Positions 1 to 58,576 of a stretch of 58,576 bases of DNA are shown here, piece by piece. The stretch spans positions 1-58,576 of the IMG/VR virus record IMGVR_UViG_3300028287_000004. The stretch is one strand, 5' to 3'. The DNA comes from a virus. Lineage: Duplodnaviria; Caudoviricetes. The translations under genes were made by a program, and so were the position numbers. The notes below the pieces were generated by a model. That model saw only the letters and a list, made by a program, of their open reading frames with translations. It was not told where the DNA came from and did no database searches. Numbering within the stretch: the stretch's first letter is position 1; each line of letters starts with the position of its first letter.

Positions 1-1
1 T

Positions 2-94
2 AAAAAAATCGAAGAAGGTGAATTCACCGAAGCAAAGGATATGAAGTACAAATTTCGTAAGCCAGCTTTTCCGAAAAAGAAAAAAGAAGACTAA
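2..94 (+). CDS. C-terminal fragment of a hypothetical protein (runs off the window)
   Basis: Open frame KKIEEGEFTEAKDMKYKFRKPAFPKKKKED* from the window edge to TAA at 92-94. Confidence 0.6.
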   Translation, partial: KKIEEGEFTEAKDMKYKFRKPAFPKKKKED

Positions 95-106
95 CTAAAT
101 ACTTGT

Positions 107-346
107 ATGGTAAGTACAAGTAAATTTTTAGAATGGGCACAAATGGTTACCGGCTGTACCGCAGCGTTAATCGTGTCACTTAATATTGGGGACACATGGG
201 TCTTTTGGGCTATGTGTCTTTTTTTCATTAAAGATAGTATGATGGGCGTGTTTGCATATATAAACAAGTACCCAGGTATTATCATGAGTAGTATAATTTA
301 CGTACCAATTGATTTGATTGGTGTTTACAGATGGTGGTTATTTTGA
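107..346 (+). CDS. Small membrane protein
   Basis: 79 aa with about 3 hydrophobic segments; preceded by the late-promoter-like CTAAATAC. Confidence 0.65.
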   Translation: MVSTSKFLEWAQMVTGCTAALIVSLNIGDTWVFWAMCLFFIKDSMMGVFAYINKYPGIIMSSIIYVPIDLIGVYRWWLF

Positions 347-378
347 ACTGGATACAAATAGATAAGCAGATTATTAGT

Positions 379-609
379 ATGATGCGTATTATAGATGACA
401 AAGATAAATTATATGAAGATGTAAAGCACGTATTCAAGTGGAATGATTCACAAGTCGAAGCTGCCGTAGCTCCACTAATCAATCGTTGGAACTGGCATGG
501 TATGCACAAAGATGAAGTTCCAACTAAAAAGAAACGTGTAACTAAAACCACAAAAAAAGCCCCTACTAAGAAAGCAGGAGCTAAAACTAAAGCAAAAAAG
601 AATTCATAA
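379..609 (+). CDS. Hypothetical protein with Lys-rich C-terminal tail
   Basis: Part of ORF 331..609; more plausible start at MMRII; tail KKKRVTKTTKKAPTKKAGAKTKAKK. Confidence 0.6.
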   Translation: MMRIIDDKDKLYEDVKHVFKWNDSQVEAAVAPLINRWNWHGMHKDEVPTKKKRVTKTTKKAPTKKAGAKTKAKKNS

Positions 610-1041
610 CTTGTTTCTTAAATCGTCAAGATACTCACTGAGTATCTTAGAACTACCTATTCTGACGTTGATGATACCGTTATAGTATTCATCCGTCTCT
701 AACACTCTACGATCAAATTGTTCTTTAGCTTCCATGTAGCTTAAAGCACCACGACTCGGACAGTAGTGTAAAATCTCCCTAGTAAACATTTCAGGGCCCA
801 ATCTTTCAACATCTGCATTCAGATGGTCAGAAGAACCCCAGTATGTACGCCAATCAGATTCCTTGGTGCCACGTCTTTTGTTCTTACGTCCCTTTAGAGG
901 TGGTTTCGTGGTCTTAAATTTTGCTAATTTCTTACCTACGTATTTCCTGTTATCCTCAAGATTCGTAATCAGATATACAAATCCCTCAACATCATCTGGT
1001 AATTCATTAACTATTTCGTTATTATATGTCCAATCACTCAT
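604..1041 (-). CDS. Stand-alone GIY-YIG family nuclease (Seg-like catalytic domain)
   Basis: GFVYLITN...KYVGKK (GIY-YIG motif), YWGSS, Glu in MEAKEQF, YYN; 145 aa with no separate DNA-binding domain. Confidence 0.8.
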   Translation of the reverse strand: MSDWTYNNEIVNELPDDVEGFVYLITNLEDNRKYVGKKLAKFKTTKPPLKGRKNKRRGTKESDWRTYWGSSDHLNADVERLGPEMFTREILHYCPSRGALSYMEAKEQFDRRVLETDEYYNGIINVRIGSSKILSEYLDDLRNKL

Positions 1042-1177
1042 GTGTATTGTATATCATTTCTTGTTATCTTATTTAGGTCTAAAGACCTAATCCTTCATAT
1101 ATTTCATGTCGCTTCGCTCATTCAATATATTCAGTCTTTATTTCTTATATATAATATAATGGTTATATTATTAATCT

Positions 1178-1185
1178 TATTTATA
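1178..1185 (-). promoter_or_regulatory. T4-type late promoter TATAAATA upstream of the GIY-YIG gene
   Basis: Exact TATAAATA on the minus strand. Confidence 0.55.
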
Positions 1186-1189
1186 TATG

Positions 1190-1615
1190 CCTGCGGCTAA
1201 GCCACAATTGCCCTGTTGCCAGGACAACTGCAAAAAATTATGGATACATGCCATAGCTTCATCGCCTCTGTTTATGAGCTAGTAGCCAGAAACTACGGGG
1301 TCGGTTGGCGATTCCCCCTTCACTCAGTACTGCGTCTTTCGACCCAACGGCACCTAATAATGTCTAAACAGACAGAACATTATGTAAGTCGATAGTGTTA
1401 TAGTAACCTATCATCGGTTATAAAATTGTAAAACTGGTCAACCACGAACCTTTAGAGCCGTGGCTGTTATGTGTTATGAATACTCTTTTTTGTGGTTAAC
1501 GAGAAGATTGCGGGAATTCATCCCCACTAGTCCAACGGCAACAGTATCTTTAAATACTGGCAGATTCAATCCCGAGTTGGCAACCCAACTAACAGTTCCA
1601 CTATGTCTGATATAT
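1190..1615 (-). ncRNA. Candidate large structured non-coding RNA (family not recognised)
   Basis: No ORF of 60 aa or more; higher GC than flanks; about 10 consecutive hairpins with G-U pairs and GAAA/GCAA tetraloops on the minus strand. Confidence 0.7.
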
Positions 1616-1701
1616 TAGCATTTGTCATTGTGTATTAGCCTTGTATGTGCTATGTGTTAGTTTTATATTAGCTTTGTAATAGTTTTCAATAGAGCCTGAG
1701 T

Positions 1702-1709
1702 TATTTATA
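1702..1709 (-). promoter_or_regulatory. T4-type late promoter TATAAATA pointing into the non-coding structured region
   Basis: Exact TATAAATA on the minus strand just after the gp51-like stop. Confidence 0.6.
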
Positions 1710-1715
1710 TTAGCA

Positions 1716-1946
1716 TTAGAGTATTGGCACACCTGCCTGTTTACTCATTTCATAGTTGTCTTTTATAATATCATTAATGTGAGCAATGTGCCCAACTGGC
1801 ATATCATGGAGTTCAGAAATACTTACCCCACCTCTCATATACCAAGTTAACTTTAACATATTCTTGTGTACGTTGTCAAGCTCTTTTTTGTATTTTTCTG
1901 TTTTTTCTTGAATTTCTGCTGGCGATGCTGTAATTAACCAGCCATG
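1716..1946 (-). CDS. gp51-like baseplate hub assembly protein; -1 frame extension of gp26 (or 47 aa from ATG 1859)
   Basis: Hand translation HGWLITASPAEIQEKTEKYKKELDNVHKNMLKLTWYMRGGVSISELHDMPVGHIAHINDIIKDNYEMSKQAGVPIL*; WYMRGG..S.SE..DMP pattern and position right after gp26; absent from the ORF track. Confidence 0.75.
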   Translation of the reverse strand, partial: HGWLITASPAEIQEKTEKYKKELDNVHKNMLKLTWYMRGGVSISELHDMPVGHIAHINDIIKDNYEMSKQAGVPIL

Positions 1947-2785
1947 AAAAAATTTACAGGGTTGACCTCCAGAGCAACCTCGCCTTTATGATCACATTCT
2001 GGGCATACAAACGCAAATGTGGTCGCATCTTTGGGCTTTTTAGACAATTCTTTGACTTTTGCATCAATTTCGTCTACTATTTTTGTTGGAATGTTGCTTA
2101 GGAACTCCATAATCGAATCATAATCATTTACATTTCCTTCTGGAGTTTCGATGTAACTGATTGTGTTTGCTAACAAATCTACGTTATGTTCTGCAATCTT
2201 TCTAAAACTTCCGTAGAATCTTCTTGCTAGTTCAGCTTCGTCAGTGTCCTCATTCTCTTCATTCGCTACACTATTCTGAATATGTTGAACGATTCGTTTT
2301 TGCTCAACATCAATTAGTGCTAATCTTGTGATAGCTTCTACACTTGGTGGACGAATATGAATTTTAACTTCATCGAATTCAACTGGTGCAACATGTTCAA
2401 TATCTGGGAACTTGTTTAAGATATAATTTATATCAATATTGAAGTCACTTACTTCCTCACAATTCGTACATTTATGTGCATGTGTCAATTCACGTCCGTA
2501 TGTTGCATATTGTATAGCAAGATATAATGCTTCCATATCAATGTTGCACATTGTTCTAGGATTTGGTATATCTGGACAGCAACTCTTTGCGATATTGATT
2601 AGTGCTTCGCCATTAAGAAGTTCATCTGGGTTCTTCATAGTAATTTCGTCTACTGCCGTCATAGGCAATACCCCAACTTCTTCTAGTAGTGTGGTGCCCC
2701 ATTCTGGGTTAAATTTACCACCTGTTGGTAGTTTTATATAAATCCCTGGTTTTCTGAAATATTTTGCTAGTGGGTTTGTGTTCAT
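1934..2785 (-). CDS. Baseplate hub subunit / tail assembly chaperone, T4 gp26-like
   Basis: NPLAKYFRKPGIYIKLPTGG start, two CxxC motifs (CTNC, CPEC), C-terminal NFF; start at ATG 2785 after SD AGAGG. Confidence 0.8.
   Translation of the reverse strand: MNTNPLAKYFRKPGIYIKLPTGGKFNPEWGTTLLEEVGVLPMTAVDEITMKNPDELLNGEALINIAKSCCPDIPNPRTMCNIDMEALYLAIQYATYGRELTHAHKCTNCEEVSDFNIDINYILNKFPDIEHVAPVEFDEVKIHIRPPSVEAITRLALIDVEQKRIVQHIQNSVANEENEDTDEAELARRFYGSFRKIAEHNVDLLANTISYIETPEGNVNDYDSIMEFLSNIPTKIVDEIDAKVKELSKKPKDATTFAFVCPECDHKGEVALEVNPVNFFMAG
1946..1955 (-). promoter_or_regulatory. Putative -1 ribosomal frameshift site (A AAT TTT / T TTT TTC)
   Basis: In-frame X XXY YYZ heptamers 3-4 codons before the gp26 stop; the -1 frame is open for 76 codons. 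Confidence 0.65.
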
Positions 2786-2798
2786 TTTTTCGCCTCTT

Positions 2799-2826
2799 GA
2801 TAAATACAACAATACGAAGTATTTAT
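2799..2826. promoter_or_regulatory. Overlapping divergent late promoters (GATAAATA + at 2799; CATAAATA - at 2819-2826)
   Basis: Motifs lie between the divergent gp26 and tape-measure genes. Confidence 0.6.
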
Positions 2827-2884
2827 GTTCATAGTTATTTAATCAATTATAAACTACGAATATAATCATAAAGTGAGAGATATT

Positions 2885-5404
2885 ATGGCAGAAGATGTAA
2901 TTATTCAGGGTTTTGGTAGTGACCGAAGTTTTCCGGACTTTGCTACCGAAGCGACCCAAAAAGGAATTATGCAAGAAGCAGGAAAGCATAGTAATGCTTT
3001 TGCGCAGATGGTTAGGTTACTTAGCGCCCAAGCCGCAGGTCAGAAAATCTCACAGAACGAATATAAAGAGATACAACAGGAACTACGTAACAATAGAAAA
3101 GCTACGGATGCTCTTAAAAAACAAAATGATAGTAACGATAACAAAACTAGAAAACAAACTGATGATGCATTACAAGAGGATCAAAAACAAACAAGTATTT
3201 TTAAGAAACTACTGATTGCATCAGTTGAACGTACTCAACTTTCTGCAAAGCAATTCAAAGAAGAAATTAAGAATGATAAGAGAATGCAAGAATTGATGAA
3301 AGACGGAATGTCTTCTGACTCTGCTGGTATCATGTCAAAATTAGAAGGATTTGGATCAGTCATTAGTTCAGTAGGTGGTAAACTTGCACCATTGGCAGGT
3401 ATGGTAACAGCCGCCGCAGGTGCGGTTACCGGTATCAATGCTTATATGAAAGCACAAGCACAAGATAGATTTAATCTTGCACAAGAATTAAGACAAAGCG
3501 GTCTTGCTGCTGGATTAAATTCATCACAAGCAAGTTTAACCTCATTTGCTGCGACTGTGCGAGAAAATAACTTTACTCTTGGCGAAGCCGCAGAATTTAC
3601 ACAACGTTTTGCAAATTCAGTTGGTGTTCTTGGAGTAAAGAGTTCTCTTGAATTCGTAAACTCACTAGCATATGCAGGCGAAGGCGGCGCAGATATGATG
3701 CGTAAGTTTGGTATGGAATTCGGTGAAGTAGCAAATGTAGCTGGTACTTACTTAGACAGTGTAAGAAATCTAGGCATGCTTGACAGAATGAATGGACAAC
3801 AGTTGCGAAGTAATATGGATGACTTTATGAGTACTGTAGTATCTACATCCAATGTTATGAAGATTAATATGGAAGATGCGGCAAAGATGATTTCTGATAC
3901 TTTGGGTAGAACAGATATATCTGCATTACTTGCTACTATGGATCCACAAAGAGCTGCACAAGTGCAAGAAGTGGTTGGTATGGCTGGCGGTATGGATAAT
4001 CCACTCGGTGAGGCACTTGCTATGAGACTTGCGGCAGGTTCACAGGGTGAATTTCAGATGACATCGCAATTTGCAGACTTAATGTCAAGTCCTATTACTG
4101 CATCCATCATGCCATTAGTTGAACAACTTGCAACATCAGCAGAACAAGGTGGGGTCAGTGGATTCCAGAGTGCGTTAGCAGGATCACGTGGTGATTTTCA
4201 GTCAGCGATAGATGGTGCTAGTAGAGAATTGATACTAAGTGGCGATCAAATGGGACAGGCAATGATTTCGTCATTTGCTAAACTATTAGGAACTGTTGAA
4301 GATGCAGATGCAGGACGTCAACCTTTATCAGGTGATGATGTTGCAACTTTAGGATCAATAGAAGCAAGTAGACAGTTTGCACTTGCATTAGAGGGTGTCA
4401 ATAATGCATTTATTGAGAATGCAGATTTAGAAAATAATTTAGGAAAACTTAATACAGCTAGTATAACAATGTCAGGATCAATAGAACGTTCTGGTACTGC
4501 AATCGCACAACATTCTGAGGCGGTTATTGGTGTGACTACCGGACTTCAAGCTATTGTGCAAGACATAGCTTCAGGCGGAATTGATATGGTTGGTAGTGTA
4601 TTCGCGGCAGTGAGTGATGACAGTGCAGATTCGCTGGCAAACGTAATACAAATGCGAAAAGTGGTTGAAGATACATTTGGCGCAACATCACTAGAAGCGA
4701 TTTCTAAACCAATTCTAGATCAATTAGAAACGGTTGAAAGATTTCAGAAACGAAGTGAAGAGAATCCTACATTGTTTAATAGAAATAGTGTGCAATTTGC
4801 GCAACGTGACTTATTTAGAATGATTGATGAACTTAGTGAAACGAATCCAGAACAAGCAGAATCATTGCTTAGAGGCTCAGGCTTAGAAAACTTTGCAAGG
4901 ACTGGAGAGACTATTGCATACGATCCTACTATATTGGCACAACAAGGAGTGATGCAAAATAATATGCCTATAACAGCATACGATGAACAAGGTGGGTATA
5001 TGCTACAAGGTGGCGGCAGAATGAAAACTCGACAAGAGACTGCGTTAGAAGTCCGTTCTGCGTTAGAATCAATATCTGGTGATCTTGGTACTGACTTTGT
5101 TAGAAATGCATTTACTGCATTAAGTACTGGTAGTGGCTCCAACCTTCTTGATACTGTAGGTTTTGAAAAAGAAAATGATACCTTTACTACAGAAGAACAA
5201 TCTATGATTACTACAATCGTAGAACAGATGAACGCTAATAACTTAATTAATCAAGAAAATATGCAACGATTAATAAACTCGATTGAATCTGATACTGGTA
5301 GAAGCGTGTTTGATTGGGCAGGTGCATCAGAAGAAGACAAAGCGCAACAGAGAGCATTGTTATCTACTATGAATCAACTACTTCAATCATTGAATAGTAA
5401 TTAA
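2885..5404 (+). CDS. Probable tape measure protein
   Basis: ~840 aa, Ala/Gly/Met/Gln-rich, helical character, central hydrophobic stretch; adjacent to gp26/gp51. Confidence 0.65.
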   Translation: MAEDVIIQGFGSDRSFPDFATEATQKGIMQEAGKHSNAFAQMVRLLSAQAAGQKISQNEYKEIQQELRNNRKATDALKKQNDSNDNKTRKQTDDALQEDQKQTSIFKKLLIASVERTQLSAKQFKEEIKNDKRMQELMKDGMSSDSAGIMSKLEGFGSVISSVGGKLAPLAGMVTAAAGAVTGINAYMKAQAQDRFNLAQELRQSGLAAGLNSSQASLTSFAATVRENNFTLGEAAEFTQRFANSVGVLGVKSSLEFVNSLAYAGEGGADMMRKFGMEFGEVANVAGTYLDSVRNLGMLDRMNGQQLRSNMDDFMSTVVSTSNVMKINMEDAAKMISDTLGRTDISALLATMDPQRAAQVQEVVGMAGGMDNPLGEALAMRLAAGSQGEFQMTSQFADLMSSPITASIMPLVEQLATSAEQGGVSGFQSALAGSRGDFQSAIDGASRELILSGDQMGQAMISSFAKLLGTVEDADAGRQPLSGDDVATLGSIEASRQFALALEGVNNAFIENADLENNLGKLNTASITMSGSIERSGTAIAQHSEAVIGVTTGLQAIVQDIASGGIDMVGSVFAAVSDDSADSLANVIQMRKVVEDTFGATSLEAISKPILDQLETVERFQKRSEENPTLFNRNSVQFAQRDLFRMIDELSETNPEQAESLLRGSGLENFARTGETIAYDPTILAQQGVMQNNMPITAYDEQGGYMLQGGGRMKTRQETALEVRSALESISGDLGTDFVRNAFTALSTGSGSNLLDTVGFEKENDTFTTEEQSMITTIVEQMNANNLINQENMQRLINSIESDTGRSVFDWAGASEEDKAQQRALLSTMNQLLQSLNSN

Positions 5405-5409
5405 AAGTG

Positions 5410-5438
5410 TTGACATGTACTTAAAAACATGCTACTAT
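5410..5438 (+). promoter_or_regulatory. Sigma70-type promoter upstream of the portal gene
   Basis: TTGACA-17 bp-TACTAT with extended TG. Confidence 0.65.
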
Positions 5439-5459
5439 AAAAAATACAGGATATAAAAA

Positions 5460-7151
5460 ATGGCAACTTGGAAAAAATACTTTAAAACATATGATGGTCT
5501 CCCACAACGAGACCCATCATCGTCTATTCAAGGATCGGAAGCATCCAATAAGCGTTATAGCAGTTGGTTACCTGAAGTTTATCAGGGACAACCAAACCGT
5601 GTGCAACGTTATGGACAGTACGACCAAATGGACTTAGATAGTGAAGTGAACGCAGCGTTGGATATCATTGCTGAATTCTCAACATTACAAGATGAAAACT
5701 CTAGATTACCATTTAAATTCGACTTCCCAGAAGATCCAACTGAATCAGAGAATGATGTTTTGCAACGTACACTACGACAGTGGTGTTCGGTGAACGAAAT
5801 GAACAAGCGTGTTTTCCGTATATTCCGAAATGCCATTAAGTACGGCGACCAAATCTTTGTTCGTGATCCAGAAACATATAAACTATTTTGGGTTGATCCT
5901 GCCAAAGTAGATAAAGTTATTGTTAACGAAGGTAAAGGCAAGAAGGTAGAAGCATATTATATCAAAGATATTGATATCAATATGGAAAGCATGAATATTA
6001 CGGCAGATGCAAACAAACTTACACAAACTGGTGCAGGCGCATCAGGTATGCCGAACCTTAATAGTAATACTACTCAAAGTTACACTGGCGGTAGTGCAGG
6101 CGGATCACGTTTTGCAAATGATCAATCATCGACACCAGTTGATGCGGCACACGTTATTCATATTTCATTGAATGAAGGCATCGACGGCTTTTGGCCTTTT
6201 GGTACATCTATCTTAGAGCCTATCTTTAAAGTTTATAAGCAAAAAGAATTATTAGAAGATGCTATTCTAATCTATCGTGTACAACGTGCGCCAGAACGCA
6301 GAGTGTTTTACATTGATGTAGGTAACATGCCAACTCACAAAGCACGTGCGCACCTAGAACGTATCAAGAATGAAATTCATCAAAGACGTATTCCATCTAA
6401 GACTGGTGGTGGACAAACTGTTACTGATAGTGCTTACAATCCACTATCAATCATGGAAGATTATTTCTTTGCTCAAACAGCAGAAGGCCGTGGTTCTAAA
6501 GTTGAAACACTTCCGGGTGGCGAGAACTTAGGTCAAATTGATGACTTGAAATACTTCAACGACAAACTGTTGCGTGGTTTACGTGTTCCAGCTTCATACT
6601 TAGGTGGTATGGATGACGGCGGCGCAACAGTGAATGATGGTCGTGTAGGCACAGCAATGATTGCTGAATTTAGATTTACTAAGTTCTGTGAACGACTACA
6701 AGCACTTATCGTTGAACAACTAGACAATGAGTTTAAGATGTTCTGTAAAAATCGTGGTGTGCAAGTAGAAAGTTCGCGTTTCTCATTACAATTCAATACT
6801 CCTCAGAACTTCGGTAAGTTCCGTCAAGCAGAAGTAGATCAAGTTGCAATGAATGTGTTCTCATCAATCGAAGGTGCTGATTATATCAGTAAGCGTTTTG
6901 CTCTACAACGTTTCTTGGGACTAACAGAAGATGAAATACTAGAAAACGAAAAGTTATGGCGTGAAGAAAACGGCGGCACAGATGAACTAGCAGGCGCTAG
7001 TGATAATCTTAAAGGCGTAGGTGCAGCACCTGCTCCAGACGATATAGGTGGAAACGATGATTTTGACTTTGATGAAACTGACGCAGATGATACAGAAGAC
7101 GGTTCAGTAATCGATGGATCAGAAAACGCAGAAACAGACGAGGAAGTATAA
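5460..7151 (+). CDS. Portal protein, T4 gp20-like
   Basis: LEDAILIYRVQRAPERRVFYIDVGNMP, MEDYFF, VETLPGGENLGQIDD. Confidence 0.95.
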   Translation: MATWKKYFKTYDGLPQRDPSSSIQGSEASNKRYSSWLPEVYQGQPNRVQRYGQYDQMDLDSEVNAALDIIAEFSTLQDENSRLPFKFDFPEDPTESENDVLQRTLRQWCSVNEMNKRVFRIFRNAIKYGDQIFVRDPETYKLFWVDPAKVDKVIVNEGKGKKVEAYYIKDIDINMESMNITADANKLTQTGAGASGMPNLNSNTTQSYTGGSAGGSRFANDQSSTPVDAAHVIHISLNEGIDGFWPFGTSILEPIFKVYKQKELLEDAILIYRVQRAPERRVFYIDVGNMPTHKARAHLERIKNEIHQRRIPSKTGGGQTVTDSAYNPLSIMEDYFFAQTAEGRGSKVETLPGGENLGQIDDLKYFNDKLLRGLRVPASYLGGMDDGGATVNDGRVGTAMIAEFRFTKFCERLQALIVEQLDNEFKMFCKNRGVQVESSRFSLQFNTPQNFGKFRQAEVDQVAMNVFSSIEGADYISKRFALQRFLGLTEDEILENEKLWREENGGTDELAGASDNLKGVGAAPAPDDIGGNDDFDFDETDADDTEDGSVIDGSENAETDEEV

Positions 7152-7154
7152 ATA
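7147..7154 (+). promoter_or_regulatory. Late promoter TATAAATA overlapping the portal stop codon
   Basis: Exact motif, 5 nt before the next ATG. Confidence 0.7.
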
Positions 7155-7159
7155 CTACT

Positions 7160-7381
7160 ATGAGATATTCAGATTTAACAGAAAACTATTCTCCAGACGA
7201 GGATAATCATAATAGTAGAGAGATAGATGATACCCGTAAGGATCGTCTAACTCTTGTACACCTATCTAAACTGCGTAAAATTCGTGAATACCGTAAGTAT
7301 CAAGACGGTGTTAAATCACAGCAAGTACAACGTCAATATAAAGGCGGCGGCGATGAAAGCGGCGGCGATATGGAGCTATAG
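7160..7381 (+). CDS. Small head-module protein
   Basis: 73 aa between portal and core genes, with its own late promoter. Confidence 0.7.
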   Translation: MRYSDLTENYSPDEDNHNSREIDDTRKDRLTLVHLSKLRKIREYRKYQDGVKSQQVQRQYKGGGDESGGDMEL

Positions 7382-7442
7382 TCTCTATTAAGTAGTAAGT
7401 TTTACTATTTACGTCACATACTAAATATCTCTACGACAATGA

Positions 7443-7468
7443 AACGGCTAAAAAGTAGCCGTTTTTTT
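7443..7468 (+). terminator. Intrinsic terminator
   Basis: AAACGGCTA-AAAAG-TAGCCGTTT followed by a T run. Confidence 0.75.
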
Positions 7469-7497
7469 GCATTTCCCTATTATACACTATCTTTACC

Positions 7498-7505
7498 TAT
7501 AAATA
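7498..7505 (+). promoter_or_regulatory. Late promoter TATAAATA for the prohead/capsid operon
   Basis: Exact motif upstream of SD TAAGGAG. Confidence 0.75.
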
Positions 7506-7575
7506 CTTTTGAAACAAAGAGTGTTTCTACAACCGCCACAGAAAGCAGTGGCTTTTTAGATAAGGAGACATTAAT

Positions 7576-8418
7576 ATGTCAAGCAAACTAGAACAAGTAC
7601 TAGAACTTCTTATCAACGAGGAGCGTGAAGCAGCGGAAGAGCTACTGCACGATTTTATCGTAGAAAATGCTCGTCAGATCCATGAGGAACTACTGAACGA
7701 AAGTGACGAAGTAGTAGAAGAAGAACTTGAGGAACTAGACGAAGCAGACGATATCGTTGAGCTAGAAGACGAAGCATCAGAAATAGAAGATGATGCATCA
7801 GAAATTGAAAACGAAGAATTCTATGACGAAGACGGAATGGAAGACGGAGAAGCAATCGATGATCTAGAAATGGATGACGATGCAGAAGCGGAAGACGAAG
7901 GCGTTGAAGCACGTGTAGATGATCTAGAATCAGCATTAGCTGAACTAGAAGCAGAATTCGAAAAAATTATGTCAGGTGAAGACGATGACATGGAAGACGA
8001 AGCAGACGATATGGATGCGGAAGACGAAATGGAAGAGTCATTCGAACTAGAACTAGACGAGTCAGAAGACGAAGACCTAGAAGAAGGTGAAGAACTTGAC
8101 CTAGAAGAATCAGACGATGACGCAGACGAAGATGAAGACCTAAACGAGTATGTAACTCCAGTGTCAGCATCAGTAGGCGACAACGGCGATAACACATCAT
8201 CAACTGTAAACGCAAATCCAAAGCGTCCAGGCGATGACTCAAATGCAGCACCAGTAAAAGCGAATGATGGTAACACATCAGGCGGTAAAGGTGACGCACC
8301 AAAAGATATGGGTACAAAGAATGTAAACGTATCAGGTAACTCAAAATCACCAGCAATGTCAAATCAAGCGGCAAAGCCAGGTGACAATGGTGTGAATAAC
8401 AAGTCAATCACATCATAA
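7576..8418 (+). CDS. Highly acidic prohead core protein (gp67-like position)
   Basis: Very D/E-rich; between portal and protease; strong SD. Confidence 0.7.
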   Translation: MSSKLEQVLELLINEEREAAEELLHDFIVENARQIHEELLNESDEVVEEELEELDEADDIVELEDEASEIEDDASEIENEEFYDEDGMEDGEAIDDLEMDDDAEAEDEGVEARVDDLESALAELEAEFEKIMSGEDDDMEDEADDMDAEDEMEESFELELDESEDEDLEEGEELDLEESDDDADEDEDLNEYVTPVSASVGDNGDNTSSTVNANPKRPGDDSNAAPVKANDGNTSGGKGDAPKDMGTKNVNVSGNSKSPAMSNQAAKPGDNGVNNKSITS

Positions 8419-8441
8419 TTTAATTCTATTTGGAGAAACCA

Positions 8442-9071
8442 ATGACCGTTCTTATTGAAAGATTTTCACACAGTCAAGCAGGTGTTAAAACCCGCATTGT
8501 CGAAGGTGAAGACGGTGGAAAGAACATGTTTATGGAAGGCATTTTCGTCCAAGGTGGCGTAAAGAATGCTAACCAACGTGTTTACCCGGTTTCAGAAATC
8601 TCAAGAGCAGTAGAAAGCGTTCAGAAAAAAATCTCTGAAGGCTTCCCTGTTCTAGGTGAATGTGATCATCCACCGGAATTAACAGTTAACGTTGACCGTG
8701 TGTCACATATTATTGAAAGTATGTGGATGGACGGACCGAACGGCTATGGTAAACTTAAAATTGTTCCTACACCAATGGGCAACATCATCAGAACATTAAT
8801 CGAATCAGGCGCTACTTTAGGTGTTTCTTCTCGTGGTTCAGGTGAAGTTGGTAACAACGGTGAAGTGAGTAACTTTGAGATTGTAACTGTAGATATCGTA
8901 GCTCAGCCAAGTGCTCCAGAAGCATATCCAAAGGCTATCTACGAAGGATTAATGAACATGAAAGGCGGCTATCAAACTTGGCAGCTTGCACAGAGTGTTC
9001 AAAATGACAAGGCAGCGCAGAAGTACTTGTCAGAAGAAATAGTAAAGTTCATTCGTGAACTTAAACTGTAA
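8442..9071 (+). CDS. Prohead protease, T4 gp21-like
   Basis: EGIFVQ..KNANQRVYP, GECDHP, LGVSSRGSG, DIVAQPSAPEAY. Confidence 0.95.
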   Translation: MTVLIERFSHSQAGVKTRIVEGEDGGKNMFMEGIFVQGGVKNANQRVYPVSEISRAVESVQKKISEGFPVLGECDHPPELTVNVDRVSHIIESMWMDGPNGYGKLKIVPTPMGNIIRTLIESGATLGVSSRGSGEVGNNGEVSNFEIVTVDIVAQPSAPEAYPKAIYEGLMNMKGGYQTWQLAQSVQNDKAAQKYLSEEIVKFIRELKL

Positions 9072-9087
9072 AACAGGAGAAGCAACA

Positions 9088-10197
9088 ATGGCAACAGAAA
9101 TCCTTGCTAACCTTCTAGAGTCCGGCGCACTAAGCGAAGAAGCTGGTGCGGCTATTAAAGAGGCTATGGAAGCAAAACTAAATGAAGCAAGAGAGGAAAT
9201 TACAGCCGAGTTGCGTGAAGAATTCGCACAAAAGTTTGAACATGACAAAGGTGTTATCGTTGAAGCAATGGATAATATGCTAACTACAGCAATCCAAGCT
9301 GAGATGACTGAGTTTAAGTCAGACCGTGAATCTCTAATCGCAGAACGAGTTGCGTATAAGAAAGCAATTTCTGAACACGCTAAGATCCTTGAAAAATTCA
9401 TTACTTCTCAACTTGCAGCAGAAGTTAAGGAACTACGAGCTGACCGTGCAAAAGTAGCTGAAAATCTAGAAACGACAAAATCGTTTGTAGTGAAGCAACT
9501 ATCACGTGAACTTGCAGAATTCCATAACGACAAGCGTGAATTAGTAGAAACTAAAGTGCGCATGGTAGCAGAAGGCAAACAACTTCTTAACAAAACAAAA
9601 GAATCGTTTGTCAAGCGTTCAGCAGAGTTAGTAGAGAACACAATCTCTAACGCTCTACGTTCAGAAATCGCAATGCTTAAAGAGGACATCACAGCGGCTA
9701 AAGAAAACGAATTTGGTCGTAAACTGTTTGAAGCATTCGCAGGCGAATTCATGTCATCACAATTAAATGAAGGCACAGAAGTAGCTAAAGTGAACAAAAA
9801 GCTAGACGAATCTGCTAACAAAGTTGCAGAATTAGAAGCAGTGATTACTGCTAAAGAAGCAGATATTGCTACAGCGCAAAAAGCAAAGCGCGTAATGGAA
9901 GATCGTATGAATCGCAAAGCGAAATTAGACGAACTACTATCACCACTTGCTGGTCAAAAGCGCGAAGTAATGTCAGACTTACTTGAATCAGTAAAAACAA
10001 CTAATTTAAAAACAGCTTTCAAGAAATATCTACCGGCTGTTTTAAATGAATCAGTTTCAGCGCAAGCGGAAACAAAAACATTAACAGAAAGCAAAGTTAC
10101 AGAACACACTGGAAACCGCGTTGTAAAAGAAGCAACACAGTCAACAGGTGACGATGCTGATATAGTCGTGCTAAGAAAACTAGCCGGTCTAAAGTAA
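9088..10197 (+). CDS. Prohead scaffold protein, T4 gp22-like
   Basis: Coiled-coil, E/K/A-rich; between gp21 and gp23; SD CAGGAG before ATG 9088. Confidence 0.85.
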   Translation: MATEILANLLESGALSEEAGAAIKEAMEAKLNEAREEITAELREEFAQKFEHDKGVIVEAMDNMLTTAIQAEMTEFKSDRESLIAERVAYKKAISEHAKILEKFITSQLAAEVKELRADRAKVAENLETTKSFVVKQLSRELAEFHNDKRELVETKVRMVAEGKQLLNKTKESFVKRSAELVENTISNALRSEIAMLKEDITAAKENEFGRKLFEAFAGEFMSSQLNEGTEVAKVNKKLDESANKVAELEAVITAKEADIATAQKAKRVMEDRMNRKAKLDELLSPLAGQKREVMSDLLESVKTTNLKTAFKKYLPAVLNESVSAQAETKTLTESKVTEHTGNRVVKEATQSTGDDADIVVLRKLAGLK

Positions 10198-10225
10198 TTA
10201 ACCAGAACACAGGAGAATCAAACAG

Positions 10226-11386
10226 ATGGAAAATCTTTTTGAAGGTAACAACTGGGACAACACACGTGATGCGCTACTAGAGGGTCTAGAAGGCACAAAA
10301 CGTGATGTAATGTCATCAGTACTAAACAACACAAAAGTAGCTCTTGCTGAATCAGCAACAGCAGGCGCAACACAAGCAGGTAACATTGCGACACTAAACA
10401 AAGTGATCCTACCAGTTATCCGTCGTGTAATGCCAACAGTTATTGCAAACGAAATCATCGGCGTACAGCCAATGACTGGTCCAGTGGGTCAGATTCACAC
10501 ACTACGTGTACGTTATGCAGACAACGCAGCAGGCGTAACAGCAGGCCAAGAAGCTCTATCACCATTCGATATTGCTAAATCATACTCAGGCGCAAACGGT
10601 ACAGCACCAGCAGCGACAGCAGCTATGGAAGGTACAGCAGGTAACAGAATGTCAATCCAAGTGATGAAACAAACTGTTGAAGCGAAAACACGTAAGCTAT
10701 CAGCACGTTGGACATTCGAAGCGGCACAAGACGCTAACGCAATGCACGGCCTAGACGTTGAAGCAGAGATCATGGCAGCACTTGCTATGGAAATCACAGC
10801 AGAAATCGACCAAGAAGTTCTAGGTTCACTAGAAAATCTAGCGACAACTGGTGCGACTTTCGACATGACAAACACACAGTTCACTGGTACACCAACATTC
10901 GTAGGTGATCGTCATGCAGTTCTAGCAACTCTAATCAACCAACAAGCTAACCTAGTAGCACAGCGCACACGTCGCGGTGCAGCAAACTGGGCAGTTGTTT
11001 CACCAGCAGCACTAACAGTGCTACAGTCAGCAACTACATCAGCTTTCGCACGTACAACAGAAGGTACATTCGAAGCGCCAACAAACACAAAGTTCGTAGG
11101 CACACTAAACGGCACAATGCGCGTATATGTAAACACATATGCAAATGACGCGGCACCAGTTCTACTAGGCTATAAAGGCTCAGGCGAAATCGATGCAGCA
11201 GCATTCTATTGCCCATACGTACCGCTAATGTCATCAGGCGTTGTTGTGGATCCACAGTCATTCGAACCAGTAGTGTCATTCATGACTCGTTACGGTTACG
11301 TTGAGCTAACAAACACAGCATCATCACTAGGTAACGCAGCAGATTACGTTTCAAAAATCGAAGTTGCAAACCTAGCATTCGTATAA
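10226..11386 (+). CDS. Major capsid protein, T4 gp23-like
   Basis: IGVQPMTGPVGQI, AKTRKLSARWT.E.AQD, FYCPYVPL, MTRYG. Confidence 0.97.
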   Translation: MENLFEGNNWDNTRDALLEGLEGTKRDVMSSVLNNTKVALAESATAGATQAGNIATLNKVILPVIRRVMPTVIANEIIGVQPMTGPVGQIHTLRVRYADNAAGVTAGQEALSPFDIAKSYSGANGTAPAATAAMEGTAGNRMSIQVMKQTVEAKTRKLSARWTFEAAQDANAMHGLDVEAEIMAALAMEITAEIDQEVLGSLENLATTGATFDMTNTQFTGTPTFVGDRHAVLATLINQQANLVAQRTRRGAANWAVVSPAALTVLQSATTSAFARTTEGTFEAPTNTKFVGTLNGTMRVYVNTYANDAAPVLLGYKGSGEIDAAAFYCPYVPLMSSGVVVDPQSFEPVVSFMTRYGYVELTNTASSLGNAADYVSKIEVANLAFV

Positions 11387-11412
11387 GTTTTACTTAAACG
11401 ATTAATAATATT

Positions 11413-11441
11413 AACCCGGGAGGAAACTCCCGGGTTTTTTT
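11413..11441 (+). terminator. Intrinsic terminator after the capsid gene
   Basis: AACCCGGGAG-GAAA-CTCCCGGGTT followed by a T run. Confidence 0.9.
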
Positions 11442-11459
11442 ATGTTCTAAGTTAAATCT

Positions 11460-11467
11460 GATAAATA
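11460..11467 (+). promoter_or_regulatory. Late promoter GATAAATA
   Basis: Motif upstream of the fibre gene cluster. Confidence 0.65.
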
Positions 11468-11501
11468 GACATAGCACAATCTAAGTTTGGAAGAAAATAA
11501 C

Positions 11502-13202
11502 ATGGCAGAACAATTAAAATTTGGCGACCGACTATTTCTTAAAGGTGAAAAAGTTCTCTTTGATAATGGCACAGAAGATGCTATTATTGAATCGAGAAAC
11601 GGCACCCTTGTAATTAAAGGCAACTTAACAGTTGAAGGTACAACTACAACATTAGACACTTCATCTACTGTAGTTTCTGATCCGTTTATACTATTAAACG
11701 GAGATCATACAGGAGCTGCATCAGAAGATGTTGGTATCGAAATTGAAAGAGGCACTGATACCAACGTCAAGTTTGGATGGGACGAAACCAATAATAGATG
11801 GTCAACGTTTGGAGAATTATTTTATTCTAATAATATAGAAGCAGATACTATTGTTGCAAATACTAGTATATCAGGTCCATTGATTTCATCTAATGTTACT
11901 ATAACAGGCGGTAATATAGATGGTACTGTTATTGGTGCAACTAATCCAGTACAAGCATACTTCACTGATATACATGGTGACGGTACAAATATAACAAACG
12001 TTCTTACAAACTACACAACGACAGATTTAGCTGAAGGCACAAACTTATATTACACAGATGAACGTGTCGATGACAGAATCAATGACTTGTTTTTTGCATC
12101 ATATGGTATCTCAGCGACATATACTGATCCAGCAGGTGTCTTTGAAATTGGCTTTGATGCTACAAATATAGGCACTGGCGAACAAATTCTTGATACTACT
12201 GACACTGTACAAGCGGCATTTAGAACACTTACATCAGGTCCAAACTTAGATTTAACTGTTTCTACTGACGGAGATAACATTGTAGTAGACACCGCAGTAA
12301 AAATTAATAACTTAGAATTCAATACATTTACTGGCACTGGTTCAGTAAGTCAATTCACACTTCCATATACAGTATCACAAGATTGGCAAGTTCTAGTATA
12401 TATCGATGGCGTAGTACAAGAACCTACAACTTCATATACAATGTCTGGTAATACGCTTACATTATCAGCGCCACTTGCATTAAGTTCTGTAATGAATGTA
12501 ATTAAGATGGCAAGCAACACAGTTGCATCAACTGTCATAGATGCCAACACGTTGAACACATTTGCAGGATCTTATTACTTAGATTATACAAACTTTACTA
12601 ATACTCCGACTATACCAACCGTGCCAACTAATGTAAGTGCATTCACAAATGATAGTGGATATATTACTAGCGCAGACATTCCAACAAATCACATGGTAAA
12701 TGATGCAAGTAACACAGTCGCAGGAAGCATTAGTCCATCAGTTGACGCAACCCATGATTTAGGAACAGCAACAGAACAATGGAATACAATTTACGGACAT
12801 ACAGTAGAAGCAACTTACGCTGACCTTGCAGAAAGATATTCAGCAGATGCTCCTTATGAACCGGGAACAGTTCTAGTATTCGGCGGCGAAGCAGAAGTAA
12901 CAACCACAACAATGCTTTCAGATACAAAAGTCGTAGGTATTGTTTCTACAGACCCAGCACTTAAAATGAATTCAGCAGCAGGTAATTCACAGACGCATCC
13001 TTACATTGCACTTAAAGGCAGAGTTCCGTGTAAAGTAATTGGCAAAATTGAAAAGGGTGATCTATTAGTAACATCATCGACGCCAGGTTATGCTAAAGCA
13101 TCTCTTGGCGTACCAATGATTGGCACTGTAATAGGCAAAGCGATTGAAGCAAAGTCGGGAACCGGTGAGGGAATAATTGAAGTATTTGTGAGTATAATGT
13201 AA
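11502..13202 (+). CDS. Fibre/appendage structural protein with C-terminal peptidase G2-like intramolecular chaperone
   Basis: Thr/Gly-rich beta character, GIEIERG motif, C-terminal YADLAERY...ALKGRVPCKV. Confidence 0.75.
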   Translation: MAEQLKFGDRLFLKGEKVLFDNGTEDAIIESRNGTLVIKGNLTVEGTTTTLDTSSTVVSDPFILLNGDHTGAASEDVGIEIERGTDTNVKFGWDETNNRWSTFGELFYSNNIEADTIVANTSISGPLISSNVTITGGNIDGTVIGATNPVQAYFTDIHGDGTNITNVLTNYTTTDLAEGTNLYYTDERVDDRINDLFFASYGISATYTDPAGVFEIGFDATNIGTGEQILDTTDTVQAAFRTLTSGPNLDLTVSTDGDNIVVDTAVKINNLEFNTFTGTGSVSQFTLPYTVSQDWQVLVYIDGVVQEPTTSYTMSGNTLTLSAPLALSSVMNVIKMASNTVASTVIDANTLNTFAGSYYLDYTNFTNTPTIPTVPTNVSAFTNDSGYITSADIPTNHMVNDASNTVAGSISPSVDATHDLGTATEQWNTIYGHTVEATYADLAERYSADAPYEPGTVLVFGGEAEVTTTTMLSDTKVVGIVSTDPALKMNSAAGNSQTHPYIALKGRVPCKVIGKIEKGDLLVTSSTPGYAKASLGVPMIGTVIGKAIEAKSGTGEGIIEVFVSIM

Positions 13203-15391
13203 TGACAACAAACATTAATTCATATATCTTAGGTGCATCTACTGTACAGAATACTAATCTACATAATAATGTATTTGGTAATGTCACTGGTACAGCGGTT
13301 GAAGGCGACACACAACTTGTAATAACAACAAGTGGCGACTTATCGGGCGGCGGCACAATTACATTAGGCACTGGCGGAACTCTTGATATAAGTTATACTG
13401 GCCCAGTTAATGTTTCCGCATTTACAAATGATAGTGGATACATTACTAGTTCTGCAATTCCAACAAATGTTTCATCATTTACAAATGATAGTGGATACAT
13501 TACTAGTTCTGCAATTCCAACAAATGTATCAGAATTGACAAATGATAGTGGATATATCACTAGTTCTGCAATTCCAACAAATGTATCAGCATTCACAAAT
13601 GATAGTGGATATATCACTAGTTCTGCAATTCCAACAAATGTATCAGCATTCACAAATGATAGTGGTTATCTAACAAGTTTCACAGAAACAGACCCAACAG
13701 TACCAACGCATGTTAAAAATATTACAACAGTAAATATCAATAGTTGGAACTCAGCCTATGGTTGGGGAGACCACGCTGTTGAAAATTATATCAAAGACAT
13801 TGCATCATTTAGTACAAGTGATTTAGCAGAAGGTGCAAATCTATATCATACAGACGCAAGAGTAGACGCACGTATACCAACAAATGTATCAGCATTCACA
13901 AATGATAGTGGATACATTACTACATTTACTGATAACTATGTTGATTCTATTTCGTTCAACACAACTGATGGGGTACTAACTGTCGGTAGAACTGGAACCC
14001 TGAACGATTTAACAGTAGATTTAGATGGTCGCTATCAATTAACTGGAACATTTGCCGAGACAGATACACTTGATAGTGTAACGTCACGTGGTAATACAAC
14101 TTCTAATAATATTACAGTTAATGATTTATTAGTTAGTGGAGACTTAACAGTTTCGGGTACTACAACAACAGTACTTTCTCAGAATACTCGTATCAATGAA
14201 AATATTCTTTATCTAAACCAAGGCGGAGAATCAACAATTACTAACGCAGTTGGGAACGGAACGACAGTAACGTTCACTGCTAATAATACATACAGCGTGG
14301 GTTACACTGTTGATATAACTGGTGTAACACCAAGTAGTTTCAATTTAGTAGATGCTTACGTAACATCAGCAGACGCTACTACATTCACAGTCACAAGTAA
14401 TGTTACAGATACGTATATATCAGGTGGTGAAGCATACGGACACGCCCATGTCAATGTTGATTTGGGTTGGGTCGGAGCTTATGATGACGGAACATATGCA
14501 CACGCTGGATTCTTTAGAGATGCAACAGATGGGCGCTTCAAAGTATTTGACGGCCATACAGTTGAGCCGACAGCAGCAGTTGACATCGATACATCACACG
14601 CTAGTTTTAATCTTGCTCCTCTACAAGCAGACATGTTTTATGGCGACTTGACGGGGTCTGTGACTGGTACAGTATCATCGATTGCAAATCATAGTACTAC
14701 AAACTTGTCTGAAGGTACAAATCTGTATTACACAAATGCACGTGTCGATGCACGTATACCAACAAATGTATCAGCATTCACAAATGATGCAGGTTATATT
14801 ACAGGATATACTGACACAAACTATTATCTGGAAAGTGCTTCGTTCAATACGAGTAACGGTGTACTAACACTTACAAAAACTGATACAAATACAGTCGTAG
14901 TAGATTTAGATGGACGTTTCACTGATAACGTACATGCAGACGCAATGAACCAGGGTGTAGCAACAACTGACTCCCCTAATTTTGTTGACGTTACTGCTAC
15001 TAACTTTCATGGCACTGCAACTACAGCAAAGTATGCTGACCTTGCAGAAAAATATACAACAGAAATTGAACATCCTGTCGGAACTGTTATGATGGTTGCC
15101 GCATCAGACGATTATGAAACTTGTCCGGTGCAAACATTAGGATATCCGATTGGAGTAATCTCTGAAAAGCCAGCATTCTTAATGAATGAAGAATGTGATG
15201 GACAAGCATTAGCCCTTAAAGGGCGAGTTCCAGTAAGAATAATTGGACCAGTTAAAAAAGGTGAAGCTGTTTTTGTATATGAGAACGGTACCGCAGGCAG
15301 ACAATATAACGGTGCGCACATTGTTGGTGTTGCACTAGAAACAAATACAGACACGGGTGAAAAACTTGTTGAATGTGTACTAAAAACATAA
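13202..15391 (+). CDS. Fibre/appendage protein with 19-aa tandem repeats and peptidase G2-like C-terminus
   Basis: PTNVSAFTNDSGYIT repeats; YADLAEKY...ALKGRVPV. Confidence 0.75.
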   Translation: MTTNINSYILGASTVQNTNLHNNVFGNVTGTAVEGDTQLVITTSGDLSGGGTITLGTGGTLDISYTGPVNVSAFTNDSGYITSSAIPTNVSSFTNDSGYITSSAIPTNVSELTNDSGYITSSAIPTNVSAFTNDSGYITSSAIPTNVSAFTNDSGYLTSFTETDPTVPTHVKNITTVNINSWNSAYGWGDHAVENYIKDIASFSTSDLAEGANLYHTDARVDARIPTNVSAFTNDSGYITTFTDNYVDSISFNTTDGVLTVGRTGTLNDLTVDLDGRYQLTGTFAETDTLDSVTSRGNTTSNNITVNDLLVSGDLTVSGTTTTVLSQNTRINENILYLNQGGESTITNAVGNGTTVTFTANNTYSVGYTVDITGVTPSSFNLVDAYVTSADATTFTVTSNVTDTYISGGEAYGHAHVNVDLGWVGAYDDGTYAHAGFFRDATDGRFKVFDGHTVEPTAAVDIDTSHASFNLAPLQADMFYGDLTGSVTGTVSSIANHSTTNLSEGTNLYYTNARVDARIPTNVSAFTNDAGYITGYTDTNYYLESASFNTSNGVLTLTKTDTNTVVVDLDGRFTDNVHADAMNQGVATTDSPNFVDVTATNFHGTATTAKYADLAEKYTTEIEHPVGTVMMVAASDDYETCPVQTLGYPIGVISEKPAFLMNEECDGQALALKGRVPVRIIGPVKKGEAVFVYENGTAGRQYNGAHIVGVALETNTDTGEKLVECVLKT
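13403..13678 (+). repeat. 57-bp coding tandem repeat, ~5 copies
   Basis: Units start at 13403, 13460, 13517, 13574, 13631 (PTNVSAFTNDSGYITSSAI). Confidence 0.9.
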
Positions 15392-15404
15392 AGGTTGAGA
15401 ACTA

Positions 15405-18400
15405 ATGAGCATAACAAAGGTAAGCAAGTTTGTATTAGAAGATAGCAGTGTTTCGTTATCTAAACTAGATACAACTAGTGCATTTGAAGGACAAATTTTA
15501 GCAGTTGGTACAGGTAACACTCTGCAATTTGAAGATAAACTCGTAACAGAGGATGTTGAAGATATTGTAGCAGGTTTAATCCTGCGTGGAAATCATACAA
15601 ACATTTCAGTTTCTTATGTTGATGGCACAAATCAACTTAACTTAAATGCAAGCGGCGCAGTCACAAGTGTGAATACACAAACAGGCGCGGTTGTTCTTGA
15701 CACAGATGATATCGTAGAGGGAACTGGTAATTTATATTGGACAGAAGCACGTTTTAATTCATCATTTGCGAGTAAAGATACTGATAATCTTTCTGAAGGT
15801 ACGCTCAACCTGTACTTTACAGATCAGAGAGTACACGATGCAATCTCAGTAACAGATTTGAGCGGAGATGGTTCTCTAACTTACGCAAACGGTATTATCA
15901 CATATACAGGCCCATCAGCAAACGAAGTACGTGCGCATTTCTCAGCCGGCACAGGTGTTTCAATTGCAAATGGCGAAATCTCAATTGGGCAAGATGTATC
16001 TCCTTCGAGTAACGTTGTATTCAATGATATCAATGCTACGAACAATGTTATTATCGATGGTAACTTGACTGTATCTGGTACAACAACTACAGTATTCTCA
16101 GAAACAACCCGCATCAATGAAAACTTATTATATCTAAATGAAGGTGGTGAAGCCACTATTACGGGTGCTGTTGGCAATGGAACAACAGTAACTTACACTG
16201 CGGACAATACTTATAGTGTTGGTTATACAGTTGACATTACTGGTGTGACACCAAGCAGTTTTAATATTGTAGACGGTGTTATTACAGCGACAGATGATAC
16301 GACATTCACAATTACAAGTACTGTTACAGACACATATGTATCTGGCGGCGAAGCGTATGGACATGCACATGTTAATGCAGACTTAGGTTGGGTTGGCGCA
16401 TATGATGATGGTACTTACGCACATACTGGTTTATTCAGAGATGCATCTGACGGTGTATTTAAAATCTTTGACAGTTACACGGTTGAACCAAGTGATAGCT
16501 CATCAATCAATACAGCACACGCTTCTTACAATGCGGCATCTATGTTAGTAGATAATCTAACAGCAGAGGGAGATATCACAGCAACAAATATCTCAGGTGA
16601 TGGTACAAATATCACAAACGTACTAACAAATTATTCTACAACAGATTTATCTGAAGGTACAAATCTATACTTCACCGATGAAAGAGTGGATGATAGAGTT
16701 GCGGCATTGATGACTCCTGGTACAAATATCACTATGCACTATGATGATATTGCAGGTACATTTACGATTAACTCAACTGGATTTGCAGGTAGTACAACAG
16801 ATGATTTGCTTGAAGGTTCTACGCATCTTTACTTTACAGAAGAGCGTGTTGATGATAGAGTTTCAGACTTACTAGTTGCTGGTAATAATATTACAATTAC
16901 ATATGATGACAACGCAGGTACATTAACAATCGACGGTATTGAAGATGATTTTTCAAATAATACTACTGATAACTTATCTGAAGGTTCAACAAACTTATAC
17001 TTCACTGATGAACGTGCGCAAGATGCAGTAGCATCGGCCCTAGTAGCAGGCACAAACACAACCATCGTATATGATGACAATGCAAATACAATTACTATTT
17101 CTGCAACTCCAACAGGAGGTTTTGATCTATCACAGAACACAACAGATGATGTAGCAGAAGGTTCAACAAATCTATACTATACAGATGCACGTGTACGTGC
17201 GGCACTAACGCTAAATGATACAAGTGAATTTGATACATTTACATATGATCAAAATACCGGTACTCTGACACATAGTGGTGTTACTACTTCTCAAATTCGT
17301 AGTACTTTATCTGGTGGAACTGGAGTAACATACAATGACGCGACCGGTGAAATATCAATTGGCCAAGATGTTGCTATAGCATCAGATGTGCAGTTTGAAA
17401 ATATGGTACTAACTGGTAACTTAACTGTCTCTGGTGCATATACAGTTGTAAACACTGAAACAATAAATCTAGCAGATAATATTCTTTTATTAAACTCAAA
17501 CGAAACTGGGGTACCATCTCAATCGGGTGGTATTGAAATTGAACGCGGTACAGATGTAAATGTGTCATTCTTATGGAATGAAGGTAGTGATTATTGGTCG
17601 CTGGGGTCTGAAAACTTATTCACAAGCGGTACGTTCTTGGGGGATTTGCAAGGCGATGTAATCGGTAATGTAACAGGTCAAATCACTGATATTTCTAATC
17701 ATACCACAGATGACTTATCGGAGGGTATTGGTAACTTCTATTGGACAGATACACGCTTTAATGATGCATTTAACGGAAAAGATTCAGATGACTTATCAGA
17801 GGGTGCTACAAATCTTTATTGGACAGTTCTGCGTACACGTGGCGCAATAAGTACAAGTGGTGACTTGACTTATAATAGCGGCACTGGTGTTATACATTTT
17901 GATTTAACAGAACATACAACTAGCGAGCTACCTGAAGGTACAAACTTATATTACACTGATGCTAGAGCGGATGCACGTGTTGATATTTTAAAAACAGGCC
18001 TTACAGTATCTGGTGATGCAACTGTACACTTTGATAATATTTCAAATGTACCAGCAGTGACAAAAGATGTTCTGACTGGCGATAATACAAATTCTACATT
18101 TAATTTAAGCGCAACACCAGGAAACGCAGATGCAGTAATCGTAACTATGAACGGTGTAACTCAAATGCCAGGATCTGATTATACAGTATCAGGTTCAACA
18201 ATTACATTTACAACTACTCCGCCATCCGGACAAATTATTCTTGTTCGTCATGTTGGTTATCAAATTGTTGGTTCAGTAGCAGACAATGACTTATCAATTA
18301 CCGGTGGAACAATGAGTGGTTCAATTCTAGTTAATGCAGACAATACATATGACTTAGGTAGTGCTACAAACCAATGGCGTACAGTTTATGGACACGAAAT

Positions 18401-18791
18401 TGAAGCTACATTTGCTGACCTTGCAGAAAGATATGCATCCGATGCTCCATATTTAGTAGGCACTGTTGTTATATATGGCGGAGAAGCAGAAATTACAACA
18501 ACGACAGATGAAATGGATGTTTCAGTAGCTGGTATTATCTCTGGTTCTCCTGCTCTAAAAATGAACGCAGCGGCTGGTAATTCACAAACACACCCATATG
18601 TTGCACTAAAAGGTAGAGTACCGTGTCAAGTAATTGGTCCTGTAACAAAAGGCGATCTTCTTGTAACATCGTCAACACCAGGCTTTGCTAAATCAGTTGG
18701 TAAAAGAGACTTAGGTCTTGCAGTACTTGCGAAAGCACTTGAAACTAATTTAGATGATGGAAGAAAAATGGTTGAAGTTGCAGTCGTTTAA
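15405..18791 (+). CDS. Long fibre/appendage protein with TDxLSEGxNLYFT repeats and peptidase G2-like C-terminus
   Basis: About 9 TDxLxEGxxNLY(F/Y/W)T repeats; FADLAERY...ALKGRVPC. Confidence 0.75.
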   Translation: MSITKVSKFVLEDSSVSLSKLDTTSAFEGQILAVGTGNTLQFEDKLVTEDVEDIVAGLILRGNHTNISVSYVDGTNQLNLNASGAVTSVNTQTGAVVLDTDDIVEGTGNLYWTEARFNSSFASKDTDNLSEGTLNLYFTDQRVHDAISVTDLSGDGSLTYANGIITYTGPSANEVRAHFSAGTGVSIANGEISIGQDVSPSSNVVFNDINATNNVIIDGNLTVSGTTTTVFSETTRINENLLYLNEGGEATITGAVGNGTTVTYTADNTYSVGYTVDITGVTPSSFNIVDGVITATDDTTFTITSTVTDTYVSGGEAYGHAHVNADLGWVGAYDDGTYAHTGLFRDASDGVFKIFDSYTVEPSDSSSINTAHASYNAASMLVDNLTAEGDITATNISGDGTNITNVLTNYSTTDLSEGTNLYFTDERVDDRVAALMTPGTNITMHYDDIAGTFTINSTGFAGSTTDDLLEGSTHLYFTEERVDDRVSDLLVAGNNITITYDDNAGTLTIDGIEDDFSNNTTDNLSEGSTNLYFTDERAQDAVASALVAGTNTTIVYDDNANTITISATPTGGFDLSQNTTDDVAEGSTNLYYTDARVRAALTLNDTSEFDTFTYDQNTGTLTHSGVTTSQIRSTLSGGTGVTYNDATGEISIGQDVAIASDVQFENMVLTGNLTVSGAYTVVNTETINLADNILLLNSNETGVPSQSGGIEIERGTDVNVSFLWNEGSDYWSLGSENLFTSGTFLGDLQGDVIGNVTGQITDISNHTTDDLSEGIGNFYWTDTRFNDAFNGKDSDDLSEGATNLYWTVLRTRGAISTSGDLTYNSGTGVIHFDLTEHTTSELPEGTNLYYTDARADARVDILKTGLTVSGDATVHFDNISNVPAVTKDVLTGDNTNSTFNLSATPGNADAVIVTMNGVTQMPGSDYTVSGSTITFTTTPPSGQIILVRHVGYQIVGSVADNDLSITGGTMSGSILVNADNTYDLGSATNQWRTVYGHEIEATFADLAERYASDAPYLVGTVVIYGGEAEITTTTDEMDVSVAGIISGSPALKMNAAAGNSQTHPYVALKGRVPCQVIGPVTKGDLLVTSSTPGFAKSVGKRDLGLAVLAKALETNLDDGRKMVEVAVV

Positions 18792-18815
18792 TGCTATAAT
18801 TAGTCTATATAAATT

Positions 18816-19226
18816 AACTAATAATTAAACTGAAATAGTATTTTTGATAAATACTATTAGATAATGCTGATCCCCTATTCCAGTATTGTCCGCAACCAAA
18901 TCGATTTATATATAGACGGGAGAATATAATATGGCTGCATATGCAATACAATATCGTCGTGGTACTACTACTCAACATAACTCTTTCACAGGTCTTCTGG
19001 GTGAGGTTACTGTTGATACAGACAAGAACACGCTTGTCGTACACGACGGCTCAACAACAGGTGGTTTTCCACTAGCACGTGAAGGCGCTGCTTCGACCGC
19101 TTCATCAGGTTCATTTACATCAAATGTAACTGTTGGCGGCACACTAGCAGTAACATCGACCGCATCATTCTCGGATGATGTTACAATTACAGGTGACCTA
19201 GGTATGACAGGTCACATCATTCCATC
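18816..19226 (+). repeat. Direct repeat copy 1 (late promoter + leader + first ~98 codons)
   Basis: Highly similar to 25859-26267; includes GATAAATA at 18846. Confidence 0.9.
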
Positions 19227-22200
19227 TGTTAACTCAGATGGCACAACTGGTTTTGATTTAGGTTCGCCTGATATGAAATGGCGCGATCTTTATCTATCAC
19301 AAGGTTCATTGTACATTGATGGACAAAAAGTTATCGAATCAAACAGCGGCACTATTGTCGTACAGGCTGATCCAGATCAGTCTCTAACAACTAAAGTATC
19401 AGGCTCTGGTGTAATGACACTGGAATCAGCTACAACAGTTAACATGGCATCAACACTACAAATGCAAACAGGTAAGAAAATTACTGACCAGGGCGGCAAC
19501 GCAGTTGTATTTGGTGATAAAGTTGACATGGACAACAACCAACTTATTAATCTTGGTACACCAACCGAGGCTGGTCATGCAACTACAAAAGGTTATGTAG
19601 ACCAAATAATTGATAATATATCAACAGACGCTATCACTGAAGGCGATTCACAAATTGAAATCGCTGACCTTGGTACAGGTACTGTTGGTATCACAGTTGA
19701 TGGTACGCAACGCTTTGCACTATCAGCAACAGAAGCAGCATTTACTGTTCCAGTAACAGTAAACGGTGATGAACTAGCAAAAAAATCATATGTTGACTCA
19801 GTAATATCATCTGGTGGATACAGTGACAGTGATGTACAATCTGTACTAGATAACAGACCATCATTTGCAGATGGTTTAGTTATACCATTTGATAAAAGTT
19901 TATTTGCATCAGGTGGTCCAGGTAATCCTACTGAATATTTATGGGCTAAAAATAATTCAGGCCAGGTGGATTTGCAGGCTTGGAAGTATGCCAAAGGTAA
20001 TGGACAAACAAACTTAGTACTTGATGCCGGCACAGGAGCAATTGACGTTAAAGGCGCTCGTATATATGATCTTGGTGCACCAACACAAGCCAATGATGCA
20101 GCAAACAAATCATATGTTGACTCAGCAGTAGCTGGTCTAGTTGATTCAGCACCAGGCGCTCTAGATACACTTAACGAACTAGCAGCGGCACTGGGTGATG
20201 ATGCTAACTTCTCTGCTACGGTAACAAATGAATTGGCAACAAAAGCAACTACTGCATATGTTGATTCAGAAATCACAACACTATCAGCATCAGTAGCATC
20301 TGGTGGATACAGTGACAGTGATGTAGCAGATTACCTATCATCAGGAGAATTTACATACACAGCAGGACAAATTCCTTCAACATTCTCAAATCTAACTGGT
20401 GCTGAGAAAATTGGATCAGGATTAACTAATCACGGTTTTCATTGGGATTCAACTGGCCACTATTATTATCAATTAAATCAGAATAGTAATAGAATTTATA
20501 GATTTTATACATCAACGCCATGGGACCAATCTACTTTAGGTGACGAACAATCAACTCACGTCCATGGCAACGCCTCCTATTCACTTGCAGTAAGTAGTGA
20601 TGGTTTAAACCTTTATTACGGCTTGCCAGGTATTGCAGGAGCAGGATTTATCATCATGCAGATTCCGCTATCAATAGCTCATGATTTAACCAGTGCAGGC
20701 ACTCCAAAACAGTTAACAATAGGGGGAGACTTTGGAGGAGATCGATTAGCAAACGAAGTCAATTCACAATATCCTTTTAACGCTCAATGGAAGGACCTTG
20801 AAATAAGTGAAGATGGAAAGTACTTTTTCGGATGTATTGCCCGCGGCGGCACCTCTGACAGAATGATAATAAAACTAAATCTGTTAACTCCGTGTGATAT
20901 TACAACTGCAACATACAACAGCGAAATGTCGGGTTTTGAGGGGAACAACGGTAGTTATGTTAATTTTCAAATTACACCAAATAGACTCTTTACAACCACA
21001 GGAGATGGCAGTACGAAATATCTGAGATATTGGAACTTGGAAAATGAGTATGAACTTCCAAGCTCACCAACACCAGATGGTATGCTTGTACTTTCGTCAA
21101 TAGAAATATGGGCGGAGGTGCGTTTGTCTAATGAATACTTGTTCTTTGCTCAGTATGTAGATGAACGACCAAGTGGTACAGCATATTTAGCACTGTCAAG
21201 ATATACTATTGATCAAGGATCAATTGAAAGTTTACGATCCGTAACACCACTACAAATTGGTACAGGTGTTGCTATTGCAGGTGATCTAGACGTTGGTAGA
21301 ATTACGAATTTATCAACACCAACAGATGCAACAGATGCTGCAAACAAAGCATATGTTGATTCAGAAATCACAACACTATCAGCATCAGTAGCAGCTGGTG
21401 GATACAGTGACAGTGATGTAGCAGATTACCTATCATCAGGAACAGTTACATCAATTGAAGTTAAAGAAGCATCAACTGGTCCAACTGGTTTTGCAGCATC
21501 AGCACTAGCACATACATTAGAAAATCCAAACTTTGACGGCGGATCTTTGCAAGATGAGTATGGTTATTCTGTAGCACTAAATGATACACATATGATTGTT
21601 GGTGCATACGAAGAAGATGAAGAAAACGGACCTAGAACCCAGCATGGCATTACATATGTTTATAACTTATCTGATGGGTCACTAGCACATACATTAGAAA
21701 ATCCAAATGCGTTTAGTGTAGCAACCAATCCAAATATTGGAGGCGCCATGTATGGCTCCTGCGTCGCAATGAGTAATTCATATGCGATTGTTGCTGCCAG
21801 ATGGGCAACTGACAACACATATAGTCATTATCCGAACGGTGCTGTATACATATATGATACTTCAGATTTTTCATTAAAGCATAGTATACTAGCTCCAGAT
21901 CATCCTAAGGATGATTACTATCTATATAATGGCGCTGATTGGAACTATTTTGGTTCTTCATTAGCAATTGATGCCACACACGCACTTGTTGGTAATAAAA
22001 GCGTCAGAAAAGTATATATATATGACCTTGAAACTGGACAAATTGATGGTACAATTTCTTCTACCATAGACAATTTTGGTTCTTCAGTAGCAATGTCATC
22101 ATCATATATCGCTGTTTCAGATGAACGAAATGACACCGAAAAGCAAGTACACGTGTACAATCGAGCAGACTTATCATTCATGTACTCAATCAGTAATCCA

Positions 22201-25200
22201 AACGGAAATACCGCTGACTATTTTGGCGCAAACGTGAAAATGACAGAAACCCACGTAGTTGTAAGTGCCCATGCCTTTGTTGCAAATGGCGGGGGATATC
22301 GCGCTGGTAGAATATACAGGTTTAACATAGCAGATGGGTCATTGGATTACGCAATCGATAACCCAGATAACCCAAATAACCCAAACAGCCACGATTTTGG
22401 TCGGAAAATGGATATTGATGGTTCGAACTTGCTTGCTTACAGTAATGACGGCAATGAGAAAGTATCTATCTTCGACTTGTCTAATAATGGATCACTAGTA
22501 AAAACACTTGATAATCCAAACGCATACGGAGGCACATACGGTGATATCTACGGCCATTCGGTAGCAATTAAAGGAAATAATGTAGCTATATCTGCTCTAA
22601 GAGAAGATAGTTCGTCAGCAGATGATACTGGCAGAGTATACGTTTTCAAAGCTCCTGCACCGCCAGCAACGTTGTTTGATGTTGATGCTTCAACATCAAC
22701 ACTGCAAATCGGCGCAGATATGACAGTGGGCAAAACAGCAACATTTAACTCAGATGTTACTATTTCGTCAACACCAACAGAACCAACACATGCAACGAAC
22801 AAAGCATATGTTGATTCGGCAGTAGCTGGTCTAGTTGATTCATCACCAGAAGCTCTAGATACTCTAAATGAACTAGCAGCAGCATTAGGCGATGATGCTA
22901 ACTTCTCTGCTACAGTAACAAATGAATTGGCAACAAAAGCAACTACTGCATATGTTGATTCAGAAATTTCAACATTATCAGCATCAGTAGCAGCTGGTTC
23001 ATACAGTGACAGTGATGTAGCAGATTACCTATCATCAGGAGAAGTTACATCATTCGAAATCAAAGAAGCATCAACCGGACCAACTGGTTTTGTGGGAACT
23101 ACACTAGCACATACATTAGAAAATCCAAACCTCAATACCGTAAGCGGTAAAGATAAATTTGGAGGAGTTTTGGGCGCCGGTGGTACCGCACTAAACGATA
23201 CACATATGCTTGTTACTGCAACCCGTGAAGACAAACCTGGTTTAACTAATACTGGCGCTGTACATGTTTATAACTTATCTGATATGTCACTAGCGCATAC
23301 ATTAGAACTATCTTCACCTGTAGAAGGTGCTGAATTTGGCAAGGTAGTTGCAATGAATAATTCATATGCAGTTGTAGGCGCACAGCATAATCAAGGCTTT
23401 ATATACATTTATGACACTTCAGATTTTACATTAAAGCATACAGTAGCAAACCCTGTACCCAACGTCAGCACCAGTTTTGGCAAGAGTGACACAGCAATAG
23501 CAATTGATGATACACACGTACTTGTTGGTGATTATCAGGTTAAAAAAGCACATTTAATTAACCTTGCAACTGGTCAAGTTGATTACACATTCTCTGAGTC
23601 CGACCAAAACTTTGGACAATGTGTAGCAATGACACCATCTCATATAGCTATTTCTGCAAAAACTTCATCATACACGGGTTATGTAAAAGTGTACAATAGA
23701 TCAACTATGGCCTTTGAGTACCAAATCGATAACCCAGATGAAGATGGCTTCGAATATTTTGGCGGCGACCTGTTCACCCACTCTATGGTAGCAACAGATA
23801 CTCATATCATTGTTGGTGCACGACATGAAGCCAACAATGCCGGCAAAGTATATGTGTTTAACGTAGCAGATGGATCACTAGCATATTCATTAACAAGTCC
23901 AACCTCAACCCAATGGTTTGGCGACTGGATTGATGCTGATGGTTCTCATTTCGTTGTAGGCCAACACAACAGCGACGATACTGCCTCAGGTCTCGGTTAT
24001 TCAGGACAAGCACATATCTTTAACGTATCTGATGGATCATTAGTAAAAACACTTGATAATCCAAACGCATATGGCACAGCACAGGCCGATCAATTTGGTA
24101 TAAAAGCAACAATTAAAGGTGATTATGTAGTGGTTACAGCATCACATGAAGCTGATGCAACAACAACTGAAGCCGGTAGAGTATACGTATTCAAGGCTGC
24201 TGTTCCAGAAGTCTTGTTTGACATTGATGCTTCAACTGCAACACTGCAAATCGGCGCAGATATGACAGTAGGCAATACAGCAACATTTAACTCAGATGTT
24301 ACTATTTCGTCAACACCAACAGAACCAACACATGCAGCAAACAAAGCATATGTTGATTCAGCAGTAGCTGGTTTAGTTGATTCATCACCAGAAGCTCTAG
24401 ATACTCTAAATGAACTAGCAGCAGCACTGGGTGATGATGCTAACTTCTCTGCTACAGTAACAAATGAATTGGCAACAAAAGCAACTACTGCATACGTGGA
24501 TAGCTCAATTGCAGCTAATCCAGGTCCAACAGGTCCACAAGGACTTAAAGGTGATACTGGTGACCAAGGCCCAACAGGTCCACAAGGACCTGCAGGTGAT
24601 GATGGTGCTACTGGTGCAACAGGTCCACAAGGACTTAAAGGTGATACTGGTGATACTGGTGCTACTGGTGCAACAGGTCCAGCAGGCGCCGATGGTGCAA
24701 CAGGTCCAACAGGTCCAACAGGTCCACAAGGACCTGCAGGTGATGATGGTGCTACTGGTTCAACAGGTGCAACAGGACCACAAGGTCCAACAGGTCCACA
24801 AGGTCCAACAGGTCCATCTGGTTCCGACGGTGCTGCACCAGCCGGAGCAATTATATATCATACATCTAACACGCCCCCATCAGGCTTTATCAAAGCTAAT
24901 GGTGCAAGTCTAAGCACAAGCACTTACTCGGCACTGTTCTCAGTTATCGGTTACACATTCGGTGGTTCTGGCGGTTCGTTTAACGTGCCTGACCTTCGTG
25001 GCGAGTTCTTGCGTGGTTGGGATGACAGTCGTGGTGTTGACAGTGGTCGTAGCTTTGGTAGCTATCAAGCGGATGAGTTTAAGAGTCACTCTCACACAAT
25101 CTACGCCTCCGGTAGCTCCGCTGGATTCGCTGGTGGCCCGTGGTCTGGACTGCAAGCCCCTACTACAAGGTCCACATCCTCAACAGGTGGTTCAGAAACT

Positions 25201-25242
25201 CGCCCACGAAACGTAGCATTACTTGCCTGTATCAAATATTAA
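18931..25242 (+). CDS. Mosaic long tail fibre/adhesin: Mtd_N-like N-terminus, three beta-propeller-like modules, collagen repeat, tail-collar domain
   Basis: IQYRRGTT...GEVTVDTDK start; [14 protein letters not shown] linkers; FGxSVA..IVGA blades; Gly-X-Y run; [15 protein letters not shown]...[15 protein letters not shown]. Confidence 0.85.
24520..24830 (+). repeat. Collagen-like Gly-X-Y repeat
   Basis: [13 protein letters not shown]... continuing for about 100 aa. Confidence 0.9.
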
Positions 25243-25307
25243 GGAGACACAGATATGAACGTATATCAAACCATTAAGGAGAAACAAATATGAACGTATA
25301 TCAAACC
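25238..25307 (+). repeat. 35-bp tandem duplication of RBS + first six codons
   Basis: ATTAAGGAGA(C/A)ACA(G/A)ATATGAACGTATATCAAACC twice. Confidence 0.9.
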
Positions 25308-25685
25308 GACATCGATGGTGTCTTTGTAGGCATCACAACAGCAGACACCGACCCAATGGATGAAAGCAACATACTTATTCCAGCAGGCTGTGTCGAGATT
25401 GAACCACCTGCAACAGCAGAGGGCCAGTTTGCACGATGGGATGGCGCTGCATGGTCTGTAGAGGATTTTCCAACACCTGAGTTAGAACCAGAACCAGAAC
25501 CAGTAGACCCAGCCATAGAGGCTCGTTCTAACCGTGATGCACTTTTGTCATCTTCTGACTGGACACAGGTTGCTGATGCTCCTGTAGATCAAGCTATATG
25601 GGCAAACTATCGTCAGCTTTTAAGGGATGTACCAGCACAGCCTGAATTCCCACACGATGTAACATGGCCTACTAAGCCAGAATAA
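25290..25685 (+). CDS. Tail fibre assembly chaperone
   Basis: RSNRDALLSSSDWTQVADAP...WANYRQLLRDVPAQPEFP..V.WPTKP; follows the fibre gene. Confidence 0.85.
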   Translation: MNVYQTDIDGVFVGITTADTDPMDESNILIPAGCVEIEPPATAEGQFARWDGAAWSVEDFPTPELEPEPEPVDPAIEARSNRDALLSSSDWTQVADAPVDQAIWANYRQLLRDVPAQPEFPHDVTWPTKPE

Positions 25686-25701
25686 TTAATATAAAACTAA
25701 T

Positions 25702-25731
25702 CAAGGGCGTAACTTAATTGTTGCGCCCTTG
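25702..25731 (+). terminator. Hairpin / probable terminator
   Basis: AAGGGCGTAAC-TTAATT-GTTGCGCCCTT; weak U tract. Confidence 0.6.
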
Positions 25732-25799
25732 TATTTCATACATAATAATGGTAACCCGATGGTTTCCGCTTTTTTCGACGGAAAAAGAGCTATAAAAGA

Positions 25800-25859
25800 A
25801 TGGCGACACAGAGAAAATTTATTATCGATGTCGGACATTCAGAAAAACAATTAATATAA
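25800..25859 (+). pseudogene. Possible truncated gene remnant (MATQRKFIIDVGHSEKQLI*)
   Basis: Short ATG ORF ending where repeat copy 2 begins. Confidence 0.3.
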
Positions 25860-26267
25860 ACTAATAATTAAACTGAAATAGTATTTTTGATAAATACTAT
25901 TAGATAATGCTGATCCCCTATTCCAGTGTTGTCTATAACAAATCGATTTATATATAGACGGGAGAATAAATATGGCTGCATATGCAATCCAATTCCGACG
26001 TGGTACTACTACTCAACATAACTCTTTCACAGGTCTTCTGGGTGAGGTTACAGTTGATACAGACAAGAAAACTCTTGTCGTACACGACGGCTCAACAACA
26101 GGTGGTTTTCCACTAGCACGTGAAGGTGCTGCATCAAGTGCTTCATCAGGTTCATTTACATCAAATGTAAATATTGGCGGAACACTAGCAGTAACTTCAA
26201 CAGCATCATTCACAGATGATGTATCAATTACAGGTGACCTAGATATGACAGGTCACATCATTCCATC
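25859..26267 (+). repeat. Direct repeat copy 2 (late promoter + leader + N-terminus)
   Basis: Highly similar to 18816-19226; GATAAATA at 25889. Confidence 0.9.
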
Positions 26268-28623
26268 AGCAAATATCACATATGATTTAGGTTCGCCTAC
26301 AATGATGTGGAGAGATATTTACGTTGGTCCAGGTTCACTATATGTTAACGGTAAGAAAGTTATCGAAGACAACAATGGGTCAATCAACTTTACAACAGAT
26401 GCAAACGAAACACTAAAATTAGTTGTTCCAGGTGCAACTGGTACTCTACAATTCTCAGCTGGTTCGTTGCAACTAGATGGTGAAATTAACGCTATCACAG
26501 GTGATATCACATTCGGCGATCACCTAGATATGAGTTCAAATCGTATCAAAAACATTTCAGCTCCGGTTGAAGGCACAGATGCAACAAACAAAACATATGT
26601 TGACAATGCAATTTCTTCAGGTCTGTCAGGTGGTTCACTTGCAGTTGATGCAACAACAGGTAACTTCTCAGGCGATGTTACAGTTGGTGGTTCACTAACA
26701 GTAACAGGCACAGTGACAACAGTTAACTCAGAAACAATTGAACTAGCAGATAACATTCTTCTACTAAATTCAAATACTTTAGGTAATGCGTCACAATCAG
26801 GTGGTATCGAAGTAGAACGCGGCGATGATCTAAACGTTCAACTACTATGGGACGAAACAAATGATCGTTGGTCAGTAGGTTCAGAAGACTTTAAAGCGGC
26901 TACATTTATCGGTAATCTAACTGGTGATGTAACTGGTACAGTTTCGTCGATTGCAAACCATGATTCTGATGATCTATCAGAAGGCACAGCGAATCGTTTC
27001 TATACAACAACACGTCAATTAGCTATGGAAGCATATGTTGATTCAGCAATTGGTAATCTTAATAATACAGTTAATAACCTTTCATCAGATAGTATTACTG
27101 ATGATTCTGGTAATACTAGGATCACGATCAACAACAGCGGACAAATTCTGACGGTAGTAAATTCTGTACCGTATAATGTCCATGCAGGTGGCGTTAGTGA
27201 ATCGTTTGTAAGTTTTAGCCCTGCAGGTGGTAACATTAATTCGATCACGTTGGGTAACAGCAACGCCCCATGGAGCAAAGGTTACTTCAATGATGTTGTA
27301 GTAAATAGTGCACCAACAATTTCAACACATGCAGCAAACAAATCATATGTTGATTCAGTAGTAGCAGCTGGCGCATACAGTGACAGTGATTTAGTAGATT
27401 ATCTTGCTAATAACCAAACATTTTTTGACAATATAAGACGATCTGACGCCAGCGCCACAGTTGGTACGTGGGCAGACCCTTTCAACCAGGTAAATGGTCA
27501 ACACCTTATTTTAACAGAATCTATTATGTGGCCAAGTGCAGCAGCAGAACATGGATCTTACAAACTTGTTGAAATAAAAGGGCAGACTGGTACTGGTACA
27601 ATTCATGCAGAGTTCTTTCCAGACGTAATCAAACCGGGTTATTCAACTGGTGGTGACGATGTTAAACTAGAACCAAATGCGGGTGGCGTTGTTAATGTAA
27701 GCAACAGCAAAATCTCAAATGTATCAACACCAACAAATGCAACAGATGCTGCAAACAAATCATATGTTGACTCAGTAATAGCAGCTGGTGAATATGGTGA
27801 CAGTGATGTTAAAACATATCTAGAGGCATACGATGGTAACATTAATCTTGACGCAACTAAAGCTATATCTTACAAAGATTTTCAAAACACCTCACGAGAT
27901 ATCATTACAGTTACGGAAGCTGGCGGTTCAGCTATCGGCGCTGCAATTCGAGCAACTTACTTCACACAAATTGATCCAAACAATGATTTCATAATCTCAA
28001 CAGGTACTAAAAATGCGAGATTTAATCTAAATAGTGGTCATATGAGTCTAGGAAATTCTCAAATCAAATATGTTGGCACACCAACAGATACAAAAGATGC
28101 AGCAACCAAAGAGTATGTTGATTCAGCAGATACAGCACTAGGCGGTCGTTTAGATGTTATTGAAGGTACTGGTACAGGTTCTGTAGCTAAAGCACTAGTA
28201 GACGCTAAAGCATACGCAGACCAAGCAGAAGCAGACGCTATCACATCAGCAACAAATCTAGTTGCTAATGCAACTGGTTCAAACCTAAGTCTGGCTAACA
28301 AGTCAACATCTGATCTATCAGAAGGTTCAAACCAGTACTTCACAGATGCAAGAGCGGTAGCGGCAGTAGAATCAGCACTAACGCACTTCCACTCAGCAGA
28401 ACAAGTAGTATCAGCAGCAGTAGCAACATCTAACGCATCTGGTTCAGTGTCATTCACATTCTCAGAACTTGCAGGCGCGGATCACTATGCAGTGTATCTA
28501 AACCGTCAACTTCTACGTCCAGGTGAATTCACAGCTAATGCTAACTCAACAAACAACCTAACAATTTCAACAGGCATTCTTGCAGAAGATGACGAACTTG
28601 AAGTAGTAGGTTTTAAACTATAA
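25972..28623 (+). CDS. Second fibre protein with the same Mtd_N-like N-terminus
   Basis: MAAYAIQFRRGTT...; DA(A/T)NKSYVD linkers; GGIEVERG. Confidence 0.8.
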   Translation: MAAYAIQFRRGTTTQHNSFTGLLGEVTVDTDKKTLVVHDGSTTGGFPLAREGAASSASSGSFTSNVNIGGTLAVTSTASFTDDVSITGDLDMTGHIIPSANITYDLGSPTMMWRDIYVGPGSLYVNGKKVIEDNNGSINFTTDANETLKLVVPGATGTLQFSAGSLQLDGEINAITGDITFGDHLDMSSNRIKNISAPVEGTDATNKTYVDNAISSGLSGGSLAVDATTGNFSGDVTVGGSLTVTGTVTTVNSETIELADNILLLNSNTLGNASQSGGIEVERGDDLNVQLLWDETNDRWSVGSEDFKAATFIGNLTGDVTGTVSSIANHDSDDLSEGTANRFYTTTRQLAMEAYVDSAIGNLNNTVNNLSSDSITDDSGNTRITINNSGQILTVVNSVPYNVHAGGVSESFVSFSPAGGNINSITLGNSNAPWSKGYFNDVVVNSAPTISTHAANKSYVDSVVAAGAYSDSDLVDYLANNQTFFDNIRRSDASATVGTWADPFNQVNGQHLILTESIMWPSAAAEHGSYKLVEIKGQTGTGTIHAEFFPDVIKPGYSTGGDDVKLEPNAGGVVNVSNSKISNVSTPTNATDAANKSYVDSVIAAGEYGDSDVKTYLEAYDGNINLDATKAISYKDFQNTSRDIITVTEAGGSAIGAAIRATYFTQIDPNNDFIISTGTKNARFNLNSGHMSLGNSQIKYVGTPTDTKDAATKEYVDSADTALGGRLDVIEGTGTGSVAKALVDAKAYADQAEADAITSATNLVANATGSNLSLANKSTSDLSEGSNQYFTDARAVAAVESALTHFHSAEQVVSAAVATSNASGSVSFTFSELAGADHYAVYLNRQLLRPGEFTANANSTNNLTISTGILAEDDELEVVGFKL

Positions 28624-28633
28624 TCTAATCAAT

Positions 28634-28661
28634 GTTGGGGGGTTTGAACATTCCCCCCAAC
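28634..28661 (+). terminator. GC-rich hairpin (terminator or processing site)
   Basis: GTTGGGGGG...CCCCCCAAC. Confidence 0.5.
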
Positions 28662-28729
28662 AGTTTACATTGTAAACACTGGGGACGAGAGGTCCCTTCG
28701 TATTAGAAAACTCATTAAGGAGACAAAAA

Positions 28730-30196
28730 ATGTCACGTAAGTTTAAAATTGGTGGTACAAGTAAATCACTTAAAGACCTATGGAAAGAAAAGAAAGCTGC
28801 GGCAGATTCTCTTAAAACAAACGATGGTAAGTGGAACAATATCACATCACTATCATCAACATCAGATGATGACTATAAGAACTATAAGTTTAAAGTTAAC
28901 ACAAAAGGTGAGATGGAACCGGTTCTTTCAGATGCAGATATTGGCGCAGACGATATCGTATTTGGCGCATCAAAATCAAATCTTCGCCGTATGGCTGACC
29001 TAGAACGTAACGTTTCAATTCTAGCAAACCAAATCACAACTATTGATGGTGACGCAGATGTTGACGACGATTCAGACGAACTTTTCGATAACTGGATCAC
29101 AAAAGATACAGCGTTCACAAAAGATGTAACACTTGGTCGTTCAAGTTCAACATCATGGTGGAATGGTTCATCAACATCACGTGTTGATGTTGACGGTCAC
29201 TTATACATTAACAATGGTATGTCACTTGGCTCAACAGCACAAGAAGTATTCCGTGATCTTGCAGGTGGTATGGCTTCAACTGGTCTAACATTCTCAGATT
29301 CGGGTAACTCAATCTCAATCAACGAATCATATACAGCTACACGCTCATATGTTGATACAGCAATTGCAAACCTATCAGACTCAGCACCAGGTACGCTAAA
29401 CACACTTAACGAACTAGCTGCGGCGCTAGGCGATGATGCAAACTTTGCATCTACAACAGCTACTAACATTGCTGCAAAAGTTGCTAAAACATCATCACAA
29501 GCACTACGTGCAACAGATGCAATTACAGTTTCAAATGATACTATAACTATTCACAAAGGTGACGGTACATCAGAATCAGTAACAGTTTCAGATGCTAACT
29601 CAGACAACTATCTAACTGGCGCTTCATTCAGTACTTCAAATGGTGTTCTAACACTATCACGTACAAATGGTAACGTAACAGTTGATCTAGATGGTCGTTG
29701 GACAGATAACGGCTATGCAGATACAATGAATCAGCATGTTCGTACAACTGATTCACCAACATTTGCAAACGTAACAGCAACAGCGTTCAACGGTACAGCA
29801 ACATACGCTAAGTATGCTGACCTTGCAGAACGTTATGCAGCAGATGCTCCATACGCAGAAGGTACAGTTGTAGTATTTGGTGGCGAAGCAGAAGTAACAG
29901 CTTCATCATCATTCGCACAGCGTTCACTTGCAGGTGTAGTATCACTACGCCCAGCGGTTGCTATGAATGCAGAAGCAGGTAACAATGAAACACACCCATT
30001 CATTGCTCTACAAGGTCGTGTTCCAGTGAAAGTAACTGGTGACGTTAAGAAAGGTGACATTCTTGTTGCTTCTGACGTTGCAGGTACAGCAACAGCTTGG
30101 ACAAACGAAGACGCAGACCCACGTATGACAGCATACGTAGGTATCGCTATTGCAGATGCAGTAGACGGTTTCGTAGAAGTAAAAGTAGGTAAGTAA
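28730..30196 (+). CDS. Fibre/appendage protein with peptidase G2-like C-terminus
   Basis: [14 protein letters not shown] linker; YADLAERY...ALQGRVPVKV; SD TAAGGAG. Confidence 0.75.
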   Translation: MSRKFKIGGTSKSLKDLWKEKKAAADSLKTNDGKWNNITSLSSTSDDDYKNYKFKVNTKGEMEPVLSDADIGADDIVFGASKSNLRRMADLERNVSILANQITTIDGDADVDDDSDELFDNWITKDTAFTKDVTLGRSSSTSWWNGSSTSRVDVDGHLYINNGMSLGSTAQEVFRDLAGGMASTGLTFSDSGNSISINESYTATRSYVDTAIANLSDSAPGTLNTLNELAAALGDDANFASTTATNIAAKVAKTSSQALRATDAITVSNDTITIHKGDGTSESVTVSDANSDNYLTGASFSTSNGVLTLSRTNGNVTVDLDGRWTDNGYADTMNQHVRTTDSPTFANVTATAFNGTATYAKYADLAERYAADAPYAEGTVVVFGGEAEVTASSSFAQRSLAGVVSLRPAVAMNAEAGNNETHPFIALQGRVPVKVTGDVKKGDILVASDVAGTATAWTNEDADPRMTAYVGIAIADAVDGFVEVKVGK

Positions 30197-30217
30197 TTCT
30201 TATCAGAAACACTCAGA

Positions 30218-30246
30218 GAAAGGGAGCGGCAACGCTCCCTTTTTTT
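30218..30246 (+). terminator. Intrinsic terminator
   Basis: AAAGGGAGCG-GCAA-CGCTCCCTTT followed by a T run. Confidence 0.9.
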
Positions 30247-30262
30247 GTTTATAAATATGTTT

Positions 30263-30715
30263 ATGGAAATAAGATATTATAACAATAGAAAAACTGTAGA
30301 ACTTAAAACTGAATCATTCTTAGATAACATTGCTAGGTATGATATAGCTGAAAAGCCCAATGTCTTAAACAAAAAACATTCATTACAATATGTTGATTTT
30401 GATAAATTGAAAATAACAGATAAGCAACGTGAAAGTTTCGATCCTACACATGCCAATGATATCATTGATGGCTTCCATCCGGGCGTACATCATCCAACTT
30501 GTGTTGCGTTATTCAACGGAGAATATATTGTTTGGGATGGTCATCATAGTGCAGTTGTTGCATTGAAGACAGGAATGAAACAAGCGCCATGTGTTGTATT
30601 TGAATGTGACACACTAGAAGAATTTCAAAAGTTATTAGACGCAGATACGTTTATCAAATTTGATAAAGCTCAATTAGAAATTATGTTTGATGAATTACTT
30701 AATCTTCCCGATTAA
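30263..30715 (+). CDS. ParB/Srx-like domain protein
   Basis: YIVWDGHHS resembles the ParB DGHHR motif; TATAAATA at 30250 places the start at ATG 30263. Confidence 0.55.
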   Translation: MEIRYYNNRKTVELKTESFLDNIARYDIAEKPNVLNKKHSLQYVDFDKLKITDKQRESFDPTHANDIIDGFHPGVHHPTCVALFNGEYIVWDGHHSAVVALKTGMKQAPCVVFECDTLEEFQKLLDADTFIKFDKAQLEIMFDELLNLPD

Positions 30716-31403
30716 AGAAATTATTTAATGTATTACATAACCAAGATTTTTGTTCGTCTGACTTATTATCAACTACCCATTCTGGGAATTTTTCGAATAG
30801 CTTTTTCCACTGTTCCATTTCATTATGTAAATCAATAACACGTCTACTGTACTCACTCGTACCCGGCAAACTGTATTCATCACGTATATTTCTAAGATGG
30901 TCTTTGCATTTACGCAAGTCTTCTATGTCTCGGTCAACAGCAAGTAATATTTCTTCGAAACTTTCACTAGTGTTAAACTTTTCTATTAAAAATTTATGAT
31001 GGTCTTTCTTTGCCTTGCCATCATAAAGAAACATAATTTCTTGTAAGTCATAGTATAGTGCTTTTATTGGATTAATACTTTCTCTGTATCTTTCCATAAC
31101 TTCTTTAATTTCAAATCTTTTATCTATCGTGCTTAGATTTTCAAGCGCCGCCATAGCAACCATATTCATCTTTTGGCGATTATTTGTTATGTCTCGCACA
31201 TATTTCTTTTTGATACGCTCTATCGCAGTATCAATTACTTTTTTCTCGTCTACTGTTAATCCAGATTTGAGATATTCCAAGTGTCCAGGAGTTGTGTTAT
31301 TGATACCAATACGAAGGCTATCCGCAATAACACCTGTTTTTAGGTATTCTTTGCAGTCACGAATAAACTTTTGTTTTTTGAAATCAATAATGTCTTTTGA
31401 CAC
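30699..31403 (-). CDS. Hypothetical protein
   Basis: 234 aa helical ORF, SD GGAGG, late promoter at 31437-31444. Confidence 0.75.
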   Translation of the reverse strand: MSKDIIDFKKQKFIRDCKEYLKTGVIADSLRIGINNTTPGHLEYLKSGLTVDEKKVIDTAIERIKKKYVRDITNNRQKMNMVAMAALENLSTIDKRFEIKEVMERYRESINPIKALYYDLQEIMFLYDGKAKKDHHKFLIEKFNTSESFEEILLAVDRDIEDLRKCKDHLRNIRDEYSLPGTSEYSRRVIDLHNEMEQWKKLFEKFPEWVVDNKSDEQKSWLCNTLNNFFNRED

Positions 31404-31439
31404 ATGCTACCTCCCAAGAACTATTTCCTCTACTAGTAT

Positions 31440-31874
31440 TTATAGCGATAAAATAATATTTTTAATCTGCTTTAATTTATTCTTTTTGAATAGTGTGTCC
31501 CTAGTACCTGGGTGCATAGGTTTTGGGAAGTGACCACTATCAATCCAAGCATAACCTCCGCTTTCTGTATTTAACTTTGGTAGAAATTCTGTATCTACAA
31601 TTATAACGAATGTGTAATAACTAAACGTTTTGTCTCTGGAATGATATTGATCTAATGGATATATTTTATTTACTTTATTTTCAATATCTAAATCTATTTC
31701 TTCTCGCAACTCTCGTAATAGTGCTTGGGAAACATTTTCATCTTCCTCTACTTTGCCTCCCCAAAAGCCCCAATGTCTCGCATATGATCCGGAAGCCGAA
31801 CGTTGTTGTAATAGTATTCTTTTTGTATCTTTTGCTATAATGCAACCGCCTGCGGCTTTAATCATCAGTTTCAC
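31440..31874 (-). CDS. Nudix hydrolase
   Basis: Nudix box GGKVEEDENVSQALLRELREEI. Confidence 0.9.
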   Translation of the reverse strand: MKLMIKAAGGCIIAKDTKRILLQQRSASGSYARHWGFWGGKVEEDENVSQALLRELREEIDLDIENKVNKIYPLDQYHSRDKTFSYYTFVIIVDTEFLPKLNTESGGYAWIDSGHFPKPMHPGTRDTLFKKNKLKQIKNIILSL

Positions 31875-33255
31875 TTTCGCTGATTAGTTCAAGTCTCCAA
31901 TAACCACCTTCGTAGATACCTTGATATGTATCACTCCAATTTCCATCTTCAAATTTAAATTGTTGCATAGTATATGTGTTTGTAACATATGCTCTTAGAT
32001 CAAACTCACTTGCATCGAAACTAATAACCCATGAGGAACCGTTGTACTCAATGATATCATTTTCTTCAATGACTATTCCCCATACTGAATCAGATGATGC
32101 AGAACCCAAGCATAGATATCGTTGTCCAACTGATTCAGTTGGGAAGCTATTAAATCCTGGTCTAACAGTACTTGGATTAATCACTCTATCTACGCTAGTT
32201 ATAGTGTTGTTTGGTAGTGTATCACTATCTAAGTTGAACAGGAGTGCTGTAGGGTCTTCTGTGCGTGATACAGAGCCTATTACGTCAGCGTTTAAATCTT
32301 CTAGTTCGCCATGATATTTAAGACGTATTCTTGAAACACCATCGTGTAGTGTTCCATAGTTAGATAATACTGTATCCCATTCAATACCATTATCCCAATT
32401 GCCATTCTCTAATGCTTTGATTAGAATAGCATCGTCTTCTTTATAAACATTTACTGCATAGTTTCCTGGAGTAACGATAACTGAATTATCTTTTTGTAAA
32501 TCAGAAAAGAATTCAAATGCGTTAGGATCGTAGTCAAGTGTATCTAAATCAGAATAGTTATATATGTTATGAATGATATTTCTAATAACATTTTGTTTTG
32601 TAACTTGAGCAGGAGGATTAATCCAAACTGGTATTTGGAAGAATAAACTTGCGATATCAATCTGATCCTCAATACCTGCAGGAATACCACGACTTGTCCA
32701 TTGAATGTCTGTAAGCTCAACTGTTGTAATCGTAGTCCAATCAATCGGGTTATCATTCTGTTGTATTTCAAGTGCCGGATTGAATAACACTAGCATTTGC
32801 TCTAGTAGTTGTAGCTTCTGATCGGTATTAGAAGTCCATACATCTACTTGCATGTTCAATAAGTATGGCACTGGCATCAATCTGCCTACAGAATATTTGT
32901 TACCCTGTTCGTTTGTATACTTGCTTGTTTCTGGATCCCAACGTCTTTCATTTACGCCTACTGAATCTGTGAATAAAGGATCTTGTACTCTTGCTCTATC
33001 TGGTTGAAAACTCTGAACCCAACATGCAATAAATGGAGTTGAGTTAACAATGTTCTCTGAATTTCCCTTGACAATCGTAGCTGCCATACGAGACACATCA
33101 CCGTATCTTGCTGGTACACGCATATAGTAATCGCTTATGCCATCATTCATTTTCTTGCCTGTCTTTACAGAGAAGCCACTAAACATACGAACGAACTGAA
33201 GAATATATCTTCTAATTTGTTCATCGTAAAAATGCATTTGTCTTGTGTCACTCAT
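31858..33255 (-). CDS. Tail terminator/sheath stabiliser, T4 gp15-like, with C-terminal extension
   Basis: HFYDEQIRRY, PVPYLLNMQVDVWT, QLLEQMLVLFNP. Confidence 0.8.
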   Translation of the reverse strand: MSDTRQMHFYDEQIRRYILQFVRMFSGFSVKTGKKMNDGISDYYMRVPARYGDVSRMAATIVKGNSENIVNSTPFIACWVQSFQPDRARVQDPLFTDSVGVNERRWDPETSKYTNEQGNKYSVGRLMPVPYLLNMQVDVWTSNTDQKLQLLEQMLVLFNPALEIQQNDNPIDWTTITTVELTDIQWTSRGIPAGIEDQIDIASLFFQIPVWINPPAQVTKQNVIRNIIHNIYNYSDLDTLDYDPNAFEFFSDLQKDNSVIVTPGNYAVNVYKEDDAILIKALENGNWDNGIEWDTVLSNYGTLHDGVSRIRLKYHGELEDLNADVIGSVSRTEDPTALLFNLDSDTLPNNTITSVDRVINPSTVRPGFNSFPTESVGQRYLCLGSASSDSVWGIVIEENDIIEYNGSSWVISFDASEFDLRAYVTNTYTMQQFKFEDGNWSDTYQGIYEGGYWRLELISESETDD

Positions 33256-34253
33256 TATTCATCTACCTTCGGTCTAACTGCTTTTGACAGATTTACACGT
33301 GAATTTATCGTTGTTCCGTCATCAAGTATCGATACGCCATCGTTGTTAATGAATTGATGATGCAATCTGTGCCCAACTTCCCATGCTCCGTCATCGTCTT
33401 CAATTTTGAACCATTTGTTATCACGATATTGAAATAGTCTTGCTGGTTTATAATCCACTCTCAAGAAGTAAGAATTGTCATCTGGTTCTTGTGGAAAGCT
33501 ACTACCACTTGCTACAGTTGCGTAATCGATATCGTCTGGGTGGTCTCCTTGAACTGCATACTCAAGATTATTCTTTCTATAATCATAATACTTTCCAGGA
33601 ACATTCTGTTGTGCTTCGTCTACGATAGCATCGTTAATTTGCAACTCAGTGTTATATGTTGAAAGCAAATTCTTTAAATCATCAGCTTCTTCGCCGGTGC
33701 CGAATATATCAGAATACTCCTGTGAGTCTTGAAGTTGCTTACAACGAACACGCCAAATATGTGGCCACCATCCTGGATCAAAGCCTTCGCTTGCTTTTGA
33801 ACCTTCTTGTACAACCCAATATTGATTAACGGCAGCCGCATCTTCATCAAGTAGTAAGTCATCCCTCATATGAGGAAGCTCAATAACATCACCTGTCATA
33901 AGTTTTCGACCCATCTGTTCTACCATCTGATTTAGATGTACTGTGAATACATTCTGGTCTGACCCTAAGAACATACCGAACTGTGACAAATCAAAGTCTT
34001 GGTCACTTATTGTATACGCACCACGTAAATCATACAAAGTTGTTTCATATTTTCTATCACGATTCTCCATGAACAGCAAATCCTGAATTGGTGGATTAGC
34101 TGGATCATAGTTAGGATCGTTCTCATCAACTGAGCCGATATATTTGTGTACAAGTAATGACGTACCGCCATGATCGAAGTGTGCTTTCACCATCTTATCA
34201 ATGAACTTGTAGTCATTACCCTTACGAGGGTTCCATAAACTTAATCTTGGCAT
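33255..34253 (-). CDS. Neck / head closure protein, T4 gp14-like
   Basis: LSQFGMFL, GDVIELPH; adjacent to gp15. Confidence 0.7.
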   Translation of the reverse strand: MPRLSLWNPRKGNDYKFIDKMVKAHFDHGGTSLLVHKYIGSVDENDPNYDPANPPIQDLLFMENRDRKYETTLYDLRGAYTISDQDFDLSQFGMFLGSDQNVFTVHLNQMVEQMGRKLMTGDVIELPHMRDDLLLDEDAAAVNQYWVVQEGSKASEGFDPGWWPHIWRVRCKQLQDSQEYSDIFGTGEEADDLKNLLSTYNTELQINDAIVDEAQQNVPGKYYDYRKNNLEYAVQGDHPDDIDYATVASGSSFPQEPDDNSYFLRVDYKPARLFQYRDNKWFKIEDDDGAWEVGHRLHHQFINNDGVSILDDGTTINSRVNLSKAVRPKVDE

Positions 34254-34264
34254 TGCTTTTTTCC

Positions 34265-34293
34265 TTGACTTATTACTGTATTTATCATATAGT
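34265..34293. promoter_or_regulatory. Overlapping divergent promoters: sigma70-like (+) and late GATAAATA (-, 34279-34286)
   Basis: TTGACT-17-TATAGT on +; GATAAATAC on -. Confidence 0.6.
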
Positions 34294-34304
34294 TAAGATA
34301 ACGT

Positions 34305-35003
34305 ATGGAGAGAATCATTATGAATGACGGAACATTAATTTCACGTGGTATTATTGCTGATACAGTAATCTCACAATTTAAGATGTGGGCAACCAACCCA
34401 GAAAGATATCATCGTGGCAATGCAGTAGACGGCAATTATTACGGAGAACACGACGGTGAGCGAGAGTATGATGTGTGGTGGACTACTCAGCCACCAAAAG
34501 AAATGTGGATGCCACTTGTTGCTCAATTATATGGCAAGGTAACACATATGTTTGGACATGAGAATTGGTCTATTCATGTTGTTGACTGTATCACTACTCG
34601 ACCTGGATCAAGTAAAGTGTATGCACATATTGATATGCCGTATCGTTTTGATGAATTCGCAGATAGCGATGAAGTGCTTGGTGTACAAATTATTATTCCA
34701 CTAGATGTATTCACAATAGAGAATGGTGCAACAGCGTTACTCCCTGGATCGAATGCAGAACGAATCGATTATAAAGATTTAGAAACGAATCGAGAGCATT
34801 ACAATGACAGATTATTGTCAGAAGGTATGCAATTTCTTTCAAATCCTGGTGATGTTTTGCTGTATGATAGTCGCACATTACATAGTACAATGCCTAACGG
34901 ATCAAGTGAATTTCGTAGTGCATTGTTAATAAACGCTTTAAAAACTGATATTATTCCAAGAGTGCAAGAGCTTGATGGAAACACAGATTTTATTAAAAAG
35001 TAA
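34305..35003 (+). CDS. PhyH-family Fe(II)/2-oxoglutarate dioxygenase
   Basis: HID...ENGATALLPGS...PGDVLLYDSRTLHS.MPN...R. Confidence 0.85.
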   Translation: MERIIMNDGTLISRGIIADTVISQFKMWATNPERYHRGNAVDGNYYGEHDGEREYDVWWTTQPPKEMWMPLVAQLYGKVTHMFGHENWSIHVVDCITTRPGSSKVYAHIDMPYRFDEFADSDEVLGVQIIIPLDVFTIENGATALLPGSNAERIDYKDLETNREHYNDRLLSEGMQFLSNPGDVLLYDSRTLHSTMPNGSSEFRSALLINALKTDIIPRVQELDGNTDFIKK

Positions 35004-35009
35004 AAAAAC

Positions 35010-35037
35010 TTGACATTTCCTATAAACAATGTATTAT
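35010..35037 (+). promoter_or_regulatory. Sigma70-like promoter
   Basis: TTGACA-16-TATTAT followed by SD AAGGAGG. Confidence 0.55.
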
Positions 35038-35066
35038 ATAGTTAAATAGCAAATGAAGGAGGACCC

Positions 35067-36338
35067 ATGACAGTGGCAACTAAACGAAAAATGTCGAGAG
35101 TGAAAGTTACTAAAAAAGCAAGTAAGCCTCGCACCCCTAGATTTGTAGATGAAAAATATACAGGCCCAGAGCCAGACTGGACATATGCAGAAGATATGAC
35201 CGGCGAAGAATATTACCGAGAGAGATGCCGTGTAGGCTTTTATTATAATTATTTTTATACTCAAAAAGATGGTAAACCTTGGGTTATCACTTGGATGAAA
35301 AATAATGGATATACAAACACTGATATGGCAGCAGTTAAAGCAGTACCAGATAGTTGGATACCTATGTCAGTATCGGGTTATTGTCGTTCACTGACTAAAG
35401 GAATGCCGACTAATCACAACGGTGTTGCAGCACACCTTGAAACTCTTCCGGGAGTAGCATCAACATGCATGAAAGATGCAGACGTTTATGTGAAAGAAAA
35501 ACTTATAGAAATTATTGAACGTGGTGCAACTATTAAGCACGAAAAGAAAGTCGAAGAGAAGAAGAAGGATCTCCCACGCCTCAGCATTCAACAATTGCTA
35601 CGTGATAAAGCAGCAGAAATGGCAGAAGAAATCGACAACTTCGTAGATGATTTTGATTATAAGCCTGCTACACTTAAAAAGTTTGATCCACTTAAACTCC
35701 TGAGAAAAGTAGAAGCTAAAGGTAATCACGCTAAAGCAATCAAATCATTCTATGAACCAGAATTTGCAGAGTTTGATGAACTTCTTAATCCACCAAAGCG
35801 TATGAACGAAGCAAAGAAGGATGATTACGAACAACTCAAAGAAGGCTACGCACACTTAAAGAAAGCAGAACTTAAAGCCGCACATGCTTTATACAGTAAT
35901 ATTCTTGATGCGTGTGATGCGATTGTACTAGAGAGTAAAGCAAATCGTACTCCTCGTAAAAAGAAAGCAGTTAGTAAAGACAAGATTGTTGCTAAAGTTA
36001 AATATGCAAAGCAGGACCAAGCAACTACAAGTGTGTCTATTAAGCCAATTGATTGTTTAGATGCATCAGCGATTATGACTTATAATATCAAGACACGTAA
36101 ACTTGGTATCTACTATCCGGATGCTCATAGTAGTCTTTCGTTCAAAGGCACAACATTAACTGGATTTGATGAAAACAAGAGTGTACAAAAGACAATGCGC
36201 AAACCAGCAGAACAAGTATCTAAGTTTAAGAAAGTTAGTAAGCGATCTTTGCAAAAAGAATTTGATAGTGTAAACAGTGTAGAGACTAAAATGAATGGCC
36301 GCTTCAATGAACAGACTTTGATTTTGAAGGTTTTTTGA
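35067..36338 (+). CDS. Basic hypothetical protein
   Basis: 423 aa Lys-rich ORF with strong SD; function not recognised. Confidence 0.8.
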   Translation: MTVATKRKMSRVKVTKKASKPRTPRFVDEKYTGPEPDWTYAEDMTGEEYYRERCRVGFYYNYFYTQKDGKPWVITWMKNNGYTNTDMAAVKAVPDSWIPMSVSGYCRSLTKGMPTNHNGVAAHLETLPGVASTCMKDADVYVKEKLIEIIERGATIKHEKKVEEKKKDLPRLSIQQLLRDKAAEMAEEIDNFVDDFDYKPATLKKFDPLKLLRKVEAKGNHAKAIKSFYEPEFAEFDELLNPPKRMNEAKKDDYEQLKEGYAHLKKAELKAAHALYSNILDACDAIVLESKANRTPRKKKAVSKDKIVAKVKYAKQDQATTSVSIKPIDCLDASAIMTYNIKTRKLGIYYPDAHSSLSFKGTTLTGFDENKSVQKTMRKPAEQVSKFKKVSKRSLQKEFDSVNSVETKMNGRFNEQTLILKVF

Positions 36339-36396
36339 TAAATACTATGTAGGCGACGGTCTACCTTAACTCATTATTCCCGGGAGACACAAAATA

Positions 36397-36831
36397 ATGT
36401 CACAATCAAATAGAGTATTTTACTATATGGAAATTAAAGTTCCAAACTTTGCGGCCGAAACTTCAATCGGCGCACAGCGCGACCTTCTAGACCAACACAT
36501 TGCAGAAACAAATTCTAAAAAATCTAAAATTGCAAAAGAAACTGTATTTTTAGACATTGCAGTTCATAATCAAGTTGATGATGTGCAGGCTATTACACTA
36601 GAATTTGCAAACGAGCGTAATTATAACACATACCTTTCTGTAGTTCAAGAATTCAGAGATTGGGCTATTACAAACCACAATGTTGAATATGTAATGGAAA
36701 AAACGTCTATTACATCATATGCGGCACTTACTACTGAATTACTAGATACTACGAATGGATCAACAGATACATATTATGATAATATGAAAAAATATATGGT
36801 AGTTGACCTGCCAACATCACGTGGTTTTTAA
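36397..36831 (+). CDS. Hypothetical late protein
   Basis: GATAAATA at 36337, SD GGAG, followed by a terminator. Confidence 0.75.
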   Translation: MSQSNRVFYYMEIKVPNFAAETSIGAQRDLLDQHIAETNSKKSKIAKETVFLDIAVHNQVDDVQAITLEFANERNYNTYLSVVQEFRDWAITNHNVEYVMEKTSITSYAALTTELLDTTNGSTDTYYDNMKKYMVVDLPTSRGF

Positions 36832-36855
36832 GTAAAAATTTTAAATTAATGTTAA

Positions 36856-36885
36856 GCCCATACTATTAATAATAGTATGGGTTTT
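36856..36885 (+). terminator. Intrinsic terminator
   Basis: GCCCATACTATT-AAT-AATAGTATGGGT followed by TTT. Confidence 0.7.
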
Positions 36886-36931
36886 CCATATCCGGTATAT
36901 TTGATAAATACTGTATATTGGAGATTTATCA

Positions 36932-37684
36932 ATGCCTAAGAACCGTAATAAAATTAGAAATGATGTGATTAAAGAAATTAGACTATTGCTTGGCGATGGT
37001 ATGATTGACATCGAACTTGATCCTGAACACTATGATGTGGCACTTGATGTAGCTGTATCTAAAATTAGACAACGCTCAGAAAATTCAGTAGAAGAAGACT
37101 TCTATGCGCTTGAACTAAAAGAAGACGTTTCAGAATACTCACTACCTGAAGAAATCATTGAAGTGAAACAGATTTGGAATCGTTCATTTGGTAATGGTAT
37201 TTCTGGTGGCAATGATATGGATCCATTTGAATTAGCATATGCTAACTCTTATTTTATGACAAATAATCATATTGGCGGCGCTTCAACATACGATTTTTTT
37301 GCTCAATACAGAGAAACAATTAACCGTGTTGCGGCAACAGATATTCAATACATTTGGAATCCAGTAACAAAGAAACTAAAACTTCTACGCAGAATGAGAG
37401 CCGATACAACTGTTCTTGTACATGTACACTTAGAACGTAACGAAGACCAACTTATGATTGACCCTTATATCAAGTCTTGGATTCGTGATTATGCACTTGC
37501 ATATTGTAAGCGTATGCTAGGTGAAGCACGTGGTAAGTTTTCATCACTTCCGGGCGCTCAGGGCGGCGTGACACTTAACGGTGCAGAAATGAAAGCAGAA
37601 GCAGATGCACTGATTGAAAAATTAGAATTTGAATTGACGAATTATCAAGATGGTTCAGCGCCATTAGGATTTGTAATCGGCTAA
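36932..37684 (+). CDS. Neck protein / head-tail adaptor, T4 gp13-like
   Basis: IDIELDPEH, WIRDYALAYCK..LG..RGKF..LPG.QGGVTLNG; GATAAATA at 36903. Confidence 0.85.
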   Translation: MPKNRNKIRNDVIKEIRLLLGDGMIDIELDPEHYDVALDVAVSKIRQRSENSVEEDFYALELKEDVSEYSLPEEIIEVKQIWNRSFGNGISGGNDMDPFELAYANSYFMTNNHIGGASTYDFFAQYRETINRVAATDIQYIWNPVTKKLKLLRRMRADTTVLVHVHLERNEDQLMIDPYIKSWIRDYALAYCKRMLGEARGKFSSLPGAQGGVTLNGAEMKAEADALIEKLEFELTNYQDGSAPLGFVIG

Positions 37685-37746
37685 CTGCTACAATTTATCG
37701 CATCGCTTTTTCTTAATTTACGTGTTATTATACAATAAATAAGAAT

Positions 37747-38070
37747 ATGGAATTCTTATTAAAAGCAGTAATATCAGGTATACTTGTAGCTACAGTCAGC
37801 ACAGTTGCACAACGTAATGCGACACTGGCTTCATTGCTCATGGGTATACCTTTTACCGCCTTCTTAGCAATGATATTCATGTGGTATGCGGGCGTTGATG
37901 TTGAAACATTTTCTAAATTTTCTTTTGGAACTGTGTATTTTGTCTTGACATCCTTAGTGTTTTTTGTTATATTTGGGGTAATGATAAGTTACGTTGGTTT
38001 CTGGTACAGTATGTTACTCGGATCAATAGTAACTATTATCCTATATAACGTTGTACTAAGGCTTTTATAA
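37747..38070 (+). CDS. Small membrane protein (DUF3147-like)
   Basis: LLKAVISGILVATVS..A.R; four hydrophobic segments. Confidence 0.65.
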   Translation: MEFLLKAVISGILVATVSTVAQRNATLASLLMGIPFTAFLAMIFMWYAGVDVETFSKFSFGTVYFVLTSLVFFVIFGVMISYVGFWYSMLLGSIVTIILYNVVLRLL

Positions 38071-38577
38071 ATGACAAAACATAAACTACTAGTAATAGGT
38101 CACGGTAGACATGGTAAGGATACTGTTTGCGAAATATTGTGTGACGAATATGGCTATACCTTTGAAAGTAGTAGTCAGTTTTGTAGTAAACTTTTTATCT
38201 ATGATATGCTTAAAACAAAATACAACTATTCTAATGAAGAAGAGTGCTATGCAGATAGACATTCTCACCGTTCAGAATGGTATGACGCAATCTGTAAATA
38301 TAATCTCAATGATGCGGCCACATTAGGGCGTGAAATGTTTAAAGAATACGATATCTATTGTGGATTACGCAACAAGCGTGAATTCTTTGCAATGAAAAAT
38401 ACAGGCGTATTTGATTATTGCATCTGGGTAGATAGAAGTGATCACTTGCCTCCTGAAGATAAAAGCAGTATGAGCTTAGAACAGTGGATGGCAGACTTCA
38501 CTATTGATAATAATAGTGGGCTATCTGAGTTAGCTTTTAATACTCGTAAATTAATCAATTATATTTCCCATAGCTAA
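38071..38577 (+). CDS. Deoxynucleoside monophosphate kinase-like P-loop protein
   Basis: VIGHGRHGKDT Walker A; ADFTIDNN C-terminus. Confidence 0.7.
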   Translation: MTKHKLLVIGHGRHGKDTVCEILCDEYGYTFESSSQFCSKLFIYDMLKTKYNYSNEEECYADRHSHRSEWYDAICKYNLNDAATLGREMFKEYDIYCGLRNKREFFAMKNTGVFDYCIWVDRSDHLPPEDKSSMSLEQWMADFTIDNNSGLSELAFNTRKLINYISHS

Positions 38578-38680
38578 GTATTGCAAACATTGTCTACGTA
38601 GTTAATTCAAAAACATCTATTATCCTCGTTTTTTCATAAATACTACTAGCAATTCGTATATTCAAACAAGGAGAACAAGG

Positions 38681-41335
38681 ATGGCGACATTAGTATCCCC
38701 AGGTGTATCAGTAATGGTAGTTGACGAGTCACAGTACGCGGCAGCAACCCAAGGTACCCTACCGTTAGTTGTAGTAGCAACAGCGGCAAACAAAACAGAC
38801 GCATCAGGCTCAGCAATCGCAGCCGGAACAATCCCAGCTAACGCTGGCGTTGCGTATCTTGTTTCTTCACAGCGAGAACTAGTTGAAACTTTTGGTGAAC
38901 CAAAGTTTTATGAAGTAGGTGGTTCAGTTGTGCAAGGATCAGAAACAAGTGAATATGGTCTTTTAGCAGCATATCAATATCTAGGCGTATCTAACAACGC
39001 TTATGTTATTCGTGCAGACATGGATCTATCACAATTAGAAGCATCATCAAATGAACCGGCAGGTTTGCTAACAGGCGGCACATATTGGCATGATACAGAC
39101 TCATCAGTATTTGGTCTATTCAAACATGATGGCACAGATTGGGTAGCAGCAAACCCAGTAATTTTAAATGATGAACCAGGCACGGGTAATGTAGAAAGCA
39201 TTAATGCATCAGGTTATGCATCACCAACAAACACATTTGGTTCAACAGGTGACTTTGCAGTTGTAACATCAACAGCACGTATCACATATTGGTCAAAAGT
39301 GGGCGTTAACTGGGTTCTACTAGGTGACATTGGTTCACCTAACTTCTCATTTGCTAAATTTGCACCAACAGGCGCATCAGGCGACACATATGTTCGTCTA
39401 ACTCAACAGGGCGGCGGTCTTGACCTAGCAGTAGCGGCATACAATGCAGCATCAGGTCTATTCCAAGCAGTTGAAGCACCAGCATATGGTTCAGATGATC
39501 TAGCATTAGCAGACTTAATTACAGAAGGTGATGTATATACACATCACGATTCATCACTAGGTATCATTCAACTACGCCGTCATAGTGGCGCAACTGAAAA
39601 CGTACTAACAAGTGATGCAATTGCAGACACTTCATCAATCACAACAGTTTTCAATCTAGCAGGTTCAGGTTTCTCATTCTCAGGCGCAACGCTTGATAAC
39701 GTAATCTCAACAATGCAATCAGACACAACACTGAACAATGCGAATGTGCGTGTTGAAAAAATCGGTAACAACCGTGTGCGTTTCACTAAAACTGATGGCA
39801 AGTGGCTATCACTATCATTCACATCAGGTCAAACTGATCTAGGTTTCACAGAAGCAGAAAATACTGCATCAGTATGGGAAGACCTATCATACGAAGCATC
39901 AGCAGAACAACCAAAAGGCGATATCGCTGAAGGTACACTATGGTTCGATGCAGACCTAAAAATTGAAATTCTGCGCAACGAATTCAATGGTTCTGAAATG
40001 GAATGGACAGCATACGCATGGTCAGAAGACTCAAACGGTCTAAGCCAAGCAGAACTGCAACTACGTTCAGGTATGCCAACAAAGCGTAAAGACGGTACAT
40101 CAGCACTAGTAGCTGGTGATATCTGGGTAGATGGCGATGCAATGCCATACCCAACAGTATATCGTTGGAACGGTTCAGAGTGGGTTAAACTAGACAATGC
40201 AGACCAATCATCAACGAACGGTCTTGTATTCGGTCACTACTCAAACGAAGCACCATTCGATGCAAACGGCGCAGCAAATGCACGTACATCACACGCAGAT
40301 GCTCCAAACGCAGAACTACACCCAGAAAACATCATGTTAGTAAACATGGACTACTCAACATACAACGTTAAGCGTTGGGAAAATGGCGAGTGGGTATGGG
40401 CATCAGGTCTAAACCTAGATGGTTCAGGTCGTTTTGGCTCAGAAGCAACACGTGGTATGATTGTAGAAGCAATGCAAGCAGCAGTAGCAGGCAACGATGG
40501 TATTCGTTCAGAAGCAACATATTTTAATCTAATTGCAGCACCTGGTTACCCAGAGCTAATGGACGAAATGATTGCTCTTAACAAAGATAAAAAAGAAATC
40601 GCATTCGTAATTGGTGATGCTCCGCTAACACTGAAGGCAGACTCGACATCAATGAAAGCATGGGCAGATTCAAATCTTCCAGCAGATGCATATGCAGGTG
40701 TTTATTACCCACACGGTCTATCAACAGACTTGTCAGGTAACGATGTTGTAATCCCAGCATCAGCAGTTGCACTACGCACATTTGCTTTCTCAGACCAAGT
40801 GTCATTCCCATGGTTTGCGCCAGCAGGTCTAACACGCGGTGTTGTATCAAATGCTTCACAAGTAGGTTATATAACAGACGAAAACGAATTCTCACGTGTA
40901 CGTCTAACAGAAGGTCAACGTGACGTTCTATACATGAACAGAATGAACCCAATTGCAGACATGCCAGGTACAGGTCTAGTAGTATATGGTCAGAAAACAC
41001 TTCAGTCATATGCATCAGCAACAGACCGTGTTAACGTAGCACGTCTAATTAACTACATGCGTTTCAATCTTGACCAACTATCACGTGGTTTCTTATTCGA
41101 ACAGAATGATAAAATCACACGTGATAACATGCGTGATGCAGTAGAACGTTTCTGTTCAGGTCTTGTTATTAATCGCGGTCTATACGACTTCCTAGTAGTA
41201 TGTGACGAAACAAATAACACACCAGCACGTATCGATAGAAACGAACTATGGGTAGATGTTGCAATTCAGCCAGCGAAATCAGTTGAATTCATCTATATTC
41301 CACTACGTATTCGTAACACAGGCGAAGCACTATAA
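38681..41335 (+). CDS. Tail sheath protein, T4 gp18-like
   Basis: LVSPGVSV, PWFAPAGLTRG, YGQKTL, DRVNVARL, VCDETNNTP; CATAAATA at 38635. Confidence 0.95.
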   Translation: MATLVSPGVSVMVVDESQYAAATQGTLPLVVVATAANKTDASGSAIAAGTIPANAGVAYLVSSQRELVETFGEPKFYEVGGSVVQGSETSEYGLLAAYQYLGVSNNAYVIRADMDLSQLEASSNEPAGLLTGGTYWHDTDSSVFGLFKHDGTDWVAANPVILNDEPGTGNVESINASGYASPTNTFGSTGDFAVVTSTARITYWSKVGVNWVLLGDIGSPNFSFAKFAPTGASGDTYVRLTQQGGGLDLAVAAYNAASGLFQAVEAPAYGSDDLALADLITEGDVYTHHDSSLGIIQLRRHSGATENVLTSDAIADTSSITTVFNLAGSGFSFSGATLDNVISTMQSDTTLNNANVRVEKIGNNRVRFTKTDGKWLSLSFTSGQTDLGFTEAENTASVWEDLSYEASAEQPKGDIAEGTLWFDADLKIEILRNEFNGSEMEWTAYAWSEDSNGLSQAELQLRSGMPTKRKDGTSALVAGDIWVDGDAMPYPTVYRWNGSEWVKLDNADQSSTNGLVFGHYSNEAPFDANGAANARTSHADAPNAELHPENIMLVNMDYSTYNVKRWENGEWVWASGLNLDGSGRFGSEATRGMIVEAMQAAVAGNDGIRSEATYFNLIAAPGYPELMDEMIALNKDKKEIAFVIGDAPLTLKADSTSMKAWADSNLPADAYAGVYYPHGLSTDLSGNDVVIPASAVALRTFAFSDQVSFPWFAPAGLTRGVVSNASQVGYITDENEFSRVRLTEGQRDVLYMNRMNPIADMPGTGLVVYGQKTLQSYASATDRVNVARLINYMRFNLDQLSRGFLFEQNDKITRDNMRDAVERFCSGLVINRGLYDFLVVCDETNNTPARIDRNELWVDVAIQPAKSVEFIYIPLRIRNTGEAL

Positions 41336-41360
41336 TATAGTTCTTTAATAAACAAACAAG

Positions 41361-41386
41361 AAACCCCGCTTTATGCGGGGTTTTTT
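41361..41386 (+). terminator. Intrinsic terminator
   Basis: AAACCCCGC-TTTAT-GCGGGGTTT followed by a T run. Confidence 0.85.
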
Positions 41387-41470
41387 ATTAACTACAACTT
41401 TAATTTAGTACATATTAGATAAATACTTGTATAACACTATAGTTTATAACTATTTTCAGGAGATAAGAGA

Positions 41471-42076
41471 ATGTCAACACTAAACAAATTCGGTGTACCA
41501 CTAGATTCAACAGGTACAGGCACAGGTATCCTACAACCAAAACTAAACTATCGTTTTCGTGTTGTAGTAACAGGTTTCGGTGGTGCAACAAACCCAGCAC
41601 CACAAGAGTTTACACGTCAGGTAATGAATGTAACACGTCCAAAAGTTTCACACGAGTCAATCCCAGTAGATTCATACAACTCACGTATGTACATGATGGG
41701 CAAGCACACATGGGAACCAGTAACAGTTACACTACGCGACGATGTAGCAAACAATCTAACAAAGCTAGTTGGTCGTCAACTACAGACACAGCTAAACCAC
41801 AAAGAACAAACTGGTCCAGCATCAGGTTCAAATTATAAGTTCGGTATGCTAATTGAAACACTAGATGGTAACTCAGGTGCACCAATCGAACAGTGGCAGT
41901 TAGAAGGCTGTTTCCTAACAAATACAGATTATTCACAGTCAGATTACTCAGTTTCAGATCCAGTAACTATTTCGCTTACTCTACAGTATGATAACGCAGT
42001 ATTCACAGATGACAACATTATGCCAGTAACTAACCAGTTCACAGGCGGCATCGGCAGTGGTTCTCTAGGCGAATAA
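41471..42076 (+). CDS. Tail tube protein, gp19-like
   Basis: YRFRV, GKHTWEPVTVTLRDD, WQLEGCF, LTLQYD; follows the sheath; GATAAATA at 41418. Confidence 0.9.
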   Translation: MSTLNKFGVPLDSTGTGTGILQPKLNYRFRVVVTGFGGATNPAPQEFTRQVMNVTRPKVSHESIPVDSYNSRMYMMGKHTWEPVTVTLRDDVANNLTKLVGRQLQTQLNHKEQTGPASGSNYKFGMLIETLDGNSGAPIEQWQLEGCFLTNTDYSQSDYSVSDPVTISLTLQYDNAVFTDDNIMPVTNQFTGGIGSGSLGE

Positions 42077-42097
42077 TAGTAACCTAAGGTTTAAATA

Positions 42098-43204
42098 ATG
42101 GCTGATATAATCAGAGATAGCAGCGGAGCTAGACAGAAATTCGGATTTGGTGGGGAACCAGGATCTGCAATTTCGTCTGCTCCAAAGCTAACCAATCAAT
42201 GGTTCTTAGAATTTAAGACAACAGATGGAAAAAATGCAGAAGAATATTCTGCGTATGCTAAATCTGTATCTCCGATTACTATTCAAACACAAACACAACC
42301 AATCGATAAGTACGGTAGACGCATTTATGTACCAACACGTGTTGAATTTCCAGAAGTGAGTGTATCTCTATATGATAAAGTAGACGGCTCTACAATGAGT
42401 TTCGCACAGGAACTATATAAACGCTACTTTAAAAATCAAGACATGAATGTTGATACCGGACTTGCAAATGAATTAAATTCTACTACAAATTCTGGTAGAA
42501 AAATAGTAGACGCAGATTATGCATTCAGAAGTTTTTCATCTGTTACAATCTATCACTGGTTCGGCGATCAGAAGAACGGTGGTCATGCACAACGCATTGT
42601 TCTTGTTAATCCAGTAATTACATCTATTACATTTTCTAATAGTGATTACGCAGTTAGCGAAGCCAGAGTTATTGACATAACACTACAACCAGAGAATGTA
42701 GTATTTGGTGCTATGGAAACTGAAGCAGCAATTCCAAACTGGATGAATTTGGGTATTAGCTCTGAACAACAGGCAACTTCACTAGCTACTGATCCACTAG
42801 CGGGCGCAGATGATACTAAACAGCAAGGAGCCGACCTGTATACACTGCCTAGGTCTATTGGCACACAAGATCCTGATGTTAGGCCTGCACAACCAGTAAC
42901 ACAAACACAAAGCGAAAATTATGTAACAATAGGCGGCGAGAAATATATTCCTGGGCAGTCAATGACTGAAAACCAAGTTGCCGCAACTGAAGTTAGAATT
43001 GCAATGGGCAATGAAGTGTCTGGACAGGAATTAAAAGATTATAATACTGGTAAAGCAAGACGTGATGCACGAATAGAAGAAGATAACCGACTTCTCAATA
43101 CAGATCCCAGAACTTTAGGTGCTACAGACCAGGAACGTAGAAAAAAAGCGGCACAACAAAGACGTGTAAATGAAATAAACAAAAATAAGTATCCGGATTT
43201 TTAA
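42098..43204 (+). CDS. Tube-fold baseplate/tail tube initiator (gp54/gp48-like)
   Basis: N-terminal ~200 aa with tube-like pattern (V.FPEVSVSLYD, LVNPVITSI.F...DY). Confidence 0.6.
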   Translation: MADIIRDSSGARQKFGFGGEPGSAISSAPKLTNQWFLEFKTTDGKNAEEYSAYAKSVSPITIQTQTQPIDKYGRRIYVPTRVEFPEVSVSLYDKVDGSTMSFAQELYKRYFKNQDMNVDTGLANELNSTTNSGRKIVDADYAFRSFSSVTIYHWFGDQKNGGHAQRIVLVNPVITSITFSNSDYAVSEARVIDITLQPENVVFGAMETEAAIPNWMNLGISSEQQATSLATDPLAGADDTKQQGADLYTLPRSIGTQDPDVRPAQPVTQTQSENYVTIGGEKYIPGQSMTENQVAATEVRIAMGNEVSGQELKDYNTGKARRDARIEEDNRLLNTDPRTLGATDQERRKKAAQQRRVNEINKNKYPDF

Positions 43205-43206
43205 CA

Positions 43207-43470
43207 ATGAACATTGATATTATTGTAGCTCAGTTAGTTAAAAAAGGTTTCACAGAATCACGTGCAAAGAAACATGCAGGTGAAATAATACGTGTGGCGA
43301 AACAATATAACGTTACGCCAGCATACTTGATAGATCAACTATCAAACGAATTCAAATTGAACGATTTAGGTTCATTCTTAATTAATAGCGCATTGCGATT
43401 TGGTTATAAAACTGGCACAACGTCCGGATCTGAACCTAATAAATACATCGCAAGAGCTATTATTAAATGA
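43207..43470 (+). CDS. Hypothetical protein
   Basis: 87 aa, translationally coupled to the next gene. Confidence 0.7.
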   Translation: MNIDIIVAQLVKKGFTESRAKKHAGEIIRVAKQYNVTPAYLIDQLSNEFKLNDLGSFLINSALRFGYKTGTTSGSEPNKYIARAIIK

Positions 43471-43928
43471 GTAAATATCACCAAGGTAAATATAAAGTAA
43501 TGAACCCTGACAAATATGCAGGGGCAGGTGCTCCTACATTTAGGAGTAGCTGGGAATTAACCTTCATGCAGTTTTGTGATAACAACCCTAATGTCTTAGC
43601 ATGGGCAAGTGAACCAGTAAGAATTACATACAAGCATCCTATAACTGGTAAGTTAACATCTTACGTTCCAGACTTTATTATGACATACTTAGATAGTAGC
43701 GGTAAGAAACATGCAGAATTAATAGAGATTAAACCTGCAGCACAGAGTAGACCCGATCTTGCACGAAAACGCGGAGAAGCACAACAAGTAGTAGTGAACT
43801 ATGCGAAGTGGGAAGCAGCAACAAAATGGGCAAATAAACGTGGCATGCGATTTAGAGTTATCAATGAAGGCGACATTTATCAGAACACTAAAAAGCCTAA
43901 GCCAAAAACGCCGAGGAAGAAGAAATGA
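43467..43928 (+). CDS. Head completion nuclease, T4 gp4-like (TnsA-like fold)
   Basis: NPDKY.G, FRSSWE..FM.FCD.NP, WASE, YVPDF, IEIKP, AKWEAA. Confidence 0.9.
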   Translation: MSKYHQGKYKVMNPDKYAGAGAPTFRSSWELTFMQFCDNNPNVLAWASEPVRITYKHPITGKLTSYVPDFIMTYLDSSGKKHAELIEIKPAAQSRPDLARKRGEAQQVVVNYAKWEAATKWANKRGMRFRVINEGDIYQNTKKPKPKTPRKKK

Positions 43929-44446
43929 CAAAGAAATTAGAAGAAACATTTAATATTAACCCAATCGAAGAAGAAGAAAAAGTTGAAGAAACTCCTACTA
44001 TTGAAGAAAGTAGAGACTTAACTGAAATCTTATCAACTGAGATTAGCACAACGGAAAAGATTGATGCATCACTTCCATTGGTTCAAGGGCTAAATGAGCA
44101 TGACAAGGACATGGATGATATTCATCAGAAAGCTATCAGTACATTCGAAGAATTGATTTCATTAGGGATGAATGTAGAAGTACATGCAGGCGCAAAGCTA
44201 ATGGAAACAGCAAATCAAATGCTAAAGACTGCAATGGAAGCTAAAGATAGTAAAGTAGATAGAAAGCTAAAGATGCTAAATCTACAATTACAAAAAGCAA
44301 AACTTGATTTAGCACAAGATAAAGAAGATAAAAAGTCTAAAATTGATGATGAAATTGAATCTGAAGGTTCGGTAGTATTAGATCGTAATGAATTATTAAA
44401 ACGACTGAACCGTGCCCAAGATAAAATTGACGATTCTGATAAATAA
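43925..44446 (+). CDS. Possible terminase small subunit (gp16-like)
   Basis: Helical core plus GSVVLDRNELLK C-terminus; upstream of the large terminase; weak motif recall. Confidence 0.45.
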   Translation: MTKKLEETFNINPIEEEEKVEETPTIEESRDLTEILSTEISTTEKIDASLPLVQGLNEHDKDMDDIHQKAISTFEELISLGMNVEVHAGAKLMETANQMLKTAMEAKDSKVDRKLKMLNLQLQKAKLDLAQDKEDKKSKIDDEIESEGSVVLDRNELLKRLNRAQDKIDDSDK

Positions 44447-44472
44447 GAATAGCACATATATTGGAGACACCA

Positions 44473-45054
44473 ATGAAAAGTTTTAAAGAATATTTAACAG
44501 AATCAGTTAATGAACACAAGATGACTCTACGTTTTGCATCAGAACTAGAAGACAATGATGTTAATCGTATTGAGCGTTTCTTAGGCAAGTATGACCTAAG
44601 AACTATCTCTAGCGTTTCAACAACACCAATTACAAAGAACCCAATGTTCTTTGATGATGTAGAAAATACAAAAGTTTCAAAAGTAGATATTACAACTGGC
44701 TATCCAATGTCAGCAGATATTCTACGTCAACAACTATCAGATTTACTTGAAATGAATATTACACATATCGCTGTACATCCAGAAGGCTGGGAACCAACAG
44801 AAGAAGTTGAAGAAGACGGCGACAAAAAAGCATTACTAGACACGCCAGAGTATGGTGATGAATCAGATAATGGCAAACATTATGGTCGTACTTTCGTTGA
44901 CAACTTCTTAAAGTCACTATCAAAGCGTGATGATCATGATAAAGTAGAAGTAGAAAATGCATTATCAGTGAAAGCTAAACGTGATAAAGCAGGTGACGTT
45001 ATGACTACTGAAGATACTGCAAGCGATTCAGTTATTTCAGGAGACGAAGAATGA
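44473..45054 (+). CDS. Hypothetical virion/internal head protein
   Basis: Starts MKSFKEYLTE after SD GGAG; GATAAATA at 44438. Confidence 0.7.
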   Translation: MKSFKEYLTESVNEHKMTLRFASELEDNDVNRIERFLGKYDLRTISSVSTTPITKNPMFFDDVENTKVSKVDITTGYPMSADILRQQLSDLLEMNITHIAVHPEGWEPTEEVEEDGDKKALLDTPEYGDESDNGKHYGRTFVDNFLKSLSKRDDHDKVEVENALSVKAKRDKAGDVMTTEDTASDSVISGDEE

Positions 45055-45455
45055 AAAAGCATTTCAATCTAACAACAACAGAAGACAACGGTAAAGCGAT
45101 TACTACAACCAACACAAGCACTGAGTATCCAGAAGAACTAGTTCGTATGCTTGCTCTTGCTGGTCAAGGTATGCCACAAGTAGCTCCTGCTCCAGTAGCA
45201 GATGATTGCGGATGTGGCGGATCGCCATGTGGCTGTGAAGAAGCAGTTGAAGAAGAAATGGAAACAGAATATCAAGCAACACCAGCAAATGATGAACTTT
45301 CTTTAAATGATTATTCAAAGAAGACAGCGAATTCTATTTCACGTCAAAAGAAAAGATTGAAGCCAAGTGCAGGTGATAACCCACTTGAGTATTCAATGAA
45401 TGAAGATGACATCTATGAAGCACTAATGGCAGACTTTGATCTAAATGTTGATTAA
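45051..45455 (+). CDS. Hypothetical acidic protein
   Basis: 134 aa, coupled to the previous gene; CGCGGSPCGC motif. Confidence 0.7.
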   Translation: MKKHFNLTTTEDNGKAITTTNTSTEYPEELVRMLALAGQGMPQVAPAPVADDCGCGGSPCGCEEAVEEEMETEYQATPANDELSLNDYSKKTANSISRQKKRLKPSAGDNPLEYSMNEDDIYEALMADFDLNVD

Positions 45456-45485
45456 TTAAACGCTCTACCGACTGAGCAGCCCTTA

Positions 45486-45511
45486 AAGAGCGTCCCAATG
45501 GGGCGCTTTTT
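45486..45511 (+). terminator. Intrinsic terminator
   Basis: AAGAGCGTCCC-AAT-GGGGCGCTTTTT. Confidence 0.7.
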
Positions 45512-45571
45512 TATTTGTATATATTGATAAATAAATAAAATAGTATTGTAAAACAAAATAGGAGTTATCAC

Positions 45572-47092
45572 ATGGCAAATAAATTCAGAGGCACGACTTG
45601 GAATAACGCAAGATTTGGCCCAAAAATACAAATAAGAAGGTCAATTGACTTGGCAGAACTAGGAGACTTTGGTGCAATAACTGAAAATTCATTAGATTTG
45701 CCTACACGTGGCGCTACGCATAGAAAATCAACCGGAGGATCAACATCTGCGACTCGCGGCTATACAGATTTACAAGGGTTATTTGATACAGTAGTAGACA
45801 ACCAAGATATGGGTGCGATTACAGATGCAACAACTACACATCGAATTTGGAGTTCAACGGGCGCAATCACAGATGTTGTAACATCTGCACCAACAGGTAT
45901 CCTTCCAGGTAGCGGAGGTTCATCGCAACCTGTTGTTATACCAATGTCTGACTTTTCAACAAATACATTAGAACATTCAATTACTAATCCAATGCCATCG
46001 GGGGGTTGGGCGCAGTTTGGTAGAACAACCGCAGTCAACGATTCATATGTGATTGTCGGTGCTCATGCAATTGATGAATTAGATCCTACTGCTAACGACT
46101 CAGGTAAGGCATACATTTATAACTTATCAGACGGTTCAGTGAAATATACACTGGATAATCCAAGTATGGTTGGAGGCGGAAGTTATGATAATTTTGGTAT
46201 GTCTGTAGGCATCAGTGACTCGTATGCGATTGTAGGTGCCTATAACGAGGAAGCCACCAACGTTAATAACGTTGGTGCAGCATACATTTATGACTTATCA
46301 GACGGTTCATTGAAATACTCACTTGCGAATCCGAATCCCCACCTTTGGGACAGTTTTGGTTGGACATCAGCGATCAGTGACTCGTATGCGGCAGTTGCTG
46401 CCAGTGACGATGATACACTAGCAAATAACGGAGGTAGTGTGTACGTCTATGATGTAACGGATGGTTCGCTACTGTATACAATCAATGGTAGTCATCAAAG
46501 TGGACAATTTGGGACAGGATTAGCAATCAATGGTTCATATATGCTTGTAGGTGAAGCTCATAATACCAGACGAAAAGCATATATTTATGACCTAACAGAT
46601 GGATCATTAGTGCATACATTTGATGATCCTGGATCATCAGGTAATACCCAATTTGGCTACGCACTGGCAATGACTGATACACATGCAATCATTTCGGCAT
46701 ACGGTGAAAACAATTCCATGGGTGTGGTATATATCTTTGACTTATCAGATAATTCATTGCTGTATACACTAGAGAACGCAAACTCTGCCAATAATCGATC
46801 TGCCTACTTCGGGCGAGCGGTGGCACTTAATGACTCATATGCAGTTGTAGGATCCCCAGGTGAAGACGTTAATGGAGTAGATCAAACAGGCCAAGCATAC
46901 GTCTTTGACTTATCAGATGGATCACTAGTAGATACTATAGATCACCCAGATGCAGTCGGCAATGCCCAAGGCGATAATTTTGGTTACTCAGTGTCAATCA
47001 ATAATACACACCTAGTTGTTGGTGTGTACAGAGAACAAGGCACCGACGGATCTGATGCTGCAGGATCAGTATATATTTTCTCTGGAGAATAA
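45572..47092 (+). CDS. FG-GAP-like beta-propeller virion protein
   Basis: About 7 blades FGxxVAxxxxxxxVGA...G.AYIYDLSDGSL; GATAAATA at 45526. Confidence 0.8.
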   Translation: MANKFRGTTWNNARFGPKIQIRRSIDLAELGDFGAITENSLDLPTRGATHRKSTGGSTSATRGYTDLQGLFDTVVDNQDMGAITDATTTHRIWSSTGAITDVVTSAPTGILPGSGGSSQPVVIPMSDFSTNTLEHSITNPMPSGGWAQFGRTTAVNDSYVIVGAHAIDELDPTANDSGKAYIYNLSDGSVKYTLDNPSMVGGGSYDNFGMSVGISDSYAIVGAYNEEATNVNNVGAAYIYDLSDGSLKYSLANPNPHLWDSFGWTSAISDSYAAVAASDDDTLANNGGSVYVYDVTDGSLLYTINGSHQSGQFGTGLAINGSYMLVGEAHNTRRKAYIYDLTDGSLVHTFDDPGSSGNTQFGYALAMTDTHAIISAYGENNSMGVVYIFDLSDNSLLYTLENANSANNRSAYFGRAVALNDSYAVVGSPGEDVNGVDQTGQAYVFDLSDGSLVDTIDHPDAVGNAQGDNFGYSVSINNTHLVVGVYREQGTDGSDAAGSVYIFSGE

Positions 47093-47130
47093 TATCGTAT
47101 TACGATATGCAGTAAAATAAAACAATATAA

Positions 47131-47158
47131 AAGCAGGGCTTTAACGCCCTGCTTTTTT
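47131..47158 (+). terminator. Intrinsic terminator
   Basis: AAGCAGGGC-TTTAAC-GCCCTGCTT followed by a T run. Confidence 0.8.
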
Positions 47159-47269
47159 ATGAGCTGCGCAAATACACACACTTGCGCAAAATTCATATCG
47201 TCTTTGCGTATTCAGCATTAGTGAACCATGATGGTTTTTAGTGTTATATTGATATTAACAAAAACAAAG

Positions 47270-47293
47270 AAAGCGGCAGCAATGCCGCTTTTT
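47270..47293 (+). terminator. Intrinsic terminator
   Basis: AAAGCGGCA-GCAA-TGCCGCTTT followed by a T run. Confidence 0.8.
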
Positions 47294-47336
47294 AATTTGC
47301 ATAAATACAATTAACTTAGAACTTAACGAGGGATAC

Positions 47337-48893
47337 ATGGCAGATTTAACAAAAAAAGCATATGCAAAGACTGAATATTCAGATGCACAGTTACTAGAAT
47401 TTAGTAACTGCTTTGATCCTTATTACTTTCTTAACAATTATTTTACAATCCAACATCCTACTAAAGGTAGTATGATATATAAAGCATATTCATATCAGGA
47501 TGAGTTAGTAAACTCATATCACAATTATCGCTATAGTATTTCAATGCTTGGACGCCAGATGGGTAAGTCTACCACAGCAGCTGGCTACTTGTTATGGTAT
47601 GGTATGTTTGTGCCTGACCAAACTATCCTTATTGCAGCACACAAATATTCAGGTGCGCAAGAAATTATGCATAGAATTAGATATGCATATGAATTATGTC
47701 CAGATCATATCAGATGTGGAGTTGTATCATATAACAAAGGATCTATTGAGTTCGACAATGGTTCACGTATCATTGCACAAGCTACTACAGAGAACACTGG
47801 GCGTGGTTTGTCTATCTCATTGCTTTATGCAGACGAATTTGCATTCGTAAGACCTACGATTGCTAAAGAATTCTGGACTTCTATCTCTCCTACACTTGCT
47901 ACAGGTGGTAAAGCGATTATCACATCTACACCAAACTTAGATGATGACCAATTTGCTCTTATTTGGCAAGGTGGACTAAAGACATTAGATGAGTATGGGA
48001 ACAAAACAGATGTTGGAGTGAACGGGTTTAGAGCATATAAAGCTATTTGGAATCAACACCCTGACAGAGATGACCAATGGGCATCCGAAGAAAAGGGACG
48101 TGTGGGGACTGAACGTTTTTTACGTGAACACGAATGTGAATTTGTCGCATTCGATGAAACTCTAGTAGATAGTATTAAGCTATCACAATTTAAAGGTATG
48201 GAACCTCTTAAAAAGACTGGGCAAGTACGTTGGTATGAACCAATTAAGAAAGATGCAACTTATGTTGTTGGTCTTGATCCTAGTATGGGAACTGGTGGCG
48301 ACAATGCGGCTATCCAAGTTTGGTCTTTACCAGAGATGAACCAAGTTGCAGAATGGATGCATAATAAAACTGATATGCGAGGGCAAGTTAGAATATTACA
48401 TGAGATGCTAACTGAAATAAGTGATGAGATGAAATCATTGGGGAATAAATCACCAGAGATATATTGGTCAGTTGAGAATAATACACTAGGAGAAGCTACT
48501 CTTATACTAATTGAAGAAATGGACGAAGATAAGTTTCCAGGAGAGTTTTTACACGAACCTGCGAAGCGAGGACATTCACGTTCTGTGCGTAAAGGATTTA
48601 CTACTACACATAAAAGTAAAATCACAGGTTGTATGAAGATGAAATCTTGGATTGAATCTGATAAGATGACACCACTAAGTAAAAACTTAATTAGAGAGTT
48701 CAAAACATTCGTTGCTAAAGGTAGAAGTTATGAAGCTAAATTAGGAGAGACTGATGACTTAGTATCAGCGACATTATTGTGCGTTAGGCAGATACAAGTC
48801 ATATCAAGGTTCGATGAGCAATATGAAAGTTTACTCGGTGAAAGTTTAGACGGCGAAGATGACTATGATCAACCACTTCCTGTAGTATTTTGA
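47337..48893 (+). CDS. Terminase large subunit, T4 gp17-like
   Basis: GRQMGKST Walker A, LLYADEFAFV Walker B, ITSTP, GLDPSMGTGGD, TDDLV; CATAAATA at 47300. Confidence 0.95.
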   Translation: MADLTKKAYAKTEYSDAQLLEFSNCFDPYYFLNNYFTIQHPTKGSMIYKAYSYQDELVNSYHNYRYSISMLGRQMGKSTTAAGYLLWYGMFVPDQTILIAAHKYSGAQEIMHRIRYAYELCPDHIRCGVVSYNKGSIEFDNGSRIIAQATTENTGRGLSISLLYADEFAFVRPTIAKEFWTSISPTLATGGKAIITSTPNLDDDQFALIWQGGLKTLDEYGNKTDVGVNGFRAYKAIWNQHPDRDDQWASEEKGRVGTERFLREHECEFVAFDETLVDSIKLSQFKGMEPLKKTGQVRWYEPIKKDATYVVGLDPSMGTGGDNAAIQVWSLPEMNQVAEWMHNKTDMRGQVRILHEMLTEISDEMKSLGNKSPEIYWSVENNTLGEATLILIEEMDEDKFPGEFLHEPAKRGHSRSVRKGFTTTHKSKITGCMKMKSWIESDKMTPLSKNLIREFKTFVAKGRSYEAKLGETDDLVSATLLCVRQIQVISRFDEQYESLLGESLDGEDDYDQPLPVVF

Positions 48894-48918
48894 TAAATAC
48901 TAAAAAGGAAACATTACT

Positions 48919-50457
48919 ATGGCTATAAATTATAACAGCATTGCTGAAAAGACAATGAGAATCATACAAGGATATGGGTTTCAAGTAAAGATGTTTGATT
49001 CATCAAATGGCAAAAGCGTTGCGGATCCAAGTGATGCTAGATACTTTTATGTAGAAACACCAAATATGATGGTGCATCTAAATGATGATTCAGAAGAATT
49101 AAAACTTCATCTCGGTGAACACACTGACATAGATGAACAAAATATAGATAAGCTAATCAAAACTATGCGAACTATTGCTAGAACAAATATGATTGACTTT
49201 GATATCAGAACATTCGGTAAGCATATTGAACCAAAAAATTATGCATATGAAATTGAAAAAAACAAGGAGCAGACTATGAGTGACGTATTTAACGAGGGTT
49301 TAAGCCCATTAGAAGGTTCATCACGCACAAGTCGCCAAACACTAGAAAATGTACGACTAATCGTTAAGCATCGTGCGCCAGTAAATGAAGAACAACGTGG
49401 TTCACGTTCACGTAACATTTCAGCAATCTTTATTGAGAATGCTGATGGCGAACGTTTTAAGTATCCACATAAACATTTGAATGGTGCAAGAGCTATGGCT
49501 AGACACGTTGCACATGGCGGTGTACCAAGTGATATGGTTGGCGAGGCGATTATTGAACAATCAACAAATTTATCAAAACTAAAAGAATTCATGAACGTAG
49601 TGAACAAGCAAGGTCTTGTAAACGAAAACAATCGTTCTATTGTTGCTAATGTAAAGCAAAAGATGGATTCTATTAAAGAATCAATTAAGCGAATTCAAGG
49701 CGCAAAAGGCTACACTTCATTTGTAGAATCACTAGCACTAAATGAAGCTGGCGATGAGAAAATGGTATGTAAAGACTGTGGCGATGAGAAGGGTAAACCA
49801 ACAACTGATTGTAAGCATGACTGCCATGATGATAATGGTTCTCATTGGGTTAAGAAATCAGAATTATCAGAAGATGCAATTGCAGAGTACGTATCTAAAT
49901 TCACAAAGTCATCATTCGAAGAATCACTAAAAGATATTCTTCCGTTAGTTCACAAAGTGAACGAAGAAGAAATGGAAAACAATCGTGCAAATCAAATTGA
50001 CCGTGTAAAAGAAATTATCATGGGAGTCGATAAGAAAACTGGTGAGAAGAAAAATAAAATCTCATTCCCAGCAAAGGGCGAAGTATTCGACATGGATAAA
50101 GTTAAGAAGCAATATGCAGAACCTAGAGATGCAAAGCAAGCGGCAGAACAAAAATCTTTAATGATTGCTCTACAATTCGATGACTTAGCAGACCGTGTAG
50201 ACGTTGATACGATTGACGATAAGAAGCGTAAAAATAAAGGACATGATAGAGCAGCAGAACTATCAAACTTCCTACGTGACTTCGGAGACGATGTTCGTAA
50301 TAATCCAAAAGCACTAGATAAGCAAAAAGTTGCTCTAGCTGGATTCCTTCTTAAAATGTCAAAACAAAAATCAGAATCAGTAGAAGAAACAACAACTATC
50401 GAAGAAAAGATGGAAGCAATGATTGCTGAATCATTCTCAAAATTCGATATTATGTAA
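48919..50457 (+). CDS. Hypothetical late protein with Cys/His cluster
   Basis: 512 aa; GATAAATA at 48892; HLNGARAMARHVAHGG; CKDC...CKHDCH. Confidence 0.8.
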   Translation: MAINYNSIAEKTMRIIQGYGFQVKMFDSSNGKSVADPSDARYFYVETPNMMVHLNDDSEELKLHLGEHTDIDEQNIDKLIKTMRTIARTNMIDFDIRTFGKHIEPKNYAYEIEKNKEQTMSDVFNEGLSPLEGSSRTSRQTLENVRLIVKHRAPVNEEQRGSRSRNISAIFIENADGERFKYPHKHLNGARAMARHVAHGGVPSDMVGEAIIEQSTNLSKLKEFMNVVNKQGLVNENNRSIVANVKQKMDSIKESIKRIQGAKGYTSFVESLALNEAGDEKMVCKDCGDEKGKPTTDCKHDCHDDNGSHWVKKSELSEDAIAEYVSKFTKSSFEESLKDILPLVHKVNEEEMENNRANQIDRVKEIIMGVDKKTGEKKNKISFPAKGEVFDMDKVKKQYAEPRDAKQAAEQKSLMIALQFDDLADRVDVDTIDDKKRKNKGHDRAAELSNFLRDFGDDVRNNPKALDKQKVALAGFLLKMSKQKSESVEETTTIEEKMEAMIAESFSKFDIM

Positions 50458-50478
50458 ATCACCATACTAAAGTATAAG

Positions 50479-50506
50479 AAAAAAGGGAGCGAAAGCTCCC
50501 TTTTTT
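50479..50506 (+). terminator. Intrinsic terminator
   Basis: AAAAGGGAGC-GAAA-GCTCCCTTTT followed by a T run. Confidence 0.9.
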
Positions 50507-50519
50507 ATGCAAAAAACAC

Positions 50520-50548
50520 TTGACTTTGCTAAATAGATGTAGTAATAT
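50520..50548 (+). promoter_or_regulatory. Sigma70-like promoter for the replication/recombination operon
   Basis: TTGACT-17-TAATAT. Confidence 0.6.
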
Positions 50549-50589
50549 AAGTACAGGCTCTAAGAGGATGTGTTGATATTCATTAAGGC

Positions 50590-50653
50590 ACAAAAACTAA
50601 AGCTAATATAAATCTAACATGGCTAACATAGGCTAATATAAAGGAAAACTACA
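50590..50653 (+). promoter_or_regulatory. Repetitive A-rich gp32 leader (putative autogenous translational operator)
   Basis: AGCTAATATA / GGCTAACATA / GGCTAATATA repeats directly before the SD. Confidence 0.6.
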
Positions 50654-51718
50654 ATGGCTACACTAGCAGAAATCCGTGCAAAACTGCTTGCACAAGAAAA
50701 CAAAGCAGAAAATAATTCAAATCAATCACGCGGCTCAGATGCACTATACCCGTTCTGGAATATGGACAACGATAGTACAGCGACAATCCGCTTTCTCCCA
50801 GACTCATCAGCAGACAATGTATTCTTTTGGCGTGAGCGTCAAGTAATCAAAATGTCTTTTGCAGGTATTGTAGGTGGTGAACAAAAACCTATTCAAGTAC
50901 AAGTTCCATGTATCGAAATGTGGGGCGACACATGTCCTATTCATGCAGAAATTCGTCCATGGTTCAAAGACCCATCTATGGAAGACTTGGCTCGTAAGTA
51001 CTGGAAGAAGCGTTCTTACATATTTCAAGGTTTTGTAGTACAAGACCCGATGAATGAAGAATCACCAGAGAATCCTATCCGTCGTTTCGTGATCGGTCCA
51101 CAAATCTTTAAGTTGTTGAAATCAGCATTGATGGATCCAGATATGGAAAATCTACCAACTGATTATGATGCAGGTACAGATTTTCGACTAGTCAAAACAC
51201 AAAAAGGACAGTATGCAGATTACGCTACATCTAATTGGGCTCGCAAAGAACGCTCACTGAATGAAGAAGAACGTTCAGCAATCGAAGCCCATGGTCTTTC
51301 AGACTTGAATGATTTCATGCCAAAGCGTCCTACACAAGACGAAGTGAATGTTATCATGGAGATGTTCGAAGCATCTGTTGATGGTGAACTATATGATCCA
51401 ATGCGTTGGGGCAACTTCTTCAAGCCATATGGTTTGGATGTACCAGAAGGTGCAGAGCCTAACAATTCATCAAGTTCATCAGCATCGAAAGCAACACCAG
51501 CTCCTCGTCCAGCTCCAACAGCTCCTGCAGCAGCACCTGTAGCGGCTCAAGCGGCAGTAGAGGATGATATTCCATTTAAATTAGATGCAGAAGCCGCCTT
51601 AGCAGAACGTAATAGTGCTTCACAAATGGTAGGCGCAGCAAAAGCATCAGCAGATACTGGCGCAGGAAAAGATGCATCAGACATTCTTGCAATGATCCGT
51701 TCTCGTAAATCAGACTAA
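50654..51718 (+). CDS. Single-stranded DNA-binding protein, T4 gp32-like
   Basis: ATIRFLPD, C-x6-CP, KYWKKRSY, G.QIFK, YD.GTDFRLVK, Y.DY.TS.W. Confidence 0.9.
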   Translation: MATLAEIRAKLLAQENKAENNSNQSRGSDALYPFWNMDNDSTATIRFLPDSSADNVFFWRERQVIKMSFAGIVGGEQKPIQVQVPCIEMWGDTCPIHAEIRPWFKDPSMEDLARKYWKKRSYIFQGFVVQDPMNEESPENPIRRFVIGPQIFKLLKSALMDPDMENLPTDYDAGTDFRLVKTQKGQYADYATSNWARKERSLNEEERSAIEAHGLSDLNDFMPKRPTQDEVNVIMEMFEASVDGELYDPMRWGNFFKPYGLDVPEGAEPNNSSSSSASKATPAPRPAPTAPAAAPVAAQAAVEDDIPFKLDAEAALAERNSASQMVGAAKASADTGAGKDASDILAMIRSRKSD

Positions 51719-51734
51719 TTATACTAGTCAACTT

Positions 51735-51762
51735 GGGAGGGCGTGACCGTCCTCCCCTTTTT
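51735..51762 (+). terminator. Intrinsic terminator / attenuator
   Basis: GGGAGGGCG-TGAC-CGTCCTCCC followed by CTTTTT. Confidence 0.75.
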
Positions 51763-51786
51763 CACAAAATTTAATGGAGTTAGACT

Positions 51787-52902
51787 ATGGCAAAAGCATT
51801 TGATGCGTCAAAGTTTCGTAAAAGTATTACAAAAGCAGTCCCAGGAATGTCTGTGGGCTTCCGTGATCCGAATACATGGATCTCAACAGGTAACTACTGT
51901 CTAAACAAGTTAATCTCAAATGACTTCTATAAAGGTATTCCACTTGGTAAAGTGACAGTACTTGCAGGCGAGTCTGGTGCAGGTAAATCATATATTGCAT
52001 CTGGTAACATTATTAAGAATGCACAGGATCAGGGTATCTTTGTGGTTCTAATCGATAGTGAGAACGCACTAGATGAAAGTTGGTTACACGCACTGAATGT
52101 AAGCACAGACGATGATAAGCTACTGAAATTGAATGTAGCCATGATTGATGATGTTGCTAAGATTATTTCAGACTTTATGACAGACTATCGTAAAGAGTAC
52201 ACAGATACACCTGACGAAGAACGTCCTAAGGTTCTGTTCGTACTTGATAGTTTGGGTATGATGTTGACACCAACAGATGTTAATCAGTTCGAAAAAGGTG
52301 AAATGAAAGGCGATATGGGTCGTAAGCCCAAAGCACTATCAGCACTTGTTCGTAACTGTGTAAACATGTTTGGTGATTTCAATGTAGGTATGATTGCAAC
52401 GAATCACACATACGCATCACAAGATATGTTCGATCCAGATGATAAGATTTCAGGCGGACAAGGCTTTATCTATGCATCAAGTATTGTTATCGCTATGCGT
52501 AAACTGAAACTGAAAACAGACGAGAACGGTGTAAAGACATCTAAAGTGCATGGTATTCGTGCCGCATGTAAAGTTGTTAAGACACGTTATTCAAAACCGT
52601 TTGAAAGCGTACAAGTAGAAATTCCATATGAAACAGGTATGTCACCTTATTCAGGTCTGCTTGAATTCTTTGAAGCAAAAGGTCTACTAGTCAAGCAAGG
52701 TAATCGTCTGAAGTATACTACCAAATCTGGTGAAGAAATTCTTGAGTTCCGTAAGAACTGGACTGATGAAAAACTAGACCAAGTTATTGCAGATTGGAAT
52801 ACAGAAGACTTAGATGCAGAAGTAAATGGCCTTGAAGCACTAGAAGTTGATGCTAACGGAGAAATCATCCACGATGAAAACTCTGAACTTAATGAGGTGT
52901 AA
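51787..52902 (+). CDS. uvsX: RecA-like recombinase UvsX
   Basis: ISTGNY.LN, AGESGAGKS, LIDSE, VLDSLG, TNHTY, SGGQG. Confidence 0.93.
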   Translation: MAKAFDASKFRKSITKAVPGMSVGFRDPNTWISTGNYCLNKLISNDFYKGIPLGKVTVLAGESGAGKSYIASGNIIKNAQDQGIFVVLIDSENALDESWLHALNVSTDDDKLLKLNVAMIDDVAKIISDFMTDYRKEYTDTPDEERPKVLFVLDSLGMMLTPTDVNQFEKGEMKGDMGRKPKALSALVRNCVNMFGDFNVGMIATNHTYASQDMFDPDDKISGGQGFIYASSIVIAMRKLKLKTDENGVKTSKVHGIRAACKVVKTRYSKPFESVQVEIPYETGMSPYSGLLEFFEAKGLLVKQGNRLKYTTKSGEEILEFRKNWTDEKLDQVIADWNTEDLDAEVNGLEALEVDANGEIIHDENSELNEV

Positions 52903-52905
52903 AGA

Positions 52906-53352
52906 ATGACTAAGTACTACTCAACAAAGACTTATGGTCACAACATTGGGCTTTCGGCTGTTTTTAGACAGCCGTTAGCACACTCTCATTGCAAGTTCTT
53001 GCATGGGTATAGCTTACAGTTTAAGTTTATTTTCGGTTGCGAAGAACTAGATGAACGCAATTGGGTAGTTGATTTCGGTGGCTTAAAGCCATTGAAGAAG
53101 TGGTTAGAAGATAACTTTGATCACAAAGTAGTTGTTGACAGGGCTGATCCTTTGTTGTATAAACTAAGTGAACTAGAATCATCTGGTTTAGCAGAACTTA
53201 CATTATTTGATGGTGTGGGGGTTGAGAAGTTCGCAGAACATGCTCATAAGTTTGCTGATGAACTAGTTCGAGAAATGACAAACAATAGGTGTCATTGTGT
53301 CAGTGCAGAATGTGCTGAACATGGTGCAAACTCAGCAATTTACGAGGCGTAA
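52906..53352 (+). CDS. queD: 6-carboxy-5,6,7,8-tetrahydropterin synthase (QueD/PTPS family)
   Basis: HCKFLHGY, WVVDFGGLK, FDHK, EHGANSAIY. Confidence 0.85.
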   Translation: MTKYYSTKTYGHNIGLSAVFRQPLAHSHCKFLHGYSLQFKFIFGCEELDERNWVVDFGGLKPLKKWLEDNFDHKVVVDRADPLLYKLSELESSGLAELTLFDGVGVEKFAEHAHKFADELVREMTNNRCHCVSAECAEHGANSAIYEA

Positions 53353-53359
53353 AAATAAA

Positions 53360-53608
53360 ATGGCAGCAGTAGACTCAGACGTAATATTTGACATATGGGA
53401 AGCATTCAAAGTATTAGTTCCAGCTAAGGAACGAATGAATGCGGCAGAACGATTGATTAAAATATGTGATGATGTAGGTTTTCAGAAAGAAGACATTGCA
53501 GAAATGACAGAGAACGATAAGATTCTTGAAACAGCGTTTGATATATATTTTCAAGACGACTACGATGAAGATGAAGACGACGACTCTTGGGATGATTATG
53601 ACGAATGA
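53360..53608 (+). CDS. Small acidic hypothetical protein
   Basis: Start MAAVDSD; acidic tail; ATGA overlap with uvsY. Confidence 0.7.
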   Translation: MAAVDSDVIFDIWEAFKVLVPAKERMNAAERLIKICDDVGFQKEDIAEMTENDKILETAFDIYFQDDYDEDEDDDSWDDYDE

Positions 53609-54060
53609 GTTGGTATAGTAAAATCGTTGCGGACTGGAGTAAGATCCCTTCTTGTATAGATCACTTTGAAAGTGAACTACAAGAAGCCCGCAATGAAGTA
53701 AAAATATATGGTAATGTTGAAAAGAATGCAACGATGTTACCCGGATATGTAGAACTACGATTTGGGCAATTACAGGAAATCGAAGCAATTCTAGAACATC
53801 TAAATATACAGTTACGTAAGAAACGAAGTGAATACTTGCGTAAGTACTTAGAAAACTATAATAAAGCACTAAGTAGTAGGGACGCAGAAAAGTATGCAGA
53901 CGGCGAAGCAGAAGTTGTTGCTATCTCAGAACTTATTAATCAAGTAGCGTTATTACGAAACAAATACCAAGGCATTACCAAGGGATTTGAAATTAAGCAC
54001 TTTCAGTTGAGTAACATTATTAAACTAAGAGTGGCGGGCATGGAAGATGCAACGATATAA
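53605..54060 (+). CDS. uvsY: Recombination mediator UvsY-like
   Basis: 151 aa helical; DAEKY.D.E, K.FQLSNIIKLR.AG; downstream of uvsX. Confidence 0.75.
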   Translation: MSWYSKIVADWSKIPSCIDHFESELQEARNEVKIYGNVEKNATMLPGYVELRFGQLQEIEAILEHLNIQLRKKRSEYLRKYLENYNKALSSRDAEKYADGEAEVVAISELINQVALLRNKYQGITKGFEIKHFQLSNIIKLRVAGMEDATI

Positions 54061-54123
54061 ACAATAGATATTAAGATATAAGCGGTGTTGTTAAATACAT
54101 TGCGATTTCGGAGAAAACAATAA

Positions 54124-56415
54124 ATGAAAATTCAAGTAATAAAACGTGACGGCGACAAAGAGGTTTTAGACCTCGAGAAAATGCACAAAGTCGTTTTCTT
54201 TGCGTGTGACGGCATTGCTGGAGTATCACCAAGTGAAGTTGAGATAAAATCTCATATCCAGTTCTATGACGGTATTACAAGTTCAGAAATTCAAGAAACG
54301 CTGATTAAATCAGCGGCAGATTTGATCAATGAAGATACCCCAAACTATCAGTGGGTAGCAGGTAATCTAGTAAACTATCATTTGCGAAAGATGGTATATA
54401 ATAGTTTTGAGCCGTGTCACGTACTTGACTTAGTGAAGAAAAATACGAACCGTGGCTTTTATGATACTGCGTTGCTTGAAGACTATTCTGAAGAAGAATG
54501 GGAAACAATCAATAACTATATTAAACATGATAGAGATTTTAATATTTCTTATGTTGGTATGGAACAATTCCGTGGCAAATATCTAGTACAAAATCGTGTA
54601 ACTAAAGATGTATTTGAAACCCCGCAGATGGCTTATATGTTAATTGCCGCTACGCTGTTTTCAAGTTATCCTAAGGAAACACGTATGAAGTGGGTAAAAG
54701 ATTACTATGATGCAATTAGTAACTTTGATATCTCACTCCCAACTCCAGTGATGGCAGGCGTTCGTACGCCGCAGAGACAGTTTTCCTCCTGTGTTCTAAT
54801 TGAGACTGGTGACTCGCTTGATTCAATCAATGCGACATCTAGTGCAATCGTAAAATATGTCTCACAGAAAGCGGGCATCGGCGTTAACGCTGGTGCTATT
54901 CGTGCGATCAATTCTCCGATCCGAAACGGAGATGCGTCACACACTGGTGTTATCCCTTTCTATAAAATGTTCCAAGCGGCTGTTAAATCATGTTCACAAG
55001 GTGGTGTTCGTGGTGGTGCAGCGACTCTGTACTATCCGCTTTGGCATTTAGAAGTAGAAGATATGCTTGTTCTAAAGAACAACAAAGGCACAGAAGACAA
55101 CCGTGTACGTCACTTAGACTACGGTGTGCAATTTAACAAGTTGATGTATGAACGTCTAATGACTGGCGGCAACATCACTCTATTCTCTCCTAACGATGTT
55201 CCGGGACTGTATGAAGCATTCTTTGACGATCAAGACAAGTTCCGTGAATTGTATGAGAAAGCAGAACGCAAAACATCCATTCGTAAGAAGTCAATTCCGG
55301 CAATCGATCTATTCTCTGCATTCATGAATGAGCGCAAGAACACGGGTCGTATCTATCTGATGAACGTAGATCACGCTAACGATCATGGAGCATTCAAACC
55401 TGATCTAGCTCCTATTCGTCAATCAAACCTATGCTGTGAAATTAATCTACCGACAAAGCCACTAGAACACATCTTTGATGAAGAGGGTGAAATTTCGCTA
55501 TGTACTCTAAGTGCTATCAATTGGGGTAACATTAAAACTCCAGCAGACTTTGCTAAACCTTGTGAATTATCAATTCGTGGGCTAGATGCACTATTAGATT
55601 ATCAAAAGTATCCAGTACTTGCAGCACAGTTATCAACTGAAAAGCGCAGACCACTGGGTATCGGTATCATTAACTTTGCTTACTGGTTAGCTAAGAATGA
55701 TACAAACTATTCAAATCCAAACTTAGAGTTAGTTGATGAATGGGCAGAAGCATGGAGCTACTACTTAATCAAAGCATCTAACACTCTTGCGAAAGAACAA
55801 GGCAAATGTTCTGGCACAGACGAAACACGTTATGGTGATGGTGTAGTTCCAATGGATACTCGTAAACGTGATGTGGATGAACTTACTCCGTATGTTGAAC
55901 GTCAAGATTGGGCGACATTACGTGCAGACTTACAAGAGTATGGTATTCGTAACTCAACTGTTATGGCTCTTATGCCAGCAGAAACATCAGCACAGATTAG
56001 TAACTCAACAAACGGTATTGAGCCTCCACGCTCACTAGTGTCAGTTAAGCAATCTAAGCATGGTGTTCTAAAGCAAGTTGTACCGGGTATTCACAAGCTA
56101 AAGAACAAATACGAATTACTATGGGATCAGCAGTCACCAGAAGGTTACTTGAAGATCATGGCAGTTCTACAGAAATATATTGACCAAGGTATCTCAGTAA
56201 ACACTTCATACAATCCAGTATTCTTTGATGAAGAAAAGATCCCTATGTCAGTGATGCTACAACATCTTATCATGTTCTATAAATACGGTGGTAAGCAGTT
56301 GTACTACTTCAACACATTCGACGGTCAAGGAGAGATTGACGTATCGAAACTAATGGACGAACCACTAGCACAATCTGTCATTGATGATGAAGATTGTGAT
56401 GCGTGTGTAATTTAA
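54124..56415 (+). CDS. nrdA: Class Ia ribonucleotide reductase alpha subunit
   Basis: ATP cone VIKRDG; FSSCVL; SNLCCEI; LYY; terminal CDAC. Confidence 0.97.
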   Translation: MKIQVIKRDGDKEVLDLEKMHKVVFFACDGIAGVSPSEVEIKSHIQFYDGITSSEIQETLIKSAADLINEDTPNYQWVAGNLVNYHLRKMVYNSFEPCHVLDLVKKNTNRGFYDTALLEDYSEEEWETINNYIKHDRDFNISYVGMEQFRGKYLVQNRVTKDVFETPQMAYMLIAATLFSSYPKETRMKWVKDYYDAISNFDISLPTPVMAGVRTPQRQFSSCVLIETGDSLDSINATSSAIVKYVSQKAGIGVNAGAIRAINSPIRNGDASHTGVIPFYKMFQAAVKSCSQGGVRGGAATLYYPLWHLEVEDMLVLKNNKGTEDNRVRHLDYGVQFNKLMYERLMTGGNITLFSPNDVPGLYEAFFDDQDKFRELYEKAERKTSIRKKSIPAIDLFSAFMNERKNTGRIYLMNVDHANDHGAFKPDLAPIRQSNLCCEINLPTKPLEHIFDEEGEISLCTLSAINWGNIKTPADFAKPCELSIRGLDALLDYQKYPVLAAQLSTEKRRPLGIGIINFAYWLAKNDTNYSNPNLELVDEWAEAWSYYLIKASNTLAKEQGKCSGTDETRYGDGVVPMDTRKRDVDELTPYVERQDWATLRADLQEYGIRNSTVMALMPAETSAQISNSTNGIEPPRSLVSVKQSKHGVLKQVVPGIHKLKNKYELLWDQQSPEGYLKIMAVLQKYIDQGISVNTSYNPVFFDEEKIPMSVMLQHLIMFYKYGGKQLYYFNTFDGQGEIDVSKLMDEPLAQSVIDDEDCDACVI

Positions 56416-56431
56416 AACGAGAGAGAAATAA

Positions 56432-57562
56432 ATGTCAGTATTCAATTCAAAAAACAAAGCAGATCATACAAAAGCACTAGCATTTCTAGACCCAAATGGT
56501 GGGGTTGCTATTCAACGTTTTGATATGCTAAAATATAAACAGTTTGACAAGCTAACAGACAAGCAACTAGGTTTCTTCTGGCGTCCAGAGGAAGTAGATG
56601 TAACTAAAGATAGTAATGATTTTAAAAATCTTACAGACCATGAGCGTCATATCTTTACATCAAATCTAAAACGTCAAATTCTACTAGATAGTGTACAAGG
56701 ACGTGCGCCAGTAGAAGCATTTGGTCCACTAGTATCCATTCCAGAACTAGAAGCATGGATCCAAACTTGGACATTTAGTGAAACAATTCACTCACGTTCA
56801 TATACTCACATCATTCGTAATGTATACTCAGACCCTTCTAAAGTGTTTGACGTCATGATGGATATCGAAGAGATTATGGATTGTGCTGATGATATCTCAG
56901 AATGCTATGACCAACTAATCGATATGACATCATACTTCAATCTATTGGGCGAAGGTACGCATACTGTAAATGGTAATGAAGTAGTAGTAGACAAATACGA
57001 AATTAAAAAGTTGCTTTATAAAACTCTTATGAGCGTAAATATCCTTGAAGGAGTTCGTTTCTATGTCTCATTTGCGTGTTCATGGGCATTTGCAGAACTG
57101 AAGAAGATGGAAGGGAATGCAAAGATTATTAAACTAATCGCACGTGATGAAAATCTACACTTAGCATCTACTCAAACACTTCTGAAACTTCTTCCAAAAG
57201 ATGATCCAGACTTCATTCAGATTGCTAAAGAAACAGAAGCAGAATGCATTCAAATGTTTGTAGACGCAGTAGAGCAAGAAAAGCAGTGGGCAAACTATCT
57301 GTTTAAAGATGGTTCAATGATTGGTCTAAACACACAACTACTTTCAGATTATATTGAATGGATTTGTTGTAAGCGTATGACAGCAGTAGGACTTAAATGT
57401 CCATATCAAACTCCACAAGCTAATCCACTACCGTGGACACAGAAGTGGATTTCAGGTGCAGACGTACAAGTAGCACCACAAGAAACAGAAATTTCATCAT
57501 ACGTTATCGGTGGAGTTAAGCAAGATGTTGACACTAATACATTCGGAGGCATGTCACTATAA
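56432..57562 (+). CDS. nrdB: Class Ia ribonucleotide reductase beta subunit
   Basis: FFWRPEEV, LLDSVQGR, ETIHSRSY, EGVRFY.SF, RDENLH, APQETEISSY. Confidence 0.97.
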   Translation: MSVFNSKNKADHTKALAFLDPNGGVAIQRFDMLKYKQFDKLTDKQLGFFWRPEEVDVTKDSNDFKNLTDHERHIFTSNLKRQILLDSVQGRAPVEAFGPLVSIPELEAWIQTWTFSETIHSRSYTHIIRNVYSDPSKVFDVMMDIEEIMDCADDISECYDQLIDMTSYFNLLGEGTHTVNGNEVVVDKYEIKKLLYKTLMSVNILEGVRFYVSFACSWAFAELKKMEGNAKIIKLIARDENLHLASTQTLLKLLPKDDPDFIQIAKETEAECIQMFVDAVEQEKQWANYLFKDGSMIGLNTQLLSDYIEWICCKRMTAVGLKCPYQTPQANPLPWTQKWISGADVQVAPQETEISSYVIGGVKQDVDTNTFGGMSL

Positions 57563-58206
57563 TGGAACACGTATTTGATGATACATGGATTAGACAAAAA
57601 CAATTTAAAGTTGCTATGGAAAACGAAGTTATTCACATTCCTTCAACTGCAATCGACCATAAAGTAATTGATGCACAATTACCTGGGTTTATCACGGGCG
57701 CAACGGGAGATGATAAGTCTCAATTTATTTTAGATGTTGGCTGTGGTGATGGTTATGCGATGCAAAAGATGGTTGATATGGAGTATGAAAATGTTCAAGG
57801 CATCACACTTCACACAGAAGACCATCTTGCATGTAAAGAAAAGGGACTAACTTCACATGTGATGAACTATAACTTTTCTGAGTTAATGAAAGGATTCTTT
57901 CATGTAGCTTGGATGCGTCAATCACTACAATTTTCATTTCAGCCATTCTTTACTATGCTAGAACTTAATCGTGTTATGCGACTAAATGGCTGGGTATATA
58001 TCGAAGTTCCAGATACATCTAATGAAGGTGTTCCTCTAGGTACGTTGCACCGAGAAACATACGAGCGTATTTTTAAATCAGCAGGCTTTGAAATTATACA
58101 AAGTGATAATATCAAATTGTCAGTTGGTGATGTGAGCGAATCGCATAACTTTTTTGCACTTACAAAACGTGCAAATGTGTCATTACCAGAGCTACCAGAA
58201 GAATAA
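57562..58206 (+). CDS. Class I SAM-dependent methyltransferase
   Basis: ILDVGCGDG motif I; ELNRVMRLNGWVYIEVP. Confidence 0.85.
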   Translation: MEHVFDDTWIRQKQFKVAMENEVIHIPSTAIDHKVIDAQLPGFITGATGDDKSQFILDVGCGDGYAMQKMVDMEYENVQGITLHTEDHLACKEKGLTSHVMNYNFSELMKGFFHVAWMRQSLQFSFQPFFTMLELNRVMRLNGWVYIEVPDTSNEGVPLGTLHRETYERIFKSAGFEIIQSDNIKLSVGDVSESHNFFALTKRANVSLPELPEE

Positions 58207-58234
58207 TAAAAGTTAAAAAAATTATAAGTCATTG

Positions 58235-58264
58235 AAGTGCAATGGTTTTCTCTTGCACTTTTTT
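58235..58264 (+). terminator. Intrinsic terminator
   Basis: AAGTGCAA...TTGCACTT followed by a T run. Confidence 0.6.
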
Positions 58265-58265
58265 G

Positions 58266-58293
58266 TTGACATTCCTGTAAGACATGCTATATT
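58266..58293 (+). promoter_or_regulatory. Sigma70-like early promoter
   Basis: TTGACA-16-TATATT with extended TG. Confidence 0.55.
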
Positions 58294-58319
58294 AATTAAG
58301 TAATCATCGGAGAAACACA

Positions 58320-58576
58320 ATGACTAAAGATGAACTTCAAGTAATCCTAGAAAAACATAAGCTATGGCTTGAGGGTAATAAAGAAGGAGTTCGTGCTAAC
58401 TTAGAGGGTGCTAACTTGATGGATGCTGACTTGAGCTGCGCTAACTTGAGGGATGCTGACTTGAGTGGGGCTGACTTGAGGTATGTTGACTTGAGTGGTG
58501 CTAACTTAGAGAGTGCTGATCTTACTGGAGCTAAACTTGAGGGTGCAATAATGCAGGATTCTGTTTGGAGGAAGAA
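58320..58576 (+). CDS. Pentapeptide repeat protein (3' end runs off the window)
   Basis: MTKDELQVILEKHKLWL...ANLEG ANLMD ADLSC ANLRD ADLSG ADLRY; SD GGAG; not in the ORF track. Confidence 0.9.
   Translation, partial: MTKDELQVILEKHKLWLEGNKEGVRANLEGANLMDADLSCANLRDADLSGADLRYVDLSGANLESADLTGAKLEGAIMQDSVWRK

Follow-up and report, generated by a model that had tools for sequence, protein, structure and literature searches.

Positions 1203-1606 (minus strand) of the window, that is, the whole 58,576-nt stretch of viral DNA that was analysed, encode a structured RNA of about 404 nt, which folds into about 16 helices in two domains tied together by three long-range pairings and matches no catalogued RNA family. 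We propose, with a confidence of around 80%, that it is a gene for a stable RNA acting in trans, and that it founds a previously uncatalogued RNA family that is a core gene of a clade of uncultured, mostly marine, jumbo myoviruses related to PA5oct and Atu_ph07. A 2023 catalogue of 10,006 unnamed candidate structured RNAs from IMG/VR (PMC10690425) may, however, already list it.

Conserved structure of the RNA

The preliminary description had proposed a highly structured RNA on the minus strand, in the longest non-coding gap of the window. In a program-made list of open reading frames, 1042-1933 was indeed the longest stretch without an ORF of 80 aa or more, followed by one of about 424 nt at 7152-7575, and all the sequence features were found where they had been described. 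Folding energy alone did not exceed chance, as the minus strand showed an MFE of -119.3 kcal/mol with a z-score of -1.23 and 12 of 100 shuffles folded as well, and the plus strand gave a z-score of -0.97. By contrast, the comparison of 102 homologous sequences was decisive. In a model of 16 helices, 93.4% of 9977 cells form standard pairs, against 36-45% when the partners are slid, and 54 of 99 pairs change on both sides, against 16-22 when slid. The covariation score was 0.335, against 0.04-0.09 for slid partners, and 0 of 500 shuffles reached it, although the shuffle control ignores phylogeny and the slid control is the safer one.

The asymmetry in non-Watson-Crick positions pointed out in the preliminary description was also confirmed. 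The window sequence has 11 G-U pairs in the model, and across the alignment 1016 G-U cells were counted against 88 A-C cells, with 93.4% standard pairs when read as sense and 84.1% when read as antisense, which indicates that the minus strand is the RNA strand. Indel runs were mostly not in multiples of three (210, 839 and 559 by length mod 3). These data support that selection acts on the structure of a non-coding RNA.

The conserved core starts with ACAUAGUGG at 1606 and ends with the invariant GGGCAAUUGUG at about 1203, and a subclade-specific tail runs on to about 1186. The 5' domain (1492-1601) is closed by GUGG (1598-1601) with CCAC (1492-1495) and by CGGGA (1570-1574) with UCUCG (1500-1504). 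More than 99% of the cells are paired in these two helices, but both are almost invariant, so they are neither proven nor refuted. Hairpin H1 (1575-1590, AGUUGG/CCAACU) has 4 of 6 pairs changed on both sides and 99.0% of cells paired, and the domain encloses a variable hairpin, Pb (1534-1565), whose base has 4 of 6 pairs changed on both sides, as well as hairpin H3 (1510-1527), with 4 of 6 pairs changed on both sides and 98.4% paired. The loop of H3, GAAU (1516-1519), forms the first long-range pairing, PKa, with AUUC (1478-1481), in which 2 of 4 pairs change on both sides and 99.8% of cells are paired. Hairpin H6 (1439-1466), with the conserved loop CUCUAAAGG, has 8 of 9 pairs changed on both sides, and hairpin H9 (1391-1412) has 5 of 8, with 98.6% paired.

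Hairpin Px (1352-1389) has 7 of 10 pairs changed on both sides, but only 74.6% of its cells are paired because the inner register differs between subclades in the MAFFT alignment. Its 17-nt loop carries the 5' strand of the second long-range pairing, PKb, between UCUGUUU (1366-1372) and AAACAGA (1267-1273), with 5 of 7 pairs changed on both sides and 94.1% paired. The third one, PKc, joins GUUGG (1344-1348) to CCAAC (1304-1308), which lies in the loop of H7, and is 100% paired, with G-C in 67 and A-U in 35 sequences at the variable pair. A hairpin capped by a GNRA loop (1334-1343, GUC-GAAA-GAC) has 2 of 3 pairs changed on both sides and 100% of cells paired, its loops being GAAA, GCAA or GUAA. 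Helix H5 (1322-1326/1275-1279) encloses H7 (1315-1318/1297-1300) and H4 (1292-1296/1282-1286), in which 3 of 5, 2 of 4 and 3 of 5 pairs change on both sides, respectively, with 97-100% paired. The terminal 12-bp stem-loop Pt (1204-1231), whose 3' strand is invariant, has 4 of 12 pairs changed on both sides and 5 on one side, with 90% paired. The RNA also carries invariant single-stranded segments and loops.

Eight of the 12 hairpins of the preliminary description (1575-1590, 1510-1527, 1439-1466, 1391-1412, 1334-1343, 1297-1318, 1282-1296 and 1204-1231) were therefore confirmed with changes on both sides of pairs. The one at 1542-1559 is the tip of the variable hairpin whose base is supported, those at 1239-1255 and 1192-1206 are lineage-specific, and the TGTCT/AGACA hairpin at 1361-1374 is replaced by a pseudoknot, as those bases form the loop of Px and take part in PKb. 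The three long-range pairings, the wide spread of the family and the endonuclease slot beside the RNA had been missed. Of the two copies of UGCCGUUGG in the RNA, only the second is conserved in relatives. A closing helix between CAUAGU at the 5' end and AUUGUG near the 3' end is possible, but it conflicts with the covarying terminal stem and never varies, so it was left out. No supported pairing was found between the segment after PKb and the 3' tail, and a conserved GAUGA-type box after PKb looked K-turn-like by eye, without a partner strand being established.

Distribution and expression

In order to know how widely the RNA is conserved, a 3-sequence profile was searched with nhmmer, and it hit all 38 loci whose gp26-like protein is 52-72% identical (L005-L042) and none of 42 deeper loci (L043-L084). 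The element lies downstream of the gp26-like baseplate gene in all 38, and it was found in 91 viral and 119+ marine metagenome stretches, which gave 226 full-length copies and 101 distinct sequences. One complete 342,607-bp genome with terminal repeats has exactly one copy. Against the window, the RNA is more alike in nucleotides than the gp26-like gene in 9 of 9 whole-length comparisons, for example 91% against 72% for L005 and 84% against 69% for L007, although part of the extreme similarity among close relatives may come from endonuclease-driven gene conversion rather than selection.

A diverged form of about 330 nt was detected with nhmmer and a model of the RNA (R1) in 20 of the 42 deeper loci. 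Across both clades PKc keeps pairing in 24 of 24 representatives, with G-C, A-U, C-G and U-A all seen, and PKb is kept in the deep clade with unrelated complementary sequences at the same place. A test of own against swapped partners for PKb across clades separated poorly (mean 8.3 against 7.1 bp), because the sequences are AU-rich and many share the same helix, and it was not used as evidence. No match to the window RNA or the deep-clade RNA was found by blastn among 50,697 GenBank phage records. Whole-genome R1 searches of PA5oct, Atu_ph07, Melnitz and a 359-kb relative gave only E above 0.1; PA5oct has a 663-nt unannotated gap near its baseplate hub gene, but R1 found nothing there, no motif was seen by eye, and the neighbouring 150-aa ORF has no Pfam match.

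A hint of expression came from 16 RNA-labelled runs that contain part of the stretch. In 4 of 4 runs examined, from 4 marine studies, contigs cover the RNA, and one of them carries an adapter-like loose end at 1202. Transcription, strand and ends are not shown directly by these data, as they were assembled contigs, which may include DNA, and one 7.5-kb contig spans the whole region; parts of the flanking genes without cover in X5, X7 and X11 of this material say nothing about expression. An mdRNA-Seq study (PMC5069720) has no phage RNA. Four tandem promoter-like boxes CTAATAYA lie before the RNA on the minus strand (1611-1618, 1631-1638, 1664-1671 and 1706-1713), the first including TATAAATA at 1702-1709. 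The window has 8 matches to this box, 2 of them upstream of the gp32-like gene, and in relatives a box sits 7-10 nt before the conserved 5' end, as read by eye. It is inferred from this that the RNA is transcribed from up to four boxes, so that the conserved 5' end is set by initiation.

The neighbouring endonuclease slot

Upstream of the RNA (1716-2812, minus strand) lies the gp26-like baseplate hub gene (2812-1934; Pfam PF12322, E 1.7e-18) plus a -1 frame extension, with a frameshift signal, that is open to the stop at 1716-1718. On the other side, 604-1041 (minus strand) is a SegE-like GIY-YIG endonuclease gene of 145 aa (PF19835, E 2.8e-35). A second copy of TATAAATA at 1178-1185 (minus strand), between the RNA and this gene, is a possible promoter for the endonuclease alone, its function being inferred. 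The only terminator-like site on the minus strand in 550-2000 lies at 558-582, after the endonuclease gene, and is a consensus match only.

Among 106 distinct downstream contexts, the slot holds the GIY-YIG gene in 66, an unrelated PD-(D/E)XK nuclease (PF24608, about 180 aa) in 37 and neither in 3. For the window against L005, identity rises from 72% in gp26 to 91% in the RNA, 99% in the spacer and 98% in the nuclease, whereas for L003 the nuclease is only 82% identical against 90.5% for gp26. Both nuclease families are listed among homing endonucleases (PMC6083498), and in T4 free-standing endonucleases sit in intergenic regions between conserved genes, with segB targeting the tRNA region (PMC2988022). 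The small genes are thus best read as free-standing homing endonucleases that use this very conserved gene or its flank as a landing and cleavage site, two unrelated families competing for one site. Nevertheless, the near-universal presence of a nuclease gene beside the RNA is higher than usual for selfish endonucleases and could mean a functional link.

Nature of the RNA and alternative readings

No match to Rfam 15 (4227 models) was found at gathering scores over the whole window, and at E up to 10 there was only one chance snoRNA match on the wrong strand; no family recurred across 11 homologous loci. ARAGORN found no tRNA or tmRNA gene in 58,576 bases. Regarding the biochemical role, no function is demonstrated, and the ribozyme and protein-binding roles suggested in the preliminary description remain possible. 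The RNA subunit or scaffold of a protein-RNA particle is the option we tentatively prefer, although at less than even odds, an RNA-only higher-order assembly of the GOLLD/ROOL or pRNA kind is less likely, a ribozyme somewhat less still, and other roles together keep an appreciable share.

An unlikely alternative is that the RNA and the adjacent nuclease form one two-part system, in which the RNA would guide, scaffold or restrain interchangeable GIY-YIG or PD-(D/E)XK catalytic modules, loosely like omega-RNA with IscB/TnpB or an RNA antitoxin with a toxin. A nuclease gene on the same strand follows the RNA in 103 of 106 contexts of the window clade, and one precedes it in 16 of 21 deep-clade loci, the other 5 being cut by the contig end within about 260 nt, so that adjacency survives a change of gene order, which this reading would explain. 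In addition, the GIY-YIG protein is a bare nuclease domain, no terminator-like site separates it from the RNA, and the 3' tail of the RNA differs between subclades. However, a 77% identical GIY-YIG protein in Methylophilales phage Melnitz and homologues in hundreds of cyanophage records sit in other contexts without this RNA, two unrelated folds would each have to recognise the same RNA, three loci (L212, L244 and L268) keep an intact RNA with no nuclease next to it, and the nuclease phylogeny disagrees with its neighbours, as expected for a mobile gene. No repeat units of the type III antitoxin kind were found in 1042-1715, the only array lying at 1884-1908. The Rfam HEARO model does not match, the nucleases have no RuvC or HNH, and no guide segment or transposon ends were identified, although a guide segment remains open: the 5' end is invariant and the 3' tail differs between subclades, but no target is known.

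The remaining readings are very unlikely. A cis-acting leader controlling the endonuclease gene or the baseplate operon would suit the position of the RNA between two genes on the same strand without a terminator-like site before the nuclease, but in the deep clade the RNA lies downstream of the nuclease gene and converges on the gp26-like gene, the downstream gene differs between relatives (in L212 and L244 it is radical-SAM-like), a TATAAATA box separates RNA and nuclease, and 404 nt with three pseudoknots far exceed known leaders. For a replication-origin transcript, either of the ColE1 RNAII type suggested in the preliminary description or a T4 ori-type primer, there are promoter-like boxes and a folded RNA in a T4-like genome, where such transcripts probably occur. 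Nothing supports it, judging only from the composition of the region, where the cumulative GC skew simply follows gene orientation, and from conservation, which is in helices and loops, with compensatory change throughout, and not in a DNA unwinding element. A diverged group I or II intron, RNase P RNA or tmRNA is hinted at by the pseudoknotted core, the GNRA loops and the neighbouring endonuclease ORF. Against this, and besides the lack of Rfam and ARAGORN matches, there are no flanking exons, as the upstream frame ends at 1716-1718 and the genes beyond the nuclease are on the other strand, and only 3 nt (CGA) separate the 3' strands of PKc and H7, where a group I intron would be expected to have P8. 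The helix order does not seem to correspond to that of bacterial RNase P RNA either.

Large RNAs with several conserved pseudoknots are rare. As in phi29, where the pRNA probably acts in trans in virion assembly, a role in assembly could be imagined from the position in the baseplate/tail module, but this is pure speculation and no sequence or model similarity to pRNA was found. GOLLD and ROOL are likewise large, intricately folded phage RNAs of unknown function, and since GOLLD, ROOL and OLE form RNA-only multimers (bioRxiv 10.1101/2024.12.08.627333), the covarying loop pairings found here could be intermolecular. The Rfam models of GOLLD and ROOL do not match the RNA, which is shorter, has no tRNA genes in its 58.6-kb window, whereas those RNAs probably tend to lie near tRNAs, and is found in marine jumbo myoviruses.

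Genomic setting and recognition of the RNA

The window corresponds to an IMG/VR viral contig of 58,576 b, with a CheckV completeness of 16%. Its large terminase is 54.6% identical to that of Pseudomonas jumbo phage PA5oct and 52.6% identical to that of Agrobacterium phage Atu_ph07, and no cultured phage is closer. On the minus strand lies a gp26-like baseplate hub gene (2812-1934, Pfam PF12322), followed by a -1 frame that stays open to the stop at 1716-1718, and further on by a SegE-like GIY-YIG gene (1041-604, PF19835), and between them is the longest ORF-free stretch of the window. At the end of the gp26-like gene (1915-1955, minus strand) there is a conserved -1 frameshift-like signal, also found in loci L002-L042 and L051-L083 among the relatives, in which a U-rich slippery heptamer (AAAUUUU or UUUUUUC) lies a few codons before the stop and is followed by a GCUGG...CCAGC hairpin spanning the stop. 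The -1 frame encodes a conserved peptide of about 70 aa (WYMRGG motif) down to 1716, and in locus L055 the same peptide is a separate ORF with its own ATG. The U-run was visible in 47 of 49 sequence rows inspected, the two others being mis-anchored, and the arrangement resembles the tail-assembly-chaperone G/GT frameshift. On the plus strand, a 92-aa ORF (331-609) with a lysine-rich tail and no Pfam or PHROG match converges on the nuclease gene, and ORFs of similar size sit at the same place in relatives.

The hairpins listed in the preliminary description, the two TATAAATA boxes and the repeated UGCCGUUGG were all found to be present. Thermodynamics alone would not single the region out, as the minus strand showed a z of -1.23, with 12 of 100 shuffles folding as well, and the plus strand a z of -0.97. 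A search with the Rfam models gave nothing at gathering scores over the whole window, and nothing credible at E up to 10 over positions 1000-1950, and ARAGORN detected no tRNA or tmRNA.

Conservation and covariation

In order to know if the region is conserved, it was first compared with three close contigs, which align over 3 kb at 89-97% identity. In them, positions 1202-1400 and 1502-1900 are almost invariant, while two patches vary through paired substitutions. A profile of the gp26-like protein was then used to fetch 80 loci. A search of the relatives with nhmmer and the 3-sequence RNA alignment hit loci L002 and L003, and hit all 38 loci whose gp26-like protein is 52-72% identical, but none of the 42 deeper loci, and in every hit the RNA lies just downstream of the gp26-like gene. 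A DNA pattern taken from the most conserved part found 91 stretches in IMG/VR, and in all, 250 nhmmer hits gave 226 full-length copies and 101 distinct sequences. A complete 342,607-bp genome with terminal repeats carries one copy. Against the window, the RNA is more conserved in nucleotides than the gp26-like gene in 9 of 9 whole-length comparisons.

From stacked, compatible, covarying column pairs, and from the inspection of 33 representatives, we built a model of 99 pairs in 16 helices, including three crossing pairings. This model was evaluated on a MAFFT alignment of 102 sequences that was not fitted to it. Standard pairs were formed in 93.4% of the cells, in contrast to 36-45% when the partners were slid by 1-3 columns, 54 of the 99 pairs were changed on both sides, in contrast to 16-22 when slid, and the covariation score was 0.335, in contrast to 0.04-0.09 when slid. 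No shuffle of 500 reached the observed values, except for the count of further pair types. Strong support was obtained for the hairpins H1, H3, H6, H9 and Px, the base of the variable hairpin Pb, the GNRA hairpin, the helices H5, H7 and H4, and the terminal stem, whereas the two helices closing the 5' domain never vary, so they remain hypothetical. All three long-range pairings covary, with PKa joining the H3 loop to a downstream linker, PKb joining the Px loop to AAACAGA 95 nt away, and PKc joining GUUGG to CCAAC in the H7 loop, although covariation cannot tell intramolecular from intermolecular pairing. Within otherwise near-identical close relatives, positions 1340-1385 and 1425-1490 are hypervariable, with 14-17 differences per 100 nt, and coincide with the Px stem and with the linker that carries PKa, and they may be hot spots of recombination, or of selection for change, inside the RNA.

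The pairing counts settle the strand, with 1016 G-U cells against 88 A-C cells, and 93.4% of standard pairs when read as sense against 84.1% when read as antisense. Indels are mostly not multiples of three (210, 839 and 559 runs for length mod 3 = 0, 1 and 2, respectively), which argues against coding.

A covariance model of the 3' domain (R1) gave weak full-length hits in loci whose gp26-like protein is only 30-35% identical. A profile built from those hits found the element in 20 of 42 such loci at E of 0.001 or less, plus one short weak hit, and in this deeper clade the RNA is about 330 nt long. The pseudoknot core is kept. The variable PKc pair runs through G-C, A-U, C-G and U-A, pairing in 24 of 24 representatives from both clades, and PKb is formed by unrelated complementary sequences. 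The deep-clade version (for example at 4894-5212 of locus L052 and 3747-4076 of locus L055, on the minus strand of those loci) has two AGAUGAU-type boxes flanking its terminal hairpin, and a conserved loop, CUAACUUAAGG, resembling the H6 loop CUCUAAAGG of the window clade. In PA5oct, a 663-nt stretch without annotated genes lies near the baseplate hub gene (4529-5191 of locus L381, positions 76517-77179 of the record), and it contains hairpins but is not a detectable homologue of this RNA.

The endonuclease genes beside the RNA

The ORF after the RNA is a SegE-like GIY-YIG (PF19835) in some relatives and an unrelated PD-(D/E)XK endonuclease (PF24608) in others, so that one intergenic slot (604-1041 in the window, 4253-4798 in locus L031, and the region downstream of the RNA in locus L212) is filled by two unrelated endonuclease families. 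Over 106 distinct downstream contexts, obtained from 197 loci with at least 750 nt of flank, 66 have the GIY-YIG, 37 the PD-(D/E)XK and 3 neither, and two of those three have a radical-SAM-like gene instead. In the deep clade, 12 loci have the GIY-YIG and 4 the PD-(D/E)XK upstream of the RNA, and the remaining 5 are cut by the contig end. In this clade the RNA is on the strand opposite to the gp26-like gene and lies downstream of the nuclease gene, as in locus L055, where the nuclease is at 4502-4065 and the RNA at about 4060-3690. This excludes a 5' leader of the nuclease gene.

The nuclease has a history of its own. In the comparison of the window against locus L005, identity climbs from 72% (gp26-like) through 91% (RNA) to 99% (spacer) and 98% (nuclease), a gradient that points to recent transfer of the nuclease cassette, whereas against locus L003 the nuclease is 82% identical while the gp26-like gene is 90.5%. 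A 77% identical protein in Methylophilales phage Melnitz sits in another context with no such RNA. Together, these data fit free-standing homing endonucleases and co-conversion, as described for T4, where such genes occupy intergenic slots between conserved genes, and segB targets the tRNA region (PMC2988022). By contrast, the very high occupancy of the slot keeps a functional link between RNA and nuclease possible, although only as a minority reading.

Relation to known RNAs and signs of expression

No Rfam family matches the window or 11 homologous loci. The gene is not inside another gene, has no exons and lacks a P8-like element, so it is not a group I intron, and it has no repeats and no tRNA-like part. 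Its nearest analogues are functional, not homologous, and are the large ornate phage-associated RNAs GOLLD and ROOL and the omega-RNAs beside nucleases. Literature searches turned up no description of this element, but a screening of IMG/VR that lists 10,006 unnamed candidates (PMC10690425) may already include it. This is a real, widespread, strongly structured RNA gene of a new family in uncultured jumbo phages, flanked by endonuclease genes best interpreted as mobile, and the RNA probably acts in trans, in a biochemical role that is unresolved.

Regarding its expression, sixteen RNA-labelled runs contained 14-39% of the sampled words of positions 1000-2000, and in 4 of 4 runs whose contigs were aligned to the window, from 4 studies, contigs cover the RNA, one of them, of 643 nt, ending at 1202 in adapter-like letters. 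These are assembled contigs and may contain DNA, so transcription, strand and ends are hinted at by them, not shown. No terminator-like site follows the RNA, the only one on this strand being after the nuclease gene. Upstream of the RNA there are four CTAATAYA boxes, out of 8 in the window, and in relatives a box sits 7-10 nt before the conserved 5' end, as judged by eye, from which we infer that initiation sets the 5' end. Two more boxes, GCTAATATAAA, like the four upstream of the RNA, are located at 50603-50640 on the plus strand, preceding the gp32-like single-strand-binding protein gene (50654-51718), and this is possibly a clade-specific strong promoter motif.

Follow-up and report, generated by a model that had tools for sequence, protein, structure and literature searches.

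A clustered CUAAUA repeat is shared by the leaders of the gp32 (SSB) mRNA and of a conserved structured RNA in a clade of marine jumbo phages

The question raised by this locus is why the 5' leader of a structured RNA, encoded near the start of the window (the whole 58.6-kb stretch of phage DNA analyzed), should resemble the mRNA leader of the single-stranded DNA-binding protein (SSB) gp32, located 49 kb away. The match on which the original prediction was built, 20 of 21 identical positions between the minus strand at 1675-1655 and the plus strand at 50599-50619, was confirmed, and two matches to this 21-mer with up to three mismatches were observed in the window versus 0.02 in shuffled sequences. 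The common start proposed for the two leaders, TAATATAA followed by CAGGCTCTA, was also present in both, with the minus-strand copy beginning at 1712 and not, as had been proposed, at 1713. The GCTAAYA repeats described for both leaders were indeed clustered, with 7 of the 18 sites of the window inside the two clusters, but the bare 7-mer was not enriched across the window (18 found versus 19.4 expected). The signal lies in the clustering and in a longer unit. GCTAATATA was found five times, always within the two clusters (0.85 in shuffles, none of 100 reaching five), and the chain CTAAYA-N2-30-CTAAYA six times, again only there (1.74 in shuffles, 1 of 100 reaching six). As had been claimed, both A-rich leaders were predicted to be unstructured (RNA leader, 94 nt, -4.2 kcal/mol, z +0.87; gp32 leader, 61 nt, -4.0 kcal/mol, z -0.30). 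The likeness of the two leaders is more than chance. The coordinates of all the features are collected in Table 1.

Table 1. Positions in the window of the features at the structured RNA and gp32 loci.
Feature	Position	Strand	Remarks
Upstream T4_baseplate-family gene	ORF 2812-1934, extended to 1716	minus	PF12322, 67.5 bits
A-rich 5' leader of the RNA, predicted unstructured	1716-1607	minus	z +0.87
CUAAYA units of the RNA leader	1714-1708, 1672-1666, 1660-1655, 1639-1633, 1619-1613	minus	
GCTAATATA sites, RNA leader	1619-1611, 1672-1664, 1714-1706	minus	
TAATATAA and CAGGCTCTA, RNA leader	1712-1705 and 1698-1690	minus	
Candidate mini-ORF, 20 codons + UGA	1628-1566	minus	Last CUAAUA unit inside
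Conserved structured RNA body, ~404 nt	1606-1203	minus	Helix 1 joins the two ends of the body
Second conserved element	1136-1075	minus	Conserved loop closed by a covarying ~7-bp stem; after it, an invariant hairpin (1088-1075)
Terminator-like hairpin of the gene upstream of gp32	50479-50506	plus	Hairpin + T-run
gp32 sigma-70-type promoter	TTGACT 50520-50525, TAATAT 50543-50548	plus	17 nt between boxes
TAATATAA and CAGGCTCTA, gp32 leader	50543-50550 and 50554-50562	plus	
gp32 mRNA leader	50549-50653	plus	CUAAYA units 50603-50608, 50614-50619, 50623-50628, 50633-50638
GCTAATATA sites, gp32 leader	50602-50610, 50632-50640	plus	
gp32 Shine-Dalgarno, AAGGA	50641-50645	plus	
gp32-family SSB gene, 354 aa	50654-51718	plus	PF08804, 28.5 bits (cut-off 26.8)
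UvsX/RecA-like gene, after gp32	51787-52902		RecA family

The source phage belongs to an uncultured clade of marine jumbo (giant) phages whose closest cultured relatives are those of the PA5oct group; its gp32-family SSB shares 59.6% identity with that of PA5oct over residues 1-264. Two relatives of ~342 kb were available at or near full length (G001, 342,607 bp, complete; G006, 92% complete). When cultured phages were searched with megablast and blastn, no match was obtained for the RNA locus, and distant matches only for the gp32 region. An invariant 20-mer of the RNA was absent from a collection of bacteria and archaea with one genome per species. At least half of the sampled words of the RNA locus were present in 13 marine or seawater DNA runs from seven studies, a possible source run having been left out. 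One of the 39 matches to the 20-mer (L120) was discarded as a chance match, with unrelated GC-rich flanks and no covariance-model match.

The gp32 leaders were compared in the window and 73 related loci, corresponding to 42 distinct leaders with a gp32 protein identity of 65-89%; seven loci with upstream sequence cut short were excluded from the counts, and CUAAUA units are still visible in what remains of them. The unit aRR-CUAAUA-UA was present in three to five copies in all 42 leaders. In 38 of them the last unit begins 18-22 nt before the AUG and abuts the Shine-Dalgarno sequence, so that its occupancy would block initiation, and in the remaining four a further unit directly abuts the AUG. 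The promoter and the upstream hairpin were kept wherever upstream sequence was present (the scan had listed this hairpin on the minus strand, and the same hairpin and T-run read on the plus strand). No consensus structure was obtained by RNAalifold in 15 diverse leaders, and the 5' segments of 22 leaders folded weakly as single sequences (-0.4 to -7.5 kcal/mol, z -1.7 to +1.1). By eye, stems can be made out that begin close to the -10 box, so that their presence in the RNA would depend on the start site. The proposed likeness to the T4 gp32 leader thus held for the unstructured A-rich repeats reaching up to the ribosome-binding site (RBS), but neither a conserved pseudoknot nor a well-supported 5' hairpin was found with RNAalifold and single-sequence folds.

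Between four and seven CUAAYA units were also found in the leader of the structured RNA, both in the window and in 32 of 32 related loci with full upstream cover (19 distinct leaders; six loci cut short upstream were not counted). In four of the relatives (L102, L116, L127, and L131) a sigma-70-type promoter lies directly upstream of the units, which are therefore transcribed as the 5' end of the RNA. A candidate mini-ORF of 19-23 codons across relatives is preceded, ~10-14 nt upstream, by a Shine-Dalgarno-like GG block, and takes in the whole of helix 3 together with the 5' strands of the first two helices. An in-frame ATG and an open frame were observed in 21 of 22 sequences, with the frame broken in L127 and a compensated frame shift in L118. 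The frame was free of stops in 10 of 20 sequences, and each of the other two in 0 of 20. These data are only suggestive of a coding function. Two other readings of the leader were discarded. The octamer TATAAATA (1709-1702 and 1185-1178), considered as a T4-type late promoter, occurs seven times in the window versus ~13 expected from a rough base-composition estimate, and a pairing of the leader units with a UAUUAG stretch of the RNA body near 1350, seen by eye, was not conserved in relatives.

The body of the RNA is defined by covariation. Its fold comprises 74 pairs, 27 of them changed on both sides versus 1-5 with slid partners, and 98.2% of cells are paired versus 33-42% with slid partners. 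Invariant G-U pairs fix the strand, and close to its 3' end the body carries a 9-bp hairpin, also invariant, capped by a GCAA loop. The body is 73% identical in G001 and G004. When the whole 679-nt gap was folded alone, a z of only -1.5 was obtained, the structure being clear only from covariation. Nothing in the window reached the gathering score in Rfam 15, and no match was obtained at the RNA at E up to 10, nor to the RNA of three relatives (L091, L140, and L103) at E up to 1; weak snoRNA-like matches in the window lay inside the GIY-YIG ORF or on the wrong strand. Neither tRNA nor tmRNA was found in the window by ARAGORN. Hence, this ~404-nt RNA, with its strong covariation, belongs to no Rfam family.

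The sequences bordering the RNA were also compared. A conserved -1 slippery site, A AAU UUU (1955-1949), leads from the upstream baseplate gene into a frame terminating at 1716, immediately ahead of the leader; the same heptamer and the same extended frame were found in G001, and the extension is conserved in relatives. Downstream, the second conserved element is followed in most relatives by a U-run and may end the transcription unit. It is retained despite a lack of homology between the nuclease genes that come after it, and the downstream gene itself is not conserved (a SegE-like GIY-YIG gene in the window, a PDDEXK nuclease in G001). Contigs from RNA libraries (X15-X18, three studies) span the RNA locus, although contigs cannot show ends or expression. 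One 643-nt contig of X18 spans exactly 1202-1847, with adapter letters at 1202, a single base past helix 1, which is a weak hint of a 3' end; a contig of X17 extends to 1865, so that no 5' end can be read.

Furthermore, the two clusters were found to be conserved together. All six contigs with both loci (the window, G001, G004, G006, G007, and the L069/L117 contig) carry both clusters. A relative with a 34%-identical baseplate gene (L089) has neither RNA nor cluster, on a contig that is a fragment without gp32 and hence uninformative. The clusters are in the sense orientation at both loci, with a commonest unit spacing of 9-12 nt, and the flanks of the units are alike: mostly A at -3, mostly T at +6, A at +7, and a purine at -2 and -1 in all the gp32-leader sites and in about eight of every ten RNA-leader sites. 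Genome-wide in G001 and G006, sense-strand intergenic chains of at least three units occur only at these two loci; a third CTAATA chain in G001 (also in G004) was set aside as antisense to the start of a small ORF. The gp32 genes of PA5oct and RaK2 have the promoter, a hairpin and an A-rich leader, and lack the CUAAUA units; the structured RNA was not found in either phage with a covariance model that detected G001 at 6e-39. Presence in the marine clade and absence from PA5oct and RaK2 may correspond to a single evolutionary event. The confinement of the motif to two loci and its joint conservation in every examinable relative agreed with the original prediction, but the lineage-specific co-variation of unit flanks between the two loci was weak: the longest string shared within a genome was the row maximum, with a margin of 1-5 bases, in only three of the four genomes compared.

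It is barely credible that the similarity is a functionless leftover of recombination between the two loci. The 20/21 match and the shared 9-mer CAGGCTCTA are both specific to the subclade of the window, and in this they do resemble a local sequence exchange; the 9-mer is common to both loci only in that subclade (the window, L132, L107, and L122) and is missing from the RNA locus of the other relatives. Nevertheless, the units are kept at both loci down to 65% gp32 identity while the sequence between them has diverged, and this explanation is already disfavored.

The reading that we favor, tentatively and at somewhat less than an even chance, is that the units form one operator acting at the level of RNA on two transcripts, coated by a single trans-acting factor, most likely gp32 by analogy with T4. 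There are only two targets, including the mRNA of gp32, which speaks against any regulator or enhancer of general scope, and the regulator would most simply be gp32 itself. The protein would bind the repeats when it exceeds the available single-stranded DNA. On its own mRNA, the occupied units would block initiation (autogenous repression). On the structured RNA, where the units flank the Shine-Dalgarno-like block and the AUG of the mini-ORF, occupancy would exclude ribosomes and so allow the 5' domain to fold, or else would protect the RNA. In addition, the factor would be contested between this RNA and the gp32 mRNA. The roles first proposed for the RNA (R-loop origin, primer RNA, or SSB sponge) gained no direct support from these comparisons.

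The identity of the reader is the most exposed part of this proposal. A crisp motif with a ~10-nt spacing is not an expected need of a sequence-independent SSB, and counts against gp32; the site size of T4 gp32 is ~7 nt. We therefore considered that the same RNA-level operator might be read by another protein (a dedicated RNA-binding regulator of the phage, a host protein, or whichever protein partners the structured RNA), with gp32 only as a target. The sequence specificity of the motif is easier to reconcile with a specific RNA-binding protein than with an SSB, the majority of the genes in these ~340-kb genomes are without a known function, and the unit is rich in UAA, a triplet reportedly named in the title of a selection study on RB69 RegA. 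However, two targets only, one of them the gp32 mRNA, are the pattern of an autogenous regulator, and no candidate gene is linked to either locus. The situation also departs from RegA-type repression, with only two motif clusters per genome and no RegA-family gene (PF01818) found in G000, G001, G006, G007, or PA5oct, the T4 positive control giving 2.3e-75. On balance, another reader appears unlikely.

The position and composition of the units would also fit a cis-acting translation enhancer or ribosome standby site, used for instance by ribosomal protein S1, that would bring about very strong initiation on gp32 and the mini-ORF without any specific repressor: gp32 is required in large amounts, and at both loci the A/U-rich units, predicted to be unstructured, lie just upstream of the Shine-Dalgarno sequence. 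Such an element would nevertheless be expected to recur ahead of further genes with strong expression, the major structural ones for example, and the chains occur only at two loci per genome; moreover, G is found at -2 and -1 in only about a quarter of the RNA-leader units, so that a pseudo-Shine-Dalgarno pairing is not conserved. We regard the enhancer as improbable.

The repeats could also act as DNA, either as iteron-like sites lying on one face of the helix and bound by a double-strand or single-strand DNA-binding protein (an origin or a transcription roadblock) or as -10-like elements holding or pausing RNA polymerase. They are direct repeats, and their spacing of ~10 nt is one helical turn of DNA, which also fits a double-stranded-DNA-binding protein; the 9-12-bp spacing would suit an iteron-type origin, and the origin idea of the original prediction would fit this reading. 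In addition, TAATAT, which is the -10 hexamer of the gp32 promoter, is found within the unit, and TGCTAATAT at 1715-1707 reads as an extended -10. However, the units are invariably on the transcribed sense strand, beginning after any recognizable promoter and extending to the Shine-Dalgarno sequence; they are absent upstream of other genes, and no initiator-like gene was seen among the scanned ORFs neighboring either locus. A function at the DNA level is thus considered quite improbable.

A role of the units in ribonuclease processing or stability, releasing the mature RNA and trimming or stabilizing the gp32 mRNA without a dedicated binder, was judged very unlikely. The CUAAUA unit is no obvious fit to the preference of RNase E, and a cleavage site does not call for repeats at fixed intervals. 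Two facts suit such a role: the closing helix (helix 1) of the RNA starts 7 nt after the last leader unit, and the gene 32 mRNA of T4, which RNase E processes at -71, is described in PMC3014915 as more stable than any other mRNA of that phage.

Returning to the operator read by gp32, a more specific and rather unlikely extension is that the ~400-nt RNA is a read-out of free SSB, which itself sets the repression threshold by competing for gp32. Once above the available single-stranded DNA, gp32 would coat the CUAAUA array on its own mRNA and on the RNA; its synthesis would be shut, the mini-ORF would become free of ribosomes, helices 1-3 would form and the RNA would become active.

Among known systems, the protein-titrating RNAs of the CsrB/RsmZ type carry multiple copies of a motif that overlaps the RBS on the target mRNA. 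The RNA described here likewise has several copies of a motif overlapping the target RBS, and could compete for a repressor. Its motifs, however, lie in unstructured RNA and not in hairpin loops, and in contrast to a CsrB-like sponge the units occupy ~100 of ~500 nt, the rest being a covarying multi-helix fold; a covarying body of ~400 nt indicates that the RNA has a function of its own. As in RNAs controlled by a leader peptide (attenuators and dual-function RNAs), a short candidate ORF overlaps the first helices, so that translation and folding would exclude each other. Unlike in attenuators, the RNA body is far larger and there is no conserved downstream gene.

The closest parallel is the T4 gene 32 operator, described in PMC535899 and PMC3014915 as a pseudoknot plus a less structured stretch of over 40 nt that contains UUAAA/UAAA repeats and the RBS. 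As in that operator (also that of T2 and RB69), the gp32 copy is part of the SSB gene's 5' leader and reaches the RBS, with more than 40 nt of unstructured A/U-rich short repeats and a promoter-proximal segment upstream. The unit is different (CUAAUA(UA) at ~10 nt here, UUAAA/UAAA in T4), and the nucleation pseudoknot of T4 has no supported counterpart. The array is also present here on a non-coding RNA; the copy at 1716-1607 precedes that RNA and not gene 32, and is in that sense no gene 32 operator. No such second target was found in the literature searched, which included passages of PMC535899 and PMC3014915. Should both leaders be read by a single factor, the RNA would be coupled, in its expression or its folding, to the replication and recombination machinery. 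If the RNA is a read-out of free SSB, it would mark the first case in nature of a second target, or decoy, for a gp32-type autoregulatory circuit, and a new class of large phage RNA tied to replication status. According to PMC535899, it is not yet settled how T4 gp32 distinguishes its own mRNA from other nucleic acids; this clade, in which a well-delimited repeated unit recurs on a second natural RNA, offers a direct test of gp32 specificity.

Two leaders of the window, one preceding the gene of a gp32-family SSB and the other a structured RNA, carry arrays of a CUAAYA unit (aRR-CUAAUA-UA). The window, an entire IMG/VR virus record, spans 58,576 bp, has an estimated completeness of 16% and derives from an uncultured phage; its features are collected in the table. 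Among cultured phages, the nearest SSBs belonged to the PA5oct group of Pseudomonas jumbo phages (59.6% identity over residues 1-264), followed by Atu_ph07, RaK2 and others. The structured-RNA locus was present in many marine and seawater DNA runs.

Features of the two loci in the window
Feature	Position	Strand	Remarks
SegE-like GIY-YIG endonuclease	604-1041	-	gene after structured RNA
Structured RNA body	1606-1203	-	~404 nt
Candidate mini-ORF	1628-1566	-	ATG 1628-1626; 20 codons; UGA in invariant GGGAUUGA (1568-1566)
Leader of structured RNA	1716-1607	-	directly after frame ending at 1716
T4_baseplate-family protein	2812-1934	-	PF12322
Terminator-like hairpin	50479-50506		upstream of gp32 ORF
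Sigma-70-type promoter	50520-50548		TTGACT, 17 nt, TAATAT; upstream of gp32 ORF
SD of gp32	50641-50645	+	AAGGA
gp32-family SSB	50654-51718	+	PF08804
UvsX/RecA-like protein			follows gp32-family SSB gene

The original prediction, that one leader mimics the other, had placed both matching sequences correctly, and the identity of the shared 21-mer (20/21 positions) exceeded chance, with 0.02 such matches expected. Five copies of GCTAATATA were found, three at 1714-1611 (-) and two at 50602-50640 (+); 0.85 were expected in the shuffled window, and none of 100 shuffles reached five. CTAAYA units separated by 2-30 nt formed six chains in the window, all of them in the two leaders (1.74 expected). 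Both stretches were predicted to be unstructured (z +0.87 for the RNA leader, z -0.30 for the gp32 leader). The bare 7-mer showed no enrichment across the window (18 observed, 19.4 expected); the signal comes from the clustering of the repeats and from the longer unit.

The gp32 leader is ~105 nt long, and its final ~55 nt contain four units, the last just 5' of the SD. A protein-guided scan of viral contigs matched at least 599 relatives, of which the best 80 (65-89% identity) were sampled together with two cultured genomes. The units lay immediately before the SD in 80/80, and the terminator-like hairpin and the promoter were kept wherever upstream sequence sufficed. When 42 distinct 110-nt leaders were compared (from the window and 73 loci with full cover), every one contained 3-5 units, most commonly spaced 9-12 nt apart, and the last unit began 18-22 nt ahead of the AUG in 38 of them. 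A consensus structure was looked for in the repeat segment and none was found. From the promoter to the repeats, the sequence is divergent and its folding weak; hence, a T4-like pseudoknot was not established in this leader. The gp32 genes of the cultured jumbo phages PA5oct (locus L141, 840-955) and RaK2 (L142, 760-880) also have a promoter and a 5' hairpin, along with a leader that is A-rich and unstructured; therefore, a T4-like autoregulatory layout may be general in this wider group of relatives. CUAAUA units were absent from both of these leaders.

On the RNA side, 4-7 units were present, 380-490 nt upstream of an invariant 20-mer of the RNA, in the window and in each of the 32 related loci whose sequence reaches 600 nt upstream (19 distinct leaders). 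The unit flanks were alike in both kinds of leader (mostly A at -3, purine at -2/-1, T at +6, A at +7). The commonest spacing was again 9-12 nt, wide gaps being more numerous than in the gp32 leaders. A spacing of ~10 bp would also suit repeats that act at the DNA level, iteron-like or -10-like, a role we consider decidedly improbable. The first unit of the window RNA leader, TGCTAATAT, is an extended -10-like string, and CAGGCUCUA, which comes next, is identical to the sequence that follows the -10 box of gp32, a feature common only to the subclade of the window. Two transcripts carry the units in sense orientation, in stretches predicted to be unstructured, which favors an operator acting at the RNA level. 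It is also favored by their extension to the gp32 ribosome binding site and their flanking of a start codon on the RNA. A cis-acting translation enhancer seems quite unlikely.

The joint conservation of both copies in relatives was confirmed, with both clusters in six of six contigs containing both loci (the window, the relatives G001, G004, G006 and G007, and the contig of L069/L117). This joint presence may trace to one evolutionary event. The sequence between units of the RNA leaders diverged freely, and a functionless recombination leftover is scarcely credible. Between-locus co-variation of the unit flanks was weak. Chains of at least three units occurred in the complete genome G001 (342,607 bp) in both leaders and at one further place; this third chain, antisense to the beginning of a small ORF, was taken as chance. 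In G006 (342,181 bp, 92% complete) the sole such chain was at the RNA leader; in its gp32 leader, a single CTAATA pair encloses a CTAACA unit, and the remaining matches were isolated pairs. Isolated pairs were near a reversed-pattern control in G001 (12 vs 8) and above it in G006 (9 vs 3). Hence, neither genome holds another sense-strand chain of three or more units, which also argues for an operator on RNA.

Upstream of the RNA leader, a conserved A AAU UUU heptamer (1955-1949, -) lies just before the stop codon of the T4_baseplate-family gene. Its -1 frame ends at 1716, giving a conserved extension of ~75 codons (...PIL) that is visible in the alignment of relatives; G001 has the same heptamer and frame (about 2215 of its locus L091). 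From its sequence, the heptamer resembles a programmed frameshift site. In the RNA leader, an SD-like GG block and the mini-ORF ATG separate the last two units. In 21 of 22 sequences, an in-frame ATG opens a frame of 19-23 codons (broken in L127; two mutually cancelling frame changes in L118). In seven lineages, counted by eye, the ATG codon precedes the last unit by 0, 3, 6 or 9 nt. Over a fixed span, the frame was stop-free in 10/20 sequences, versus none in other frames. These data are suggestive of a real coding frame but do not prove it; many of the sequences are close relatives.

Four related loci (L102, L116, L127 and L131) have a sigma-70-type promoter (TTGATA or TTGCAA, 17 nt, TATACT or TATAAT) between the stop codon and the units. 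As it lies directly 5' of the units, they would be the 5' end of a separate transcript there. This promoter is carried by a 40-50-nt insertion, and other lineages are without it there. A sigma-70-like promoter was also seen within the frameshift extension (1879-1850, -; TTGACA, 18 nt, TAAAGT with TG; in G001 TTGACA, 18 nt, TACAAT, L091 about 2140-2105), possibly by coincidence, because the same letters encode conserved residues. RNA-library contigs from three coded studies, which are no proof of transcription, ends or abundance, cover the RNA locus in close relatives. One of 643 nt corresponds to 1202-1847, ending near this promoter-like string, with adapter letters at 1202, one base beyond helix 1; a second extends to 1865. 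The T4 late-promoter core TATAAATA occurs at both ends of the locus (1185-1178 and 1709-1702, -); its 7 copies in the window amount to no enrichment.

G001 and G004 each have an RNA body of 73% identity to that of the window; for gp32 of these two genomes, the identity to the window protein is 69%. The 20-mer recovered 39 viral loci, one of them (L120) an unrelated chance match, and was not found in a one-genome-per-species collection of bacteria and archaea. RNAalifold predicted 74 pairs on 22 sequences, 27 of them changed on both sides. In 20 distinct rows, 98.2% of cells were paired, versus 33-42% with partners slid, and double-change pairs numbered 27 versus 1-5. Invariant G-U pairs assign the transcribed strand to the window minus strand. 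Helix 1 closes the molecule (1605-1602 with 1206-1203), and the mini-ORF takes in helix 3 as a whole, along with the 5' strand of helix 1 and of helix 2. The RNA matched no Rfam family, tRNA or tmRNA; a covariance model of its 3' domain found G001 (6e-39) and nothing in the PA5oct or RaK2 genomes.

Additionally, a second conserved element was observed 3' of the RNA (1136-1075, -), in which a ~7-bp stem that covaries encloses a conserved loop of tandem G-A potential; an invariant hairpin comes next and, in most relatives, a U-run. This element may act as a small RNA, as a protein site or as a terminator for the unit. The following gene encodes an unrelated PDDEXK endonuclease in G001 (L091 807-1337, -) instead of the SegE-like enzyme, although the flanking non-coding elements are kept. 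Free-standing nuclease genes seem to use this site as a landing place.

With two targets, gp32 mRNA among them, the regulator would most simply be gp32. By analogy with T4, it is quite possible, if short of probable, that the units form an RNA-level operator on two transcripts read by gp32. Another RNA-binding protein as reader is unlikely; no RegA-family gene was found in G000, G001, G006, G007 or PA5oct, with T4 as positive control. On the RNA leader, gp32 binding could exclude ribosomes and thereby allow the RNA to fold; alternatively, it might protect the RNA or titrate the factor. That the units are themselves a ribonuclease or stability signal is very improbable.

According to PMC535899 and PMC3014915, gp32 in excess of single-stranded DNA binds cooperatively to the T4 gene 32 operator, in which a pseudoknot precedes >40 nt of less structured RNA that includes UUAAA/UAAA repeats and the ribosome binding site. 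The gp32 copy described here would resemble it in its workings, but the unit differs and the pseudoknot, a defining feature, was not established. The structured RNA is not built like a CsrB-like sponge, and no counterpart of an operator copy on a non-coding RNA was found in the literature searched, which lacked most subscription journals.
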